A stretch of 64,000 bases of DNA from positions 160,001 to 224,000 of the forward strand of contig CAVWEH010000005.1 of the NCBI GenBank assembly GCA_963753975.1. The letters are read 5' to 3'. The number at the start of each line of letters is the position of its first letter. The stretch's first letter is position 1. A model generated the notes under the pieces. The model saw only the letters and a list, made by a program, of their open reading frames with translations, did not search any database and was not told the DNA's origin. This DNA is from an uncultured delta proteobacterium (GTDB lineage: Bacteria > Desulfobacterota > Syntrophia > Syntrophales > Smithellaceae). A program made the translations under genes and the position numbers. Shown piece by piece: positions 1-64,000 of the stretch.

Positions 1-3000
1 CGGCGGCGTGCGAAGTACCTCCCCCTCTTGCCGTCAAGAGCCCATCGACCTGCAAAAGCACGCCGACATCATCAGGAACGGTATCGCGACGAATCAAAAT
101 GAGCGGTGTTTTCGGCTCGGCTGAGCGAAAATGCTTAATGTCCGCTTCAGAGTAAACCGCCCTGCCGCAAAGAGCGCCACCGCTTACCCCTATACCTGTT
201 CCCAACACGGAAGACTGTAAAACCTCGGTATCTATAAAGCGCTTCAATCTTTTTGCCGTTATTTGATCCATATCCCGTGTTTGCAGGATATATAACCTGT
301 CCCTGCTTGTACCTTCAAAGGTAAATTCTATTTCCTGATGGTTAAGGCCTTTCTCATAAATCAAAATTTCAGAAATTTTTATCAGTTCATCGTAAATCTC
401 CGGAAATTTAGCTTCCAGAGATATTTCCATGTCTTTGCGTTCTGCTAAACGCTGTTTTTCCGAAATAGGATAAGTTTCCACCAGGCCGGAAACAATATCG
501 TCCCCCTGAACACCAAATATAAAATCTCCATAAATGGTCACCGCGGATGACGAGCTTTTAGGTTCGCGGGTAAAAATAACGCCCGATCCCGAGTGCTCAT
601 TGAGATTTCCAAAAACCATCGTCTGGACAATTACCGCTGTTCCCCATTTATCCGAAAGATGCATCTGGTGACGATAAATTTTCGCCTGCTCGGAATACCA
701 GGAGTCAAAAACTTTGAGAATAGCGTGCCGTAACTGTTCCAGGGGATCGTCTTTAAGCACGATACCACTATTTAATATGCCTTTCTTATACGTAAGAGCT
801 ATCTGTTTCATTTGACCGGGAGAAAACCGCAGCTTTCTTTCCACGCCGTATTTTTGCTTGAATCCGTCTATTATCGCATCGAAAAAATCCCGGTTTAATC
901 CCTGATACATACCCCATGTCTGCAAAAACCGCCGATATGAATCCCATGCCGCCCATTGAAAATCTTCTTTAGCGCTGAGATTTTCGGCAATCGTTTCGTT
1001 AATCCCAACATTTAAAAAAGAATTCATCATACCCGGCAGAGAAACAGTGGCACCGCTTCTTACCGATAACAGCAGAGGGTTGTGCGGATCACCGAATTTG
1101 CGCCCGGTCATTTTCTCTAATGTGGATATTTCTCTATTTATCCTGGCGGCAAGATCGTTAAATATATACTTATAGCCGATAACGGCATCATAACCTCTGA
1201 ATACTTCCGTGGTGATGATAAATCCGGGGGGCACATGAAAACCAAAAGATACCAGCTCTTTGAGGAAATATCCCTTGTTCCCGAGAAGGATCTGATTATC
1301 AACCCGTTTATTCTTCTTATAGAAGGAGGAAACAGCAAGTTCCGGATTATAGGACATGACCAGTTTAAGAATCTGTTTATTGTCTTTAAATCTTTCCAGC
1401 TCCTCATTAAGGGTATTGATGACCGCGTTAACGAAATTGTCCAACACTTGAAGACCGAAGGCGGAGGATATTATCCCTCTGATGAAATTTTCCGATTGTT
1501 GGTACACGGTTTCTTCATGATTTTGAATTTCGTCTTTTGTATCGGCCTCAGTTTTTTGCCGGGTAATTTGCCCGATAATAACAGGCAGGTTGGAGCTGTG
1601 AGCGTCTATGTAATAATCACGGATAATATCCTGTATGCCCTTGGCGATAAAGCGGAAGATATCGACATATTGTTCGATAGAAAACTGCTTGATGGCCAAG
1701 GCGCTGGTTACGTATTTGACTTTGGCCACCAAACCTTCCGTAGAAATTCCTTCCAACTCCAGAGCGCTGATATAGAGCCACAAATAGGCGTGAATCTTGA
1801 CGATGGTGCGTTTAGTAATGAATTTGAGGTTTAGCGACCGGGCCAGCTCCTCTAGAAGCATCGTGGCCAGGCTCTCCAAGCGGAGCGAAAGGCCGAGAGC
1901 GTCAAATTTCTCTTCATTGTAGGTCCCATACATCGACGGTATTCCTGCCGCAATGTGCCTTTTGTAATATATGTTTTCAAAAGGTTGGGTTTTTTGGCCA
2001 GAGAGAATCTTTTCCTTCAATACGGATAAAAATTTCATTATGATTGTAAGACTTTTGTAGTTATTTCTTGCGCCCAGAGCGCGTTTCAGCGCCATGATCT
2101 CGGATTTCTGGAAAGGATGAACCGATTCCAGGTCTTTCAATAAATCGACATACAGGGGAAAATATTTTTTATAAAGAAGCTGATAAATGCGGATCATGAG
2201 CCGGGTGCGCTCTTTATCTCTTTTATTAATGCCTTTGACATTATTGATCTCTTTTTGAACCTTTGCTTGATCCCATTCGATCAATTTCCGTGGATTATCC
2301 TGAGCCGGCGAAAGCAAATATTTAAAGGCTTTGTGCATTCCGTCAAAATATTCCCCGGAGTTTACTACTTGTTCAAACACCTCGTCAGGAAGATGTTTGC
2401 GGACAAATTCCTTTTCGCCGGAAAACCAGTATTGGAAAATGTTTTCCATAAATTCCACAAGGAGGCTGTTACTCTCTACGTGGGATTGTTTGCGCAGAAA
2501 GTTGATCAGTTTATCGTTACGGTAAGAAAGTTCGTCCACTTCGGTGGAAATGTCCCGCAATTCGCCTTCGGCGCCGATTTCGCTGAAATAAACAGGGAAT
2601 ATTCTGAGGAGCTGTTTTATCAGATTGTATGCCGAAGCTATATCGGAATTGAGCAGGGCGGAAATATCCTTTTGCAGGAGGTCTGTATCCCGCACAAAAA
2701 TTCCCCCGATATTTAGATTGATAATCAGGGCGGAAACGAGCTTCTTTGTCCAGCGGGGTTTCATCGCGATAATCTCGAGCCATGATCTTATGTTGACAAT
2801 ATGCGTCGGATTGACCTGCACCTGCCATTCGGTCGTCGTCCCTTTAACTTCCGGATATTGAAAACCGTAAGAAATAAGTTCGTCAATAAATGTATCCGCA
2901 AGGGAGTGAGAGTTTTGATCGAATACTTCCTTAGCCGTCGTCGTGATGCAATCGATAATGGAGCCCCGGTATTCATATTGCGATCTGCTCTTTTTCAGAA

Positions 3001-4042
3001 AGCCGAATACCTTGCGCACAAAATCGTTGAGGTTTTCCTTTTTTTCCTGCTGAAAGACTAATTTCAGACAACGGTTTATTTCTCGCAGAGCGCTGCCGTG
3101 GATATCGGAAAGACCGGGTACGCCCATGATACTGAACAGAAAGTCCAGTTTCACCAGATACTGGCGTCCCTGATAAGCCGGGAATTTCTCCAATTGATCG
3201 GCAACTAAAAAATATCCGTTTACTATTTGAAAGTAATCCGGCAAATCAAGGTAATCCTTCGTTTGCAGAGCGCCTTTCTTTTGTCTGTCCGGATGAAGAG
3301 TTTCCATCTTCGTAAGCAGCATCTGAATATGCCGGTGGCTCAGGGGCTCAATAATTTGCCTGTAAGCATCAGCCGCTTCCCCGGTTTCTCCCCCGCCTTT
3401 CGTATACCATCCGGAAGGATCAGGCTGGGTAAGCCAGAATTGGTATGTAATTTTGAACATCTTATAGAGTAAAAGATCGAATATTTCAGCGTGAAGAGGC
3501 GTGTCATTTTCTAGCAGGAACTTGACGGTTCTTTTGAGGTAAGCCGAGCATTTCTTGAATATGGCTGCATCCTCATCCGATATTCTGATCAGCGATTCTA
3601 TGATCTCGGAAAACAGGGCTAGGTTTCTGGAAATAAATTCGTTGCTTTGAGAAATTATCGTGTCAATATAATCGAAAAGATAGTGTATCGCGCTGTCTCT
3701 GATCTCATCGCTTGAAGAAAATTTAATAACATCGAAGTATATCTTAAGTAATATGGAAAGGGCGGATAGTCCGTCTTTATGCCTGTTGTACTCGTAGAAA
3801 TCGCCGATGGAAAGGGATTTCAGCTCCTGGAGAACATATTCCCAGTTAACGAAAGGATGGTTTAACTCTGTCAGCAGTTCCCGTGTTTTTTTCTGCAGGC
3901 CGTAATGCTCTTCTACAACTTTAAGCAGAGGGGCATACTGTTTGGGTATTTCTATGGCTACTGCCGTCCTCTCCAAATTCACCTTAAGAGCGGACGAAAC
4001 CCAGCCTTCATTTTTTTCAATGGTGCTATTTTTCGCCTTCAT
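1..4042 (-). CDS. Large pyruvate phosphate dikinase-like protein (PEP/pyruvate-binding domain plus His swivel domain), runs off the left edge; missing from the ORF track
   Basis: Segments translated by hand: start MKAKNSTIEKNEGW at 4042; NPLLLSVRSGATVSLPGMMNS (~1020-1080); GTAVIVQTMVFGN; phospho-His motif GLLTARGGGTSHAA at the window edge. Frame continuity not checked codon by codon. Confidence 0.85.
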   Translation of the reverse strand, partial: MKAKNSTIEKNEGWVSSALKVNLERTAVAIEIPKQYAPLLKVVEEHYGLQKKTRELLTELNHPFVNWEYVLQELKSLSIGDFYEYNRHKDGLSALSILLKIYFDVIKFSSSDEIRDSAIHYLFDYIDTIISQSNEFISRNLALFSEIIESLIRISDEDAAIFKKCSAYLKRTVKFLLENDTPLHAEIFDLLLYKMFKITYQFWLTQPDPSGWYTKGGGETGEAADAYRQIIEPLSHRHIQMLLTKMETLHPDRQKKGALQTKDYLDLPDYFQIVNGYFLVADQLEKFPAYQGRQYLVKLDFLFSIMGVPGLSDIHGSALREINRCLKLVFQQEKKENLNDFVRKVFGFLKKSRSQYEYRGSIIDCITTTAKEVFDQNSHSLADTFIDELISYGFQYPEVKGTTTEWQVQVNPTHIVNIRSWLEIIAMKPRWTKKLVSALIINLNIGGIFVRDTDLLQKDISALLNSDIASAYNLIKQLLRIFPVYFSEIGAEGELRDISTEVDELSYRNDKLINFLRKQSHVESNSLLVEFMENIFQYWFSGEKEFVRKHLPDEVFEQVVNSGEYFDGMHKAFKYLLSPAQDNPRKLIEWDQAKVQKEINNVKGINKRDKERTRLMIRIYQLLYKKYFPLYVDLLKDLESVHPFQKSEIMALKRALGARNNYKSLTIIMKFLSVLKEKILSGQKTQPFENIYYKRHIAAGIPSMYGTYNEEKFDALGLSLRLESLATMLLEELARSLNLKFITKRTIVKIHAYLWLYISALELEGISTEGLVAKVKYVTSALAIKQFSIEQYVDIFRFIAKGIQDIIRDYYIDAHSSNLPVIIGQITRQKTEADTKDEIQNHEETVYQQSENFIRGIISSAFGLQVLDNFVNAVINTLNEELERFKDNKQILKLVMSYNPELAVSSFYKKNKRVDNQILLGNKGYFLKELVSFGFHVPPGFIITTEVFRGYDAVIGYKYIFNDLAARINREISTLEKMTGRKFGDPHNPLLLSVRSGATVSLPGMMNSFLNVGINETIAENLSAKEDFQWAAWDSYRRFLQTWGMYQGLNRDFFDAIIDGFKQKYGVERKLRFSPGQMKQIALTYKKGILNSGIVLKDDPLEQLRHAILKVFDSWYSEQAKIYRHQMHLSDKWGTAVIVQTMVFGNLNEHSGSGVIFTREPKSSSSAVTIYGDFIFGVQGDDIVSGLVETYPISEKQRLAERKDMEISLEAKFPEIYDELIKISEILIYEKGLNHQEIEFTFEGTSRDRLYILQTRDMDQITAKRLKRFIDTEVLQSSVLGTGIGVSGGALCGRAVYSEADIKHFRSAEPKTPLILIRRDTVPDDVGVLLQVDGLLTARGGGTSHAA

Positions 4043-4232
4043 GCGGAAATCAATCCTCTAAATGATATTAATCAGAATTCTTACAACATTTCAAGCCCAG
4101 AACTCATCTAGCGACATAGCATTAGAAACATCGTCCGTTTATTCCCTGAACAAATCCGGTAACGGCATTGAGTATCTAGATAAGATTCCTGCTAATTATT
4201 TTATCCAAAATTTAATTTCTGCAAATTTTTTA

Positions 4233-4268
4233 TTGACAAATGCAAATATAGTTGTATCATACAACTAT
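4233..4268 (+). promoter_or_regulatory. sigma70 promoter (TTGACA-16-TATCAT) overlapped by a perfect 10-1-10 inverted repeat; likely MarR operator
   Basis: TTGACA 4233-4238, TATCAT 4255-4260, ATAGTTGTAT-C-ATACAACTAT 4248-4268 overlapping the ATG at 4267. Confidence 0.75.
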
Positions 4269-4746
4269 GACCAAAGAGATAAATGTAAATTATACTCAAT
4301 TAATGGAATTATTCACCGGCCTTTCCCAGGTGACCCGCTGCTGCCGTCAGGATGAGGCTTTTTGCGAAGACGTGACGTTTCACCAGTTTATGATATTGGA
4401 CGCAGTGGCAAAGCACAAAGAACTGAATATGTCCGACTTGCACAAGCATCTTTCCGTCGAAAAAAGTACGACCACCAGACTAGTCACCCCCTTGATTAAA
4501 AAAGGTCTTTTACAACGTGATCAGGCCCCACACGATTCCCGAGCAGTGACGCTTACTTTGACAAAGGAAGGCAGAGATGTCCACAAAAAAGTCTCGTTGT
4601 GTCTGAGTGATTTTTTCCGCAAGGTTATGGGCAATATTCCGGAGAAAAAAGCGGATGTTGTTTTGGAATCCGTTAAGACTTTTATTACGGCTATAAAAAA
4701 TTATGCACGAGAATGCAGTTGCTGCAAATCACGCGGGTTAGGTTAG
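4267..4746 (+). CDS. MarR-family transcriptional regulator with Cys clusters
   Basis: wHTH signature LSVEKSTTTRLVTPLIKKGLLQR...DSRAVTLTLTKEG; RCC-x6-C near the N-terminus and CSCC at the C-terminus. Confidence 0.9.
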   Translation: MTKEINVNYTQLMELFTGLSQVTRCCRQDEAFCEDVTFHQFMILDAVAKHKELNMSDLHKHLSVEKSTTTRLVTPLIKKGLLQRDQAPHDSRAVTLTLTKEGRDVHKKVSLCLSDFFRKVMGNIPEKKADVVLESVKTFITAIKNYARECSCCKSRGLG

Positions 4747-4750
4747 CGCT

Positions 4751-5905
4751 ATGGACAAAATTGAAAATAGTTCCCGAGATATGATTACACTGCCGGTAAT
4801 TATGCCGGAGTCAACATGTTGTGTCACCGCACAAACGGCTCAGTATCCTCTTCCTCGCTTGAATCAAGCTTTTATCACCGGTTCTATCTCCACAGCTGCA
4901 GGCAACCTGCCCAGAGTATCTTCAACCTTGAGTTGGCAGGATCATTGGAGAAGCATTAAAGCCCGCTGGGGAGTCGACAGAATGGATTATGCTGTTGACC
5001 CCGGTCTTTATGCTCTTGGTAATCCCGATAGCAATTCCCCTGTTTTAGTTACCGCCAATTACAAAATGAGTTTTGACCGCTTGCGGGAAGCTCTGCCGGG
5101 CAGAAATACATGGATTCTGGTGCTGGACACAAAAGGAATAAACGTCTGGTGCGCCGCGGGAAAAGGTACATTCGGTACGGACGAATTAATCAAAAAAATA
5201 GAATCAAGCAGACTGAAAGATATTGTCAGCCACAGAAAATTAATTATTCCTCAGTTGGGAGCGCCCGGAGTAGCCGCTCACAAAATAAAACAGGTCTCCG
5301 GATTTAAAGTCTATTACGGTCCGATACGGGCAGCCGACGTGCCAGCTTATCTTGATGCCGGACTTATTGCCAGCTCTGAAATGCGGATAATGACATTCCC
5401 CTTAAGAGAAAGAGTCGTCCTGATTCCCATCGAGCTTATAGAAACGATAAAACCTTTTTTAATCATCGCGCCCATTTTGTTTTTACTTGGCGGTATAGGA
5501 GGCCACTCGGGCTTCTGGGTAAACACATTGAATTATGGTTTGTTTGCCGTTTTAGCATTTTTAAGCGCTATTTTGGGAGGAGTTGTTATAAATCCACTTC
5601 TTCTGCCTTATCTTCCCGGGCGCGCGTTTTCCATAAAAGGTTTTTCCATTGGTGTAGTTATCGCCCTTATTCTTCTTTACTTACGCGATATTAATTTACA
5701 GGCATGGCCTGGCAGAATCGAGGCTTTGGCCTGGCTAATGATAATTCCAGCCATATCTGCATACCTGGCAATGAATTTTACCGGAGCCTCAACTTACACT
5801 TCTCTCTCCGGTGTCAAGAAAGAAATGCGCTGGGCATTGCCGCTGGAAATAGCCGCGAGTGCTTGCGGCCTCTTAATATGGATAACATCACGCATAATTG
5901 CCTAG
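4751..5905 (+). CDS. hgcA: Mercury methylation corrinoid protein HgcA
   Basis: Cap-helix motif GINVWCAAGKGTFGT, PVLVTANYKMSFD, C-terminal TM helices ending YLAMNFTGASTYTSLSGVKKEM; ferredoxin gene immediately downstream. Confidence 0.97.
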   Translation: MDKIENSSRDMITLPVIMPESTCCVTAQTAQYPLPRLNQAFITGSISTAAGNLPRVSSTLSWQDHWRSIKARWGVDRMDYAVDPGLYALGNPDSNSPVLVTANYKMSFDRLREALPGRNTWILVLDTKGINVWCAAGKGTFGTDELIKKIESSRLKDIVSHRKLIIPQLGAPGVAAHKIKQVSGFKVYYGPIRAADVPAYLDAGLIASSEMRIMTFPLRERVVLIPIELIETIKPFLIIAPILFLLGGIGGHSGFWVNTLNYGLFAVLAFLSAILGGVVINPLLLPYLPGRAFSIKGFSIGVVIALILLYLRDINLQAWPGRIEALAWLMIIPAISAYLAMNFTGASTYTSLSGVKKEMRWALPLEIAASACGLLIWITSRIIA

Positions 5906-5915
5906 GAATTTAAAA

Positions 5916-6246
5916 ATGAAAAATTCGCTTTACCTGAAAAATGTCGTTACCCTGAAGCTTAATGAAGATAAATGTACCGGCTGTGGCATGTGTCTGGACT
6001 GTTTGTCCTCATAAAGTTTTTAAAATGAATGAAAAGCACGTGATCATTCAAAACCGAGACGCCTGTATGGAATGCGGCGCGTGCAGTAAAAATTGTCCGG
6101 CTGATGCTATTTTCGTCCAATCCGGTGTCGGCTGTGCTGCCGCCGTTATCAATTCCCTGCTGGGGCGTAGCAGCGGTGAGTGTTGCTGCGGCACTGAACC
6201 CGTGGGCGCGACAACCGATAAACGCAGCGGATGTTGTTGCGGATAA
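5916..6246 (+). pseudogene. hgcB: Mercury methylation ferredoxin HgcB with a +1 frameshift near 5996-6000 (real lesion or sequence error)
   Basis: Frame from 5916 reads MKNSLYLKNVVTLKLNEDKCTGCGMCLD then stops at 6012-6014; the next frame continues VCPHKVF...CMECGACSKNCP...GCCCG*. Confidence 0.9.
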
Positions 6247-6279
6247 AATATTTCATGAAATCCTGAATTAAGTTCTCTT

Positions 6280-6999
6280 ATGCAAAAATATTGGGGATAC
6301 GTAATAATTTGGCTTTCGTATATTTTAAGCGGCTCATCGTTGATCGCCTTTGCTGTTTTTCTTTATGCCGGGCGTTTAGATTTGTCCAATCTAGGATTAA
6401 ATGAACATCAGGCGCTTTTGTTTAATGCCGGACTTTCGCTCGCCTTTTTCATTCAGCACAGTGGAATGGTTCGTCGATCATTCCGACAATTTCTATTCCG
6501 GTTTTCGCCGGAAGCATATAACGGCGCCATCTATTCAATCACTTCCGGAATTTTTCTGTTCTTAGTGGTCATTTTCTGGCAGGGAACATCTGTTTTGTTC
6601 GAAGCCGAAGGTATAACCCGCTTCCTCTTGCGTGTAGTTTTTATTTTTTCTATTGCCGGATTTGTCTGGGGAATCAAGGCGCTGGGCTTTTTTGATCCTT
6701 TTGGTATAGAAGCGGTATTAAATCACTGGCCGGACAGAAACCCTCAGCCGGCAGCTTTCACGGTGCGAGGCCCTTACCGCTGGGCACGGCATCCCTTATA
6801 TTTATTTGTATTGGTGATGATTTGGTCATGTCCGCAACTGACTGCGGACAGATTGCTTTTTAATATTTTCTGGTCGGCATGGATTTTTTTCGGCACCCTG
6901 CTGGAAGAACGCGATTTGGTCGAACAATTCGGTGATGCCTATCGAGACTATCAGCAGAAGGTGCCAATGCTTTTTCCGTTTAAATTCATCAAGAAATAA
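6280..6999 (+). CDS. ICMT/NnrU-family membrane methyltransferase resembling methanethiol S-methyltransferase MddA
   Basis: Multi-TM protein with FFIQHSGMVRR, GPYRWARHPLY, LEERDL, YRDYQQKVPM motifs. Confidence 0.75.
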   Translation: MQKYWGYVIIWLSYILSGSSLIAFAVFLYAGRLDLSNLGLNEHQALLFNAGLSLAFFIQHSGMVRRSFRQFLFRFSPEAYNGAIYSITSGIFLFLVVIFWQGTSVLFEAEGITRFLLRVVFIFSIAGFVWGIKALGFFDPFGIEAVLNHWPDRNPQPAAFTVRGPYRWARHPLYLFVLVMIWSCPQLTADRLLFNIFWSAWIFFGTLLEERDLVEQFGDAYRDYQQKVPMLFPFKFIKK

Positions 7000-7008
7000 T
7001 CGCCGAAC

Positions 7009-7284
7009 TCAAATGAATGAAACATTATGAGTCACGGATGTAACCAGAAAACAGCGTTCGATGTTCGACTTTGTATCTACCGGCACAACGAAGAATCCCG
7101 GGTGGTTCGGATGGTGGCCATGAGCCGTGCCGACCATTAATTCCCCGTCTTTGAAGACTACCTTGAGCTCGGTCGTACGTAATTCCAACGCTTTGCTGCC
7201 GGGCGCGACATTTGCAGGAAGCAGATGAAAGAGATCCTTGTCGGGGAAGAAGTCGTTAGCGATACACTTCATCATTGACACCAT
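7009..7284 (-). CDS. Small hypothetical protein, possibly truncated
   Basis: ORF with KVVFKDGELMVG...GFFVVPVDTKSNIERCFLV, similar to a deltaproteobacterial domain of unknown function. Confidence 0.45.
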   Translation of the reverse strand: MVSMMKCIANDFFPDKDLFHLLPANVAPGSKALELRTTELKVVFKDGELMVGTAHGHHPNHPGFFVVPVDTKSNIERCFLVTSVTHNVSFI

Positions 7285-7343
7285 CGTTTCATTGCCACCT
7301 GCCGCCTAATTCTTTTTCCTGTATCAATATCACAAAAGCTTTT

Positions 7344-8150
7344 TTATTCTTTCGGGGTCATGCAGTTATTGCGTCCCCAACGCTTCGCCGGGTCCTGACG
7401 GTAATATTCTTTAAGCACCCGATAAAGGTCGGGGGCGTGTTTGATCATTAAATGGGGCTGGTCGAAGAACTGCTCGGTGGCCACGGCAAAAAATTCGGCT
7501 TCGCTTGCCGCGCCGTAGGCATTGAGGAAGGATTTTTTACCTCTTTCGGCGTCATGTTTCAGGCGAAGATATTCCCGGGAACATGTTTGTACCCAGTCCC
7601 GGTATTCAGCCCGGTCTCGCAGTGGCGGTGTGCCGTCAGCGGCACCATCCAGCATATCCAGTTTATGGGCAAATTCGTGATAGACAACGTTATGGCCTAA
7701 TTCCGGATGACGGCCGCCATGCAGCGCCGCATCCCAGATGATAATGACAGGCCCTTGTTGAAAAGCTTGCCCGATAATAGGATGGACACCCTCTACGGGT
7801 GCAAGCGGCGTTTCAAAAAAACCAGGTTTACGCCGGGGCGGTACCACTGTAGAAGGATAGACAATGATAGTGAGAACATTTTGATAGTAGTTGTGGGGCA
7901 AGTTCAAAAGCAACAGACATGCCTGCGCGGAAATGGTGACAAGGATTTCATCAGTAAGTGTAAGCCCGCCCGCGCCTTCCCAGAACTTTTCGGCAATAAA
8001 AACCTGGATAAGAGCTTGAAGATGGGCACGTTCGTCATCATTCAACATACAGTAATGGGTAACATTACGCCGAACGATTTCTTCCCAGGCGGGAGGAAAT
8101 GGGACTTGCGTAAGCTTCTTGCGGTGGTGGTCGGTGAGCCAGCGGAACAT
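7344..8150 (-). CDS. Zinc-dependent peptidase, M90/MtfA family
   Basis: NVVYHEFAHKLDMLDGAADGTP and YGAASEAEFFAVATEQFF. Confidence 0.9.
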   Translation of the reverse strand: MFRWLTDHHRKKLTQVPFPPAWEEIVRRNVTHYCMLNDDERAHLQALIQVFIAEKFWEGAGGLTLTDEILVTISAQACLLLLNLPHNYYQNVLTIIVYPSTVVPPRRKPGFFETPLAPVEGVHPIIGQAFQQGPVIIIWDAALHGGRHPELGHNVVYHEFAHKLDMLDGAADGTPPLRDRAEYRDWVQTCSREYLRLKHDAERGKKSFLNAYGAASEAEFFAVATEQFFDQPHLMIKHAPDLYRVLKEYYRQDPAKRWGRNNCMTPKE

Positions 8151-8168
8151 CGAGATTCCTTCTATCGT

Positions 8169-8561
8169 TTATTTTCGTTCCACGAATTCTACAATATTGC
8201 CATCCGGATCCTTGACCATTGCAATGCGCACACCGGGCCGGATCTCTTTTTCCGGCACTGTAAATTCTATGCCTCTTTTTTGGAGATCATCGCATAGCTC
8301 AGAGAGATTCTCTATTACAAAGGTCACATAACGAAACCCGATTTGCTTTTCTAAACCAATGGCTCCGCGGGGAGGAAGCGCCTTTGGTTCAACCAATTTG
8401 AAGTCGCTTGTACCGAATCTAAGCCGGTGCATTGTGCCAAACCATAGAGGAGTTGTACCAACAAACGTAAGCCCCAAAATATTTCGATAGAAATTGAGAC
8501 TGGCCTTGATATCACTGACAATCACGCCGACATCCAGAGAATTCTTTGCTGATTTCATCAT
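8169..8561 (-). CDS. VOC/glyoxalase family protein (copy 1)
   Basis: VGVIVSDIKASLNFY...LG and KDPDGNIVEF motifs. Confidence 0.88.
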   Translation of the reverse strand: MMKSAKNSLDVGVIVSDIKASLNFYRNILGLTFVGTTPLWFGTMHRLRFGTSDFKLVEPKALPPRGAIGLEKQIGFRYVTFVIENLSELCDDLQKRGIEFTVPEKEIRPGVRIAMVKDPDGNIVEFVERK

Positions 8562-8570
8562 TTTGTTTTA

Positions 8571-9090
8571 TTGTGAACCCCCAATTCTAATGAATCTCAG
8601 ATATTATCCCGTTACGGGCTGTCGCGTTTTGGAAAATAGCCTTCGGCTCCTTCCGGAGGTGCTCCATAAACGTAGTGAGTCCCAGATTTTAGAAGCGAAG
8701 CGTACTGAAATCTGTTGGACGAACTATCCCGTAAAGCGGTGGCAGTGCAGTAATATCTGCAAGTTGTAATGAGACCCAAGTTTCAGAAATGTAATGCACT
8801 GAAACTTGTTGGTCGAATTATACCGCATAACTGCGGCAAATTATCCCACGTGCGAAGCTAAGTGGGACTATATTAATGAGACCCGAGCTTCAGAAACAGA
8901 GTGCATAACCTAGAGGTCACGTCACCGCTGAAATTTACCGGCCGAATACAGTGCCCGTGCATGCCATGACGTAACATGACATGCAGACAAATAAAAACAA
9001 TCAAGTACCTTTAGTATCGAAGCTCTCTGGTGCTCTTAGCCAGAGGCTTCAATTATCCTGCATTAGCAAGGGTAACATACCCGTGGGTCC
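8571..9090 (+). repeat. Cluster of 54-nt hairpin repeat units (family A) plus ATCCCG...TACCCGTGG modules
   Basis: Units at 8673-8726, 8767-8820 and ~8874-8949, plus partial units near 8571-8620. Confidence 0.85.
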
Positions 9091-9267
9091 TTTCTGATTA
9101 TCACTGTTGCGAATGTAGCATAAAAAGGTGAAATAGAAAAATGAGGATTTTAAAAAATTCTGGCCGACTTCCTCTTGACAAAAAGTTTAAACCATTTTTA
9201 AATGCAATTGGTATGGTTATTCATTACTTTGCCTTATGGAAGAACTTCCACTCACCGGAGATATAAC

Positions 9268-9897
9268 ATGAACTCAAAAAGATATAATGCGCTGACTTCT
9301 CTGTTGCTGGCTATCATTATTGGCGTTGGCCTGGCGGCCTGTTCGTCCCCAGCCAAGTTGCCGCACCTTGCCAACGATGCTGTCATTGTGGCGTTCGGTG
9401 ATAGCTTGACATTCGGAACCGGAGCTGAACAGGGGGAGAGTTATCCCGCAGTTTTGGAAAAAATGATTGGCCGGCACGTGGTTAATGCGGGAGTACCGGG
9501 GGAAGTGACTGCTGATGGATTAGCCCGCCTACCTGCGATTCTGGAGCGGGAAAAACCTGCTCTTTTGCTTCTGTGCCACGGCGGCAACGACCAGCTTAGG
9601 CGCTTGAACCATGAGCAAATTGCCAACAACATCCGGGAAATGATTCTGTTAGCACAGAAAAAAGAAATAGCTGTTGTTCTCATTGCGGTACCAGCTCCGG
9701 GGCTATCTCTTTCACCTCCGTCAATGTACCGCGAAATTGCCAAGGAGCTATCCATTCCCATCGAAGAGGAAACATTATCCACGGTGTTGGCCGATAGCTC
9801 TCTCAAGTCGGATTATATCCATCCCAATGCCGCGGGATACCGCCGTCTGGCTGAATCTATTGTAAATCTTCTTAAGAAAAGCGGTGCAATAGATTAG
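9268..9897 (+). CDS. GDSL/SGNH arylesterase lipoprotein
   Basis: VAFGDSLTFG, NAGVPGE, GGND and DYIHPN blocks; lipobox LAAC; GGAG RBS before ATG 9268. Confidence 0.92.
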   Translation: MNSKRYNALTSLLLAIIIGVGLAACSSPAKLPHLANDAVIVAFGDSLTFGTGAEQGESYPAVLEKMIGRHVVNAGVPGEVTADGLARLPAILEREKPALLLLCHGGNDQLRRLNHEQIANNIREMILLAQKKEIAVVLIAVPAPGLSLSPPSMYREIAKELSIPIEEETLSTVLADSSLKSDYIHPNAAGYRRLAESIVNLLKKSGAID

Positions 9898-9990
9898 CCC
9901 GCCATCTCCTCGACCCTGATATCGTAAATGTTGTGATAATTAAAGTGGATGATGAATGTTTCCGGCTTTAATTCTATATGAGTTCCCAAA

Positions 9991-10428
9991 TTACGGTTTC
10001 TCTATCTTCTCCAATTCCATAATTTTTCTCCTCAGTGCTTCGGGGATGGGGACTTTTTTATTGTTGTGGTAATCGTAAGTCACGATCACGCCTTCGCCGT
10101 CGGCGGCAATTCTTTTGTGCTTGGTGCTGAAGACTTCATAGCCCATTACAAACCGGTCTTCTTCCATGCTTAATATTTTGGTTCCGACAATCACCGTATC
10201 GGGATAATGCAGGGGCATCTTGAAGCGGCACTCGGTAGATGCAAGAATCGGCCCGATGCCCGTTTCCTGTTGATAGCCCAGCATGTTCAGGCGGTTGAAG
10301 TACTCGATTCTCACACTTTCAAAATAACGAAAATAGATAATGTTATTAACATGCCCCATAGCGTCCATCTCGCCCCAGGCCACGGGAATATTCATGACCA
10401 CCGTGCAAGCCGATAATACTTCTTCCAT
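9991..10428 (-). CDS. Acyl-CoA thioesterase (4HBT/YbgC hot-dog family)
   Basis: VAWGEMDAMGHVNNIIYFRYFESVR. Confidence 0.92.
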   Translation of the reverse strand: MEEVLSACTVVMNIPVAWGEMDAMGHVNNIIYFRYFESVRIEYFNRLNMLGYQQETGIGPILASTECRFKMPLHYPDTVIVGTKILSMEEDRFVMGYEVFSTKHKRIAADGEGVIVTYDYHNNKKVPIPEALRRKIMELEKIEKP

Positions 10429-10636
10429 AACCTACACCTCGATTCTATTGATAAAATTAATTTCTTTTACGACTCTGCTGTTACAGGTAAAATTAAATCA
10501 AGCCGGTGTTTAAAGCAACAAAAATATTCTTCGGCTATTTCAAAAACCAATTGAACTCAAGACATATTACGGGTATATTTAACAACATAGTTTTTAAAAT
10601 GTATTATTTCTTATAATATTAAAGATAGGGCGCTGT

Positions 10637-11416
10637 ATGTCAAGACTGATGCCGGCGATTTTTTTTGGGCATGGCAACCCCATGAATGCCATATCGCAAA
10701 ATGCCTACACCGAGGGCTGGGCAGCAATTGGCAAAGCAATACCCCGTCCTCAGGCCATCCTTTCTGTTTCCGCTCACTGGTATTTGCCTGCCACAGCAGT
10801 TACCGCCAATCTGGAACCGGAAACGATTCACGATTTTGGTGGTTTCCCTCGCGAACTCTATGAGGTCGAATATAATGCTCCGGGCTCTCTTGAGCTTGCC
10901 AAGCACGTAAAGAATTTACTTGCGCCTGTTGCGGTTAAACTGGACAAAAGCTGGGGGTTGGATCACGGGACCTGGTCAGTGCTCAAACATATTTTCCCCA
11001 ACGCGGATATTCCCGTTGTGCAACTGAGTATTAATGAGATAAAACCCGCGCAATTCCACTATGATCTCGGTGAAAAACTGGCGCCGCTCAGGGAAGAAGG
11101 TGTTCTCATTATCGGCAGCGGTAATCTTGTGCATAACCTGCACGCTTATGCCTGGGGTCAGGGTGGAACTGCGCCTTTCGATTGGGCAACTCGATTCGAA
11201 ACGCAGGCGCGGGAGTTTTTACTCTCCGGTGAGGATGGCCGACTTATAGAGTATGAAAAATTAGGGCGGGATGCGATGTTGTCTATTCCGACACCTGACC
11301 ATTATCTACCGCTGCTATACGTAATTGCGACGCGCAGAGCCGATGAAAAGATCGGTTTCCCCGTGGAAGGGATTGACGGCGGCTCTGTTTCCATGCTGGC
11401 TTGCCAAATCGGCTGA
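10637..11416 (+). CDS. ygiD: 4,5-DOPA dioxygenase extradiol (LigB family)
   Basis: FFGHGNPMNA, VSAHW, TIHDFGGFP, GLDHGTWSVL, GSGNLVHNL, PTPDHYLPL. Confidence 0.9.
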   Translation: MSRLMPAIFFGHGNPMNAISQNAYTEGWAAIGKAIPRPQAILSVSAHWYLPATAVTANLEPETIHDFGGFPRELYEVEYNAPGSLELAKHVKNLLAPVAVKLDKSWGLDHGTWSVLKHIFPNADIPVVQLSINEIKPAQFHYDLGEKLAPLREEGVLIIGSGNLVHNLHAYAWGQGGTAPFDWATRFETQAREFLLSGEDGRLIEYEKLGRDAMLSIPTPDHYLPLLYVIATRRADEKIGFPVEGIDGGSVSMLACQIG

Positions 11417-11739
11417 TATAAATCTATGCTTTAATCGTGTTCGTGTGTTAGCTTCCTTCTTCTGTCAATTAATTAGCGCCCTACCCTAATTTTTTCACAT
11501 GCTTTAGGGACGTCTGTTAACTTCAAGAAACTTAAGAATTTTCTCTTTTACTTCCGGAAGGCTCTGAACGTGATGGAAATTAACGTTGACAACGACGGAC
11601 TCCGCATTCCGCCTGGAAGACATCCAGCTGCCACAATCGCCAGAGGTCCAAGGATTCGACGATACTTAAAGTGTATATTTCATTTATTACTTTTTCCGCT
11701 CACATCGCCACCTGACGGCGTCTGATTGCGCGGAAAATA

Positions 11740-11992
11740 GTACTTAAAAACGAAGCGCATTGAAATTTGTAACTCGAACAATCCCGCCATAAGCGGAGGG
11801 TAATGAGACTCAAATTCCGAAAGCAAAACGTATCGGAATTTGTTAGCCGAATCAATGAAACTCAGATATTACAAGCACGGCGCAGTAATATCTGTTAGTT
11901 GAATTGATCCCGTATAAGCAGGGATATAATACCCCACCCCTTGGGGCGGAATTAGGGTCCAGGGCTTGCCCTGGGGTTCATACCCGTGATTG
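11740..11992 (+). repeat. Family A hairpin repeat cluster plus GC-rich palindromic modules
   Basis: Tandem units 11801-11854 and 11853-11906, a degenerate unit before them, then CCAGGGCTTGCCCTGG and TACCCGTG. Confidence 0.8.
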
Positions 11993-12659
11993 ATATATTT
12001 TGTTTGGCTATTATCCCCATCCTCGGACGAAATGTAAATAAATTTCCTTTTACGGCTATCTATTAAGCAAGTATCTGAATTTACTAATTTCAAATACTTA
12101 GAGTTGAACGAATCCATCTGTACGCAAACGCTATGGGCTTTCCAACCTCGTCTTTTTTATTAAAAAATTAAAAATTCAGCAATAAAATTTTTTTGTTATA
12201 CCGCACAGAATAGAAATAACTCGTTAAAAGTGACGAGACTTAATTTGACAATATTCGGAAAGTCAAACATTGGTCAGGACATCTAATGCCAATCCTGGAA
12301 TTTGTCGACACGATTAAACAACCGGGGTTCTACTGGCCTATCGTTAACCAACCACTGTCAGGGGGTGCAAAGTTATAATGAAGGCCCTACTCCGATTATT
12401 ACAGGCGGCGCGGATGGCTCTATTGATAAAGTTTACCGACATAGACTTAATCAAACATACCCTGTCCAGGGAAACATGGGTCTTTGCCCAACAACTTGTG
12501 GTATCCCGCCGTAATGAGGGGCTTCAACCAGTAATCATTAGATTTCTGAAATAGAATGGCAAGCTGAAATTTGCACTTGCTGCAATTTCTCAAATGTGTA
12601 GAATCTATAATTCAATATATTTACCATAGGCTGAAGAATAATTTCGAGGAAATTAGATT

Positions 12660-15600
12660 ATGGCTGAATCCCTTCGCATCCTCATTTTGGAAGATAACCC
12701 GGCTGATGTAGAGTTGGTGCAGTTTGAGCTGCAAGAAGCAGGGCTCGTCTTCGTCCCCAAAATAGTGACAACTGAAGAAGATTTCATCCGCGAAATTGAG
12801 GAATTCTGCCCCGATCTTATCCTTTCCGATTACGATCTTCCCCGCTACGATGGCTCCTTAGCGCTGGCTGAGGCCAGAAAAAGGTGCCCCGATACCCCTT
12901 TTATTCTGGTAACCGGCGCTGTCACTGAAGACCGTGCTATCGAAATCCTCACGCAGGGCGCCAAGGATTATGTTCTGAAGAACCGGCTCGAGCAGCGGCT
13001 TGGACCGTCCGTCAAGAGAGCTCTGGCAGAGGCGCGCGAACATAGTGCGCGCAAGCGCGCAGAAGAGGAGCTCCACGAGGCTCACAGAACTCTGGAGGAA
13101 AAAGTCAAGATCAGGACTGCGGAGTTGGAAGCGGAGATGGCGGCGCGGAAGAAGTCGGAGGAGGCGCTCCGGGAGAGCGAGTCCCGAGAAAGGGTGCGCG
13201 CTGCCGAACTGCAGACGGTGATGGACATGGCACCCGTCGCGGTTTGGATTGCCCACGACCCGCAGTGCCTGCGGATTACCGGTAACAGATATGCCGACGA
13301 GATCATGCACGTGCCACCGGACGCCAATATATCAGCGAGTGTGGTTCCCGGCGAGGCGGCAGTTACCTATAGAGTTTTCCGTAATGGCCTAGAGATGAAG
13401 CCCGAAGAACTTCCTGCCCAGGTCGCCGCCTCCACCGGCAGGCCGGTAGCCGCGGAATTGCTGGATTTGGTTTTCTCCGATGGACGAGTGGTGACGACTA
13501 TTCTGGGCGCCATGCCGCTCTTCGATGCCGAGGGCCGCGTCCGCGGCTCCGTAGCCGCCGGCGTTGACGTGACGCGGCTCAGAAAGGCAGAGGAGGCACT
13601 GCGGCAGACAACCGAGCGCTTTGACATGGCGCAACATGCGGCTGAAGTGGGGACATGGGACTGGAATATCACAACGGGCGAGATCGAATGGTCAAATCAA
13701 ATGTTCAATCTTTTTCGGCTCGATCCACGAAGAAACATTGCTTCTTTTGAGTTGTGGGAAAGTATTATACATCCTGAAGACGTTAAAACAGCAAGTCTCC
13801 GAATTGAGGAAGCATTAAGCCAGAAGACAGCCCTGAACAGCGATTACCGGATTGTGTTGCCTGACGGGCAGACACGCTGGATAAACGCCGTGGGAGAAAG
13901 CAAGTATGACGACCAGGGTCAGCCAATCCGGATGATCGGCATCTGCACTGACATTACCGAGCGAAAGAAAGCGGAAGATACGTTACAGATAATGCTTCAA
14001 CGCCTCCATATTTTGGTTTCGAACATGCAAAGTAGTATTTTATTTGTAGGAGAAGGCGGGATTGAGTTGGCCAATCAGGCATTTTGCGACTATTTTGAAT
14101 TGCCGGAAATACCTGCAGACCTGATCGGACTTACTCCAAATCAATTAATGGGAAAAATAAAGAATGCTTATCTTCATCCTGAGGAAGCAATAAAGCGCAT
14201 CCAGGAAATCATTGATCGGAGACAACCGGTAATAGGCGAAGAAACCACCCTGCACGGCGGGCGGACATGCCTCCGGGATTTCATCCCCATAAACATAGAT
14301 GGAAAATCACTTGGCCGTTTATGGCATCACACTGACATCACCGAACGCAAGAATAGAGAGAAAGAACAGGAAAAGTTTAGCCGAACGCTCCGCGCGCTCG
14401 CCAAAAGCAATCAGGCTATAATGCAAGCTGCGGATGAATATAGGTACATGCAAGAGGTATGCAAAATTATTGTCGAGGACTGCGGCTATAGGATGGTATG
14501 GGTGGGCTTTGCCCAGAATAATAAGGATAAAACGGTCCGCCCTGTCGCCTATAGTGGTTTTGAAGAAGGCTACATCGAAGCATTGAAAGTAACCTGGGCG
14601 GATACTGAACGAGGCCGCGGGCCGACGGGTACGGCTATCCGTACGGGAAAACCAACTGCATGCAAGAATATGCTTGCTGACCCTCATTTCCAACCATGGC
14701 GAGAAGAAGCAATGAAACGAGGATATGCATCTTCCATTGCCTTACCGTTGATTGCCTACGGCAAGGCATTCGGTGCATTGACCATCTACTCAGAAGAACC
14801 TGATCACTTTGCGGAAGACGAGGTAAAGCTGCTTGCCGAATTAGCTGATGATTTCTCTTACGGCATCATGGCGATCCGATGGCGTCAAGCTCGTGAGGAA
14901 GCCGAGGAAGCGTTGAGGGAAAGCGAGGAAAAATATAGGAATCTTGTGAAATATGCTCCGGCGGCTATCTATGAAATGGATATTAAGGGAACAAAATTCT
15001 TCAGCGTAAACGATGTCATGTGCGAGATCCTCGGGTATTCAAGGGAGGAACTGCTTTCAATTAAACCTACCGACCTCCTCGACCAGAAAAGCAAATCGCT
15101 TTTCAAAGAAATGGTAAAAAAGAATCTTTCAGGAGAAAAAACAGAAGAAACCGCTGAATATCGCATCAGAAGAAAGGACAGCGAGTGGATATATACAGTC
15201 GTTAACGTGGGGGCATTCTCTTACACAAATAAAAAATCCCCCAGGGTCGCAGTCATCGCACACGACATCACCGGACGTAAACGGGCTGAAGAGGCTATCC
15301 TCCGGGTTAAGGAGGAATGGGAACGGACATTCGACACAATCCCGGATCTGATCGCTATCTTGGACAAAGAGCATAGGATTCTCCGGATAAATAAGGCGAT
15401 GGCAGACCGCCTGGGGCTGGCGCTCAGCCAATGCATCGGCATCAGATGCTACGAGGTTGTCCATGGCCTCTCCCAGCCGCCAGAGTTTTGTCCGCATGCC
15501 CTGACTTGTCGGGACGGCTATGAGCACGTTGCCGAGGTGCACGAAGCGGTTCTCGGTGGCGACTTTCTGGTGAGCACGACACCGCTCTGTGATGAGAATG

Positions 15601-16382
15601 GTCAAGTCATCGGATCTATCCACGTTGCGCGCAATATCACCCAAAGAAAGCAGATGGAGGAAGAACTGCGACAGAAATCTTATCATTTGGAGGCAGCCAA
15701 CAAAGAGTTGGAAAGTTTCAGCTACTCCGTCTCCCATGACCTCCGGGCGCCGCTCAGGGCCATTGATGGTTTTTCCCGAATCATCCTCAGGCAGTGGGGA
15801 CATAAATTTGATAAAGACACCAGGAATCAATTCGACTTGATTAGAGACAATATCAAGATCATGGGAGTTCTGATTGATGATCTTCTTTCTTTTTCCAAGC
15901 TACAAAAAACAGCTATGAGCGTCACGACAATTGATATGGACAAACTTGCTGCCGAAGTATGGAAAGAGCTAAGCGCAGCAAATAAGGAACGAGCGCTGAA
16001 GCTCAAGATCGCGAAGATACTGCCCGGATACGGAGACCGGACTCTCGTCAAACAAGTACTGTTCAATCTTTTCGACAATGCCGTTAAATTCACCAAGAAT
16101 CGAAAACAGGGCATTATCGAAATGCGCAGTTACAAGGATGCCGGCAGCGTTGTTTACTGTTTGAAGGATAACGGCGCGGGCTTTGATATGGCTTATTATG
16201 ACAAGCTCTTTGGTGTCTTCCAGCGGCTTCACAGCAATGAGGAATATGAGGGAACGGGCGTGGGGCTGGCAATTGTTCAGCGGATCATCGACAGGCATGG
16301 TGGAAGGGTCTGGGCGGAGGGGGAAGTGGGAAAGGGAGCAACCTTTTATTTTACGCTGCCTGCATATACATCCTCAAGATGA
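12660..16382 (+). CDS. Sensor histidine kinase: N-terminal receiver, multiple PAS/PAC, GAF, HisKA, HATPase
   Basis: ILILEDNPAD...DLILSDY (REC); repeated D(I/V)TERK PAC ends; FSYSVSHDLRAPL; NLFDNAVKF; GTGVGLAIV. Confidence 0.95.
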   Translation: MAESLRILILEDNPADVELVQFELQEAGLVFVPKIVTTEEDFIREIEEFCPDLILSDYDLPRYDGSLALAEARKRCPDTPFILVTGAVTEDRAIEILTQGAKDYVLKNRLEQRLGPSVKRALAEAREHSARKRAEEELHEAHRTLEEKVKIRTAELEAEMAARKKSEEALRESESRERVRAAELQTVMDMAPVAVWIAHDPQCLRITGNRYADEIMHVPPDANISASVVPGEAAVTYRVFRNGLEMKPEELPAQVAASTGRPVAAELLDLVFSDGRVVTTILGAMPLFDAEGRVRGSVAAGVDVTRLRKAEEALRQTTERFDMAQHAAEVGTWDWNITTGEIEWSNQMFNLFRLDPRRNIASFELWESIIHPEDVKTASLRIEEALSQKTALNSDYRIVLPDGQTRWINAVGESKYDDQGQPIRMIGICTDITERKKAEDTLQIMLQRLHILVSNMQSSILFVGEGGIELANQAFCDYFELPEIPADLIGLTPNQLMGKIKNAYLHPEEAIKRIQEIIDRRQPVIGEETTLHGGRTCLRDFIPINIDGKSLGRLWHHTDITERKNREKEQEKFSRTLRALAKSNQAIMQAADEYRYMQEVCKIIVEDCGYRMVWVGFAQNNKDKTVRPVAYSGFEEGYIEALKVTWADTERGRGPTGTAIRTGKPTACKNMLADPHFQPWREEAMKRGYASSIALPLIAYGKAFGALTIYSEEPDHFAEDEVKLLAELADDFSYGIMAIRWRQAREEAEEALRESEEKYRNLVKYAPAAIYEMDIKGTKFFSVNDVMCEILGYSREELLSIKPTDLLDQKSKSLFKEMVKKNLSGEKTEETAEYRIRRKDSEWIYTVVNVGAFSYTNKKSPRVAVIAHDITGRKRAEEAILRVKEEWERTFDTIPDLIAILDKEHRILRINKAMADRLGLALSQCIGIRCYEVVHGLSQPPEFCPHALTCRDGYEHVAEVHEAVLGGDFLVSTTPLCDENGQVIGSIHVARNITQRKQMEEELRQKSYHLEAANKELESFSYSVSHDLRAPLRAIDGFSRIILRQWGHKFDKDTRNQFDLIRDNIKIMGVLIDDLLSFSKLQKTAMSVTTIDMDKLAAEVWKELSAANKERALKLKIAKILPGYGDRTLVKQVLFNLFDNAVKFTKNRKQGIIEMRSYKDAGSVVYCLKDNGAGFDMAYYDKLFGVFQRLHSNEEYEGTGVGLAIVQRIIDRHGGRVWAEGEVGKGATFYFTLPAYTSSR

Positions 16383-16607
16383 GGCTGTTTTTTGAGAAGA
16401 ATTAGGCTGCGTTCGACTTGATCGTTTCTTATGGCAATCCTCGCTTTCCTTCACTTGATAACTGTCTATGCCAATTCTAAATCAAAACGCTATCCTTGTT
16501 GGCAGCACCGCCAACTGCATGCCGGATGAATCCAAAATCTTTTTGTCATGTAGAATTGCTAAGAAAATGAATTGGTTTTTTAAGTGCTTTACCTTGCCGG
16601 TAATTCC

Positions 16608-16634
16608 CACTTGTAAGTTACCACCTTACAAGTG
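16608..16634. terminator. Hairpin between convergent genes
   Basis: CACTTGTAAG-ttaccac-CTTACAAGTG. Confidence 0.5.
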
Positions 16635-16642
16635 AATTGATA

Positions 16643-16870
16643 TCAGACATACTCCTGATAGGTAGGGTCGTACATCTTCGATTTGATCAGGCCGGGCAGA
16701 TCGGGAGGTTTTGGCAGCACGGTGAGTCCGCTCGCAAAGGCAACCTTGGCGACGGCCAGCGCAATATTGACCGACACTTCGCGAATGCGCGACAAGGAAG
16801 GATAAATCCGTCCCAGCATAAAATCTTTCTCCGAAACCTGTTCATCCAAAGCTTTGGCGGCGGCAAGTAG
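16643..16870 (-). pseudogene. C-terminal remnant of an NAD-dependent malic enzyme
   Basis: LAAAKALDEQVSEKDFMLGRIYPSLSRIREVSVNIALAVAKVAF...MYDPTY matches malic enzyme C-termini; the 5' part is replaced by a repeat. Confidence 0.8.
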
Positions 16871-16948
16871 GAGAATCCGCAGGCGTATTACTAATACGTT
16901 GAGGAAGCCGACGACACAGCCAACAAAGTTAGCCAAAGAAAGCGAAAT
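16860..16948 (-). repeat. Family B palindromic repeat (second copy at 49770-49862)
   Basis: Shared CTTTGTTGGCT..CGTCGGCTTCCTCAACG..TA(C/T)GCCTGCGGA..CTTGC. Confidence 0.8.
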
Positions 16949-16952
16949 GGTA

Positions 16953-17345
16953 TTAGTTTCGTTCCACAAATTCTACAACGTTGCCATCCGGATCTTTGAC
17001 CATTGCAATGCGCACGCCGGGCCGGATTTCTTTTTCCGGCAAGGTAAATTCTATGCCGCTTTTTTGGAGATCCTTGCAAAGTTCAGAGAGATTCTCTATT
17101 ACAAAAGTCACATAACGAAACCCGATTTGCTTTTCTAAACCAACGGCTCCGCGGGGAGGAACCGTCTTCGGCTCAACCAATTTGAAGTCACTTGTACCGA
17201 ATCTGAGCCGGTGCATTGTGCCAAACCATAAAGGAACTGTGCCCACAAACGTGAGCCCCAAAATATTTTGATAAAAGTTGAGGCTGGCCTTGATATCGCT
17301 GACAATCACCCCGATATCCAGAGAATCCTTTGCCGGTTTCATCAT
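16953..17345 (-). CDS. VOC/glyoxalase family protein (copy 2)
   Basis: Near-identical paralog of 8169-8561. Confidence 0.88.
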   Translation of the reverse strand: MMKPAKDSLDIGVIVSDIKASLNFYQNILGLTFVGTVPLWFGTMHRLRFGTSDFKLVEPKTVPPRGAVGLEKQIGFRYVTFVIENLSELCKDLQKSGIEFTLPEKEIRPGVRIAMVKDPDGNVVEFVERN

Positions 17346-17353
17346 TTTGTTTA

Positions 17354-17450
17354 TTGTGAACCTCCAATTCCGAAAGCGAAGCACGGCGAAGCGTAGCGAA
17401 ATTGGTAAGTTGAACAATCCCGCGAAGCGGAGGGTATCATACCCGTGGTT
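17354..17450 (+). repeat. Family A unit plus ATCCCG...TACCCGTGG module
   Basis: TTGT GA ACCT CCAATT..AATTGG TA AGTT GA ACAA then TCCCGCGAAGCGGAGGGTATCATACCCGTGG. Confidence 0.75.
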
Positions 17451-17603
17451 CCTTTCTGATTATTGCTGCTGAGAATGTAGCATAAAAGGGTAAAATATAA
17501 AAACTAGCTTTTCAAGAAGAGGCGCCCTTTTCTTGGCAAAAAACAAGAACCGTTATTTGATTAATTAATAACAATTAAGTAATTTCGATACCGGAGAAAA
17601 ATC

Positions 17604-18034
17604 ATGATCTCAAGAATATTTAATACGCTGACTTACCTGTTGCTGACAATTATTGTCGGCTTCGCTCTAGCGGCCTGTTCGTCCCCAGCCAAGTTGCCAC
17701 ACCTTGCTCATGCCACGGCGGCAACGACCAGCTTAGGCGCTTGAACCATGAGCAAATTGCCAACAACATCCGGGAAATGATTCGGCTAGCGCAGAAAAGA
17801 GGAGTAGCTGTTGTTCTCATTGCGGTGCCGGCCCCGGGGCTATCTCTTTCACCTCCGTCAATGTACCGCGAAATTGCCAAGGAGCTATCCATTCCCATCG
17901 AAGAGGAAACATTATCCACGGTGTTGGCCGATAGCTCTCTCAAGTCGGATTATATCCATCCCAATGCCGCGGGATACCGCCGTCTGGCTGAATCTATTGT
18001 AAATCTTCTTAAGAAAAGCGGTGCAATAGATTAG
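17604..18034 (+). pseudogene. Internally deleted copy of the GDSL arylesterase
   Basis: 5' end and last ~320 nt match 9268-9897; ~200 nt including the catalytic GDSL block are missing at ~17708. Confidence 0.88.
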
Positions 18035-18077
18035 TCTGCTTTTTTGAAAGAAAATACATTTTTATCCGGTAAGCTTT

Positions 18078-19007
18078 CTATGATGGAAAAGGTTCAACCA
18101 GAATTTTAATATCCTCTTTGTTGTTTCCGGCTAACACTTCGAAGCCTTCTTCTTTGATTTTGTCCAGGGGGATAATTTTGGTGATCACACTCTCCGGACG
18201 GATGCTTCCGCTTTTAATCCAGGACAGAGCCAATTCAGGATGGATAGAGTTGGTGCCGATCATGGTTGTTTCACGAGTCACGAAACCGAGCATATGCACG
18301 GATGCCCGCTGGGTGAAAATGCCCTGAACAATTACCTTCCCCATATATTTTACCGAAGAGAGACAATCTTTTAGTGTTGCTTCAATGCCGACGGCTTCGA
18401 TGGCCACGTCAACGCCTTTGCCGGAAGTCAACTCTTTGACCTTTGACGCGGTTTTTATTTCCAGCGGATTCCATACCAGGGCCGCACCCAGCTCTTGCGC
18501 TTTTTTGCGCCTGTATTCCAGAAGGTCGGTCATATATACGGTTTTCACACCCATGGCCTTTAACCCTAAAAGGAGCATGAGACCCACAGTGCCGCAACCG
18601 ACGATAAGAACTTTTTCATCTCCTTTGATTCCGGCGCGATTCAGTGCATAAGCCGCTCCCGAGAGAGGTTCGACGACCGCCGCGCGCTTCCAATCCATAT
18701 TCGCGGGAATTTTCAGCAAACGCTCCTGCGGGCAGTTAATGTATTCGGCATAGGAGCCGGAAATGACGGAGCAGACGCGCTCACCCACAGTATAGCCTTT
18801 AACGCCTTCTCCTATAGCAACTATCTCGCCGCAGGCTTCATGGCCGAAAGGGCTTTCGGGAAAGGGCCCGTGGAGATATTCGTGCAAATCCGAACCGCAA
18901 ATACCACAGTATTTGATTTTAATCTTAACCTCGCCTTTCCCCGGTTGGATTTCGGGAACCTCCTCGACCGTGATATCGTGAATGCCATGATAGATAACCT
19001 TCTTCAT
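18078..19007 (-). CDS. Zn-dependent MDR alcohol/butanediol dehydrogenase-like
   Basis: CGICGSDLH, GHE, IVGCGTVG; lacks the structural Zn loop. Confidence 0.88.
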   Translation of the reverse strand: MKKVIYHGIHDITVEEVPEIQPGKGEVKIKIKYCGICGSDLHEYLHGPFPESPFGHEACGEIVAIGEGVKGYTVGERVCSVISGSYAEYINCPQERLLKIPANMDWKRAAVVEPLSGAAYALNRAGIKGDEKVLIVGCGTVGLMLLLGLKAMGVKTVYMTDLLEYRRKKAQELGAALVWNPLEIKTASKVKELTSGKGVDVAIEAVGIEATLKDCLSSVKYMGKVIVQGIFTQRASVHMLGFVTRETTMIGTNSIHPELALSWIKSGSIRPESVITKIIPLDKIKEEGFEVLAGNNKEDIKILVEPFPS

Positions 19008-19277
19008 TGAACATGCCCCTTTCCAATTATTAAGCCAAGCTGCTTATAGTCTATGATAACTAAAAAGGCAAAAAGTTCTTGCGTACCGAGGCGCAATTCT
19101 TTTCAATCCATCGGATATTGGCTGGTCTAATGCTTTCAGCCTCTTGTGCCCCGTTAGGGGTATCAGCATTTTTAAAAGCACTTGAACTCACCACATATTG
19201 CGAGTATGTTTAATCAGTAGCTTTGCTTAAAAAAAATAGATGCGTTTTCATTGTCCCTTAATAAGAGTCAATAGAGA

Positions 19278-19922
19278 ATGAAGACAAGGATTATCAAGGT
19301 TAAATTAGCTAAATGGTTTCCATCTAACGACGACTTATCAAAAAAGATAGCACGGTTATGCATTTTAAGGGAAGATTTAATGTTTCAACTTCAATGTGCA
19401 ATAGAATCTCGTAATGTACCAATTAAAGATGATTATGGCTCGGCATGGAGGGAAACATATTATTTCAGACATATGTTTGGTACTTTACAAGAAATTCGTC
19501 GTTCCATTGAAAGCCTCGCAAAAGATGTTAATTTTAAGTCTTTTTTAGATGCTCAATCACCAAAGTTACAAGAAGAATTTACACAATTGAAAAAACAGTT
19601 CAATTCCGAGCGTGAAAAAATAAAAACTATTAGACGTGAGATTGGAGTGCATATAGAAGAAAATATTGTTGGAGAAGCACTTCTAAACATGAGTCATAAA
19701 CGTTGGGGGTTTTTACATATTTCACAGCGTGGACCAGCAAAAACGCATTATAAATTTGTTGGTGAACTTATAATGTCTATTATGTTGCGAAATACACCCG
19801 ACAAAGAGCAGCTTCATAAAGCACAAGAAATTGTCGATGTACTAATCAATACCATGCAAAATTTATTTCCTATTATTGACTGGACTTTTTTAAATTATGC
19901 AATAGACCGAAAACTCTTATAG
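19278..19922 (+). CDS. Hypothetical AT-rich helical protein, possibly HEPN-like
   Basis: 214-aa ORF, visibly AT-richer than its neighbours; RREIGVH motif. Confidence 0.6.
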   Translation: MKTRIIKVKLAKWFPSNDDLSKKIARLCILREDLMFQLQCAIESRNVPIKDDYGSAWRETYYFRHMFGTLQEIRRSIESLAKDVNFKSFLDAQSPKLQEEFTQLKKQFNSEREKIKTIRREIGVHIEENIVGEALLNMSHKRWGFLHISQRGPAKTHYKFVGELIMSIMLRNTPDKEQLHKAQEIVDVLINTMQNLFPIIDWTFLNYAIDRKLL

Positions 19923-20092
19923 GATTAATTAAAATACAGTTATTTTTTTCACTAGCCCTTGACAAAAATCTTTTTATATAGATAGGAACAGTGCCCTATT
20001 TGTCGCCAAAAATTGAGCATGACATTCGCCATCAATAGCGGTATAAATAGTATTATGGTGTAGTTAACTTGGTAAGCGCGTGGAGATGATCT

Positions 20093-20323
20093 ATGGATAT
20101 AGTGAATGTTATAACCAAAGGAACGATTAAAGGAAAATTCATGGGGTTTAAAAGCTACACTACCTTTGAGTTCACTGACGGTCAGAAATGGCGACAAAAT
20201 GATGCTAAATTTTTGCATCATTATGCGTTTAATCCGGAAGCGCAAATTACTCAAAAAGAAGGGAAATACTATTTAGAAGTTCAAGATGTATCGGAAACAG
20301 TGGAAGTCAGAAGAATAAAATAA
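20093..20323 (+). CDS. Small hypothetical protein
   Basis: GGAG RBS, 76 aa, beta-rich (FEFTDGQKWRQ). Confidence 0.65.
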   Translation: MDIVNVITKGTIKGKFMGFKSYTTFEFTDGQKWRQNDAKFLHHYAFNPEAQITQKEGKYYLEVQDVSETVEVRRIK

Positions 20324-20347
20324 AAATTTTCAAGAGGGTATCAAATT

Positions 20348-20719
20348 ATGCAATTCTCTTTCGCCCACAATAACTTCAATGTATTGAATTTGGAAAAGAG
20401 CCTGGCCTTTTACAAGCAAGCATTGCAACTGTCCGAAGTACGCAGGCATGAAGCGCCGGATAAGAGTTTCATCCTTGTTTTTCTTTCCGACGGCCAGATG
20501 CCCCACCAGTTGGAGCTGACCTGGCTCAAAGACAGAGAAGAGCCTTACAATCTCGGCGACAATGAATTTCATCTGGCCTTCAAGGTGGACGATTTCACGG
20601 CCGCCCATGCCCTGCATGAAAAAATGGGCTGTATTTGTTTTGAAAACAAGGCCATGGGTATTTACTTCATCAACGACCCGGATGATTATTGGCTGGAGAT
20701 AATTCCCCAAAAGAGATAA
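20348..20719 (+). CDS. Lactoylglutathione lyase-like VOC protein
   Basis: HNNFNVLNLEKSLAFY, LELTW, HLAFKVDD, YFINDPDDYWLEI. Confidence 0.88.
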   Translation: MQFSFAHNNFNVLNLEKSLAFYKQALQLSEVRRHEAPDKSFILVFLSDGQMPHQLELTWLKDREEPYNLGDNEFHLAFKVDDFTAAHALHEKMGCICFENKAMGIYFINDPDDYWLEIIPQKR

Positions 20720-20782
20720 AATCATTCATTGTGTTGCGCGATAAAGTATTTTCTCTAACCTGCCTAAAATAAGGAGGCCGTT

Positions 20783-21511
20783 ATGTTAATAATCAGAACA
20801 AAATCATTATATGTGTTTATTCTCTGTTTGTTAATTGCCGGGTGTGCTACCGCGCCTATTGATCCGGCAAAAGAATGGGAAAAAGCTAGCAATGCCAATA
20901 CATTTGAAAGTTATGCCAACTTCCTTCAAGATACTGCGCCTAATAACTTCACACCGGAGGCAAAACTTAAGCTCAAAGCCATTATCCGGGAAATTGCATT
21001 AAAGAGCGTAGGCAACAATCGCGTTGCCTTAAAAAAAGGGACAGAGTTTAGCTTCAATTTGTTTTCCCCCGATGATGTCTTAAAATCATTTGTTCAGAAA
21101 AATCTGCCTGTAAGCTATAGTATTGTTTATAAATCCGGCCAGGACCCGGCCGTTAAACATTCTGAAGGCTTTCAGGAATTAAAAAATTACGATGAATTAA
21201 AACCTTTTCAGTCCCGCTTGATTCAAAGTCAAAAAGACACTTCACAATCAAGAGTTATCATCACTGCCTGGATGATTCCGCTGGCCGTTTCCGGCATAAG
21301 CACCACCGGTCCCAATACCATGTTTACTTTTTACCGCGATCCCGGTGAAATCAATAATCGCGCTTTCGGGCTCTCCATAAAAAGCGAATTAGTCCATGGT
21401 ATCGTAGAAAGAGAGCAACCAAATATCGTAGGTACGGGAATTGTAATTATAAAATCATACGACTTTGTCTGGGTATATGATTTTAGCCAGGATGGGAAAT
21501 CACTTTTTTAA
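20783..21511 (+). CDS. Hypothetical lipoprotein
   Basis: AGGAGG RBS, lipobox LIAGC. Confidence 0.75.
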   Translation: MLIIRTKSLYVFILCLLIAGCATAPIDPAKEWEKASNANTFESYANFLQDTAPNNFTPEAKLKLKAIIREIALKSVGNNRVALKKGTEFSFNLFSPDDVLKSFVQKNLPVSYSIVYKSGQDPAVKHSEGFQELKNYDELKPFQSRLIQSQKDTSQSRVIITAWMIPLAVSGISTTGPNTMFTFYRDPGEINNRAFGLSIKSELVHGIVEREQPNIVGTGIVIIKSYDFVWVYDFSQDGKSLF

Positions 21512-21598
21512 TTAACGCGTTTTATGTAAATTAATTTAACTTAAACTTTTTTCTGGCTCTTAAAATAAAGATTAGATTAACTTTTTTAAAATTTTTCC

Positions 21599-21856
21599 TT
21601 GACAAACATTTTTAGTTTGTTTATATGAATCCTAAGTGAAGGACAGGTTTATTTTGATGGACAGAAAACTAAATGCAAACAGCAATATTTATGGTTACTG
21701 GTTTTATACCTATTTTGCATTGGTCTGCCCGTCGCTGAGGAGGACTTGTTAAGGTAATATAAACCGAAAACAGCCATGGGTGGATCAAAAAAGAGCCGCC
21801 CATGGCTTTTCTGTTTTTAAAGGCTATGGCGGCAAAAACGCCATGGCCTTTTTTAG
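21599..21856 (+). promoter_or_regulatory. aro operon promoter and transcription attenuator (antiterminator plus two terminator hairpins)
   Basis: TTGACA at 21599; 21721-21737 pairs with 21771-21787; terminator 21772-21807 plus T-rich tail; second hairpin ~21820-21850 plus T tract. Confidence 0.82.
21657..21752 (+). CDS. Attenuator leader peptide MDRKLNANSNIYGYWFYTYFALVCPSLRRTC
   Basis: 31 codons, 7 aromatic residues in a 9-residue window, GAAGGA upstream, directly 5' of the aro operon. Confidence 0.85.
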   Translation: MDRKLNANSNIYGYWFYTYFALVCPSLRRTC

Positions 21857-21858
21857 TT

Positions 21859-21954
21859 TAATGATACTCCGATTTCAAAAATGCAGTGAATTGAAATCGG
21901 CAAGTAGAATTATCCCGCCGCAAGCGGAGGGTATCGTAAGATACCCGTGGTTAA
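21859..21954 (+). repeat. Family A unit plus module in the aroF 5' UTR
   Basis: TAAT GA TACT CCGATTTCAA-12-TTGAAATCGG CA AGTA GA ATTA. Confidence 0.8.
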
Positions 21955-21970
21955 AAGGAGGAAAGAAATC

Positions 21971-22981
21971 ATGATTGTGGTAATGAAAAGTCAGGCTACA
22001 GAAAAGCAAATAGATGATGTAATTCGCTGGATTGAATCGGTCGGATATAAAGCCCATCCATCGCACGGGGTCGAACGGACAATCATCGGAGCTGTAGGCG
22101 ATAACCGCGACAAGGCAATCCTAAAATACGCGGAATCTTTACCGGGGGTGGAAAAAACTATGCCTATTTTAAAACCATACAAGCTGGCCAGCCGTGAATC
22201 GCACGAAGGCAATACCGTGGTTTCCGTAGGCAAAATTCAAATCGGCGGACCGGATTTCGTAGTGATGGCCGGACCTTGCTCGATTGAAAGCGAAGAGCAA
22301 TTACTGGAGTCCGCCTATATCGCCAAAAAGGGAGGCGCGCAAATTCTTAGGGGCGGTGCCTACAAACCGCGCACTTCGCCTTACAGCTTTCAGGGAATGG
22401 AAGAAGAGGGCTTGAAAATTTTAGATCAGGTTCGCCTGCGGGCAAGCATACCGACAGTTACGGAAGTGGTTAATCCTGCCGATGTCGATCTTGTCGAATC
22501 TTATGCCGATATGCTCCAGATAGGAGCACGCAATATCCAGAATTTTGCTTTGCTTAAGGAAGTTGGCCGTTCGAAAAAACCGGTGCTTCTAAAAAGAGGC
22601 ATGATGACCACTATTGAAGAGCTGCTCATGTCGGCAGAATATATTCTTTCCGCAGGCAACTCTCAGGTTATTCTATGCGAACGCGGAATCAGGACATTTG
22701 AAACGGCTACAAGAAACACTTTGGATATAAGCGCCGTCCCGGTACTGAAAGGGTTAACGCATCTGCCGGTTATCGTTGATCCCAGCCATGCCGCCGGTCA
22801 TTGGAAATATGTAATTCCCCTTTCCCGCGCCGCGGTTGCCGTCGGCGCCGATGGCCTTATTGTGGAAGTTCATCCGGAACCGGAAAAGGCGGTATCCGAC
22901 GGAGCGCAGTCTCTGAAACCGGAAAAGTTCTACCAATTGATGGATGAATTAAGGGCAATTAACGCGGCAATGAGACACTAA
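21971..22981 (+). CDS. aroF: DAHP synthase type I-beta with N-terminal regulatory domain
   Basis: AGPCSIES, RGGAYKPRTSPYSFQG, IGARNIQN, DPSHAAG. Confidence 0.95.
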   Translation: MIVVMKSQATEKQIDDVIRWIESVGYKAHPSHGVERTIIGAVGDNRDKAILKYAESLPGVEKTMPILKPYKLASRESHEGNTVVSVGKIQIGGPDFVVMAGPCSIESEEQLLESAYIAKKGGAQILRGGAYKPRTSPYSFQGMEEEGLKILDQVRLRASIPTVTEVVNPADVDLVESYADMLQIGARNIQNFALLKEVGRSKKPVLLKRGMMTTIEELLMSAEYILSAGNSQVILCERGIRTFETATRNTLDISAVPVLKGLTHLPVIVDPSHAAGHWKYVIPLSRAAVAVGADGLIVEVHPEPEKAVSDGAQSLKPEKFYQLMDELRAINAAMRH

Positions 22982-22996
22982 AAACGGAGCAAGTAT

Positions 22997-24091
22997 ATGC
23001 GATCAATGAAAGTCAATCTCGATAAAAAGTCTTTGTCCTCCTATGAAATACGCATAGGTAACGGCATTGCCGATAGGATGGCTCTGCTTATTGCTAAGAA
23101 CCACAAAGCGGGACTTTATGTGCTGATAACGGATGATTGTGTCGGTAAAATCCACGGACGAAAGCTTTTCGCCAGCTTAAAAGACGTAGGACTGAATGCG
23201 GATTCGATCGACTTTCCCGCGGGCGAGGCTTCCAAAAACATTAATACTATTTTGGATATTGTGGAGGCGTTGTTGAAACGGGGAGCCGACAGGGAAACTC
23301 TTTTAATTGCTCTAGGCGGCGGAGTTGTGGGCGACATGGTCGGTTTCGTCGCTTCCATTTTTATGCGTTCCATTCCTTATATTCAGATTCCGACAACTCT
23401 CGTAGCGCAGGTGGACAGCAGTATCGGCGGAAAAACCGCTATCGATCTGCCTTATGGTAAAAATCTACTGGGGACGTTTTACCAGCCCTGCGCTGTATTT
23501 ACGGATTTAAATTTTTTGGATACACTGCCGGAAAAAGAATTCAACAACGGGCTTGCGGAAATTATCAAATACGGTGCCATCGAAGATGAAAAAATGTTTC
23601 ATGCCCTGGAGGACAATATGGAAGCGGTAAAACAAAAAGACGCGACGCTTTTGTTAAAGCTTGTGGAAAATTGTTGCCGCATCAAAAAATCAATTGTCGA
23701 GATAGACGAAAAAGAGCAAGGCCTGCGGCGCATTCTTAATTTCGGCCATACACTGGGGCATGCGTTGGAAGCCCTTTCCAAATATAAAGTAACGCATGGC
23801 GAGGGAATTGCTCTGGGGATGATCGCGGCAGCGCGCATTTCCGAAAAAATGGGCTATCTGGAAAACGGGGAAACCAAGCGCATCGAAGGACTTATAAACG
23901 GTGTGGGCCTGCCCGTAAACATTTCTAAATCCGTTTCTCCAGAAAATATAATTTCTCAGTTGCGTATGGATAAGAAAAAAAAGGGAGATATCGTTCATTT
24001 TGTTTTGTTAAAGAAAATAGGAATGCCGTTTGTCAACGGAGCTATAGAGGCAAGTTTGATCAGCGAAGTAATTGAGGAGATGAAAAAATGA
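22997..24091 (+). CDS. aroB: 3-dehydroquinate synthase
   Basis: ALGGGVVGD, PTTLVAQVDSSIGGKT, LNFGHTLGHALE. Confidence 0.96.
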   Translation: MRSMKVNLDKKSLSSYEIRIGNGIADRMALLIAKNHKAGLYVLITDDCVGKIHGRKLFASLKDVGLNADSIDFPAGEASKNINTILDIVEALLKRGADRETLLIALGGGVVGDMVGFVASIFMRSIPYIQIPTTLVAQVDSSIGGKTAIDLPYGKNLLGTFYQPCAVFTDLNFLDTLPEKEFNNGLAEIIKYGAIEDEKMFHALEDNMEAVKQKDATLLLKLVENCCRIKKSIVEIDEKEQGLRRILNFGHTLGHALEALSKYKVTHGEGIALGMIAAARISEKMGYLENGETKRIEGLINGVGLPVNISKSVSPENIISQLRMDKKKKGDIVHFVLLKKIGMPFVNGAIEASLISEVIEEMKK

Positions 24092-25170
24092 AGCTGGGGC
24101 GCTTGGAAAATTTACGAAAAAACATAAAAGAAAAAGACCGGGAGATTATTCGTTTGTTAAATGAACGGGCGCAAATATCCGTCCAGATAGGTAGCGTTAA
24201 AGACGAAGGCGGCCTCGATGTATATGATCCTGCTCAGGAAGCAAGAGTTCACGACTATCTGCAGGAGCTTAATTCCGGCCCTCTGCCGCGGGATGCCGTA
24301 ACGGCCATTTTCCGCGAAATTATTTCCGCTTCGCGCAGTTTGCAAAAACCGACGGCCATTGCTTTTTTTGGTGCGGAAGCATCTTTTACGCATTTAGCGG
24401 CACGTTTGCACTTTGGTAATTCCAGCCGTTATTTTCCTCAGCCGAGGATTGATCGTGTATTTGATGAAGTGGAAAAAGGTTCCATAGATTGGGGAGTTGT
24501 TCCCGTAGAAAATTCCCTGGAAGGATCGGTAAACATTACTCTTGACCGGTTGATTACGACTGCGCTCAATATCAGGGCCGAGATTTTTTTGCGAATCAGC
24601 CAGTGCCTTATTTCTTCGGCTAAAAGTATAACGGATATTAAGAAAATTTACTCGCATCCGCACGCCTTACCCCAGTGCCAGGTCTGGCTCAGAACAAATC
24701 TGCCTAACTGCATATTGGGCGAAGCGGAAAGCACAGCCGCGGCGGCACAGATGGTGCGGGGGAAAAAGAACGAAGCGGCGATTGGCAGTTCCCTTGCCGC
24801 TCAGATCTACGGCTTGAATTTGCTGGCCGAAGGCATCGAAGATAACTCCTCCAATATGACGCGCTTTTTGGTTATAGGCAGAGGAGAAAGCGACACAACG
24901 GGTGATGACAAAACTTCATTGATTTTCGCGACACCTCATTCGCCCGGTTCGCTTCACCGCGCTTTGTCTTCCTTCGCCCACCGCCGGATTAATTTGACCA
25001 AAATAGAATCGCATCCGGTAAAAGAGAAATTGTGGGAATACCTTTTTTTTGTAGATATGCTTGGCCACGTAAAAGACAAGCAGATAAAGAGCTGTTTACA
25101 GGAGCTGAAAGAAAAAACAACTTTTCTGAAGATACTGGGTTCCTACCCGAAAGCGGAAGGCAGAATATGA
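24088..25170 (+). CDS. pheA: Chorismate mutase/prephenate dehydratase
   Basis: N-terminal CM domain, VPVENSLEGSV, TRFLVIG, ACT domain NLTKIESHP. Confidence 0.95.
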   Translation: MKLGRLENLRKNIKEKDREIIRLLNERAQISVQIGSVKDEGGLDVYDPAQEARVHDYLQELNSGPLPRDAVTAIFREIISASRSLQKPTAIAFFGAEASFTHLAARLHFGNSSRYFPQPRIDRVFDEVEKGSIDWGVVPVENSLEGSVNITLDRLITTALNIRAEIFLRISQCLISSAKSITDIKKIYSHPHALPQCQVWLRTNLPNCILGEAESTAAAAQMVRGKKNEAAIGSSLAAQIYGLNLLAEGIEDNSSNMTRFLVIGRGESDTTGDDKTSLIFATPHSPGSLHRALSSFAHRRINLTKIESHPVKEKLWEYLFFVDMLGHVKDKQIKSCLQELKEKTTFLKILGSYPKAEGRI

Positions 25171-26723
25171 TTTGTATCCCCATTACGGCCGGCACGAACA
25201 AAGAAGCGCTCAAGGACATCGAAAAGAGTTGTCTTGTCGCTGATTTCATCGAGCTGAGAATGGATTTAATCGAAGGCGGAGTTTTACCGGAATTGATTTC
25301 CGCCGCCCGCAGCAGTTCGGCTTCGGTTAAAATAATCGTTACCTGCAGAAAAAAGGAGGAGGCCGCCCTTGCCGAAAAAGCAGTGGTTATCAAAAATACA
25401 AAAAACCAAAAGATAGCTTTGCTTAAAGAAGCAATCAAGCTGGGCGCGGATTTTATCGATATCGAGTTCGCGGAAGGAAACGCAGCGATCAGAGAGCTTA
25501 CAACTTTTTGCACAAAACAAGGAGGCCGCAGCAAAATCATTGTTTCCTATCACAATGTTAAGGAGACCCCCCAGCTTACAAAGCTAAAAGAAGTATTTAA
25601 TAAGTGCGCAAAGACTAAACCGGCAATCGTAAAAATCGTTACCTTGGCCAAAACACCTGAAGATAATTTGAGGGTTCTCGGTTTGATCCCTTATGCGCGG
25701 AAACGTTCTCAGGAAATCATTGCCCTGTGCATGGGAGCTCATGGCCGCCTCAGCCGTGCCGTAGCGCCTATCATGGGCAATTATTTGAGCTTTGCCGCGC
25801 TGGATCAGAAAAGTCAATCCGCGCCGGGGCAGTTCACAGTTGGGGACATGAAACAAATACTTAAATTGCTCAAAGACGCAAATGATTGGCAACCGGCAAA
25901 GGTTCTTTCCGTGGATAAGCCGCAAAATTATATTCTATTGGGCAATCCGGTTGCACAGAGCCTTTCTCCCCTGATGCACAACGCGGCTTTGCGCGAAATG
26001 AAGGCAGAGGGAAACTACAGCGCGTTTTGTGTGCGAAATTTGGATCGTGCGTTGCAAGGCATGAGGGACATGAATATCCGGGGCGCCAGTATAACCATAC
26101 CCTTTAAGGTCGAAGTTATGGAATATCTGGATGATTTTGATGAACACTCGCTGAAAATAGGCGCCGTAAATACGATCATCAACGAAAACGGCCGCCTGAA
26201 AGGATGCAATACCGATTGGCTTGGCCTGATTCTCACACTCCAAGAAGCAATGACGATAAGGGATAAAACTTTCGTCATCATCGGCGCGGGCGGAACGGCG
26301 CGGGCAGCGGTCTATGGAATTCTCACGGAAGGCGGATTCCCGATTATCACAAACAGAACGCCGGAAAAAGGAAAGATTCTTTCCGGGAAATTCGACTGCC
26401 CGTTTCATCCGCTTTCCGCAATAGGCAAGATCACCGCCGACTGCCTCATTAACACAACGCCCGTGGGCATGTATCCGCAAGAGAATAAATCGCCTGTCGA
26501 GTCTTCCGTGCTCGCCGGATATAAATATGTTATGGATGTTATCTACAACCCGCTCACGACAAAATTACTGGCAGATGCCGAAAAACAGGGTTGCCATATT
26601 TTTTCCGGATTGGATATGTTTGTGCATCAAGGAGCTGAGCAGCTCCGGCTCTGGACGGGAAAAGAACCGCCCCTGGTGCTGATGAAGAAAGTGGTATGGG
26701 AAAGGTTGACCGAAATTGAATAA
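25167..26723 (+). CDS. aroE: Fused type I 3-dehydroquinate dehydratase / shikimate dehydrogenase (AroD-AroE)
   Basis: IELRMD, IVSYHN, APGQF then SLSPLMHN, TIPFK, GAVNT, NTDWLG, GAGGTARA. Confidence 0.93.
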   Translation: MICIPITAGTNKEALKDIEKSCLVADFIELRMDLIEGGVLPELISAARSSSASVKIIVTCRKKEEAALAEKAVVIKNTKNQKIALLKEAIKLGADFIDIEFAEGNAAIRELTTFCTKQGGRSKIIVSYHNVKETPQLTKLKEVFNKCAKTKPAIVKIVTLAKTPEDNLRVLGLIPYARKRSQEIIALCMGAHGRLSRAVAPIMGNYLSFAALDQKSQSAPGQFTVGDMKQILKLLKDANDWQPAKVLSVDKPQNYILLGNPVAQSLSPLMHNAALREMKAEGNYSAFCVRNLDRALQGMRDMNIRGASITIPFKVEVMEYLDDFDEHSLKIGAVNTIINENGRLKGCNTDWLGLILTLQEAMTIRDKTFVIIGAGGTARAAVYGILTEGGFPIITNRTPEKGKILSGKFDCPFHPLSAIGKITADCLINTTPVGMYPQENKSPVESSVLAGYKYVMDVIYNPLTTKLLADAEKQGCHIFSGLDMFVHQGAEQLRLWTGKEPPLVLMKKVVWERLTEIE

Positions 26724-27975
26724 TGATGACCCGCATTTTAAGGAATTATCCGCAGTTGTCCGTGTTCCCGGTTCCAAGAGCCTGACCCAGAGGGCACTCG
26801 TGGCTGCCGCTCTGGCGAGGGGTAATTCTTTTATCGGTAATGCGCTTGTTTCCGAAGACACGTTGCATTTGATAGACGGTTTACGGGTTCTTGGCGCGAA
26901 TATTTTATCCGCTTTCGGCGGCTTTTTCGTTTCCGGAACAGCGGGTAAAATTGTCAACAGCGGCAAAGAAATCTTTTTGGGAAATAACGGCACAGCTCTG
27001 CGTTTTCTCACGGCGCTAGCCTGCCTGGGCCAGGGCAAATATGTTTTAACCGGCGAGAAGCGACTCTGCGAAAGACCGGTGGGGGCGCTCGCCTGCGCAT
27101 TGCAAAAAATGGGCGTTGATATTTCCTGCCAAAATAACTGCCCGCCTGTTGAGATCAACGCCAACGGCCTTCCTGGAGGAAAAATCATATTGCAAAATAT
27201 AGAAAGCTCCCAGTATGTTTCAGCCTTGCTTCTTTGCGCGCCTTATACGAAAAAAGGCCTGGATTTGAATTTGCAAGGGGATATTGTTTCCGCGCCTTAT
27301 ATTGATTTGACAATTTCCGTGATGAATGATTTTGGTGCTAAAATCAACAAAACGTCGAAACATGAATACTACGTTGATGCCGGCAAGATTTATCGGGGCT
27401 GTGAATATTATGTGGAAGGAGATGCTTCCAGTGCTTCCTATTTTTTTCTGGCAGCAGCGCTTTTAAAAAAACCGATTAGAGTCAGCGGAATCAGCAGGAA
27501 AAGTAAACAGGGAGATATAAGATTGCTCAATATTCTGGAAGAACTGGGCTGTAAAGTGAGATCAAGTGATGACTGGGTAGAAGTCGCAGGCGCTGATCTG
27601 GCTTGCGGTAATTTCACCTTCGACTTGAACGATATGCCGGATATGGTACCTACTTTGGCTCTGCTTTCGGCTTTTCGCCGAGGACAAACGGTTATCAGTA
27701 ATGTACCTCATTTAAGGATAAAAGAGAGTAACCGGCTGGCAGCGCTGGTTTCTGAACTAAACCGCATCGGTATTGAAGCCCGGGAAACACCGGACGGCCT
27801 TGTCATTCAAGGTGGAGTTCCTCTGCCGGCTAAAATTGAAACTTACAATGATCATCGCATGGCCATGAGCTTTGCCGTTGCCGGCCTAGTTGTTAACGGT
27901 ATAGAAATCGGCGACAAAAAATGTGTAGACAAATCATTCCCTCAATTTTGGCAGGAATTAAAGAAGATAATATGA
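26716..27975 (+). CDS. aroA: EPSP synthase
   Basis: PGSKSLTQR, GNNGTALRF, SSQYVSALL, RIKESNR, DHRMAMSF. Confidence 0.96.
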   Translation: MNNDDPHFKELSAVVRVPGSKSLTQRALVAAALARGNSFIGNALVSEDTLHLIDGLRVLGANILSAFGGFFVSGTAGKIVNSGKEIFLGNNGTALRFLTALACLGQGKYVLTGEKRLCERPVGALACALQKMGVDISCQNNCPPVEINANGLPGGKIILQNIESSQYVSALLLCAPYTKKGLDLNLQGDIVSAPYIDLTISVMNDFGAKINKTSKHEYYVDAGKIYRGCEYYVEGDASSASYFFLAAALLKKPIRVSGISRKSKQGDIRLLNILEELGCKVRSSDDWVEVAGADLACGNFTFDLNDMPDMVPTLALLSAFRRGQTVISNVPHLRIKESNRLAALVSELNRIGIEARETPDGLVIQGGVPLPAKIETYNDHRMAMSFAVAGLVVNGIEIGDKKCVDKSFPQFWQELKKII

Positions 27976-28523
27976 AGGTTATTCTTATTGGCTACCGCGC
28001 GACAGGCAAATCAACGGTAGGAATACTGCTCTCCGCTAAACTGAAAATTCCTTTCGCGGATACCGATATGCTGGTGGAAAAAAACATGGAAATGCCCATC
28101 AAAGAAATTGTGGCGCTTCACGGCTGGGATTTTTTCCGTGCTAAAGAAAAGGAGGCGATCCTGTCACTAACACAGGAAGGAGCAGGCGTGATCGCCACAG
28201 GCGGCGGTGTAGTCTTGGATAAAGAAAATGTTGATTTGCTCTCGCAGGCAGGTGTAATCATTTGGCTTAACACACCCTTACATGATATAATCAGCCGACT
28301 TAACAATAATACACCGGACGCGGCATTGAGGCCGCAGTTTACAGATTGGAATATAGTTCAGGAAACGACATATTTGATGAAGCAGAGGTTCCCTTTATAT
28401 AAGAATGCCGCTGATCATACTGTGGAAACGATAAATAAAAGTCCCCGTGAGGTCACAGAAGAAATCTATCAATATTTAGTGGAATCTGCTAATTTAATTA
28501 AAATTATTAACAGTAAAAAATAA
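27972..28523 (+). CDS. aroK: Shikimate kinase
   Basis: IGYRATGKSTVG, FFRAKE, ATGGGVV. Confidence 0.93.
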   Translation: MKVILIGYRATGKSTVGILLSAKLKIPFADTDMLVEKNMEMPIKEIVALHGWDFFRAKEKEAILSLTQEGAGVIATGGGVVLDKENVDLLSQAGVIIWLNTPLHDIISRLNNNTPDAALRPQFTDWNIVQETTYLMKQRFPLYKNAADHTVETINKSPREVTEEIYQYLVESANLIKIINSKK

Positions 28524-28573
28524 ATCTTTTGTATTCATCAACGTAATTCAGAGAAGATATAACAGGAGTAATT

Positions 28574-29650
28574 ATGGCCGGTAATGCAATAGGTGGCATT
28601 TTTCGCGTTACAACATGGGGGGAATCGCACGGGAAAGCCTTAGGAGCGGTTGTGGACGGCTGTCCCGCCGGTCTTACCCTGGACAAAGCCGACATTCAGC
28701 AAGCCCTGGATAGGAGAAGACCGTCGATATCGGTTTCATCAACAGCCAGGAGGGAAAGCGACAAGGTCGAAATTCTCTCCGGTGTTTTTGAAGGTAAAAC
28801 CACAGGTACGCCTATATCGCTAATGATACTAAATTCTGATGCTGAAGCTTCTTCTTACGACGAATTAAAAGATATATTTCGCCCCGGACAAGGAGATTTT
28901 CCTTATCTGCAAAAATACGGCATTCGGGATTGGCGAGGCGGAGGGCGAGCCTCCGGCAGAGAAACCACTGCGCGCGTTGCCGCAGGCGCAATTGCCGAAA
29001 AAGTTATTGCTGGGGCGGGCATGGAAGTAATAGCTTACACACAGGCGATCGGTACAATCGAAATTGGCCGCGCTACAATGTCGTCCGGCAAAGCTTTGCT
29101 CCGCAGAGTGCGTGATAATGATCTTTTTTGCCCCGATTCGCTGGCTGCGGAAGCTATGAAAAAAAAGATAGCGGCAGCACGCAAAGAAGGTGATTCGCTG
29201 GGCGGCGTTGTGGAAATTATTGTGCGGGGCACGCCTCCCGGTCTGGGGGAACCCGTGTTTGATAAAATGGACGCGGATTTAGCCAAAGCTTTAATGAGCA
29301 TCGGCTCGGTGAAAGCGGTAGAAGTCGGCGACGGCATTGCTCTGGCCTCTCTCCCAGGATCCCAGGCTAATGATCAAATGGATAAGAAAGGATTCAAAAC
29401 AAATCACGCCGGAGGAATACTGGCAGGTATTACTACCGGCGCGGAAATTGTTCTGCGCGCTTATTGCAAGCCTGTTCCTTCTATCGCCAAACCACAGCAA
29501 ACTATAGACTCCAAGGGAAAAGAGCAAATAATTAAAATTCAGGGAAGGCACGATGCTTGCGTATTGCCGCGGATAGTGCCGGTTTGCGAAGCGATGGTGT
29601 GCATTGTTCTGGCGGATCATTTACTCCGGCAAAAGGCAATCAGCAAATGA
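28574..29650 (+). CDS. aroC: Chorismate synthase
   Basis: WGESHG, RDWRGGGRASGRET, GRHDACV. Confidence 0.96.
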   Translation: MAGNAIGGIFRVTTWGESHGKALGAVVDGCPAGLTLDKADIQQALDRRRPSISVSSTARRESDKVEILSGVFEGKTTGTPISLMILNSDAEASSYDELKDIFRPGQGDFPYLQKYGIRDWRGGGRASGRETTARVAAGAIAEKVIAGAGMEVIAYTQAIGTIEIGRATMSSGKALLRRVRDNDLFCPDSLAAEAMKKKIAAARKEGDSLGGVVEIIVRGTPPGLGEPVFDKMDADLAKALMSIGSVKAVEVGDGIALASLPGSQANDQMDKKGFKTNHAGGILAGITTGAEIVLRAYCKPVPSIAKPQQTIDSKGKEQIIKIQGRHDACVLPRIVPVCEAMVCIVLADHLLRQKAISK

Positions 29651-30420
29651 ACAATATTACTGTGGGTATTATAGGCGGCACGCGGGGCATGGGGCATTGG
29701 TTTGCGGATCTCCTTGCCCAGGAAGGATGCACAGTCCATGTGAGCGGAAGAAAAACTGCGCTTGATGCGAGAGAGATCGCCAAAATGTGCGATGTTGTTG
29801 TGGTTGCAGTGCCGATTTCCGCCACTGCCGAAGTCATTAAACTTGTCGGTCCGCTTCTTACTAAAAATAAATTACTCATGGATCTAACTTCGCTGAAAAA
29901 AGAACCTGTGGAATTGATGCTCGCCAGCTCACCGGCGGAAGTAGTCGGCTGCCACCCGCTTTTCGGACCTGCACTCGAAGAAATCTCCGGGCAAAATGTT
30001 ATTCTCTGTCCGGCCCGTGGCGCTAAGTGGCTTTCCTGGCTCAAAGGCATCTTTAAAAAAAATAGATTGGTTATTTTGGAATCGACCCCCGAAAAGCACG
30101 ATCAAATGATGGCGATTATCCAGGCGCTTAATCATCTCCATACGATATCTTTAGGAATGGCTCTGGACGCGACAGGAATTCCCTTAACGGAAATGAATAA
30201 ATTTTCCACGCCTATTTTTCAAGCAAAGCTGGACATTATAAAAAAAGTTTTCATGGAAAGTCCCGGGCTATATGCCGATATGATCATGAGAAATCCCGAC
30301 ACGGGCAGGATGCTGGATATTTACAAAAAAGCGCTTGCGGATATTAGCCAAATAATTAAATCCGGCAGTGAAACAGAATTTAAAGAAGTTCTCGCTGAAA
30401 CGGCAAAAAAACTATTTTAA
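29647..30420 (+). CDS. tyrA: Prephenate dehydrogenase
   Basis: IIGGTRGMG, DLTSLK, HPLFGP, HDQMMAIIQ. Confidence 0.92.
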   Translation: MNNITVGIIGGTRGMGHWFADLLAQEGCTVHVSGRKTALDAREIAKMCDVVVVAVPISATAEVIKLVGPLLTKNKLLMDLTSLKKEPVELMLASSPAEVVGCHPLFGPALEEISGQNVILCPARGAKWLSWLKGIFKKNRLVILESTPEKHDQMMAIIQALNHLHTISLGMALDATGIPLTEMNKFSTPIFQAKLDIIKKVFMESPGLYADMIMRNPDTGRMLDIYKKALADISQIIKSGSETEFKEVLAETAKKLF

Positions 30421-30669
30421 TGCAAGATGCAGTTGCATTATCATAAGATTTCTCTCGGCTCCTTCTGCCTTTTTTGTTCCCCGAATGATTTGCTGGACAT
30501 GAATAGGTTTTAGCCAAATTGCTTTTGCTTTTCATTAATTACAGCAACGTTACGGGTTTTGCTGTGCTCTCTTCTTTTTTCCTTTTGACTTTAAGCAAAC
30601 TTGATGTATTTTTAAATCAATATAAAAAGACGAACTTACCTTAATAGCAAAAAGGGGCAGGGCTAAGCT

Positions 30670-31449
30670 ATGGAAGCAAATATTAATAAAGTGACTCAAA
30701 TGCTGGCGGCGTCAAGCAGAGTAGTAGTTTTCACCGGAGCGGGAATCAGCACGGAATCGGGCATACCGGATTTCCGCGGTCCGGGAGGCCTCTGGACTAA
30801 AGTTGATCCCAACGATTTCACTATCGATAAATTTTTAAGCTCCGGCGAAACGCGCAAAAAAATGTGGCAGCGCATGAGAGAAGGCGGCTTGATGGCTGAT
30901 GCCCAGCCCAATCTTGCCCATTACGCAATAGTCGAGCTGGAAAAAATGGGTAAGTTAAGATCGGTCATCACGCAAAACGTGGACCATTTGCATCAAAAAG
31001 CCGGCAATAGGGAGGAGATTGTTTACGAACTACACGGCAATATGCAGTGGCTGGTTTGCCTTGAGTGCCGTAAACGTTATCCCATCGAAATCGTCAAACA
31101 GAATTTCCCCTCACCCGACGATGTTCCAACATGCGCTGCCTGCGGCGGTATTTTAAAACCCGATGTCGTTTTATTCGGAGAAGCGCTTCCACAGCATACT
31201 CTCATGCGGGCTAGTCAGGAAGCTCAGGCCTGTGACCTGTTGATTGTCATCGGCTCTTCATTGGTTGTCTATCCCGCCGCTTATATGCCGCTTTACGCCA
31301 AAAGGTCAGGCGCCGGTATCGTTATTATCAATAATGAACCGACGGAGCAGGATGATATGGCCGATGTGCTCATTAATGCTCCGGCCGGAGAAACAATGAC
31401 AAAGATAATTATCAAATTGAAAAAAATTATGAAAGATATGCTTTCTTAA
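30670..31449 (+). CDS. cobB: NAD-dependent sirtuin deacylase
   Basis: GAGISTESGIPDFRG, TQNVDHLH, ELHG, CxxC...CxxC, KPDVVLFGE. Confidence 0.93.
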   Translation: MEANINKVTQMLAASSRVVVFTGAGISTESGIPDFRGPGGLWTKVDPNDFTIDKFLSSGETRKKMWQRMREGGLMADAQPNLAHYAIVELEKMGKLRSVITQNVDHLHQKAGNREEIVYELHGNMQWLVCLECRKRYPIEIVKQNFPSPDDVPTCAACGGILKPDVVLFGEALPQHTLMRASQEAQACDLLIVIGSSLVVYPAAYMPLYAKRSGAGIVIINNEPTEQDDMADVLINAPAGETMTKIIIKLKKIMKDMLS

Positions 31450-31474
31450 AATATCCGGGCTTATTAGAGGGAAT

Positions 31475-32251
31475 TTGATGTGTTTGATAGTTTTCGCTTA
31501 CAATGCTCATCCTTCATATCATTTGATTCTGGCAGCTAATCGCGATGAATTCTACGAACGGGCGTCATCTCCCGCCGATTTTTGGGAAGACGCACCGCAG
31601 ATTCTGGCCGGCAAGGATTTAAAAGAAGGAGGCACGTGGCTTGGCATTACCAGGCAAGGAAGATTCGCCGCTATCACCAATTTCCGCGACCCGGCTGCCT
31701 TCAAAACTAATGCTCAGTCGCGCGGGAAGCTTGTGCGTGATTTTCTTTGCGGCAATCAAAGCGCAGATAAATACCTGGAAAAAATTTCTGAAGAGCCCGA
31801 TAAATATAATGGTTATAATTTAATTTTACGGGACAATGACGGCCTCTATGTCTCCTCCAACCGCGGGGGAAAACAAAAACTCAGCGCTGGAATTTACGGA
31901 TTGAGCAATCACCTGCTGGATACTCCATGGCCAAAAGTGGTAAAGGCTAAAAAAGCGTTTCAAGCAGCTTTAGATAAAAAAGGCGCAGCCTTGCAGGAAT
32001 CCTTATTTAGAATTCTCTCTGACCGGCATCTCCCCCCGGACAATAAACTCCCCGCGACGGGGGTCAGCAAAGAATGGGAGAGGGTTTTATCGCCTATTTT
32101 CATAAAAAGCCCTAATTATGGCACACGTTCTTCGACAATTTTGTTTATCGGAAAAAATAAACGAGTGAAGTTTATAGAAAAAGTATTTAATGGGAAACCT
32201 GAACCATGGATTACCAGCCGTTTTTCCTTCAAATTGGAAAGGGGAAATTAA
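31475..32251 (+). CDS. NRDE/TANGO2 family protein
   Basis: MCLI...AANRDEF, GGTWLG, YGTRSST. Confidence 0.92.
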   Translation: MMCLIVFAYNAHPSYHLILAANRDEFYERASSPADFWEDAPQILAGKDLKEGGTWLGITRQGRFAAITNFRDPAAFKTNAQSRGKLVRDFLCGNQSADKYLEKISEEPDKYNGYNLILRDNDGLYVSSNRGGKQKLSAGIYGLSNHLLDTPWPKVVKAKKAFQAALDKKGAALQESLFRILSDRHLPPDNKLPATGVSKEWERVLSPIFIKSPNYGTRSSTILFIGKNKRVKFIEKVFNGKPEPWITSRFSFKLERGN

Positions 32252-32252
32252 T

Positions 32253-32693
32253 ATGAATTCGGAATCAAGCAATGTTTATCCCGCGACACCGCGTGTGGGA
32301 GTCGGCGCTATAACTCTTAAAGACGGGAAAGTCCTGTTGGTAAAACGCGGAATAGAACCGAGCAAAGGACTTTGGGCGATTCCCGGCGGAACGCTGAAAC
32401 TTGGCGAGACTCTGCAAGAGTGTGCTGCCCGCGAAATTTGGGAAGAAACCGGCATCAGAATTAAAGTCGGCGATAGCGTATACGTATTCGATTTCCTCGA
32501 ACGCGACGATAAAAGAAAAATTAAATTTCATTTTGTAGTTGTTGATTTCGCGGCTGAATATTTGTCCGGCGAGCCCCAAGGCGCGGATGACGCTCTGGAG
32601 GCTCACTGGCTTTCTCCCGCAGAATTAAGCGAATTGCCGGTGGCAAAAAATACTCTCAAGGCATTACGTTCGATAGGTTTTTTGCCTGAGTAG
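32253..32693 (+). CDS. NUDIX hydrolase (ADP-ribose pyrophosphatase-like)
   Basis: Nudix box PGGTLKLGETLQECAAREIWEETG. Confidence 0.92.
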   Translation: MNSESSNVYPATPRVGVGAITLKDGKVLLVKRGIEPSKGLWAIPGGTLKLGETLQECAAREIWEETGIRIKVGDSVYVFDFLERDDKRKIKFHFVVVDFAAEYLSGEPQGADDALEAHWLSPAELSELPVAKNTLKALRSIGFLPE

Positions 32694-32718
32694 CTGCGCT
32701 GGAACGAAGGAGGATTAA

Positions 32719-33465
32719 ATGAAAGTTGTTTACCATGAAGATTACAATGAAGTTTATACATCGGATCCTGCTTCCGCCCCTGGAAGAATTCGAGCCGTGG
32801 AAACAGCGCTACGAGGCAAAGTAACGTTTATTACACCGGTTCCCGCAGCAAAAGAAGATATTCTCCAGGTACACACGCCCGATCACGTAAGGTCGGTCGA
32901 ACGTGAGGGTGTATACGAAATTGCCGCGCTCGCCGCCGGCGGTGCAATCCTTGCGGCTGAAATCGGTTTAACCGAACCCTGTTTCGCTGTAATTCGCCCG
33001 CCCGGACATCATGCTTCCGCCGGAAGGGCCTGGGGATTTTGCTATTTTAACAACATGGCAATTGCGCTTACAAAATTGAAGTACGAAGGCAAAATCAAGA
33101 AGGCTTTTATTCTGGATTTCGATCTGCATGATGGTGATGGTAATATTAATATCCTGAGCGGCAAGGGATATGTGACTATTCTTAATCCCACAGGGCCAAA
33201 CCGCAATGATTATCTAAAAAATGTGGAGGCCGCGCTCACGCAAACAGACGCAGATATGATCGCCGTATCCGCAGGCTTTGATAACCATGAAGCGGATTGG
33301 GGAGGCCTGCTAAAAACCGAAGATTATACATTCATGGGTAAACTGGTGAGGGAAACCGCCCGCCGTAACAACGGCGGCTGTTTCGGCATATTAGAAGGGG
33401 GTTATAATCACAGTGTTTTGGGCAAAAACGTGCTGGCCTTTGTTCACGGGTTGGAAGAAAAATAG
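32719..33465 (+). CDS. Zn-dependent histone deacetylase-family protein
   Basis: RPPGHHA, GFCYFNN, DFDLHDGDG, SAGFD, LEGGY. Confidence 0.93.
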   Translation: MKVVYHEDYNEVYTSDPASAPGRIRAVETALRGKVTFITPVPAAKEDILQVHTPDHVRSVEREGVYEIAALAAGGAILAAEIGLTEPCFAVIRPPGHHASAGRAWGFCYFNNMAIALTKLKYEGKIKKAFILDFDLHDGDGNINILSGKGYVTILNPTGPNRNDYLKNVEAALTQTDADMIAVSAGFDNHEADWGGLLKTEDYTFMGKLVRETARRNNGGCFGILEGGYNHSVLGKNVLAFVHGLEEK

Positions 33466-33498
33466 ATGGTGAGGTTCCCCCGAAAAATAACAATATAG

Positions 33499-34281
33499 CT
33501 AAAACAATCCTGCGGCCATGCCGATCCCGACAACGATCAACATCACTCCCACAATGATTTGTACCGACTGCAGAGTTACCTTCTTCATCAGACGGGTGCC
33601 GACGAAAGAGCCCACAAATGCCGCGATCACGGCAGCCAAAATAATGCCGCCCATCGATTCAACCTGGGAGATTTTCATCATGTAAAAACCAAGCCCATAG
33701 ATGAGCAATCTGGATATATCCACAATTACTGCCGTTACGGTACTGGTGCCGATAAAAGCTTCTTTTCCCAATCCCACTTTGATCAAAAAAGCGGATCTGA
33801 GCGCTCCCTGAATACCGGATAGCCCGCCAAAAAAACCGGAAAGTAACCCGCCGATGGGCAGGTACTTCCGATCAAAAGCCGTAGTACTGAAGCCCGGCAA
33901 AAGGTCCAGGCAGGCAAAGCCCACTATAAGCGCTCCGACAATTAGCTTAACCAGATAGATTTCATGTTTCTGGCCGCTGAGATGATAAGATGTCAAAGAC
34001 GGGAGTCCGGCAAATAGGTTCAACAATGTTGCTCCGATCATCGCCGCTGCTGCCGCAGGCAGCGCGAATTTAAGGACCACCCGCCAGTCCGCATTTCGTC
34101 CCACCAAAACCGTTTTAAAAATATTATTGGCGAGATGAACCACGGCCGTAGCAGCTATGGCAACAGGCAGCGGGAAAAACAACGCATAGGCGGGCATAAG
34201 CAGCGTTCCCAAGCCGAAGCCGGAAAACAGAGTCAAAGCCGATACCAGTAAAGCCACCAAACATATTACGGCGTAATCCAT
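33499..34281 (-). CDS. TauE/SafE (DUF81) membrane protein
   Basis: FSGFGLGTLLMP, SGFFGGLSG, about 8 TM segments. Confidence 0.85.
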   Translation of the reverse strand: MDYAVICLVALLVSALTLFSGFGLGTLLMPAYALFFPLPVAIAATAVVHLANNIFKTVLVGRNADWRVVLKFALPAAAAAMIGATLLNLFAGLPSLTSYHLSGQKHEIYLVKLIVGALIVGFACLDLLPGFSTTAFDRKYLPIGGLLSGFFGGLSGIQGALRSAFLIKVGLGKEAFIGTSTVTAVIVDISRLLIYGLGFYMMKISQVESMGGIILAAVIAAFVGSFVGTRLMKKVTLQSVQIIVGVMLIVVGIGMAAGLF

Positions 34282-34390
34282 TGCATCACCCTATCTTACG
34301 CCTGCGGTTTTTTACTTTAAGGGGAAACTGTACAAACCGGGTCAATATTGAATCCCTGCACTTTCCAATCAGAGGGACAAGCAAATATAC

Positions 34391-35461
34391 TCAATTGTTT
34401 CCCAATTGCTCTTTGAGTTTGCCGCGGTTTTTAATGCCTTGTTCGACTCTATTGAGAGCGGAAGATATATCATCATCGGACTTCCCCAGGCGCTTATCGG
34501 CTCGTTTATAAAGTGCCAATGCGACATCGAGATCGCCGCGGCTTTCGGCACAGGCACCCAGGTTATAAAGTAAGGCATAAGAATTAGGGGCGATGTTGCG
34601 CGCTTCTTCCCATAGTTCACAGGCATTATCCATTTTGGCCTTATCCGCGTATTCCAAACCGCGTTTAAGTTTATCTTTAGCTTCCGCCGATTCGATGCCT
34701 TCTTTGGAATCCATTAAACTGATTTCTTTTATGACATAATATGGAGCGATATCATGCCGGAAGTCTTTCTTCACCATTTCTTTGACTCTCTCTAAAAGTT
34801 CATTTCCACTTTGCGCCGGCCGTGTATCATCGCAGCCGGAAGAATTTGCCGAAGCGGAAAGATCGCGGGAATAAAGAATTCTTCCGGTAATAACATCGAC
34901 TAACTTGGGAGAAACTGCAAAGTTAGCGACTCTTTTTACACATTTAGCGTTGTTTAGCTGCCACGAAATACAGGGGCCACGATATAAATTACCATTCTTA
35001 TCTCTTTCTTGTTCGTACTGCACACAGGTTGAACGATTTTCATAATAGGGGCTATCATCACAGCTATTTTGGATGACAACGCCGGTATAAACACCCTGAG
35101 CGCCGACAAGTTTACCGATCCTTACCGCTGTTTTCTGGTCCACCATGCCGCTTGGAGAAAGCGGCATTTCGTTGATAATTTTATCAAGAGAGGTCCGGTC
35201 AACAAGAGTAAAATAGGGTTTATCGTCAATGCTGATAGCGGCTAAAACTCTTTCAATTTCGGCAGTGAATTCCTTGCCTTCCCTGCCGCTGAAAGGCAGT
35301 ACAGCTATGGTTTTTGTCAGCGACGCCTCGTGATACGGCGCAGGCTGAAGCATATTGACTCTGATTTTTGTCGCACAACCGGAAAGCATTAAAAAAATAA
35401 CGCAAAGAAATATCCGACTGGAACATACAATAAAATTCATCTTTTTGTGTACAGAGTGCAT
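34391..35461 (-). CDS. CsgG/HfaB-like lipoprotein with C-terminal TPR
   Basis: Lipobox LSGC; FTLVDRTSLDKII...IGKLVGAQ; LLYNLG TPR; start uncertain. Confidence 0.75.
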   Translation of the reverse strand: MHSVHKKMNFIVCSSRIFLCVIFLMLSGCATKIRVNMLQPAPYHEASLTKTIAVLPFSGREGKEFTAEIERVLAAISIDDKPYFTLVDRTSLDKIINEMPLSPSGMVDQKTAVRIGKLVGAQGVYTGVVIQNSCDDSPYYENRSTCVQYEQERDKNGNLYRGPCISWQLNNAKCVKRVANFAVSPKLVDVITGRILYSRDLSASANSSGCDDTRPAQSGNELLERVKEMVKKDFRHDIAPYYVIKEISLMDSKEGIESAEAKDKLKRGLEYADKAKMDNACELWEEARNIAPNSYALLYNLGACAESRGDLDVALALYKRADKRLGKSDDDISSALNRVEQGIKNRGKLKEQLGNN

Positions 35462-35686
35462 TTTATCCCCTGCTTTATTCACCGAGTGGGATTGACGATT
35501 TGGGTTTCTCATGTTCCGGTTTCTTTGCCGAATACTTTTGATAGTTTTCACCTTATACGCTATTAAAAAAATAGAAACAAACCATTTTTCATTAGACTGC
35601 CTCAATTTATTTTTTTAATAATCTTAACTAGAAAAATCCTGCCGGCGTTTTGCGCCATGTTAACATAAATTACTAAGAGATTCAAT

Positions 35687-37066
35687 CTACTTGCCGATGC
35701 AGAAGCCGGCGAATATCTTATCCAGCACATCGTCATTAATTTTTTTACCGGTGATTTCGTCCAGATGATCCAGCGCTTCGCGCAATTCGAATGCGGCAAA
35801 TTCCGGCGATAGGCCTCCATTAATACTGTTTTTCGCCGCCTGAATTTTTTTTTCAATATTTTCCAGCGCCAGCTTGTGGCGCAAATTGGTTATCATTACT
35901 TCGTCGGCTTTTTCCTCTGCGTTCTCGCCGGAAACAGCGACGACGGTGTCTTTCAGTTCTTCCAATCCCCTGCCGAACTTGGCCGATATTTCAATAATCT
36001 TTGTTCCTTGCAGAATCAGTGATTCAATTTTTTTTGTTTCCCAAGAACGCGGTAGATCTATTTTATTGACCGCAACAAGAATATTGCGTTTCTTATTCTT
36101 ATCAATAATTTTTTTGTCTTCATTGGTTAAGGGCTTGCTTCCGTCCAGAATAATAATCACAATATCGGCAGCTGCCAGATTTTCCGTGACCAGGTCCATC
36201 CCCTCTTTTTCGATGGCGTTTCGCGGTTTTCTAATTCCGGCCGTATCCGTTAGATTCAAAGGAACGCCGCAAATATTAATGGTATCTGTAATTAAATCAC
36301 GTGTCGTACCGGGTATATCGGTAACAATAGCCTTTTTTTTGCCCACGAGCGCGTTGAGTAAGCTGGATTTGCCTACATTGGGTTTGCCCGTAATGACGAC
36401 ATTGAGGCCTTCTGTAAACATTTTTGCCTTTTGATACGATGACAAAAGCAACCTTACACGCTCGGCTGCCGCGTCTATTTGCGGCGGAAGCGCGGGAATC
36501 TTGTCTGCGCCTACATCGTCCGAAAAATCGATGGCGATTTCCAGTGAGGCGAGAGCTTCGATAAGAAGCTTTCCCAGGTTATCCATTTCCCGGTTTAAGT
36601 TCCCTTTTAACTGGGCAAGGCCGATGGCGTAAGCTTTCGGGGATTTCGCACAGACCATTGCGGCAAGAGCTTCCGCCTGCGACAAATCGAGACGGTTGTT
36701 GAGAAAAGCGCGCTCGGAAAATTCGCCGGGCTTCGCCAGACGGCAGCCCAATTCCACCAATTGTGTCAAAATGGTTTGCATAATGAGCGGACTGCCGTGG
36801 CAATTAATTTCAATAACGTCTTCCCCCGTAAAAGAGTGCGGTTGACGCATGTAAGAAATTAAAACTTCGTCAAGGATTGTTTTGCCGTCGGTTGAAACTA
36901 TATCGCCATGATATAGAAAATGACTTTCCCATGGACAATTTTTTGCGGTGGGTTTGAAGATACGGCGCGCTATTTCATGAGCTTCGGGTCCGCTGACCCT
37001 GATTATTCCGACTCCTGCCGTGCCCAAAGGAGTGGCCATCGCTGCTATGGTATCTTGGCAAAGCAC
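35687..37066 (-). CDS. mnmE: tRNA modification GTPase MnmE
   Basis: DTIAA, SFTGEDV, GKPNVGKSS, DTAGIR, FCIGK. Confidence 0.97.
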   Translation of the reverse strand: MLCQDTIAAMATPLGTAGVGIIRVSGPEAHEIARRIFKPTAKNCPWESHFLYHGDIVSTDGKTILDEVLISYMRQPHSFTGEDVIEINCHGSPLIMQTILTQLVELGCRLAKPGEFSERAFLNNRLDLSQAEALAAMVCAKSPKAYAIGLAQLKGNLNREMDNLGKLLIEALASLEIAIDFSDDVGADKIPALPPQIDAAAERVRLLLSSYQKAKMFTEGLNVVITGKPNVGKSSLLNALVGKKKAIVTDIPGTTRDLITDTINICGVPLNLTDTAGIRKPRNAIEKEGMDLVTENLAAADIVIIILDGSKPLTNEDKKIIDKNKKRNILVAVNKIDLPRSWETKKIESLILQGTKIIEISAKFGRGLEELKDTVVAVSGENAEEKADEVMITNLRHKLALENIEKKIQAAKNSINGGLSPEFAAFELREALDHLDEITGKKINDDVLDKIFAGFCIGK

Positions 37067-37114
37067 AGTAGGGAAATGCCTCTTTACACGATGTTCGGCT
37101 AATCGAACGAAAAA

Positions 37115-37897
37115 CTACCCTGGTTTCTTTTCTCCGTTATGCCCGGTATTGCTTTTTCTCGAAGGAAGAATTACTATTTTTCTGTATTCGCCTTCGCCGC
37201 GGCTTTTCGTTGTCAAGGATTCATCCTCCTGCAGGGCCAGATGGATAATGCGCCGGTCATGCGCGCTCATATGGCTAATTGATACCGGCTTGTGAGTCTT
37301 TTTTACTTTTTGTCTTATTCTTTCCGCCAGGCTCAGAAGAGATTCTTCTCTTCTTTTCCGGTATTCTTCCGAATCCACCATTATTATCTTACGTTCATTA
37401 TCGGATTTATTCAGGGCTTTATTTAATATATACTGAAGGGCATCAAGATTTTGACCGCGTCTGCCGATAAGCAAGCCGCTGTCATTACCCTCAATATTGA
37501 GTACAATTGTATCCGTTTCCTCCCTGACGGCCACCCGGCATTGCAAAGACATCCTTTGTAAAATACCGTCCAATAGATCCTTGGCCTGAGATGCCAGTGC
37601 AGAATTTGATTGGACAACTACGGGGGCAGAAGGCTTTTCTGTCTTAGCTTTCGGCTCTATTTTAATTCTTGCCTCGCTTTTATTCCCGATATTATCGCTT
37701 AAAGCGAAATCCACATCTACGGAAAGTAAGGAAGCTTTGATTTTTGCTTTTTTGGAAAGTATGCCCAAAAAGCCGCCTGTATCTTCGGAGATAATTTCGA
37801 TATTTAACTTTTCCCGCGACACGCCGAATTCACGGCAAGCTTTCTCAATGGCTTCATCAATTGATTTTTCCTCTATTTCCAATGTTTTCGCGTTCAT
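37115..37897 (-). CDS. jag: RNA-binding protein Jag/EloR (KH plus R3H)
   Basis: LLIGRRGQNLDALQY, DRRIIH; conserved position after yidC. Confidence 0.93.
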   Translation of the reverse strand: MNAKTLEIEEKSIDEAIEKACREFGVSREKLNIEIISEDTGGFLGILSKKAKIKASLLSVDVDFALSDNIGNKSEARIKIEPKAKTEKPSAPVVVQSNSALASQAKDLLDGILQRMSLQCRVAVREETDTIVLNIEGNDSGLLIGRRGQNLDALQYILNKALNKSDNERKIIMVDSEEYRKRREESLLSLAERIRQKVKKTHKPVSISHMSAHDRRIIHLALQEDESLTTKSRGEGEYRKIVILPSRKSNTGHNGEKKPG

Positions 37898-37919
37898 TTC
37901 GAAACCTCTTATCAATATA

Positions 37920-39599
37920 TCAATTAGCCAGCCTTTTATTTATATAAAATTGCTGACCGATGCTTAAAATATTATTAAACAGCCAGTAAATGACCAGCCC
38001 CGCAGGAAAGTTTAAAAAGAAAAAAGTGAGAACTAAGGGCATTAACAACATAATCTTTGCCTGCATAGGATCGCCCATAGCGGGCGTCATCTTTTGTTGA
38101 ATAAATTGCGTTACACCCATAATTATGGGAGTAACATAGTAAGGGTCTTTGGCCGATAAATCCTGAATCCACCAGAAAAACGGGGCCTGGCGCAATTCAA
38201 TTGAATAAAGCAGAGCTTTATAGAGGCCGAAAAATACGGGAATTTGAATCAACATCGGCAAGCATCCGCTAAGAGGGTTGATTTTATGAGCGCGGTAAAG
38301 CGCCATGGTTTCCTGACCGATCTTGGCCTGATCATTTTTGTATTTTTCTTTTAACGCAGATATCTTCGGCTGAATTTTTTGCATTTCTTTCATGGATTTG
38401 TAACTTAAGTTACCCAACGGCCAGAAGATTATTTTAACCAATGTGGTTAAAATGATAATGGCAATCCCGTAGTTATGGACAAACGCGTAAAGAAAATTAA
38501 GGATTAAAAGAAATGGTATGGCCAGCCATTTCAACCAACTGCCGAAATCAATGGAATCTTCCAAACCCACATTTTGCGCTTGGAGTAAACCGTGATCCTT
38601 GGGACCAAGATAGAGGGAATAACTAATGATATCGTTCTGTCTGCCGGGAATTACTTCTTTTTGTCCCTTCATGCCCACTGTAACCATGTCATTGGTGTCA
38701 CGGTTCATGCTCACGCTGGTCAAAGAAGGATTCTCCGGAATAAAAGCGGCAATGAAATATTTACTTTCAAAACCAGCCCACAATACATTGGGACCCAACA
38801 TTATCTCTTTATCCAGTTTTTTGACTTCCTGCCGTTCAATGGTCTTGGCAACAGAAGCAACCGGGCCTTCATGACCATAGCGGTCTTCCTCATTTTGGGG
38901 ATCGACGTATTGTTGCCAGCTGAGCCTCGGTATCTGGATTAGCGGCGCATCTGTAAGGTTATATATTTTAACTTCCAGTCCGATTGTGTAATTATCGGGA
39001 TTAAAAGTGAAAATCTTTTCTACTTTGATTTTGCCGTTATAAGTGCCGGAAAAAACCAGGCTTTGCTTTTCTTTAGTATTGATCAAATCGAGTCTGGTTG
39101 TATTGGTTGCAAAAGCAGAATCGGCGTCAATCTCGACGCTTGATTCCGGAAAAGTCACCGTCAGAGGATACGGCATTCCTTCCTTCACCTGGACAAGTTC
39201 CACAAGTTCTTTATTTTTCGGCTTGGATTTTTTTTTGGCACCTGTAAAAAAATTCTTCAGGAGAGGATAAATATCATCGGCGCATTCACTACATTCTTTT
39301 TGATATCCTTTGAGCTTAAACGATTTTAAGGCAGCTCCTTTAGTGGAAAAAATCGCGGCATAATGGGAAGTTTCCACCTGAATGTCTTTGGCCGCAACTT
39401 CCTTTTCGACTATGGTCTTTTTAGCAATCGTTATTGTTGGAGGGGAAACCGGTTTTGTTATCGCTTCTTTTTGAACCTGCCCTGCTTCCTGGACAGGAGT
39501 AGCCGCTCTCTCCGGCACCGGTGGTTTGGCAAAAAACATCTGATATATTAAAAGTACGGCCAGTGATAGGACTACGGCAAGTATTGTCCTTTTGTCCAT
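37920..39599 (-). CDS. yidC: Membrane protein insertase YidC
   Basis: NYGIAIIILT, GCLPMLIQIPVF, WIQDLSAKDPYY. Confidence 0.97.
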   Translation of the reverse strand: MDKRTILAVVLSLAVLLIYQMFFAKPPVPERAATPVQEAGQVQKEAITKPVSPPTITIAKKTIVEKEVAAKDIQVETSHYAAIFSTKGAALKSFKLKGYQKECSECADDIYPLLKNFFTGAKKKSKPKNKELVELVQVKEGMPYPLTVTFPESSVEIDADSAFATNTTRLDLINTKEKQSLVFSGTYNGKIKVEKIFTFNPDNYTIGLEVKIYNLTDAPLIQIPRLSWQQYVDPQNEEDRYGHEGPVASVAKTIERQEVKKLDKEIMLGPNVLWAGFESKYFIAAFIPENPSLTSVSMNRDTNDMVTVGMKGQKEVIPGRQNDIISYSLYLGPKDHGLLQAQNVGLEDSIDFGSWLKWLAIPFLLILNFLYAFVHNYGIAIIILTTLVKIIFWPLGNLSYKSMKEMQKIQPKISALKEKYKNDQAKIGQETMALYRAHKINPLSGCLPMLIQIPVFFGLYKALLYSIELRQAPFFWWIQDLSAKDPYYVTPIIMGVTQFIQQKMTPAMGDPMQAKIMLLMPLVLTFFFLNFPAGLVIYWLFNNILSIGQQFYINKRLAN

Positions 39600-39620
39600 T
39601 GAAAACCTCCCTACTATTTT

Positions 39621-39848
39621 TTACTTGACTGGATCGTAACCACCGGGATGTAGAGGATGGCAACGAAGAATCCTTTTTACGCCCGCAAATAGACCTTTCG
39701 CCGGCCCATGCAACTTAATTGCCGAAATGGCATACTCGGAGCACGAGGGATAAAAACGACAACACGGAGCAAAAAAGAAAGGTGAAACGCAAATTTGGTA
39801 TGAACGAATTATAGAAATAAAAATTTTTATTAAAATTTTTCTGAGCAT
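39621..39848 (-). CDS. yidD: Membrane protein insertion efficiency factor
   Basis: [23 protein letters not shown]. Confidence 0.95.
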
Positions 39849-39851
39849 AGA

Positions 39852-40199
39852 TTATGTTTTGGCTTTCCGTGTGAAGAGTTCCATTAATTCTCTGCATACT
39901 TCCTGATAAGTGAGGGGGGGTATATTTTTTTTAGCCATTACAACAACATCGTGCTCGGCAGGAAACAAGGCCTTGTTCAGGCGAAAAAATTCTCGAATCA
40001 GGCGTTTAATTCTGTTTCTTCTTACGGCATTGCCCGCTTTTTTGGATACAGTTATACCTAACCTTTTAATACCATGGGCATTGCTGCATGTTATAGTTGT
40101 AAAATTTTGCGAGCTTCTCCAAACCCCCTCTTGGTAAACGGCTCTATACCTACTGCTATTGGTTATCCTTTCCAATTTCCGGTAAGATTGTTTTTTCAT
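39852..40199 (-). CDS. rnpA: RNase P protein component
   Basis: [21 protein letters not shown]. Confidence 0.95.
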
Positions 40200-40239
40200 G
40201 CATACTGACCGACCATCCCTTGAAGCTAAAAGCACGAAT

Positions 40240-40377
40240 TTATACAGCTAAACGTTTTCTTCCTTTGGCTCTTCTGCGGCTTAAAACCTGCCGGCCGGAT
40301 TTCGAAGCCATGCGGACAAGAAAACCGTGGGTTCTTTTTCTTTTAGTATTTGTTTTATTGGTCAAAGTCTTTTTCAT
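40240..40377 (-). CDS. rpmH: 50S ribosomal protein L34 (not in the ORF track)
   Basis: [45 protein letters not shown], upstream of rnpA. Confidence 0.93.
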
Positions 40378-40464
40378 AAGTAAAACCCCTAAAAGTTATA
40401 GGGTCATGCGTAAATCACAGACACATTTATTTGTCAAGGCAAAATTGGCAATTGCCGCGATTCT

Positions 40465-40705
40465 CTTACGGCAGCCGACCTTCCCGGCGGCGCTTGGCAA
40501 TGATTTAATTCATTGCCGGCATGGCTTCCACTGCCGCCCTTTCGCCTTACATGATGGCGTCCATGTCGCCTGGTAAAATTGCTCGCACCGATGTGCCCTA
40601 TTTTCTGTTTAATTACCACAGCGGCGTTTTTAAATTGAATGACCGCTATCTTGTTATACATTATACCAATCGCCTGCCTGATCGTTTCGATTGATGTATA
40701 TTTCC
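40465..40705 (-). pseudogene. Decayed C-terminal remnant of a patatin-like phospholipase
   Basis: Across frames: IQFKNAAVVIKQKIGHIGASNFTRRH / AIM*GERAAVEAMPAMN*IIAKRRREGRLP*. Confidence 0.55.
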
Positions 40706-40827
40706 ACTTTACGGTATAATTGCTTTCGGCGTTGAAGCACAGGAAACAAGTAAAGGCAGCAGGAGACAATAACAAGTTAAATTAATAATATTTTTCATGA
40801 AACATAAATATTTATGTTTCATGAATT

Positions 40828-42291
40828 TTATTTCTTCCTTTCTCCTTTATTTCCCGAACGAGGTCTTCTTCTTTTGGAATTTTGCGGCAAGCTGGAAGTT
40901 TGATCTGTTCCAGCGGCCGGTTGAACCGGCGGCGCGTGTAATGATTGCTGATAATAATCATCCAGCAACATGGTAATTAATGCCAACTGGTCTTCCGCCC
41001 TGGATAAAGTTCGCGCCAAGGGCGCGAATCGCTGCATTCTCTCAATTTGCAGATTATCGCGGGCGCGGAGACATGCCTCCAAAAGAGCCGTTATTCGTTC
41101 GGCAACAATTTTCTCCATCTCTTCATCGCTCGGAAGCGAGCGCTCCTCCATGTTAATATTGTAATAACAGGCAATGCTTTGCAGCTTGAATCTTTCCATC
41201 TCCGCCACGAGCGAAATGGCAACACCGCTGGATCCCATGCGACCCGTACGTCCGGCACGGTGGATGTAAGCTTCCGGGTCTTCCGGCGGCTCGTATTGAA
41301 TTACATGAGAAAGGTCAGGAATATCAATACCGCGAGCCGCCACGTCCGTAGCCACCAGAAAGCGCAGGGCGCCACGCTTCACCCTAGCCATAACCTTCTC
41401 CCTCATGCTTTGAGCCAGATCGGAGCTCAGTTCATCGGCATCATAGCCAAAACGCTTCAGCACAATGGAAAGGTAATGCACCGTGTCTTTTGTATTGCAA
41501 AAGATAATAGCGGAGGCGGGATTTTCTGTTTCAATTATACGCACCAGTGATCTTTCTTTGCGCATACCCGGAACGACATAATAAACATGCTCTATTTCGG
41601 CGATATGTACTTGATTGCCGCTTAAGCTCAATAATTGGGGCTGCCTCAGAAATTGATCGGCTAGACGAATCACCTGCGGCGGAAAAGTCGCGGAAAACAT
41701 GCTGCTGGCTATTTCATGCGTAGGTATATATTTACGAATTCTTACCATATCGGGATAAAATCCCATGGATAACATTCGGTCGGCCTCGTCGAATATCAGT
41801 ACCTTAAGATGATCGAGAGAAAGAGTATTTTTCAGCAGGTGATCCAAAATTCGACCCGGCGTGCCGACGACAAGTTGAGCACCGTTGCGAAAAGCTTCCA
41901 GCTGCGCGTTGTAGCCTACTCCGCCGTAGACTACGGCTGTTCTTATGCCGGTATTTTCCAAAAGCATTTCGGCTTCTTTGGATACTTGCAAGGCCAGCTC
42001 ACGGGTGGGAACAAGCACTAAAGCCTGGGCGGCATTTTGCTGTAAATCAATTTTTTGCATTATCGGCAAAAGGTAGGCGCCCGTTTTACCGCTGCCGGTT
42101 CGTGACTGAACCATCATATCGTGACCGGCCAAAAGACAGGGAATAGCTTTGGCCTGCACCGGTGTGAGAATTTTCCAGCCGGCACGCTCACAAGCGGCGC
42201 GCAATTCCGGCATTAGCTCTTCCATAGAAATTTCAGCAGGAGTATCGATCGGTTCAATAGCCTTTTTTTCATCATTTTTTATTTCTTTCAT
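40828..42291 (-). CDS. DEAD-box RNA helicase
   Basis: TGSGKT, PTRELA, DEAD, SAT, ARGID, HRAGRTGR. Confidence 0.95.
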   Translation of the reverse strand: MKEIKNDEKKAIEPIDTPAEISMEELMPELRAACERAGWKILTPVQAKAIPCLLAGHDMMVQSRTGSGKTGAYLLPIMQKIDLQQNAAQALVLVPTRELALQVSKEAEMLLENTGIRTAVVYGGVGYNAQLEAFRNGAQLVVGTPGRILDHLLKNTLSLDHLKVLIFDEADRMLSMGFYPDMVRIRKYIPTHEIASSMFSATFPPQVIRLADQFLRQPQLLSLSGNQVHIAEIEHVYYVVPGMRKERSLVRIIETENPASAIIFCNTKDTVHYLSIVLKRFGYDADELSSDLAQSMREKVMARVKRGALRFLVATDVAARGIDIPDLSHVIQYEPPEDPEAYIHRAGRTGRMGSSGVAISLVAEMERFKLQSIACYYNINMEERSLPSDEEMEKIVAERITALLEACLRARDNLQIERMQRFAPLARTLSRAEDQLALITMLLDDYYQQSLHAPPVQPAAGTDQTSSLPQNSKRRRPRSGNKGERKK

Positions 42292-42662
42292 AAAAACAAA
42301 AAACCTTTCCGCCGGACAAAATAATTATATAAAATTATTTAGTTTAGTGTCGTGCAGGAATCAAGAAAAAAATCAGTAGCCTGCTCAAAAATATTATATC
42401 CCCAAAGAAATGTGTTAATACAAGAAAATATCTTGACAGTCCATCAATATTAATATAATCTTTTACACAATTCGTTGGGGGCTTTTACGAGCCCTGCCCT
42501 TTGGAGAGTTTCAAGTATTCAAATAAACAAGCCGATATTTAATCCGTAACTTTAAAAAATTCGTGATTATCCTTGTGTATTTCTTGAAAAATAACGCAGT
42601 AAAAGTGAATATATCGTATCAAAGAACATCGCTTAATTATAATTTAACGTAAGGAAATATTT

Positions 42663-43910
42663 ATGAACATTGAGGATATCAAAAGATTACCTATCAGCGA
42701 ACTCAACAATTTAGCCAAAGATTTAGACGTTCCCGGTGCCAGCGGCATGCGTCGTCAGGATTTGATTTTTGCCATTTTACAGACACAAGCGGAACAAAAC
42801 GGCGTGATTTCCGGCTCGGGTGTATTGGAAATTTTGCCGGACGGATTTGGCTTTTTACGCGCTGTGGATTACAACTACCTGCCCAGCCCGGATGATATTT
42901 ATATCTCCCCCTCGCAAATCAGAAGGTTTAATTTAAGAACAGGCGACACCATTTCCGGCGAAGTTCGTCCCCCTAAGGAAGGAGAAAAATATTTTGCCCT
43001 GCTGAAAGTTGATACAGTAAATTTTGAAAGCCCCGAACAAGCCCGCGACAAAATCCTTTTTGATAACCTGACTCCTCTTTATCCTCTGGAAAAATTGAAC
43101 CTGGAATTTGATCCCGAAAATTTTTCCACCCGAACATTAGATTTGTTTGCACCGATCGGCAAGGGACAGCGTGCTTTAATTGTTTCTCCGCCACGGGCGG
43201 GTAAAACGGTACTTTTGCAGGATATTGCCCATAGTATCGCGGCCAATCATAAAGAAGTAATTTTGATGGTGCTTTTAATTGACGAGCGGCCGGAAGAAGT
43301 AACCGACATGCAGCGCAGCGTCGCCGGGGAAGTAATTTCTTCCACATTTGACGAACCGGCTTCCCGCCATGTGCAGGTAGCGGAAATGGTCATTGAAAAG
43401 GCCAAACGCCTTGTCGAACATAAAAGAGACGTGGTTATTTTGCTGGACAGCATCACTCGTTTGGCGCGCGCTTATAACACAGTTGTCCCGCCTTCCGGAA
43501 AAGTTCTTTCCGGTGGTGTCGATTCCAACGCTTTGCATAAACCCAAGCGCTTCTTCGGCGCGGCCCGAAATATCGAAAATGGCGGAAGTTTAACAATAAT
43601 TTCCACGGCGCTGATTGATACAGGAAGCCGGATGGATGAAGTAATTTTTGAAGAATTTAAGGGAACGGGCAATATGGAATTGCATTTAGACCGCCGCATT
43701 TCCGACCGCAGAATCTTCCCTGCCTTTGACTTGATTCGCTCCGGAACCAGGAAAGAAGAATTATTGATCCCTAAAAATAATCTTAATCGTATCTGGATTT
43801 TACGCAGGCTGTTGCAAGAAATGAATCCTGTCGACGCCATGGAATTCATTATCGGCAAAATCAAGAAAACAGAAACCAACCAGGAGTTTTTGGATTCAAT
43901 GAATTCATAG
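42663..43910 (+). CDS. rho: Transcription termination factor Rho
   Basis: [31 protein letters not shown]. Confidence 0.98.
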
Positions 43911-44026
43911 TCGTCAAATATTCGCTTGAATTTTTATTCCATATATTGTAACCATTTACTTTATCATGAAACTATACTGAAATGTTATTAGTCACAGATC
44001 AATACTAAGGAGAAAAACAAAAAGAC

Positions 44027-44263
44027 ATGAAAGAAGGCATTCATCCGGAATATAAAAAAACAACTATCACCTGCGTTTGCGGCAATGTCATTGAAACAAG
44101 ATCGACTAAAAAAGATATTAAGATAGAAATTTGTTCCAATTGCCATCCCTTTATAACCGGTAAACAAAAGATAGTAGATACGGCAGGCCGCGTGGAAAGA
44201 TTCAAGAAAAAGTACGAAGGCAAAGAAGGAAAGCCGCAAACCGGCAAAAAAACAACTAAATAA
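44027..44263 (+). CDS. rpmE: 50S ribosomal protein L31 (Zn-binding type)
   Basis: [20 protein letters not shown]. Confidence 0.97.
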
Positions 44264-44418
44264 TTTTTCAGCATTAAGAACGGTGATATTTCATCATCTT
44301 CTGTTTTTATGACAACTATAGCTTCTGTTTCTTATCATTTATAGGTGCTCTTTCCGACGGGAAGGAGTATACAATTTAGTTTCATCTATTTACTCAAAAC
44401 CAGCGTTTAAAATATAAT

Positions 44419-45489
44419 ATGGATATCTTACTCGAGAAACTTCGCGAAATTGAAATACACTACAGAGAACTGGAGGGGCAACTAAGCGACCTTCAAGTTG
44501 TTTCCAAGCAGGGTCTTTATCAAAAATACGCCAAAGAGCATGCTGATTTGACCGAATTAGTGGAAGCTATCCGTCAATATCAGAAAATCAGAAACCGCAT
44601 AGAAGAATATCAGGGATTTTTGGTGGAAAATGACGAAGAATTAAAGGCAATGGTCAAAGAAGAACTGCCGCAGTTGCAGCAGGAGCAAATTGATTTGGAA
44701 GAAAAGTTGAAGGTTTTGCTTTTGCCTAAGGACCCTAACGACAGTAAAAATGTCTTTTTGGAAATTCGGGCCGGCACCGGCGGCGACGAAGCCGGTCTTT
44801 TTGTCAGCGATTTGTTCCGGATGTACGCGCGCTACGCAGAAGCACAGGGCTGGCGGGTGGAAGTAGTCAGCAGTTCTCCTGCCGGAGGTGTCGGCGGATT
44901 CAAGGAAATTATCGCCCAAATCGAAGGCAAGGGAGCTTACAGCCGCCTGAAATACGAAAGCGGAGTGCATCGCGTGCAACGTGTTCCGGTTACGGAAGCG
45001 CAGGGACGCATCCACACTTCGGCTGTTACCGTGGCCATCATGCCCGAAGCGGAAGAAGTGGAACTCAATATTGATCCCAATGATCTGCGTATCGATGTTT
45101 ATCGTTCCACCGGCCACGGCGGTCAGAGCGTTAATACTACGGATTCAGCCGTGCGCATTACCCATTTGCCGACAGGACTTGTCGTCACCTGCCAGGATGA
45201 AAAATCCCAGTTGAAAAATAAAAACAAGGCGATGAAAGTTTTACGGGCGCGCCTTTTAGACGCCATGGTGCAAAAACAAAACGCCGAACAGGCGCAGACG
45301 CGTAAAAACCAGGTGGGCAGCGGCGATCGCTCCGAACGCATTCGCACCTACAATTTTCCTCAAGGCCGGATAACCGATCATCGCATCAATCTGACCCGCT
45401 ACGACCTCGACAATTTCTTAAACGGCAACATCGGCGCTATGATTGCTGCGCTGGCGACTCATTATCAGGCGGAAGCTTTAAATAAATGA
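44419..45489 (+). CDS. prfA: Peptide chain release factor 1
   Basis: PVT and GGQ motifs, RTYNFPQGR. Confidence 0.97.
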
Positions 45490-45559
45490 TAATAGACCTC
45501 AAGGCAAGACCTGAACTCAAAATAAGAACCGCTGCACGATATGGGATATTAACCATATC

Positions 45560-45850
45560 CCCATAGCCTTGCCTACGGGATTAATTCAACTAACGCTTCA
45601 ACTTTCGCTGCGCTCGTTTTCAGCGAGTTTTATTAATTCGGCTAACAGATATTGCTGTGCTTCGCTCGCAATATCTGAGCTTCATTAATTCGGCTAACAA
45701 ATTCCCACGTGCGACCTTTAGGTTATTCGTGTCATTTTGGAAATTTGAGGCTCATTAACCACGGGTATCTATGATACCCTCCGCCTATGGCGGGATAAAT
45801 TCAGCTAACAGATATTGCTGCTCTATGCTTGCAATATCTGGACTTCATTA
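45560..45850 (-). repeat. Four family A units plus module between prfA and prmC, reverse orientation
   Basis: For example 45634-45687 and 45797-45850 with CAGATATTGC-12-GCAATATCTG stems. Confidence 0.85.
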
Positions 45851-45864
45851 AACGGATTGGAGAT

Positions 45865-46725
45865 ATGACTGTTCGGGAAATTCTAAATGAGGCAACCCGC
45901 AGTTTTGAAGCCGTCGGAATTCCGTCGGCCCGGCTCGACGCGGAAGTTTTGCTTTCTTTTTGCCTCAAGCGAGACCGTCTCGACTTTTTCAAAAACCCGG
46001 AAATACAAATCAGTAAAACTCAACTGACTGATTTCAAAAAACTTGTCGCCAGAAGAATAAAGTGGGAACCGGTAGCCTATATCACCGGGCGCAAGGAATT
46101 CTGGACATTTGTGCTGGAGGTGAATAAAGACGTCCTGATTCCCCGGCCGGATACGGAAATTATTGTGGAAGATGCCCTTAACATTTGCCGCAAGATTAAT
46201 TCTTCCGAAATAAAGATTATAGATATCGGCACGGGCAGCGGCGCGATAGCCATTGCTCTGGCCAAAGAAATGCCGCAAGCTCAAGTAGTGGCCACCGACA
46301 TTTCCACTGCCGCTCTCCGAGTAGCTCGGAAAAATGTCCTTACTCTGGGACTGAAAAATCAAATCGATTTCCGCCGCAGTGATTTATTTGACTCAATTGA
46401 TGATTTTTTTGATATAATCGTTTGCAATCCTCCCTACATTTCGGCCCAGGATTATGAAAAACTACCTCTCGGAGTGAAGGCCTTTGAGCCGCGAGAAGCA
46501 CTCTTGGCGGGCGAAAATGGAACGGAGTTTTATGAAAAATTTGTTTATCAGGCGGGTGACTATTTTAAAAAAAATGGTTGGCTTTTATTGGAGATAGGAG
46601 CTACTCAGGAAAAAAGCATATGGAAGATTGTTGAGGATTCCGGAATTTACGATAATATTGGTGTCCGAAGAGATTATGCCGGCTTGCCGCGTGTAATTCG
46701 AGCAAGGAGAAAAATTAGTGGATAA
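45865..46725 (+). CDS. prmC: Release factor glutamine methyltransferase
   Basis: [19 protein letters not shown]. Confidence 0.96.
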
Positions 46726-47968
46726 AATAGTTATTCAAGGGGGCAAACCTCTGCATGGTGATGTTCATATCAGCGGAGCAAAGAATGCTGCATTGCCGGT
46801 AATGACTGCGGCGCTTCTGACCTGCGGAACCAATACTTTCCATAATATTCCCGATTTAATGGATATCAAAACAATAAAAAAACTTTTGAAGAGCCTCGGC
46901 GCCGAAATCGAAGGCAATGAAACTGTCCAGATTAGTGTCGATAAAATAATCGGCCATACGGCTCCTTATGATTTGGTCAAGACAATGCGTGCTTCCATTT
47001 TAGTTTTAGGGCCGCTCGTCGCTCGTATGGGTGTCGCGCGTGTTTCTTTACCCGGAGGCTGCGCCATCGGCGCCCGGCCGGTAAATCTGCACATCAAAGC
47101 TCTGCAGGAACTGGGAGCTCATGTGGAATTGAATGACGGCTATATCGAAGCCAAAGCCAAGAAATTGAAAGGCGCGGATATATATTTTGACATACCCACG
47201 GTAACCGGCACCGAAAATATAATGATGGCGGCAACGCTGGCCGAAGGCACAACTTCCCTGAACAATGCAGCCTGTGAGCCGGAAATTGTCAACCTGGCGG
47301 ATGTTTTAAAGGACATGGGAGCAAAAATCAGCGGAGCGGGAACGGATGTAATAACGATTGAAGGCGTCAGCTCGCTAAAACCCTGCGAAGCCACAATTAT
47401 TCCCGACCGGATTGAGGCGGGAACTTTTATGATTGCCGCCGGTATGACGCGCGGTGAATTAAACATAATCGGCTGCAACCCCCATCATCTGGAAGCCTTA
47501 ATCAACAAACTGCGGGATACAGGCATGAAGATTTCGCCTATCGAAAACGGCCTCAAGGTATCGGCGGGGAAAAAAATCAACAGCGTCGATGTGAAGACCC
47601 TTCCTCATCCGGGATTCCCCACCGACCTGCAGGCGCAGATGATGGCTTATATGTCCATAGGCAGCGGTTTGAGCGTTATTTCCGAAACCGTTTTTGAAAA
47701 CCGTTTCATGCATGTCAGCGAACTCACGCGGATGGGAGCCGATATCGTTATTCAGGGAGGCAGCGCGATTGTCCGGGGAGTGCCTCACTTGCGCGGAGCA
47801 CAAACAATGGCCACGGATTTGCGCGCTTCCGCTTCTCTGATTCTGGCGGCTCTTGTGGCGCAAGGCACGACGGAAATTTCCCGCGTTTACCATATTGACC
47901 GCGGTTATCAGGAAATAGAGAAGAAGTTTTCCGCATTGGGCGCCAATATTAAAAGGATGGCACAATAA
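46718..47968 (+). CDS. murA: UDP-N-acetylglucosamine 1-carboxyvinyltransferase
   Basis: [24 protein letters not shown]. Confidence 0.97.
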
Positions 47969-47969
47969 T

Positions 47970-49283
47970 ATGAGAATAATCAAAACCGATGCTGTTGATT
48001 TTGTCGAATTTTTTCGTAAATTGCGCCAACGGGGCGGCGCTTTTACTCCCGAACTTTTATCATCTGTAGCGGAAATAGTGAGCAATGTTGCGGCCAAAGG
48101 AGATGAGGCTCTATTTCATTATACGGCGAAATTTGACGGCCATGAATTAAATGAAAAAACAATAGAAGTGACTGCGGCTCAAAGAAAAGCAGCGCTGGCT
48201 GAGCTAAAGCCGGAAGATGGGAAAGTTATGAAACTCGCCGCCGGACGTATTGAAAAATATCATCGCCAGCAAATTATTCGAGGATGGTCGGTTAAAGATG
48301 AGAAAGGCATAGAACTTGGCCAGCGGGTTTTTCCTTTGCAGCGTGTGGGAATTTATGCTCCCGGAGGCAAAGCTTCTTATCCCTCGACGTTGCTGATGGC
48401 GGCAATTCCGGCACGCTTGGCCGGGGTGAAAGAAATTATTTTGGTAAGTCCCGTGAAAGACGGCAGATTAAATCCATTAATTGCCGCGGCGGCCGAAATA
48501 AGCGGCGTGCACCGGATATTCAAGATTGGCGGGGCACAGGCTATAGCGGCGCTCGCTTACGGCACAAAATCTGTTCCGCAGGTCGATAAAATTGTCGGGC
48601 CCGGTAATGCATATGTCGCGGCGGCAAAAAAACTGGTTTTTGGACAAGTGGATATAGATATGATCGCCGGCCCCAGCGAAATAGTTATCGTTGCCGATAA
48701 AACGGCAAAAGCTTCTTTTATTGCTGCTGATATGCTGGCGCAAGCCGAACACGATGAAATGGCGGCAGCTGTTCTTTTGACGCCTGCGAAAAATTTTGCC
48801 CGCGAAGTAGCGCAGGAAATCGACAAACAATTAAAACCCCTGACCAGAAATAAAATAATAGAAAGCGCCCTTACAAAATGCGGCGCGATTATCATCACCA
48901 AAGATATAAGGGAAGCAGTAGAGATAGTGGATCTTTTCGCACCGGAACATCTGGAATTGATGGTGGAGAATCCGACAAAAATTTTAAAACAAGTGCGCAA
49001 CGTGGGCTCTGTTTTCCTCGGGTCATTTACACCGGAGGCATTGGGCGATTACATTGCCGGCGCCAACCACATTTTGCCTACGGGAGGAACGGCGCGTTTT
49101 TCCTCACCATTGGGAGTATATGATTTTGTCAAACGTATGAACGTTCTTTCTTTTTCATCGCAGGCTTTGGAAAAACTAGGCAAACAAACGGCTTACTTTG
49201 CCCAAATGGAAGGACTCGATGCTCATGCCCATTCGGTAATCGTGAGGAATAATAATATCAAAAAAGGAAGCCAAGATGGCTGA
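47970..49283 (+). CDS. hisD: Histidinol dehydrogenase
   Basis: GPGNAYV, AGPSE, QAEHD, APEHLE, NHILPT. Confidence 0.97.
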   Translation: MRIIKTDAVDFVEFFRKLRQRGGAFTPELLSSVAEIVSNVAAKGDEALFHYTAKFDGHELNEKTIEVTAAQRKAALAELKPEDGKVMKLAAGRIEKYHRQQIIRGWSVKDEKGIELGQRVFPLQRVGIYAPGGKASYPSTLLMAAIPARLAGVKEIILVSPVKDGRLNPLIAAAAEISGVHRIFKIGGAQAIAALAYGTKSVPQVDKIVGPGNAYVAAAKKLVFGQVDIDMIAGPSEIVIVADKTAKASFIAADMLAQAEHDEMAAAVLLTPAKNFAREVAQEIDKQLKPLTRNKIIESALTKCGAIIITKDIREAVEIVDLFAPEHLELMVENPTKILKQVRNVGSVFLGSFTPEALGDYIAGANHILPTGGTARFSSPLGVYDFVKRMNVLSFSSQALEKLGKQTAYFAQMEGLDAHAHSVIVRNNNIKKGSQDG

Positions 49284-49620
49284 AGATGTTATTTATTCCG
49301 ATTCGCTAGTCGCGGTTACGAATAAAAGCATTCTTTTCCGGCGTTATGGCTTTTTTGAACGCGACAGGTTGGTGTTATTTTCCGAAATTGAAAAAATCGT
49401 CGTTAAGAAATCTTCCCTTTGGAATGGAAAATTCCGCTTCCATGGCACCGGAGATTTCAAAACGTGGTTTCCCAAGGATTTTCAGAGATACAAACGGGAT
49501 AAGATATTTTTCGCCTTCATCCGTTACAAATGGTGGCGTATAGGTTTCACAGTCGAAAACTCTGCTGCGGTTCTCAAAATATTCCGTGATAAAGGGCTGA
49601 TTAAAGACATTGATCAATAA
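49276..49620 (+). CDS. Hypothetical protein
   Basis: AGGA RBS, overlaps the hisD stop. Confidence 0.65.
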   Translation: MAEDVIYSDSLVAVTNKSILFRRYGFFERDRLVLFSEIEKIVVKKSSLWNGKFRFHGTGDFKTWFPKDFQRYKRDKIFFAFIRYKWWRIGFTVENSAAVLKIFRDKGLIKDIDQ

Positions 49621-49644
49621 GTTGCACCTGCGGCAAAGTCGGGC

Positions 49645-49723
49645 ATCCCGACACGCTAAGCTATCGGGATAATTCGACCTGCAAGTTTCAGCGCGCTACG
49701 CTTCTGAAACTTGGGTCTCATTA
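49645..49723 (-). repeat. Family A unit (reverse) plus module
   Basis: 49670-49723 is nearly the reverse complement of 49974-50027. Confidence 0.85.
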
Positions 49724-49769
49724 AAACACCTTGACAAATAAGTCCGGTTGAATAACATTCCACACAAAA

Positions 49770-49862
49770 TTGCGTTCATTCGGCCTACCTTTGTTGGCTT
49801 CGGCGTCGGCTTCCTCAACGCATGTTAATATGCGCCTGCGGAGCTTCCTCCTTGCTGCCGCG
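49770..49862 (+). repeat. Family B palindromic repeat
   Basis: Matches the reverse complement of 16860-16948. Confidence 0.78.
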
Positions 49863-49897
49863 GTATCCCGGTGACCACAAATTAGTCATTAATATGA

Positions 49898-49972
49898 GCG
49901 GGCGTAATTCAGTGGTAGAATGTCAGCTTCCCAAGCTGGACGTCGTGGGTTCGAGCCCCATCGCCCGCTCCA
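49898..49972 (+). tRNA. tRNA-Gly(CCC)
   Basis: GCGGGCG/CGCCCGC acceptor stem, TTCCCAA anticodon loop, GGTTCGAGCC T-arm, encoded CCA. Confidence 0.97.
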
Positions 49973-49973
49973 T

Positions 49974-50202
49974 TAATGAGACCCAAGTTTCAGAAGCGTA
50001 GCGCGCTGAAACTTGATGGACGAATTATCCCAGGAGCAAAGCGACGTGGGATTTGAAACTCGCTGACTATAGAAAGCGTTAGTTGTAGTGAGACCCAAAT
50101 TTCATAAGCGCAGCGTATAACCTGAAGGTCACGCGAGGTCACACACTGAAGCTTGCCGGTTGAATTATCCCGTCTAGCGGAGGTGTAATTCTACCCGTGA
50201 TT
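49974..50202 (+). repeat. Family A cluster directly after tRNA-Gly
   Basis: Units at 49974-50027, a short one at ~50051-50090, and ~50086-50168 with an expanded loop. Confidence 0.85.
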
Positions 50203-50298
50203 AACTACTTAGCAGCTTTCAGAACGCAGAAATAATTCTTGCATTGCCTTTTATACTGTGCTACCTGATTTAGTAAGCCATCGATTATAGTGTATTGA

Positions 50299-50328
50299 TG
50301 AGTGGGCACCTGCCCACTTTTTTATTTT
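50299..50328 (+). promoter_or_regulatory. rimP leader terminator-like hairpin
   Basis: GAGTGGGC-acct-GCCCACTT followed by a T tract, just upstream of rimP, the known position of this motif. Confidence 0.75.
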
Positions 50329-50338
50329 CTGGGATATT

Positions 50339-50833
50339 ATGAATGATGCTTTAAAGGAAAAAATCAGACAATTGGCCGAGCCGGTTGCCGCATCGGAAGG
50401 AATGGATTTAATCCATGTTGAATGCGTCAAGATGCAAACTCGCTGGATTGTCCGGCTCTACCTGGATAAAGAAAATGGGGTTACTCTTGACGATTGCACG
50501 GCCGTGAGCAATCAGTTAGGCGATGTCTTTGACATTAATGATCTGCTTAAAGGCGCTTACACACTGGAGGTCTCCTCTCCCGGCTTTGATAGGCCGATAT
50601 CGCGCGATCAGGATTTCGAAAAATATAAAAGATCAAGGGTAAACATCAAGACGGGAGCAAAAATCGAGGGCATGCGAAATTTTCGTGGTACGCTTGTTGA
50701 TTACATCGAAGAACAAGGCCGGAAAATAGTTTTGATGGATATCGCGGGAAAAGCGTACCGGATCCCGCGAGGTGAGATTATCAAAGCCAATCTTGCCGCT
50801 GACGATGAAATTAGGAGTAAAAGCGGGAAATAA
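50339..50833 (+). CDS. rimP: Ribosome maturation factor RimP
   Basis: GVTLDDC, YTLEVSSPGFDRP. Confidence 0.96.
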   Translation: MNDALKEKIRQLAEPVAASEGMDLIHVECVKMQTRWIVRLYLDKENGVTLDDCTAVSNQLGDVFDINDLLKGAYTLEVSSPGFDRPISRDQDFEKYKRSRVNIKTGAKIEGMRNFRGTLVDYIEEQGRKIVLMDIAGKAYRIPRGEIIKANLAADDEIRSKSGK

Positions 50834-50895
50834 TGCCGGCGGGCTGAAATTTTTACGATATCTCAGCGAAGTGAAGAAAAGGGAGGAATTTGTAA

Positions 50896-52161
50896 ATGTT
50901 GCCAGAACTTAAACGTCTGATCGAGCAGATGGGCAAGGACAGAGGTATAGAGAAAGAGATCATTACCGAAGCCCTGGAAGCGGCAATGCTTACGGCAGCG
51001 CGCAAAAAATTAGGGCAAAACGTCGATATTGAAGCCCACTATAATGACGAAGCTGGTGAAATTGAAGTTTTTCAATTCAAAACCGTCGTAGATAAAGTGC
51101 TTGATCCGGAAACCCAAATTTCCAAAGAAGAAGCGAGAAAAACTCTGGATGAAGGCGCCGAACCAGGCGATAGTTTAGGGATGAAAATCGAAACAAGTTC
51201 CTTTGGCCGAATCGCCGTACAAATGGCGAAGCAAATAATTATTCAACGAGTTAAAGACGCGGAACGTGATAACATTTATGAAGAATATAAAGACCGCAAA
51301 GGCGAATTGCTCAATGGATTTGTTCAACGATTTGAAGGCGGTAGCATTATCGTCAATCTGGGACGCGCGGAAGGCGTCGTGCCTCCGGCGGAACAAATCC
51401 ATCGCGAAACTTATAAACGAGGCGAAAGAATACGCTCTTATATTGTCGATGTAAAAAAGAATACCAAAGGGTCACAAATAATCCTGTCCCGCACGCATCC
51501 TGCCTTTTTAAGAGCACTTTTTGAAGTGGAAGTCCCGGAAATTTCCGAAGGGCTTATTGATATTGTCAGTGTTGCCCGGGAGCCGGGAAAGCGCGGAAAA
51601 ATTGCGGTCAGCGCAAAGGACAAGGATATTGACCCGGTAGGCGCCTGTGTCGGCATGAGGGGTTCACGGGTGCAAAGCGTGGTGCAGGAATTGCATGGGG
51701 AGAAAATTGATATTATTCCTTACACCAATGATGCGGCAAAATATGTCAGCAGCGCCCTATCTCCGGCTAAAGTTAATCGTGTCTTCGTTGATGACGAAAA
51801 CCGGACGATGACGGTAATCGTTCCCGATGATCAACTATCTTTAGCCATTGGTAAAAACGGCCAGAATGTGAGGCTTGCGGTAAAGCTGACCGGATGGAAG
51901 ATTGATGTAAAAAGCGAAACAATGGCCGCGGAAAAAGTCGAGGAAGGACCAACGGATTTAACAAAACTTACCGGGGTGGGACCGGCTATGGCGGAAAAAC
52001 TCTACAGCTCCGGCATCAAGAGCATTGCCATGATTGCAGCAGCTGAACCCGAGTTACTATCTTCAATTCCCGGCGTAGGTGAAAAAACAGCCCGACAATG
52101 GATTGAGGCAGCGGGTAAAATTTTAGACGAAGAAGCTCTGAGCAATAAAAAAGTTTCATAG
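50896..52161 (+). CDS. nusA: Transcription factor NusA
   Basis: FGRIAVQMAKQ, DPVGACVGMRGSRV, AIGKNGQNV. Confidence 0.97.
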   Translation: MLPELKRLIEQMGKDRGIEKEIITEALEAAMLTAARKKLGQNVDIEAHYNDEAGEIEVFQFKTVVDKVLDPETQISKEEARKTLDEGAEPGDSLGMKIETSSFGRIAVQMAKQIIIQRVKDAERDNIYEEYKDRKGELLNGFVQRFEGGSIIVNLGRAEGVVPPAEQIHRETYKRGERIRSYIVDVKKNTKGSQIILSRTHPAFLRALFEVEVPEISEGLIDIVSVAREPGKRGKIAVSAKDKDIDPVGACVGMRGSRVQSVVQELHGEKIDIIPYTNDAAKYVSSALSPAKVNRVFVDDENRTMTVIVPDDQLSLAIGKNGQNVRLAVKLTGWKIDVKSETMAAEKVEEGPTDLTKLTGVGPAMAEKLYSSGIKSIAMIAAAEPELLSSIPGVGEKTARQWIEAAGKILDEEALSNKKVS

Positions 52162-52198
52162 TTTCAGAACTGATAATTTAATTTAGGGAGTCTTGCGC

Positions 52199-54745
52199 AT
52201 GCCGAAAAAGCGAGTTTATGAATTGGCCAAAGAACTGAACCTGGAAAATAAAGAACTAATCGCGCATTTGGAAAAAATTGGTATTACGGTTAAGTCCCAT
52301 TCCAGTTCTTTGGAAGATGACGAGGTAGAAAAAATAAAAGACGTATTGCTCGCCGGTGAATCTCGTCAAATTGTAGAGGAACGAATAAAATCAACAGTGA
52401 TTCGGCGCCGTGCCGTTCGCGCTCCCAAAGATACACCAGCGCCGGAAGAAACCGACCACCCGGAAGCAGAGTTGGCGGAAAAGTCGGAAGATGAATCTTT
52501 AATCACGCCGTCAGAAAAAACCGGTAAAGATAGAAAGGAAGAGGTACCTAAACCTCAAAGCGAAGCAGAAGCAGCAACGCCGGCAATAAAAGGTAGTCAG
52601 GACGCGCAAACAATTGAGAGGGAGAAATTCAAGAAGCCCTCGGTAGTTCCTTCCGGGCCGTCTATTATTTCTAAGCACAAAATCACCCATCCGGAAACAA
52701 AAAAAGGAGGTCCGCCGAAAGCGTCGCTAAAGCCAGGAGAGAAAATAATTATTGCTCCGCCAGAAAAACAACTTCAGAAGGAATTTGAAAAACCAAAAAG
52801 AAAAGGCAAAGGCCCTGTAGAAGTATTTATCGAAGAGGAAAAAGAAGTTCCGCGCCGCAAGGTTTTAGAGAAAAAAATAGAAAAGAAGTTAAGAAAACAG
52901 GATGAAGAGAGAGAAGTAATTTTTACCAAGTGGCGGGACGAAAAAAAAGTTGCCCCCGCCAAGATGAAAAAAACAGAGATTACGGTGCCTAAGGCCATTA
53001 AAAGGCGCGTCAGGATTGGAGAGACAATCTCTGTCGGTGATTTAGCCAAGAGAATGGGAGTTAAAGCCGGCGATGTAATTAACAAATTAATGTCCATGGG
53101 TGTTATGGCCAGCATTAATCAATCCATCGATTATGATATTGCCGCAATAGTTGCCAACGAGTTCAGTTTCCAGGTGGAAAAAGCGGAGTTGGAATTTGAC
53201 GAATCTATTTTAAAAACTGCTGCCTCTCCGGAAAAGCTCAAGCCACGGGCACCTGTTGTTACTATTATGGGACATGTAGACCACGGTAAAACCTCTCTTC
53301 TAGACGCCATCAGGCAGTCCAATGTAATTGCCGGAGAAGCCGGGGGAATTACTCAGGCCATCGGTGCCTATCATGTCCACATAAATGGACGGGATATAGT
53401 TTTTCTGGACACTCCCGGACATGAAGCGTTTACGGCCATGCGGGCGCGCGGGGCGCAGGTAACTGATATAGTGGTTCTTGTTGTCGCCGCTGACGACGGC
53501 GTAATGGAACAAACCATCGAGGCGATAAATCACTCCAAGGCTGCCGGAGTACCGATCATCGTCGCCATCAATAAAATAGATAAACCGGGTGCTGATCCCG
53601 AAAAAATTAAACAGTCGCTCACCGAGCACGGTCTTTTATCCGAGCAATGGGGCGGCGAAACCATTTTTTGCGAAGTTTCCGCGAAAAAGAAAACGGGTAT
53701 CGAGGAACTTCTGGAAATGATTCTGCTACAGGCTGATGTTCTGGAGTTAAAAGCTGATCCCGACCGCCCGGCCCGCGGTATTATTATCGAGGCTAAACTG
53801 GACCGCGGTCGCGGCCCGGTAGCAACGGTTTTAATTCAGGAAGGCACCCTTAAAGAAGGAGATGCGTTTGTTTCCAAGAGCGAGTTTGGCCGCGTTCGGG
53901 CAATGATTAATGATCAGGGAAGGCGCGTCAATGAAGCTGAACCGTCCATGCCGGTGGAAGTTATCGGTTTTTCCAATGTCCCGCAAATAGGAGCGGAATT
54001 TTTTTGCGTCGAAGATGACAAGAAAGCGCGCAGTATCGCTGAATATTGGATACGGAAAACAAGAGAAAAAGAGCTTTCCGCTTCTTCCAAAATTACTCTA
54101 GAACAGCTTTATCAAAAAATAAAGGAAGGTGTAAAAGACCTTAATGTCATTATCAAGGCAGACGTGCGAGGATCGATCGAAGCAATTTCCGACGCTTTGA
54201 ATAAACTTTCGACGAACGACATAAAACTTAAAATTATCCATAGCTCGACTGGCGCCATTAGTGAAACGGATGTCCTGCTCGCTTCCGCCGCCAATGCTAT
54301 CATCATAGGATTTAATGTCCGCCCCGACGCTCGCGTGGTTGAAATCGCCGAGCAAGAAGGCGTGGAAATCAAGCTTTATGACATTATTTACAATGTCATT
54401 GCCGATGTGCGGGCGGCCATGGAAGGACTTTTGGAGCCGGAATATAAAGAAGTGGTTCAAGGCCGGGCGGAAGTACGCGAACTATTCAAAGTGCCTAAAA
54501 TTGGTACTATTGCCGGATGCTATGTGACCGACGGAAAAATTGTGCGCAATGCCAATCTGAAACTTGTCCGTGACAGCGTAGTCGTTTTCGACGGAAAAAT
54601 CCTCTCCTTGAAGCGCTTTAAAGACGATGCCCGGGAAGTGCTTGCCGGTTTTGAATGCGGCATCAGCATCGACGGATTTAACGATATTCATGTTGGTGAC
54701 GTAATTGAGTCTTATATAAATGAACGGTTAGAAAGAAAACTCTAA
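52199..54745 (+). CDS. infB: Translation initiation factor IF-2
   Basis: [21 protein letters not shown]. Confidence 0.98.
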
Positions 54746-54789
54746 TAATCGGAATTTCTTTTTAATCTGAATGGTCACGGAAAAGCTTT

Positions 54790-55128
54790 ATGGTTATTGG
54801 CTACGGAACCATAAATTTACGAATTCCCCAAAGCGGTTCTTTGAAAGAAAAGAGGAGCGTTTTAAATAAAATTTTGAAGCGAACTCAAAATGAGTTTAAT
54901 GTATCCATCGCGGAGGTAGGTTATCTGGATAGCTACAAATTTGCCCAAATTGGATTTGCCGTTGTGGGAAATGATTCTCACTATATCAATGGAAAAGTTG
55001 ATCATCTACTCAGGTTCGTCGATAATTTACGCGCTGCCGAAACATTAGGGAGCAAAATAGAGATCATGGTTGTTTCCAGTTTTCTGGAAGCCGGCCATTG
55101 GGAAAAAGGAAAGTACGATGAGCTTTAA
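54790..55128 (+). CDS. DUF503/YlxP family protein
   Basis: SLKEKRSV, FNVSIAEV; between infB and rbfA. Confidence 0.88.
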   Translation: MVIGYGTINLRIPQSGSLKEKRSVLNKILKRTQNEFNVSIAEVGYLDSYKFAQIGFAVVGNDSHYINGKVDHLLRFVDNLRAAETLGSKIEIMVVSSFLEAGHWEKGKYDEL

Positions 55129-55477
55129 AAGAGCGGATAGAGTGGCCGAATTAATACTGGCCGAAATCTCGGACATTATTTTCAAGGAAGTGAAGGACCC
55201 GCGAGTACAGGCATTAACTATCACCTCCGTGAAAGTAAGCGATGATTTGCGTAATGCCAAGATTTTTTTTGTTGAAATGGGCAAAGATGAATGCTCTTCC
55301 GAAATCAGAACCGGCTTAACCAGGGCAACCAATTTTGTGCGGCGGGAATTAGGTAAAAGACTGAAATTGCGTTTTGTGCCGGAAATTACCTTTATCCATG
55401 ACCGATCTTTTAGTTACGGCAGCCGTATTGATAAAATACTGGCGGATATCGCGCGGCAGGATGCAAAAAATGATTAA
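55118..55477 (+). CDS. rbfA: Ribosome-binding factor A
   Basis: VKDPRV, DLRNAKIF, LRFVPEITF. Confidence 0.95.
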   Translation: MSFKRADRVAELILAEISDIIFKEVKDPRVQALTITSVKVSDDLRNAKIFFVEMGKDECSSEIRTGLTRATNFVRRELGKRLKLRFVPEITFIHDRSFSYGSRIDKILADIARQDAKND

Positions 55478-56420
55478 CAAAATTATCGAGGCTATAAATG
55501 AAGGGCAGAGCTTTTTAATTACATCCCACGTTAGATTGGATGGAGATGCTCTAGGTTCCGAACTGGCGCTTTTTCTTATATTAAGTGATTTAGGGAAAAA
55601 AGCAGTTATTTATAATCAGGATGATACGCCAAAGAACTATTATTTTTTGCCGGCAGCACAAAAAATAGTTCATCAGTTCGACAATGCCCAACAGTATGAT
55701 GCCGCTTTCGTGCTTGATTGCAGTGAGTTAGAACGCGTGGGAGATAAAGCAGCTGAAATCGGCAAGATAGGTAAAATAATTAACATTGATCATCATGTAT
55801 CCAACGGAGTTTTTTCTGCATTAAGAATATTGGATACTCAGGCAAGTTCCACCGGAGAATTACTTTATAGTTTGTTCAAGCAAATGAGCTACAATATGAC
55901 TCCAGATGTTTGCACTAATTTGTACGCAGCAATACTGACGGACACCGGAGGTTTCCGTTACTCCAGCACGCGCAAAGAAACTCTTTGGGCGGCGGGGAAT
56001 TTAGTGGAAAACGGCGCAGATCCGCAGTGGATCTCGGAAAACATTTACGAAAGCGATTCACCGGCAAAACTAAAATTGCTGGCCAAAGTACTGGAAACAT
56101 TATCCTTGGATTTAAAAAACAAGGTGGGTTCCCTGGTGGTCACACAAAACGCGCTAAGGGATACTGGCGCTTCTTTGGAGCATACTGAGGGATTGGTCGA
56201 TATACCCCGCACAGTTAAAGAAATCTCTATATCGATTCTTTACACTCAACTGGCAGACGACTATTTCAAACTAAGTTTACGCTCTAAAGGCAGTGTGAAT
56301 GTGGAAAAAATAGCAAAAAAGTTTGGCGGCGGCGGCCATGTTAATGCGGCAGGCTGCACGATTAAGGGAAAGATTGACACAATTAAACTCCAGATTCTCC
56401 AGGCAATTAAAGAAATATAG
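55470..56420 (+). CDS. nrnA: DHH/DHHA1 oligoribonuclease / pAp phosphatase
   Basis: DGDALGS, NIDHH, TDTGGF, GGGHVNAAG. Confidence 0.92.
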   Translation: MINKIIEAINEGQSFLITSHVRLDGDALGSELALFLILSDLGKKAVIYNQDDTPKNYYFLPAAQKIVHQFDNAQQYDAAFVLDCSELERVGDKAAEIGKIGKIINIDHHVSNGVFSALRILDTQASSTGELLYSLFKQMSYNMTPDVCTNLYAAILTDTGGFRYSSTRKETLWAAGNLVENGADPQWISENIYESDSPAKLKLLAKVLETLSLDLKNKVGSLVVTQNALRDTGASLEHTEGLVDIPRTVKEISISILYTQLADDYFKLSLRSKGSVNVEKIAKKFGGGGHVNAAGCTIKGKIDTIKLQILQAIKEI

Positions 56421-56426
56421 TACTTT

Positions 56427-57368
56427 ATGAATGGCATAGTTATTATTGATAAACCGGCCGGAAAAACTTCACATGACATAGTGAGTGAAGTAAAAAAAAT
56501 ATTAGGCGCGAAAAAGGCCGGCCACACCGGTACACTCGATCCGATGGCTACCGGAGTGCTTCCGGTCTGCCTGAATGAGGCGACAAAACTGGCACAATTT
56601 TTATCCGGCGAAAGCAAAGAATACACAGCGACAATGTTGCTGGGCGTTAAAACGGATACATTGGACGGAGAAGGTAAAATTACCGCTAAATCAGACAAAG
56701 CAATCAGCAATGAGGAAATAAAAGCGGCACTCGCTAAAATGGTGGGGAAAATCAGCCAAGTACCTCCCGCCTTTTCGGCGGTCAAATATGGCGGAGAGCC
56801 TTTATACAAATATGCACGAAAAGGCGTGTTCCTGAAAGCACCGGCGCGGGAGGTGGAAATTTCCAATATTACGATCCAGGAGATTTCATTTCCCCGCGTG
56901 ACTTTTATGATTGCTTGTTCTAAAGGAACATATATACGGCAACTATGTTCCGATGTTGGAGAGATGCTCGGTTGCGGCGCTTGCTTAATCGGCCTGCGCC
57001 GATTGCGCAGTGGATTTTTTTCCGAAGATATGGCCGTATCTCTGGATAATTATGCCCACGCAGAGAAAAAAATCGAACTAGAAAAAAAAATGCTGCCTAT
57101 GGAAAAATCGCTGCCTTTGCTTACCGCAATTGAAGTGGCGGAAGACCTGGTAAATAAGCTGCGCGCCGGATTTCAACCCTCCGTAGAAATGATGAGAGCC
57201 CATGTTCCCCCTTTTCTTGAAGCTGGAGATATGCTAAAGTTTATGGATTCCGGCGGAAATCTGGTGGCCCTGGCGGAAATGGTGATACCGGTCAATAAGT
57301 TCGCCGAAGTAGACGGAAAGTTTCAGGCGGCTCGGATTATCCGGGTATTTAACAATATCGACAATTAA
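56427..57368 (+). CDS. truB: tRNA pseudouridine(55) synthase
   Basis: GHTGTLDPMATGVL, CSKGTYIR. Confidence 0.97.
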   Translation: MNGIVIIDKPAGKTSHDIVSEVKKILGAKKAGHTGTLDPMATGVLPVCLNEATKLAQFLSGESKEYTATMLLGVKTDTLDGEGKITAKSDKAISNEEIKAALAKMVGKISQVPPAFSAVKYGGEPLYKYARKGVFLKAPAREVEISNITIQEISFPRVTFMIACSKGTYIRQLCSDVGEMLGCGACLIGLRRLRSGFFSEDMAVSLDNYAHAEKKIELEKKMLPMEKSLPLLTAIEVAEDLVNKLRAGFQPSVEMMRAHVPPFLEAGDMLKFMDSGGNLVALAEMVIPVNKFAEVDGKFQAARIIRVFNNIDN

Positions 57369-57417
57369 AAATAAATTTAGCAAAAAAGGGATTTAATTAC
57401 TGAGGGAGGAAAAAGGA

Positions 57418-57684
57418 GTGTTAACTTTGGAGAAAAGGAAAACATTAATCGCAGATTATCGGCTTCACGAAAAGGATACAGGCTCTCCTGAAGTCCAGAT
57501 CGCACTTTTAAGCGCCAGAATAGAGTACCTGACGGAGCACTTTAAAGCGCACAAAAAGGACCATCATTCGCGCCGCGGTCTATTGAAATTAGTCGGTCAA
57601 AGAAGAAGGCTTCTTAATTACATCAAAGATAATGACGTCGAGCGATACAGGAATATAGTTAAACGCCTGGGACTCAGGAAATAA
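57418..57684 (+). CDS. rpsO: 30S ribosomal protein S15
   Basis: [21 protein letters not shown]. Confidence 0.98.
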
Positions 57685-57816
57685 AAGCGCAAGAGCGAAT
57701 GGTGACAGCCTGTTCGATTTCCCGTGTGAATTCGTAGACAAGCGTGAATCGGTTATTGCTATCGTTCTTGAGCTTCCTGTTTTAGGTTTTTTAGGAATAA
57801 AGTGGAGGAAAAATGA

Positions 57817-59937
57817 ATGAGTAATGTATTTAGTGCTGATTTTGCCGGCCGTAATGTTTCTCTGAAAACTAATTACGTTGCCGGTCAGGCTGATGGTTCA
57901 ATATTGGCTTATTACGGCGATACAGTTGTTTTGGTAACGGCGGTTTCTTTAAAGACGGCAAGAGAAGGAGTCGATTTTCTGCCCTTGACTGTGGACTATC
58001 AGGAAATGACTTTTGCCGCCGGAAAAATTCCGGGGGGGTTTTTTAAAAGAGAAGGACGTCCCAATGAAAAAGAAATTTTAACATCTCGCATAATTGACAG
58101 ATCAATTCGTCCTTTATTTCCCAAAGGATATTTTTTTGAAACGCAATTAGTAGCGACTGTGCTTTCCGTGGACAAAGAAAACGACTCTGATGTTACGGCC
58201 ATGATCGGGGCTTCAGCCGCTTTGGAAATATCGAATATACCCTTTAAAGGACCGATAGCTGGTGTGCGCGTGGGAAGAATAAACGGAGAGTTCACCTGCA
58301 ATGCTTCACTGGAAAAAATGCAGGAAAGTGAATTGAATATTTTTCTGGTCGGCAGAAAAGTATCACCCGGAAAATCGGACAAGTCTTACGATGTGGAACT
58401 GGTCATGATGGAGGGTGATGCTAAAGAGGTTGAAGAAAATGTAATAATCGATGCTATAAAATTCGGTTTGGAAGCAATTCGCCCGGCAATCGATCTGCAA
58501 GATAAAATGCGTCAAGCAGTTGGCAAAGAAAAAAGGCCTATCGAAGCGGTGAAATCAGATGAAAAATTAATCTCCAGTGTAAGCGCCGAGGCCATGGAAG
58601 GCCTCAAGGAAGCCTACAATATGCCCCGGAAACTGGAGCGTTACGGCAAACTTGATGAAGTAAGAGAAAGGGCAAAGAAAAACATAGGCGGCGATGATGA
58701 AATTTTGTGCGCTAAAGTTTCCGCAATCATTGAAGAATTAGAAAGACGCATATTGCGTGAAATGATCATAAAAGGGAAAAAGAGAATCGACGGTAGGTCT
58801 TCTACCGCCATTCGCCCAATCAGCGCTGAAGTCGGGGTTCTGCCCCGCGCCCACGGCTCGGCGTTATTCAACCGCGGCGAGACGCAAGCATTGGTAGCAC
58901 TCACTTTAGGAACATCTTCCGACGAACAGCGCATGGATTATGTAAGTGGCGAAGAGTTGAGATCCTTTATACTACATTATAATTTTCCACCCTATTCTGT
59001 CGGCGAAGCCAAACCCCTACGCAGCCCCGGTAGAAGAGAAATCGGCCACGGGGCGCTGGCACGAAAATCTCTTGTGCCTGTTTTACCCACACCGGAAGAA
59101 TTTCCCTACACTATCAGGATCGTTTCTGAAATTCTTTCTTCCAACGGCTCGTCTTCAATGGCGACAGTTTGCGGTGGCATTCTCTCCTTAATGGATGCTG
59201 GTGTACCGGTAAAAAATATTGTTGCCGGCATTGCCATGGGCCTTTTGAAAGAAGGAGATAAAGTTGTTGTTTTATCGGATATTCTTGGCGACGAAGACCA
59301 TGCCGGCGATATGGATTTTAAAATCTGCGGAACCGAAAAAGGCGTGACCGCCATGCAAATGGATATCAAAATCGACGGTTTGACCGAAAATATTTTACGA
59401 GAAGCTCTGGAACAGGCAAAAGAAGGAAGAATCTTTATAATCAATAAATTGCGTGAGACGATAGCGGCCCCGCGTCCGGATATTTCCCTTTATGCGCCGC
59501 GTATTACCACTGTCAAAGTTAAGGAAGACCAAGTACGTACGGTTATTGGGTCGGGAGGCAAGAATATCCGGCAGATTATAAGTGAAACAGGAGTTACTAT
59601 TGATGTTGAAGATGACGGTACGGTAACTATTGCCTCCAGCGATGCCGAAGCGGCAGCGCGTGCTGTGGCCATGGTCAAATGGCTAACGGAGGAAGCTGAA
59701 GTCGGAAAAATCTATAACGGTACAGTAAAGAAAATAGTCGATTTTGGCGCTTTTGTCGAAATTTTGCCGGGAACTGAAGGCCTGCTCCATATATCTCAAA
59801 TTGCCAAAGAAAGAATAAATAAAGTTACCGATGTTTTGAAAGAAGGCGATGAAGTAATGGTGAAAGTCCTGGAAATAGACAAACAGGGCAAAATACGCCT
59901 TAGCCGGAAAGATGCATTGGGGGCGCAAGTAAAATAA
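57817..59937 (+). CDS. pnp: Polynucleotide phosphorylase
   Basis: KIPGGFFKREGRP, RREIGHG, GDMDFK, KH and S1 domains. Confidence 0.98.
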   Translation: MSNVFSADFAGRNVSLKTNYVAGQADGSILAYYGDTVVLVTAVSLKTAREGVDFLPLTVDYQEMTFAAGKIPGGFFKREGRPNEKEILTSRIIDRSIRPLFPKGYFFETQLVATVLSVDKENDSDVTAMIGASAALEISNIPFKGPIAGVRVGRINGEFTCNASLEKMQESELNIFLVGRKVSPGKSDKSYDVELVMMEGDAKEVEENVIIDAIKFGLEAIRPAIDLQDKMRQAVGKEKRPIEAVKSDEKLISSVSAEAMEGLKEAYNMPRKLERYGKLDEVRERAKKNIGGDDEILCAKVSAIIEELERRILREMIIKGKKRIDGRSSTAIRPISAEVGVLPRAHGSALFNRGETQALVALTLGTSSDEQRMDYVSGEELRSFILHYNFPPYSVGEAKPLRSPGRREIGHGALARKSLVPVLPTPEEFPYTIRIVSEILSSNGSSSMATVCGGILSLMDAGVPVKNIVAGIAMGLLKEGDKVVVLSDILGDEDHAGDMDFKICGTEKGVTAMQMDIKIDGLTENILREALEQAKEGRIFIINKLRETIAAPRPDISLYAPRITTVKVKEDQVRTVIGSGGKNIRQIISETGVTIDVEDDGTVTIASSDAEAAARAVAMVKWLTEEAEVGKIYNGTVKKIVDFGAFVEILPGTEGLLHISQIAKERINKVTDVLKEGDEVMVKVLEIDKQGKIRLSRKDALGAQVK

Positions 59938-60092
59938 GTTAACTCCTTGATCAAAGCGACCTCTCCAGAATAGCTGTTTTGTATAATCATAATTAATTTG
60001 CTATAAAACGGCTCTTACCGTAAAAACAAACGTCTATATGCGGTTAACTTTATTTTCCAGTAAGCTGATAAATATTTTTAATTGGAAACACA

Positions 60093-60536
60093 ATGGAAAA
60101 AATTGAGGTATGTATACAAAGAACTACCGGTAATGACGATATCCCTTTGCCTCGATACATGACTAACCAGGCTGCCGGAATGGATATATTTGCAGCTGTG
60201 ATCGAAGAAGAGATTATTCTGCCCGGGCAGCGGAAAAAAATACCGACGGGCATTAAGATAGCCTTGCCCGAAGGTTATGAAGCGCAAATAAGACCGCGTA
60301 GCGGACTGGCTATAAATCAAGGAATAACATTACTCAATTCACCGGGCACAATTGATCCCGATTATCGCGGAGAAATTGCCTTGATTGTCATCAATCTTGG
60401 AGAAGAACCTTTTATCGTTAAAAGGGGTACGCGTTTAGCGCAAATGATCATACAAAAAATTTGCCGTCTAGATTGGGTCGAAACCGCCGAACTAACCAAT
60501 ACGTCCAGAGGAAGCGGCGGATTTGGTCATACCTGA
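60093..60536 (+). CDS. dut: dUTPase
   Basis: [26 protein letters not shown]. Confidence 0.96.
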
Positions 60537-60642
60537 AATTAAGCTTAGCCGTACGCATAAAACTGCCTTTGATTTTGCAATTGGCTTTAAATAATGATAA
60601 GAAAATGATGTGACGATATCCGGGATAAGAAAAAGTTCGAGC

Positions 60643-61818
60643 ATGAAAAAATTCAAAGTCAAAAAAACATTTCAGGAAATTAATGAAAAAATCAAAGATG
60701 GGCATGCTGTCGTCGTAACAGCAGAAGAAATGATTGATATCGTGGAAAGACACGGCGAAGTTGAAGCAGCTCGTAAAATTGATGTTGTCACTACCGGAAC
60801 TTTCAGTCCGATGTGTTCTTCGGGAGCTTTTCTTAATTTCGGTCATACTTCTCCCCGTATTCGAGCATCCAAGGTTTGGTTAAACGACGTGCCCGCTTAC
60901 GGCGGAATTGCCGCCGTGGATTGTTACATCGGTGCAACCGAAGTTGTGGAAGGTGATCCTCTCAACAGTGTTTATCCCGGTGAATTCAATTACGGCGGCG
61001 GCCACGTAATCGAAGATTTTGTAACCGGAAATGTTGTGAAGCTCCGCGCCGAAGGTTATGGAACTGATTGTTATCCGGCAAGGAAATACGAAAGAAATAT
61101 CACGATAAATGATTTGCAGGATGCAATTTTGTTTAATCCGCGCAATGCTTATCAGAATTACAACTGCGCCGTTAATTTATCCGACACAACCATTTATACG
61201 TACATGGGTATGCTTCGTCCTCGAATGGCCAATGCCGCTTATGCTACATCCGGGCAATTGAGTCCTTTATTCAATGATCCTTATTATCGGACAATCGGCG
61301 TTGGTACACGGATTTTCTTAGGCGGAGCGCAGGGATTTGTCGCTTGGCCCGGGACCCAGCATAATCCAAACGTACCCAGGACGGACAAAGGCGTTCCCAA
61401 ACAGGGAGCAGGTACAATCGCCGTTGTCGGCAACCTGAAAGAAATGATTCCGGAGTGGCTGGCCGGAGCCAGTATATTAGGTTATGGAGTTTCCTTATTT
61501 GTGGGTATAGGAATTCCTATACCCATTTTGGATGAAGAAATGGCGCGTTTTACGGCAGTCAAGGATGAAGATATTTATACGCAAATTTATGATTACAGTA
61601 TGGATTACCCTAAAGGTGTGGCCAAACCTTTAACGGAAGTCAGTTACAAAGATTTGCGCAGCGGAACCATAGTCATTAACGATAAAAAAGTTATTACTGC
61701 ACCTTTATCCAGTTATTACAAGGCAGTGAAAATAGCTAATATATTGAAAGAATGGATCGAAGGCGGCAAATTCATATTGGGTGAACCTCAACAAATTTTG
61801 CCTTCTGTAAAAATTTAA
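60643..61818 (+). CDS. DUF39 homocysteine biosynthesis protein (aspartate-semialdehyde sulfurtransferase-like)
   Basis: DVVTTGTFSPMCSSGA, YGGGHVIED, NPRNAYQNY, GIGIPIPILDE. Confidence 0.85.
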   Translation: MKKFKVKKTFQEINEKIKDGHAVVVTAEEMIDIVERHGEVEAARKIDVVTTGTFSPMCSSGAFLNFGHTSPRIRASKVWLNDVPAYGGIAAVDCYIGATEVVEGDPLNSVYPGEFNYGGGHVIEDFVTGNVVKLRAEGYGTDCYPARKYERNITINDLQDAILFNPRNAYQNYNCAVNLSDTTIYTYMGMLRPRMANAAYATSGQLSPLFNDPYYRTIGVGTRIFLGGAQGFVAWPGTQHNPNVPRTDKGVPKQGAGTIAVVGNLKEMIPEWLAGASILGYGVSLFVGIGIPIPILDEEMARFTAVKDEDIYTQIYDYSMDYPKGVAKPLTEVSYKDLRSGTIVINDKKVITAPLSSYYKAVKIANILKEWIEGGKFILGEPQQILPSVKI

Positions 61819-62067
61819 TTTATCGAGATTTTGACCTTGTTTGACTCATAAAAATTTCCAAAATTACCCCTAATTGCACTTTCTTTTGCTCTAGAAGCAG
61901 ATGATACTAGAAAGAGATGCTAATTTATTTCTAATTATTGATAATTATTTATTTTATTGATTAAAATTAATTAATATTAATTGATTTTAATCAATATTAA
62001 ATATTTTTCTTGACTTTTCTTTAAAGTTAGTGTTTTTTAGCAATCAGATGAGGTGACGCTTTAATCT

Positions 62068-62265
62068 ATGATAGATAATATTAAGAAAAATCGAGTAAAA
62101 AAGTTGCGAGAGACAGTTCCATTAAGCATAGCTGAATTGGCAAGGAAGGCCGAATTGGCTCCTCAGACGATTGCCAAAATGGAAAAAGGATTGTCGACAA
62201 GGAAGAATTCGGAATTAAAAGTGGCCAAAGCGTTGCAGAAACCTTACGAAGAAGTGTTTCCTTGA
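62068..62265 (+). CDS. XRE-family HTH protein
   Basis: NRVKKLRE..LSIAELARKA..QTIAKMEKG; GAGG RBS. Confidence 0.85.
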   Translation: MIDNIKKNRVKKLRETVPLSIAELARKAELAPQTIAKMEKGLSTRKNSELKVAKALQKPYEEVFP

Positions 62266-62326
62266 AAGGGCAATGGATACATAAGATTAATTTCTGCCGT
62301 TTTGAATGCTGGAGGCTTATTTCTTA

Positions 62327-62593
62327 ATGAAGATAGGCAGGTATCTAGTTGTCTTTTTGCTGCTGATGGCTCTTTTGATTACTTTCGGCAATAGAGGGCT
62401 TGTTGATAATTACTTAGTGAGCAAGCGGTTAGCTGAGTTAAAGTTGCAAAGCAATGAAATAACTACCGAAAACAATGACTTAAAAAGGAAAATACTTTTA
62501 TTGCGCGACGATTTAACCTATATTGAAGCATTGGCTCGCAGCGAACTGGGTATGGTTAAAGAGGGAGACATTGTTTATCGGTTGGTAAAATAA
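62327..62593 (+). CDS. Septum formation initiator (FtsB/DivIC family)
   Basis: TM plus coiled coil, YIEALARSELGMVKEGD. Confidence 0.88.
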   Translation: MKIGRYLVVFLLLMALLITFGNRGLVDNYLVSKRLAELKLQSNEITTENNDLKRKILLLRDDLTYIEALARSELGMVKEGDIVYRLVK

Positions 62594-62623
62594 TTTAGTT
62601 AAAAACAATGCGGTGGCTTTTCA

Positions 62624-63703
62624 ATGTCAGAACAAAAAGGAATTTTTTCGAGATCTAAGAAACTGGTCGGCCTAGACATCGGTTCCAGTTCTCTAAAATT
62701 GGCCGAAGTCCTCAGCACGTCTAATGGTTATGTACTAAATCGCTTCTTAGAGCTTCCGTTGCCTAAAGGGATAATTATTGAAGGTGTTTTAAGCGATCCG
62801 AGAGCACTGTCCTTGAAGATCAAGGAACTCTTTTGGAATTCAGGCTGCAGAGGGAAAGGAATAGTTACTTCTCTTTCCGGGAATTCCGTAATTGTAAAGA
62901 AGGTAACATTTGCCCAAATGGATGAAGCAGAATTGCGTGATTTAATCCGTGATGAAGCAGGCAAATACCTGCCCTTCGATAATATGGACGATGTTAATTA
63001 CGATTTCCAAATTTTGGGTGATAACGAATATAATCCCAATCAAATGGATGTTATTATCGTGGCCGCTAAAAAAGATATGGTTAACAATTATCTGGATGCA
63101 GTTACGGCCGCCGGTCTCAACGTTGCAATTATGGATGTAGATTCTTTTGCTCTGGAAACTATGTACGAGGCCAATTATGAATTCGAAGATAATGAAATTG
63201 TTGTTATTGTTCGTATCGGCGCAAGTCTCACCAATATTAATGTTATCAAAGGCGGCATGTCGATATTCACAAGAGATTTCACTCTGGGCGGTAACTCCAT
63301 CACCGAAGGCTTACAGGAAAAATACGGTGTAACTTTTGAGGAAGCGGAAAAAATAAAAGTCGAAGGACTTCCCGGCAATGAACAGGAGGTTTTGGATTTA
63401 AGAAACAGTATCCTAGATTTTGCCGAGCCCATTTGTTCCGAAATTGAAAGATCTATTGATTACTTTCGTTCGACTTTTGGCGGCGAATACATTAAACGTG
63501 TTTTTCTTTCCGGCGGATCGGCCAGAATTCTCGGATTGGCGGCACATTTATCGCAAAAGTTGAATGTCGACACGGACTTGATCAATCCGTTTTTAAAAAT
63601 TGGCTATAACAAAAGAAATATTGATTCCAAAACACTGGAAAACATCAAACCAATCGCGGCAGTTGCAATAGGATTGGGCCTGAGGACAATAGGCGACAAA
63701 TGA
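62624..63703 (+). CDS. pilM: Type IV pilus assembly protein PilM
   Basis: VGLDIGSSSLK, LSGGSA, AVAIGLGLR. Confidence 0.94.
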   Translation: MSEQKGIFSRSKKLVGLDIGSSSLKLAEVLSTSNGYVLNRFLELPLPKGIIIEGVLSDPRALSLKIKELFWNSGCRGKGIVTSLSGNSVIVKKVTFAQMDEAELRDLIRDEAGKYLPFDNMDDVNYDFQILGDNEYNPNQMDVIIVAAKKDMVNNYLDAVTAAGLNVAIMDVDSFALETMYEANYEFEDNEIVVIVRIGASLTNINVIKGGMSIFTRDFTLGGNSITEGLQEKYGVTFEEAEKIKVEGLPGNEQEVLDLRNSILDFAEPICSEIERSIDYFRSTFGGEYIKRVFLSGGSARILGLAAHLSQKLNVDTDLINPFLKIGYNKRNIDSKTLENIKPIAAVAIGLGLRTIGDK

Positions 63704-64000
63704 TTAAAATCAATCTGTTACCCTATCACGAAAAGGAAAAGAAGGAAAATCTTGTTCGGCAAGTGTTCATTATTATAGGCTCGTTTGTTTTATTTATTCT
63801 TTGTCTGGCTTGGCTGCAACTTTGGCTGAACTCTTTAGTTAATGACTTGCAGGCCCAGGAAAAAGACTCGAAAGGCACTCTTGTCGATTTAAATAAAAAA
63901 ATAGGCGACTTGGAAAAATTCAAAAACGATAAAAGTGATTTGGAACAGAAACTAAATGTAATTAAAACATTAGAGGAAAATCGTTTAGCTCCCATAAAGA
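63700..64000 (+). CDS. pilN: Type IV pilus assembly protein PilN (partial)
   Basis: MIKINLLPYH N-terminal motif, TM, coiled coil; overlaps the pilM stop. Confidence 0.9.
   Translation, partial: MIKINLLPYHEKEKKENLVRQVFIIIGSFVLFILCLAWLQLWLNSLVNDLQAQEKDSKGTLVDLNKKIGDLEKFKNDKSDLEQKLNVIKTLEENRLAPIK

Follow-up and report, generated by a model that had tools for sequence, protein, structure and literature searches.

An hgcAB locus headed by a cysteine-rich MarR regulator and followed by an MddA-like methyltransferase gene: a possible arsenite-inducible methylation operon

In Pseudodesulfovibrio mercurii ND132 the mercury methylation genes hgcAB form arsR2-hgcA-hgcB, with a cysteine-bearing regulator directly upstream (bioRxiv 10.1101/2022.10.17.512643), and other published neighborhoods also place hgcAB with arsenic genes (PMC7438021, PMC10349881). 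Passages of PMC10349881 note a MarR upstream of hgcA for two isolates and give there no operator or ligand; passages of PMC7438021 report for 112 genomes that hgcAB is preceded by a ‘putative transcriptional regulator’, which they assign to no family and which may include the MarR considered here. Purified HgcAB is methylated by SAM with no further enzyme, and a scheme proposed for mercury has HgcAB carry a SAM-derived methyl group to a metal thiolate, freeing the thiolate (PMC11588087). AdMarR_ars of Achromobacter deleyi As-55 is a MarR-type arsenite sensor with Cys36, Cys37 and Cys157 (bioRxiv 10.1101/2021.08.12.456183). Both H2S and methanethiol are methylated by MddA, which can thereby detoxify them (PMC11445057); for its assignment a minimum identity of 40% to ratified MddA sequences has been required (PMC6524544).

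The window (the whole stretch of 64,000 nucleotides analyzed) is from a Smithellaceae-type genome and carries a row of four genes, marR, hgcA, hgcB and a gene for a membrane methyltransferase (MT), itemized in Table 1. All four lie on the + strand and are separated by gaps of 4, 10 and 33 nt. This arrangement was given correctly in the initial annotation, including order, shared direction and gaps; it overlooked that hgcB is frameshifted and not an intact reading frame. The translation of hgcA contains NVWCAAGKG, in agreement with the cap-helix motif N(V/I)WCA(A/G)GK. A selenocysteine form of HgcA is excluded, as the reading frame contains no in-frame UGA. The region contains two terminator-like matches, neither of them inside an intergenic gap of the four genes. 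On the 3′ side of the MT gene the convergent neighbor (7009-7284) is shortened.

Table 1. Features of the marR-hgcA-hgcB-MT locus, numbered from the first nucleotide of the window
Feature	Position	Strand	Remarks
-35 box TTGACA	4233..4238	+	TTGAC(A) at equal distance in marR-bearing loci
Perfect 21-bp inverted repeat spanning the -10 box; probable operator of MarR	4248..4268	.	core GTTGTAT-N-ATACAAC at 4251-4265
-10 box TATCAT	4255..4260	+	16 nt from the -35 box, 6 nt 5′ of the marR ATG
marR, Cys-rich MarR-family regulator	4267..4746	+	159 aa; PF01047 47.8 bits
hgcA, corrinoid methyltransferase	4751..5905	+	384 aa, intact; NF040863 470.6 bits, cut-off 275
hgcB, ferredoxin, frameshifted in this assembly	5916..6246	+	C-terminal piece 86.3 bits on NF040864
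MT, MddA-like membrane methyltransferase, ICMT superfamily, ‘clade I’	6280..6999	+	239 aa; NF045656 134.5 bits, cut-off 270; tree

The best sigma-70-like site of the region (4233-4260, 11 of 12 matches) lies ahead of marR, where a single promoter had been proposed earlier. A scan for such sites returned seven against 6.1 expected, a count that is by itself at chance level; the promoter is supported because the site is conserved, and not by the number of sites. The transcript of marR is predicted to start leaderless. The inverted repeat had been missed in the first reading of the sequence. It is the sole perfect copy in the 2.43-Mb genome. With zero to two mismatches it is present in hgcA loci that have this marR, and in none that lack it, so that the palindrome tracks this MarR family. 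A wider MarR regulon was considered and rejected: beyond marR the genome holds one site with a single mismatch, on C6 and close to the edge of an intergenic region, and three sites with two mismatches. The ars operon of the genome has its own ArsR.

The MarR protein has cysteine at positions 25, 26, 33, 112, 150, 152 and 153, and C33, C112 and C152 are invariant in an alignment of 19 orthologues. When aligned with ars-linked MarR proteins of Bacillota, C33 falls on the first cysteine of their CC pair, the second being replaced by glutamate, and C152 and C153 lie 119-120 residues further on. Cysteine occupies column 33 in 109 of 129 representatives of the family and column 34 in 38. The gene heads hgcAB rather than an arsenic-resistance operon. 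Metagenome contigs with the operator, a strong MarR match and sufficient downstream DNA (n = 18) lead into hgcA in 17 cases and into arsM in one. The arsM-linked MarR (L232) and the present protein share a clade with support of 99/100, while the clade uniting the latter with the ars-linked MarR proteins of Bacillota is weakly supported (71/85), in a tree having only two generic outgroups, both of them long branches. Kin in L232 (arsM) and in L113 and L114 (arsN1) belong to operons of arsenic resistance. The three plasmid relatives inspected lie upstream of arsN1 or a permease, and two are surrounded by ars genes.

By its sequence the fourth gene is MddA-like, and not MddA itself. NF045656 is its best family match, over the full length of the protein, at a score below the equivalog cut-off. 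Identity to two above-cut-off members of that family, which are not ratified MddA enzymes, is 32.6% and 31.3% over ∼190 residues. In a tree of 38 rows (LG+G4, with few MddA rows, after removal of 27 of an earlier 65 including long-branch rows and the ICMT outgroup) the MT and MddA fall in one group (99/98), where clade I (100/100, 16 rows) and the MddA clade (97/99, three rows) are separate branches at an unresolved fork. The initial annotation had placed the gene near MddA on the basis of the motifs QHSGM..R and RHPLY. Those motifs are present, but membership of MddA fails both on score and on the separate clade; a position outside the MddA clade was one of three outcomes that the annotation had listed as counting against its proposal. 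The invariant H-S, RHP, EE and Y..Y motifs are shared with a RefSeq-named MddA, RHP-x-Y and EE...Y..Y are invariant in the MT alignment, and the protein keeps the residues that are invariant across MddA and three hgcAB-linked lineages. A model of a congener orthologue superimposes on Ma-ICMT (4a2n) with Z = 6.8 and rmsd 2.4 over 116 aligned residues. The five top structural matches of this model are all ICMT-fold relatives, with Z scores in the middling range (5.9-7.7), and a Foldseek search with the model gave no match at E ≤ 0.001. A gene above the MddA cut-off is carried by none of 61 relative genomes and by one of 301 genomes of the phylum.

The four genes occur in the same order in all 13 hgcA-positive genomes of the genus, where orthologues are 52-86% identical; the MT reading frame is broken in two (G011 and G012). 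The family includes 20 more genomes with hgcA; in six of these a different member of ∼205 aa, 30-35% identical, lies directly 3′ of hgcB, and in one further genome such a member lies ∼2.3 kb away. In G179, from another family, the order is marR-hgcA-MT-hgcB, where a third MT lineage is inserted between hgcA and hgcB with reading frames that overlap or very closely adjoin theirs. Monophyly of the hgcAB-linked MT genes is rejected (AU p = 7e-39), and the MT family has joined hgcAB operons at least three separate times. Of 74 genome loci having at least 1 kb beyond hgcB, 34 have this marR, and 10 of those carry an MT gene, whereas none of the 40 that lack this marR does; kin are not independent in these counts. 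The recurrence of marR and an MT gene beside hgcAB, which the initial annotation had named as a check, extends through the genus but is not general; in the one phylum surveyed, the link is rare outside the family, being found in 3 of 91 hgcA genomes of a phylum sample, and in one of 23 in the family of G179. No clade-III partner was found in the latter family, where G179 alone among 35 genomes has a close match. Two other genomes of its genus hold an unrelated C-GCAxxG-C-C gene in the MT slot, and the slot therefore accepts other cargo.

Clade-I genes that are unlinked to hgcAB have acr3 or arsM within 1.5 kb in 8 of 32 cases; for tiles of equal size the figures are 1 of 655 in this genome and 0 of 100 in a congener. 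The arrangements are hgcC-MT-arsM (four genomes), acr3-MT (three) and an MT gene divergent from hgcC-arsM (one). Four more follow an ArsR cassette, three adjoin C-GCAxxG-C-C genes, and 16 of the 32 loci are without any of the ars or thiol markers probed. In 36 family relatives hgcA is found in 32 and arsM in only two, and arsM was not found in the present genome. The metal(loid)- or thiol-responsive methylation module suggested earlier is thus borne out insofar as the unit is conserved and the MarR and MT families neighbor arsenic and thiol operons; it falls short in that the enzyme is not MddA and the linkage is not general. These neighborhoods suggest that the unit probably evolved to deal with substances resembling arsenic, and not with mercury.

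Our tentative reading, held at rather less than even confidence, is that of an arsenite-inducible methylation operon whose fourth enzyme would S-methylate sulfide or thiol species. The four genes would very probably be expressed as one leaderless transcript of a self-repressed operon, and a MarR dimer would, with like probability, bind the palindrome and block the -10 box. Binding of As(III) or a similar soft metalloid to Cys33 and the C-terminal cysteine pair would then release MarR, a step somewhat more probable than not. HgcAB would pass a SAM-derived methyl group to a metal(loid) thiolate and free the thiolate, the metalloid substrate being our own extension of the scheme proposed for mercury. 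The MT is probably tied in function to metalloid detoxification. It is predicted to be SAM-dependent, and an MddA-like action upon H2S, methanethiol or the sulfur of thio-metalloids is a possibility not far short of even. A more far-reaching version, in which these syntrophs would methylate metalloids by an arsenite-inducible pathway that has HgcAB at its core and replaces ArsM, completed by the thrice-recruited MT as a new thio-metalloid methyltransferase and with mercury methylation as a side reaction, is improbable at present.

Other roles for the MT may be set against S-methylation. The enzyme might methylate the metalloid itself (species of As, Se or Te), either acting in series with ArsM or taking its place. 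The scarcity of arsM in this family would fit, as would acr3-MT in three genomes and hgcC-MT-arsM in four others, whose family showed no hgcA among 10 genomes. However, the closest characterized relative acts on sulfur, the MT alignment lacks a conserved cysteine set of the ArsM kind, and co-occurrence with arsM shows that the MT is not a plain substitute; we regard methylation of the metalloid as unlikely, if still worth considering. About as unlikely is a passenger role, in which the MT would be a methyltransferase for thiol or redox stress in general, placed behind any cysteine-sensing promoter and having no biochemical tie to HgcAB. Most hgcAB loci have no MT gene, half of the unlinked loci have no marker and three adjoin C-GCAxxG-C-C genes, the slot is taken by another gene in the genus of G179, and two congeners have a broken MT frame. 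Yet in these data three unrelated lineages stand next to hgcB or hgcA only where this MarR occurs, and the gene has been kept across the genus despite its drift in sequence. The MT could finally be a membrane partner that loads the SAM methyl group onto the HgcA cobalamin, a role that has been proposed where a methyltransferase adjoins an HgcA-like protein or is fused to it. HgcA does use SAM, NCBIfam lists a corrinoid protein-associated methyltransferase (CpaM), and the insertion in G179 places the gene between hgcA and hgcB in close or overlapping frames. This role is very unlikely: SAM alone methylates purified HgcAB and the MT is therefore dispensable for that step, most hgcAB loci manage with no MT gene, and clade-I genes are present in genomes where hgcA was not found.

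Of the 331 nt of hgcB, frame 1 covers 32 residues before a stop, and what follows is in another frame, leaving a C-terminal piece that scores below the NF040864 cut-off of 99 bits, while a congener orthologue (L031) is above it with 125.5 bits. An extra base near 5999 is absent from all nine aligned congener loci. This is most probably an assembly error. Frame changes are common genome-wide, affecting 16 of 238 orthologues of a congener in this assembly, and related contigs in two of the four sequencing runs compared (relatives, and not the source reads; from a set of 24 runs, none listed as RNA and each with a share under 0.1) are without base 5999, and none of those listed carries it. The base gives GA-C-T where relatives have GAT, which would fit two synonymous Asp alleles having both been written out. 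That the frameshift is genuine and the operon decaying in this strain is unlikely, with marR, hgcA and MT all intact, though three of the 13 genomes of the genus, the present one included, have a broken hgcB and the convergent neighbor is shortened. The gene is intact in 10 of 12 congeners and broken in 4 of 30 loci of relatives, each at a different place; together with the broken MT frames these breaks may reflect relaxed selection.

The locus offers a concrete pair of regulator and operator and an accessory enzyme, and the two small proteins, MarR and MT, can be assayed without mercury. According to a passage of PMC7438021, a Smithella was the dominant hgcA-expressing deltaproteobacterium in bog samples; given this, and the prevalence of hgcA in the family, the inducing signal bears upon where methylmercury is formed. 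The relatives of the MT shift among operons of hgcAB, arsM and acr3 and among regulators of the MarR, ArsR and HgcC types. This supports, independently and from genomes, a connection of mercury methylation with arsenic-sulfur chemistry. In anaerobes, ‘MddA’ matches of ∼130 bits need a test before they are taken for dimethylsulfide genes. Neither a linkage of an MT gene to hgcAB nor an ICMT-type selenium methyltransferase was found in the literature searched; two supplements outside that search (Fig. S3 of the MarR_ars study and the ND132 regulator table) may bear on the novelty of the former.

The MT resembles ICMT/Ste14 enzymes (Ma-ICMT 4a2n and Tribolium ICMT 5vg9) in fold and in its C-terminal cofactor-binding motifs (phmmer E = 1.3e-4), but scores 24.5 bits against 160 on the ICMT equivalog NF040696, and its N-terminal half is unrelated in sequence. 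From MddA it differs in the setting of its clade, which occurs in anaerobes and has hgcAB or ars genes as neighbors. The regulator has the MarR fold in common with MarR_ars, together with a cysteine in the N-terminal loop and another ∼120 residues on that match in spacing (going by the positions published for the founder), likely autoregulation, and kin located upstream of arsM, arsN1 and ArsP-like permeases. It differs from MarR_ars in having one cysteine at the aligned position of the CC pair, in the additional Cys25/26 and Cys112, and in heading hgcAB and not arsV. Compared with ND132 and the published hgcAB-ars neighborhoods, the regulator here is of the MarR type with its own palindrome, and the accessory gene encodes an ICMT-fold membrane methyltransferase in place of arsM, acr3 or arsC.

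The four genes marR, hgcA, hgcB and MT (encoding an MddA-like membrane methyltransferase) are co-directional, with gaps of 4, 10 and 33 nt. The initial annotation is borne out in this arrangement, and in its assignment of the first gene to the MarR family and the second to hgcA. The genome (2.43 Mb in six contigs, 95% complete) is Smithellaceae-like, since its closest named HgcA records (85–87%) are Smithellaceae MAGs. The PPDK-like gene flanks marR in all congeners, i.e. genomes of the same genus. The DUF6982 gene has lost its middle part (117–156 aa in most congeners) and is missing at the corresponding place in two of them, G010 and G011. A separate ars operon (contig C4, 248713–254549; arsR, thioredoxin-like, permease, arsC-like and acr3 genes) has several genes split through frame changes in the assembly.

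Features of the hgcAB operon and its flanks, in window positions
Feature	Position	Strand	Remarks
PPDK-like/PEP-utilising gene	1–4042	-	large, divergent, >1340 aa, extends past window edge
Sigma-70-like promoter, TTGACA-16-TATCAT	4233–4260	+	best-scoring site; ends 6 nt ahead of marR ATG
Perfect 21-bp inverted repeat	4248–4268		overlies -10 box; core 4251–4265
marR	4267–4746	+	MarR family, PF01047 match
hgcA	4751–5905	+	470.6 bits, NCBIfam cut-off 275
hgcB	5916–6246	+	331 nt, frameshifted
MT	6280–6999	+	239-aa membrane protein; best match MddA, below cut-off
DUF6982 gene	7009–7284	-	convergent, 91 aa

Frame 1 of hgcB ends after 32 residues, and the second 4Fe–4S motif sits in another frame. One base near 5999 is absent from 9/9 aligned congener loci, and also from related contigs in two of the four sequencing runs compared. 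As a frame control, 305 ORFs were taken from 400 kb of G011; 238 had a scorable orthologue in the present genome, and 16 of these show frame changes. Given the missing base and this control, an assembly error is the likeliest source of the frameshift. A genuine break is less likely, though 4 of the 30 relative loci have a disrupted hgcB, each at its own position.

Each of the 13 genomes of the genus that carry hgcA, the present one among them, has MT directly 3′ of hgcB (52–86% identity); in two its frame is broken. The proposed tie between MT and hgcAB thus holds within the genus but not in general: in a phylum sample of 301 genomes hgcA is found in 91 and a gene like NF045656 (NCBIfam MddA) in 53, and they are adjacent in three. 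A further 20 genomes in the family carry hgcA; in six of them a different MT family member (~205 aa, 30–35% identical) sits directly 3′ of hgcB, and in one such a gene lies ~2.3 kb from hgcB. One of the three adjacent cases in the phylum sample, G179 from another family, has the order marR–hgcA–MT–hgcB and the same operator; none of the other hgcA genomes of that family (23 with G179) shares this arrangement. In two G179 congeners the slot filled by MT, between hgcA and hgcB, is occupied by a C-GCAxxG-C-C gene (L328:1641–2120 and L336:2463–2948). For 74 genome loci with room past hgcB, MT is present in 10/34 with a marR of the present type and in 0/40 without, a contrast among kin loci that does not amount to a statistical test. 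In L307 (G214:C1:592000–611000) the gene ahead of hgcAB is only distantly MarR-like (26% identity), and an MT related to clade II lies ~11 kb away.

The fourth gene had been placed near MddA. MddA is its best match and catalytic-type motifs are common to both, but the score of 134.5 bits is half of the cut-off of 270, and there are also weak ICMT, PEMT and NnrU matches. Identity to two proteins above the MddA cut-off is 31–33%; PMC6524544 accepts MddA hits from 40% identity to ratified enzymes. In a 38-row tree the hgcAB-linked MTs fall into three well-supported lineages (clades I–III, MT belonging to clade I), each with unlinked sisters, and the AU test rejects their monophyly (p = 7e-39). 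Clade I belongs to an unresolved fork in which the MddA rows make up a fourth branch. Score and separate clade do not support MddA membership; the protein is an MddA-like enzyme, not MddA. The predicted model of a congener MT (pLDDT 85.6) has ICMT-fold proteins as its best structural matches, though the scores are middling (for Ma-ICMT, Z 6.8 and rmsd 2.4 with 116 aligned).

Unlinked clade-I MTs were sampled at at least 32 loci. Among the matches listed, the arrangement is hgcC–MT–arsM in 4/32 (in a family with hgcA found in none of 10 genomes), acr3–MT in 3/32, MT divergent from hgcC–arsM in 1/32, MT behind an ArsR gene and small genes for Cys-rich or membrane proteins in 4/32, MT upstream of an ArsN-like gene (below cut-off) in 1/32, and MT beside C-GCAxxG-C-C genes in 3/32; 16/32 have none of these neighbours. 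On the same basis acr3 or arsM lies near 8/32, compared with 1/655 equal tiles of the present genome and 0/100 of G011. HgcC bears the NCBIfam name 'HgcAB-associated protein', so each of the three kinds of regulator found with this one enzyme clade is a companion of hgcAB as well. HgcC (NF040962; 115–117 bits against a cut-off of 70 in the three scanned) heads arsM operons in L358–L361 (G316, G290, G234, G340) and L363 (G461); because hgcA was not found in that family, HgcC may be a metalloid regulator rather than an hgcAB-specific one. A cassette made up of arsR and genes for two small proteins, one Cys/Met-rich and the other a LiaI/LiaF-like membrane protein (L135, L139, L148, L147, L390, L391) bears a clade-I or clade-II MT, a second interchange slot.

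The operator core is a single perfect copy in the genome, and among 110 hgcA loci is present with marR of this type and absent elsewhere. When metagenomes were scanned for the core together with ATG, ~660 loci emerged, of which 120 were listed and 117 analysed; 34 of the 117 strongly match this MarR family. Among the matches listed, 18 of the 34 have enough downstream DNA, leading to hgcA in 17 and to arsM in one (352 versus 263 bits). In four AT-rich metagenome contigs (L160, L199, L222, L224) this palindrome stands in front of MarR genes that are poor in Cys and are followed by a gene that is MutY-like by its motifs; the operator by itself is therefore no proof of a metalloid sensor.

C33, C112 and C152 of MarR are unchanged in 19 orthologues, and in the wider family Cys is found at column 33 in 109/129 representatives and near the C-terminus in 107. 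Among plasmid relatives (3 of 51 inspected, 23–30% identity), one is upstream of arsN1; another is upstream of a permease gene surrounded by arsN1, arsR and an arsenic transporter; the third, likewise upstream of a permease gene, has a near-copy of the operator. The clade joining MarR with ars-linked MarRs is weakly supported. AdMarR_ars, founder of the MarR_ars subfamily, is described as sensing arsenite through Cys36, Cys37 and Cys157 (bioRxiv 10.1101/2021.08.12.456183); judged from these published positions the Cys spacing of MarR fits, although Glu stands at the second Cys of the founder pair. MarR likely works as MarR_ars does, and may belong to that subfamily.

Most likely, MarR represses the four-gene message, which would be leaderless given where the promoter ends. 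Binding of a thiol-binding metalloid, e.g. As(III), to the MarR Cys residues would lift repression, and HgcAB would then transfer methyl from SAM to metal(loid) thiolates; for Hg, the reaction proposed in PMC11588087 releases thiolate. By analogy with MddA (PMC11445057), MT would act on the sulfur of sulfide or thiols, and this methylation would either remove it or pull thio-metalloid chemistry. Alternatively MT might methylate As or Se directly, be a methyl-loading partner, or be a passenger gene. No arsM was found in the present genome; among 36 family relatives arsM occurs in 2 and hgcA in 32. Across 61 relative genomes arsM exceeds its cut-off in 6/18 without found hgcA versus 2/43 with it, so the two are possibly complementary, in genomes that are kin and not independent.

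Control of hgcAB by ArsR and its proximity to ars genes are published (bioRxiv 10.1101/2022.10.17.512643 on ND132, PMC7438021, PMC10504345), and a MarR upstream of hgcA is mentioned for two isolates in PMC10349881. In the full-text literature, with thin coverage of subscription journals, no paper was found joining hgcA with mddA or isoprenylcysteine. The locus is a real, lineage-limited variant of the hgcAB–arsenic theme, to which MT adds a new accessory enzyme family.
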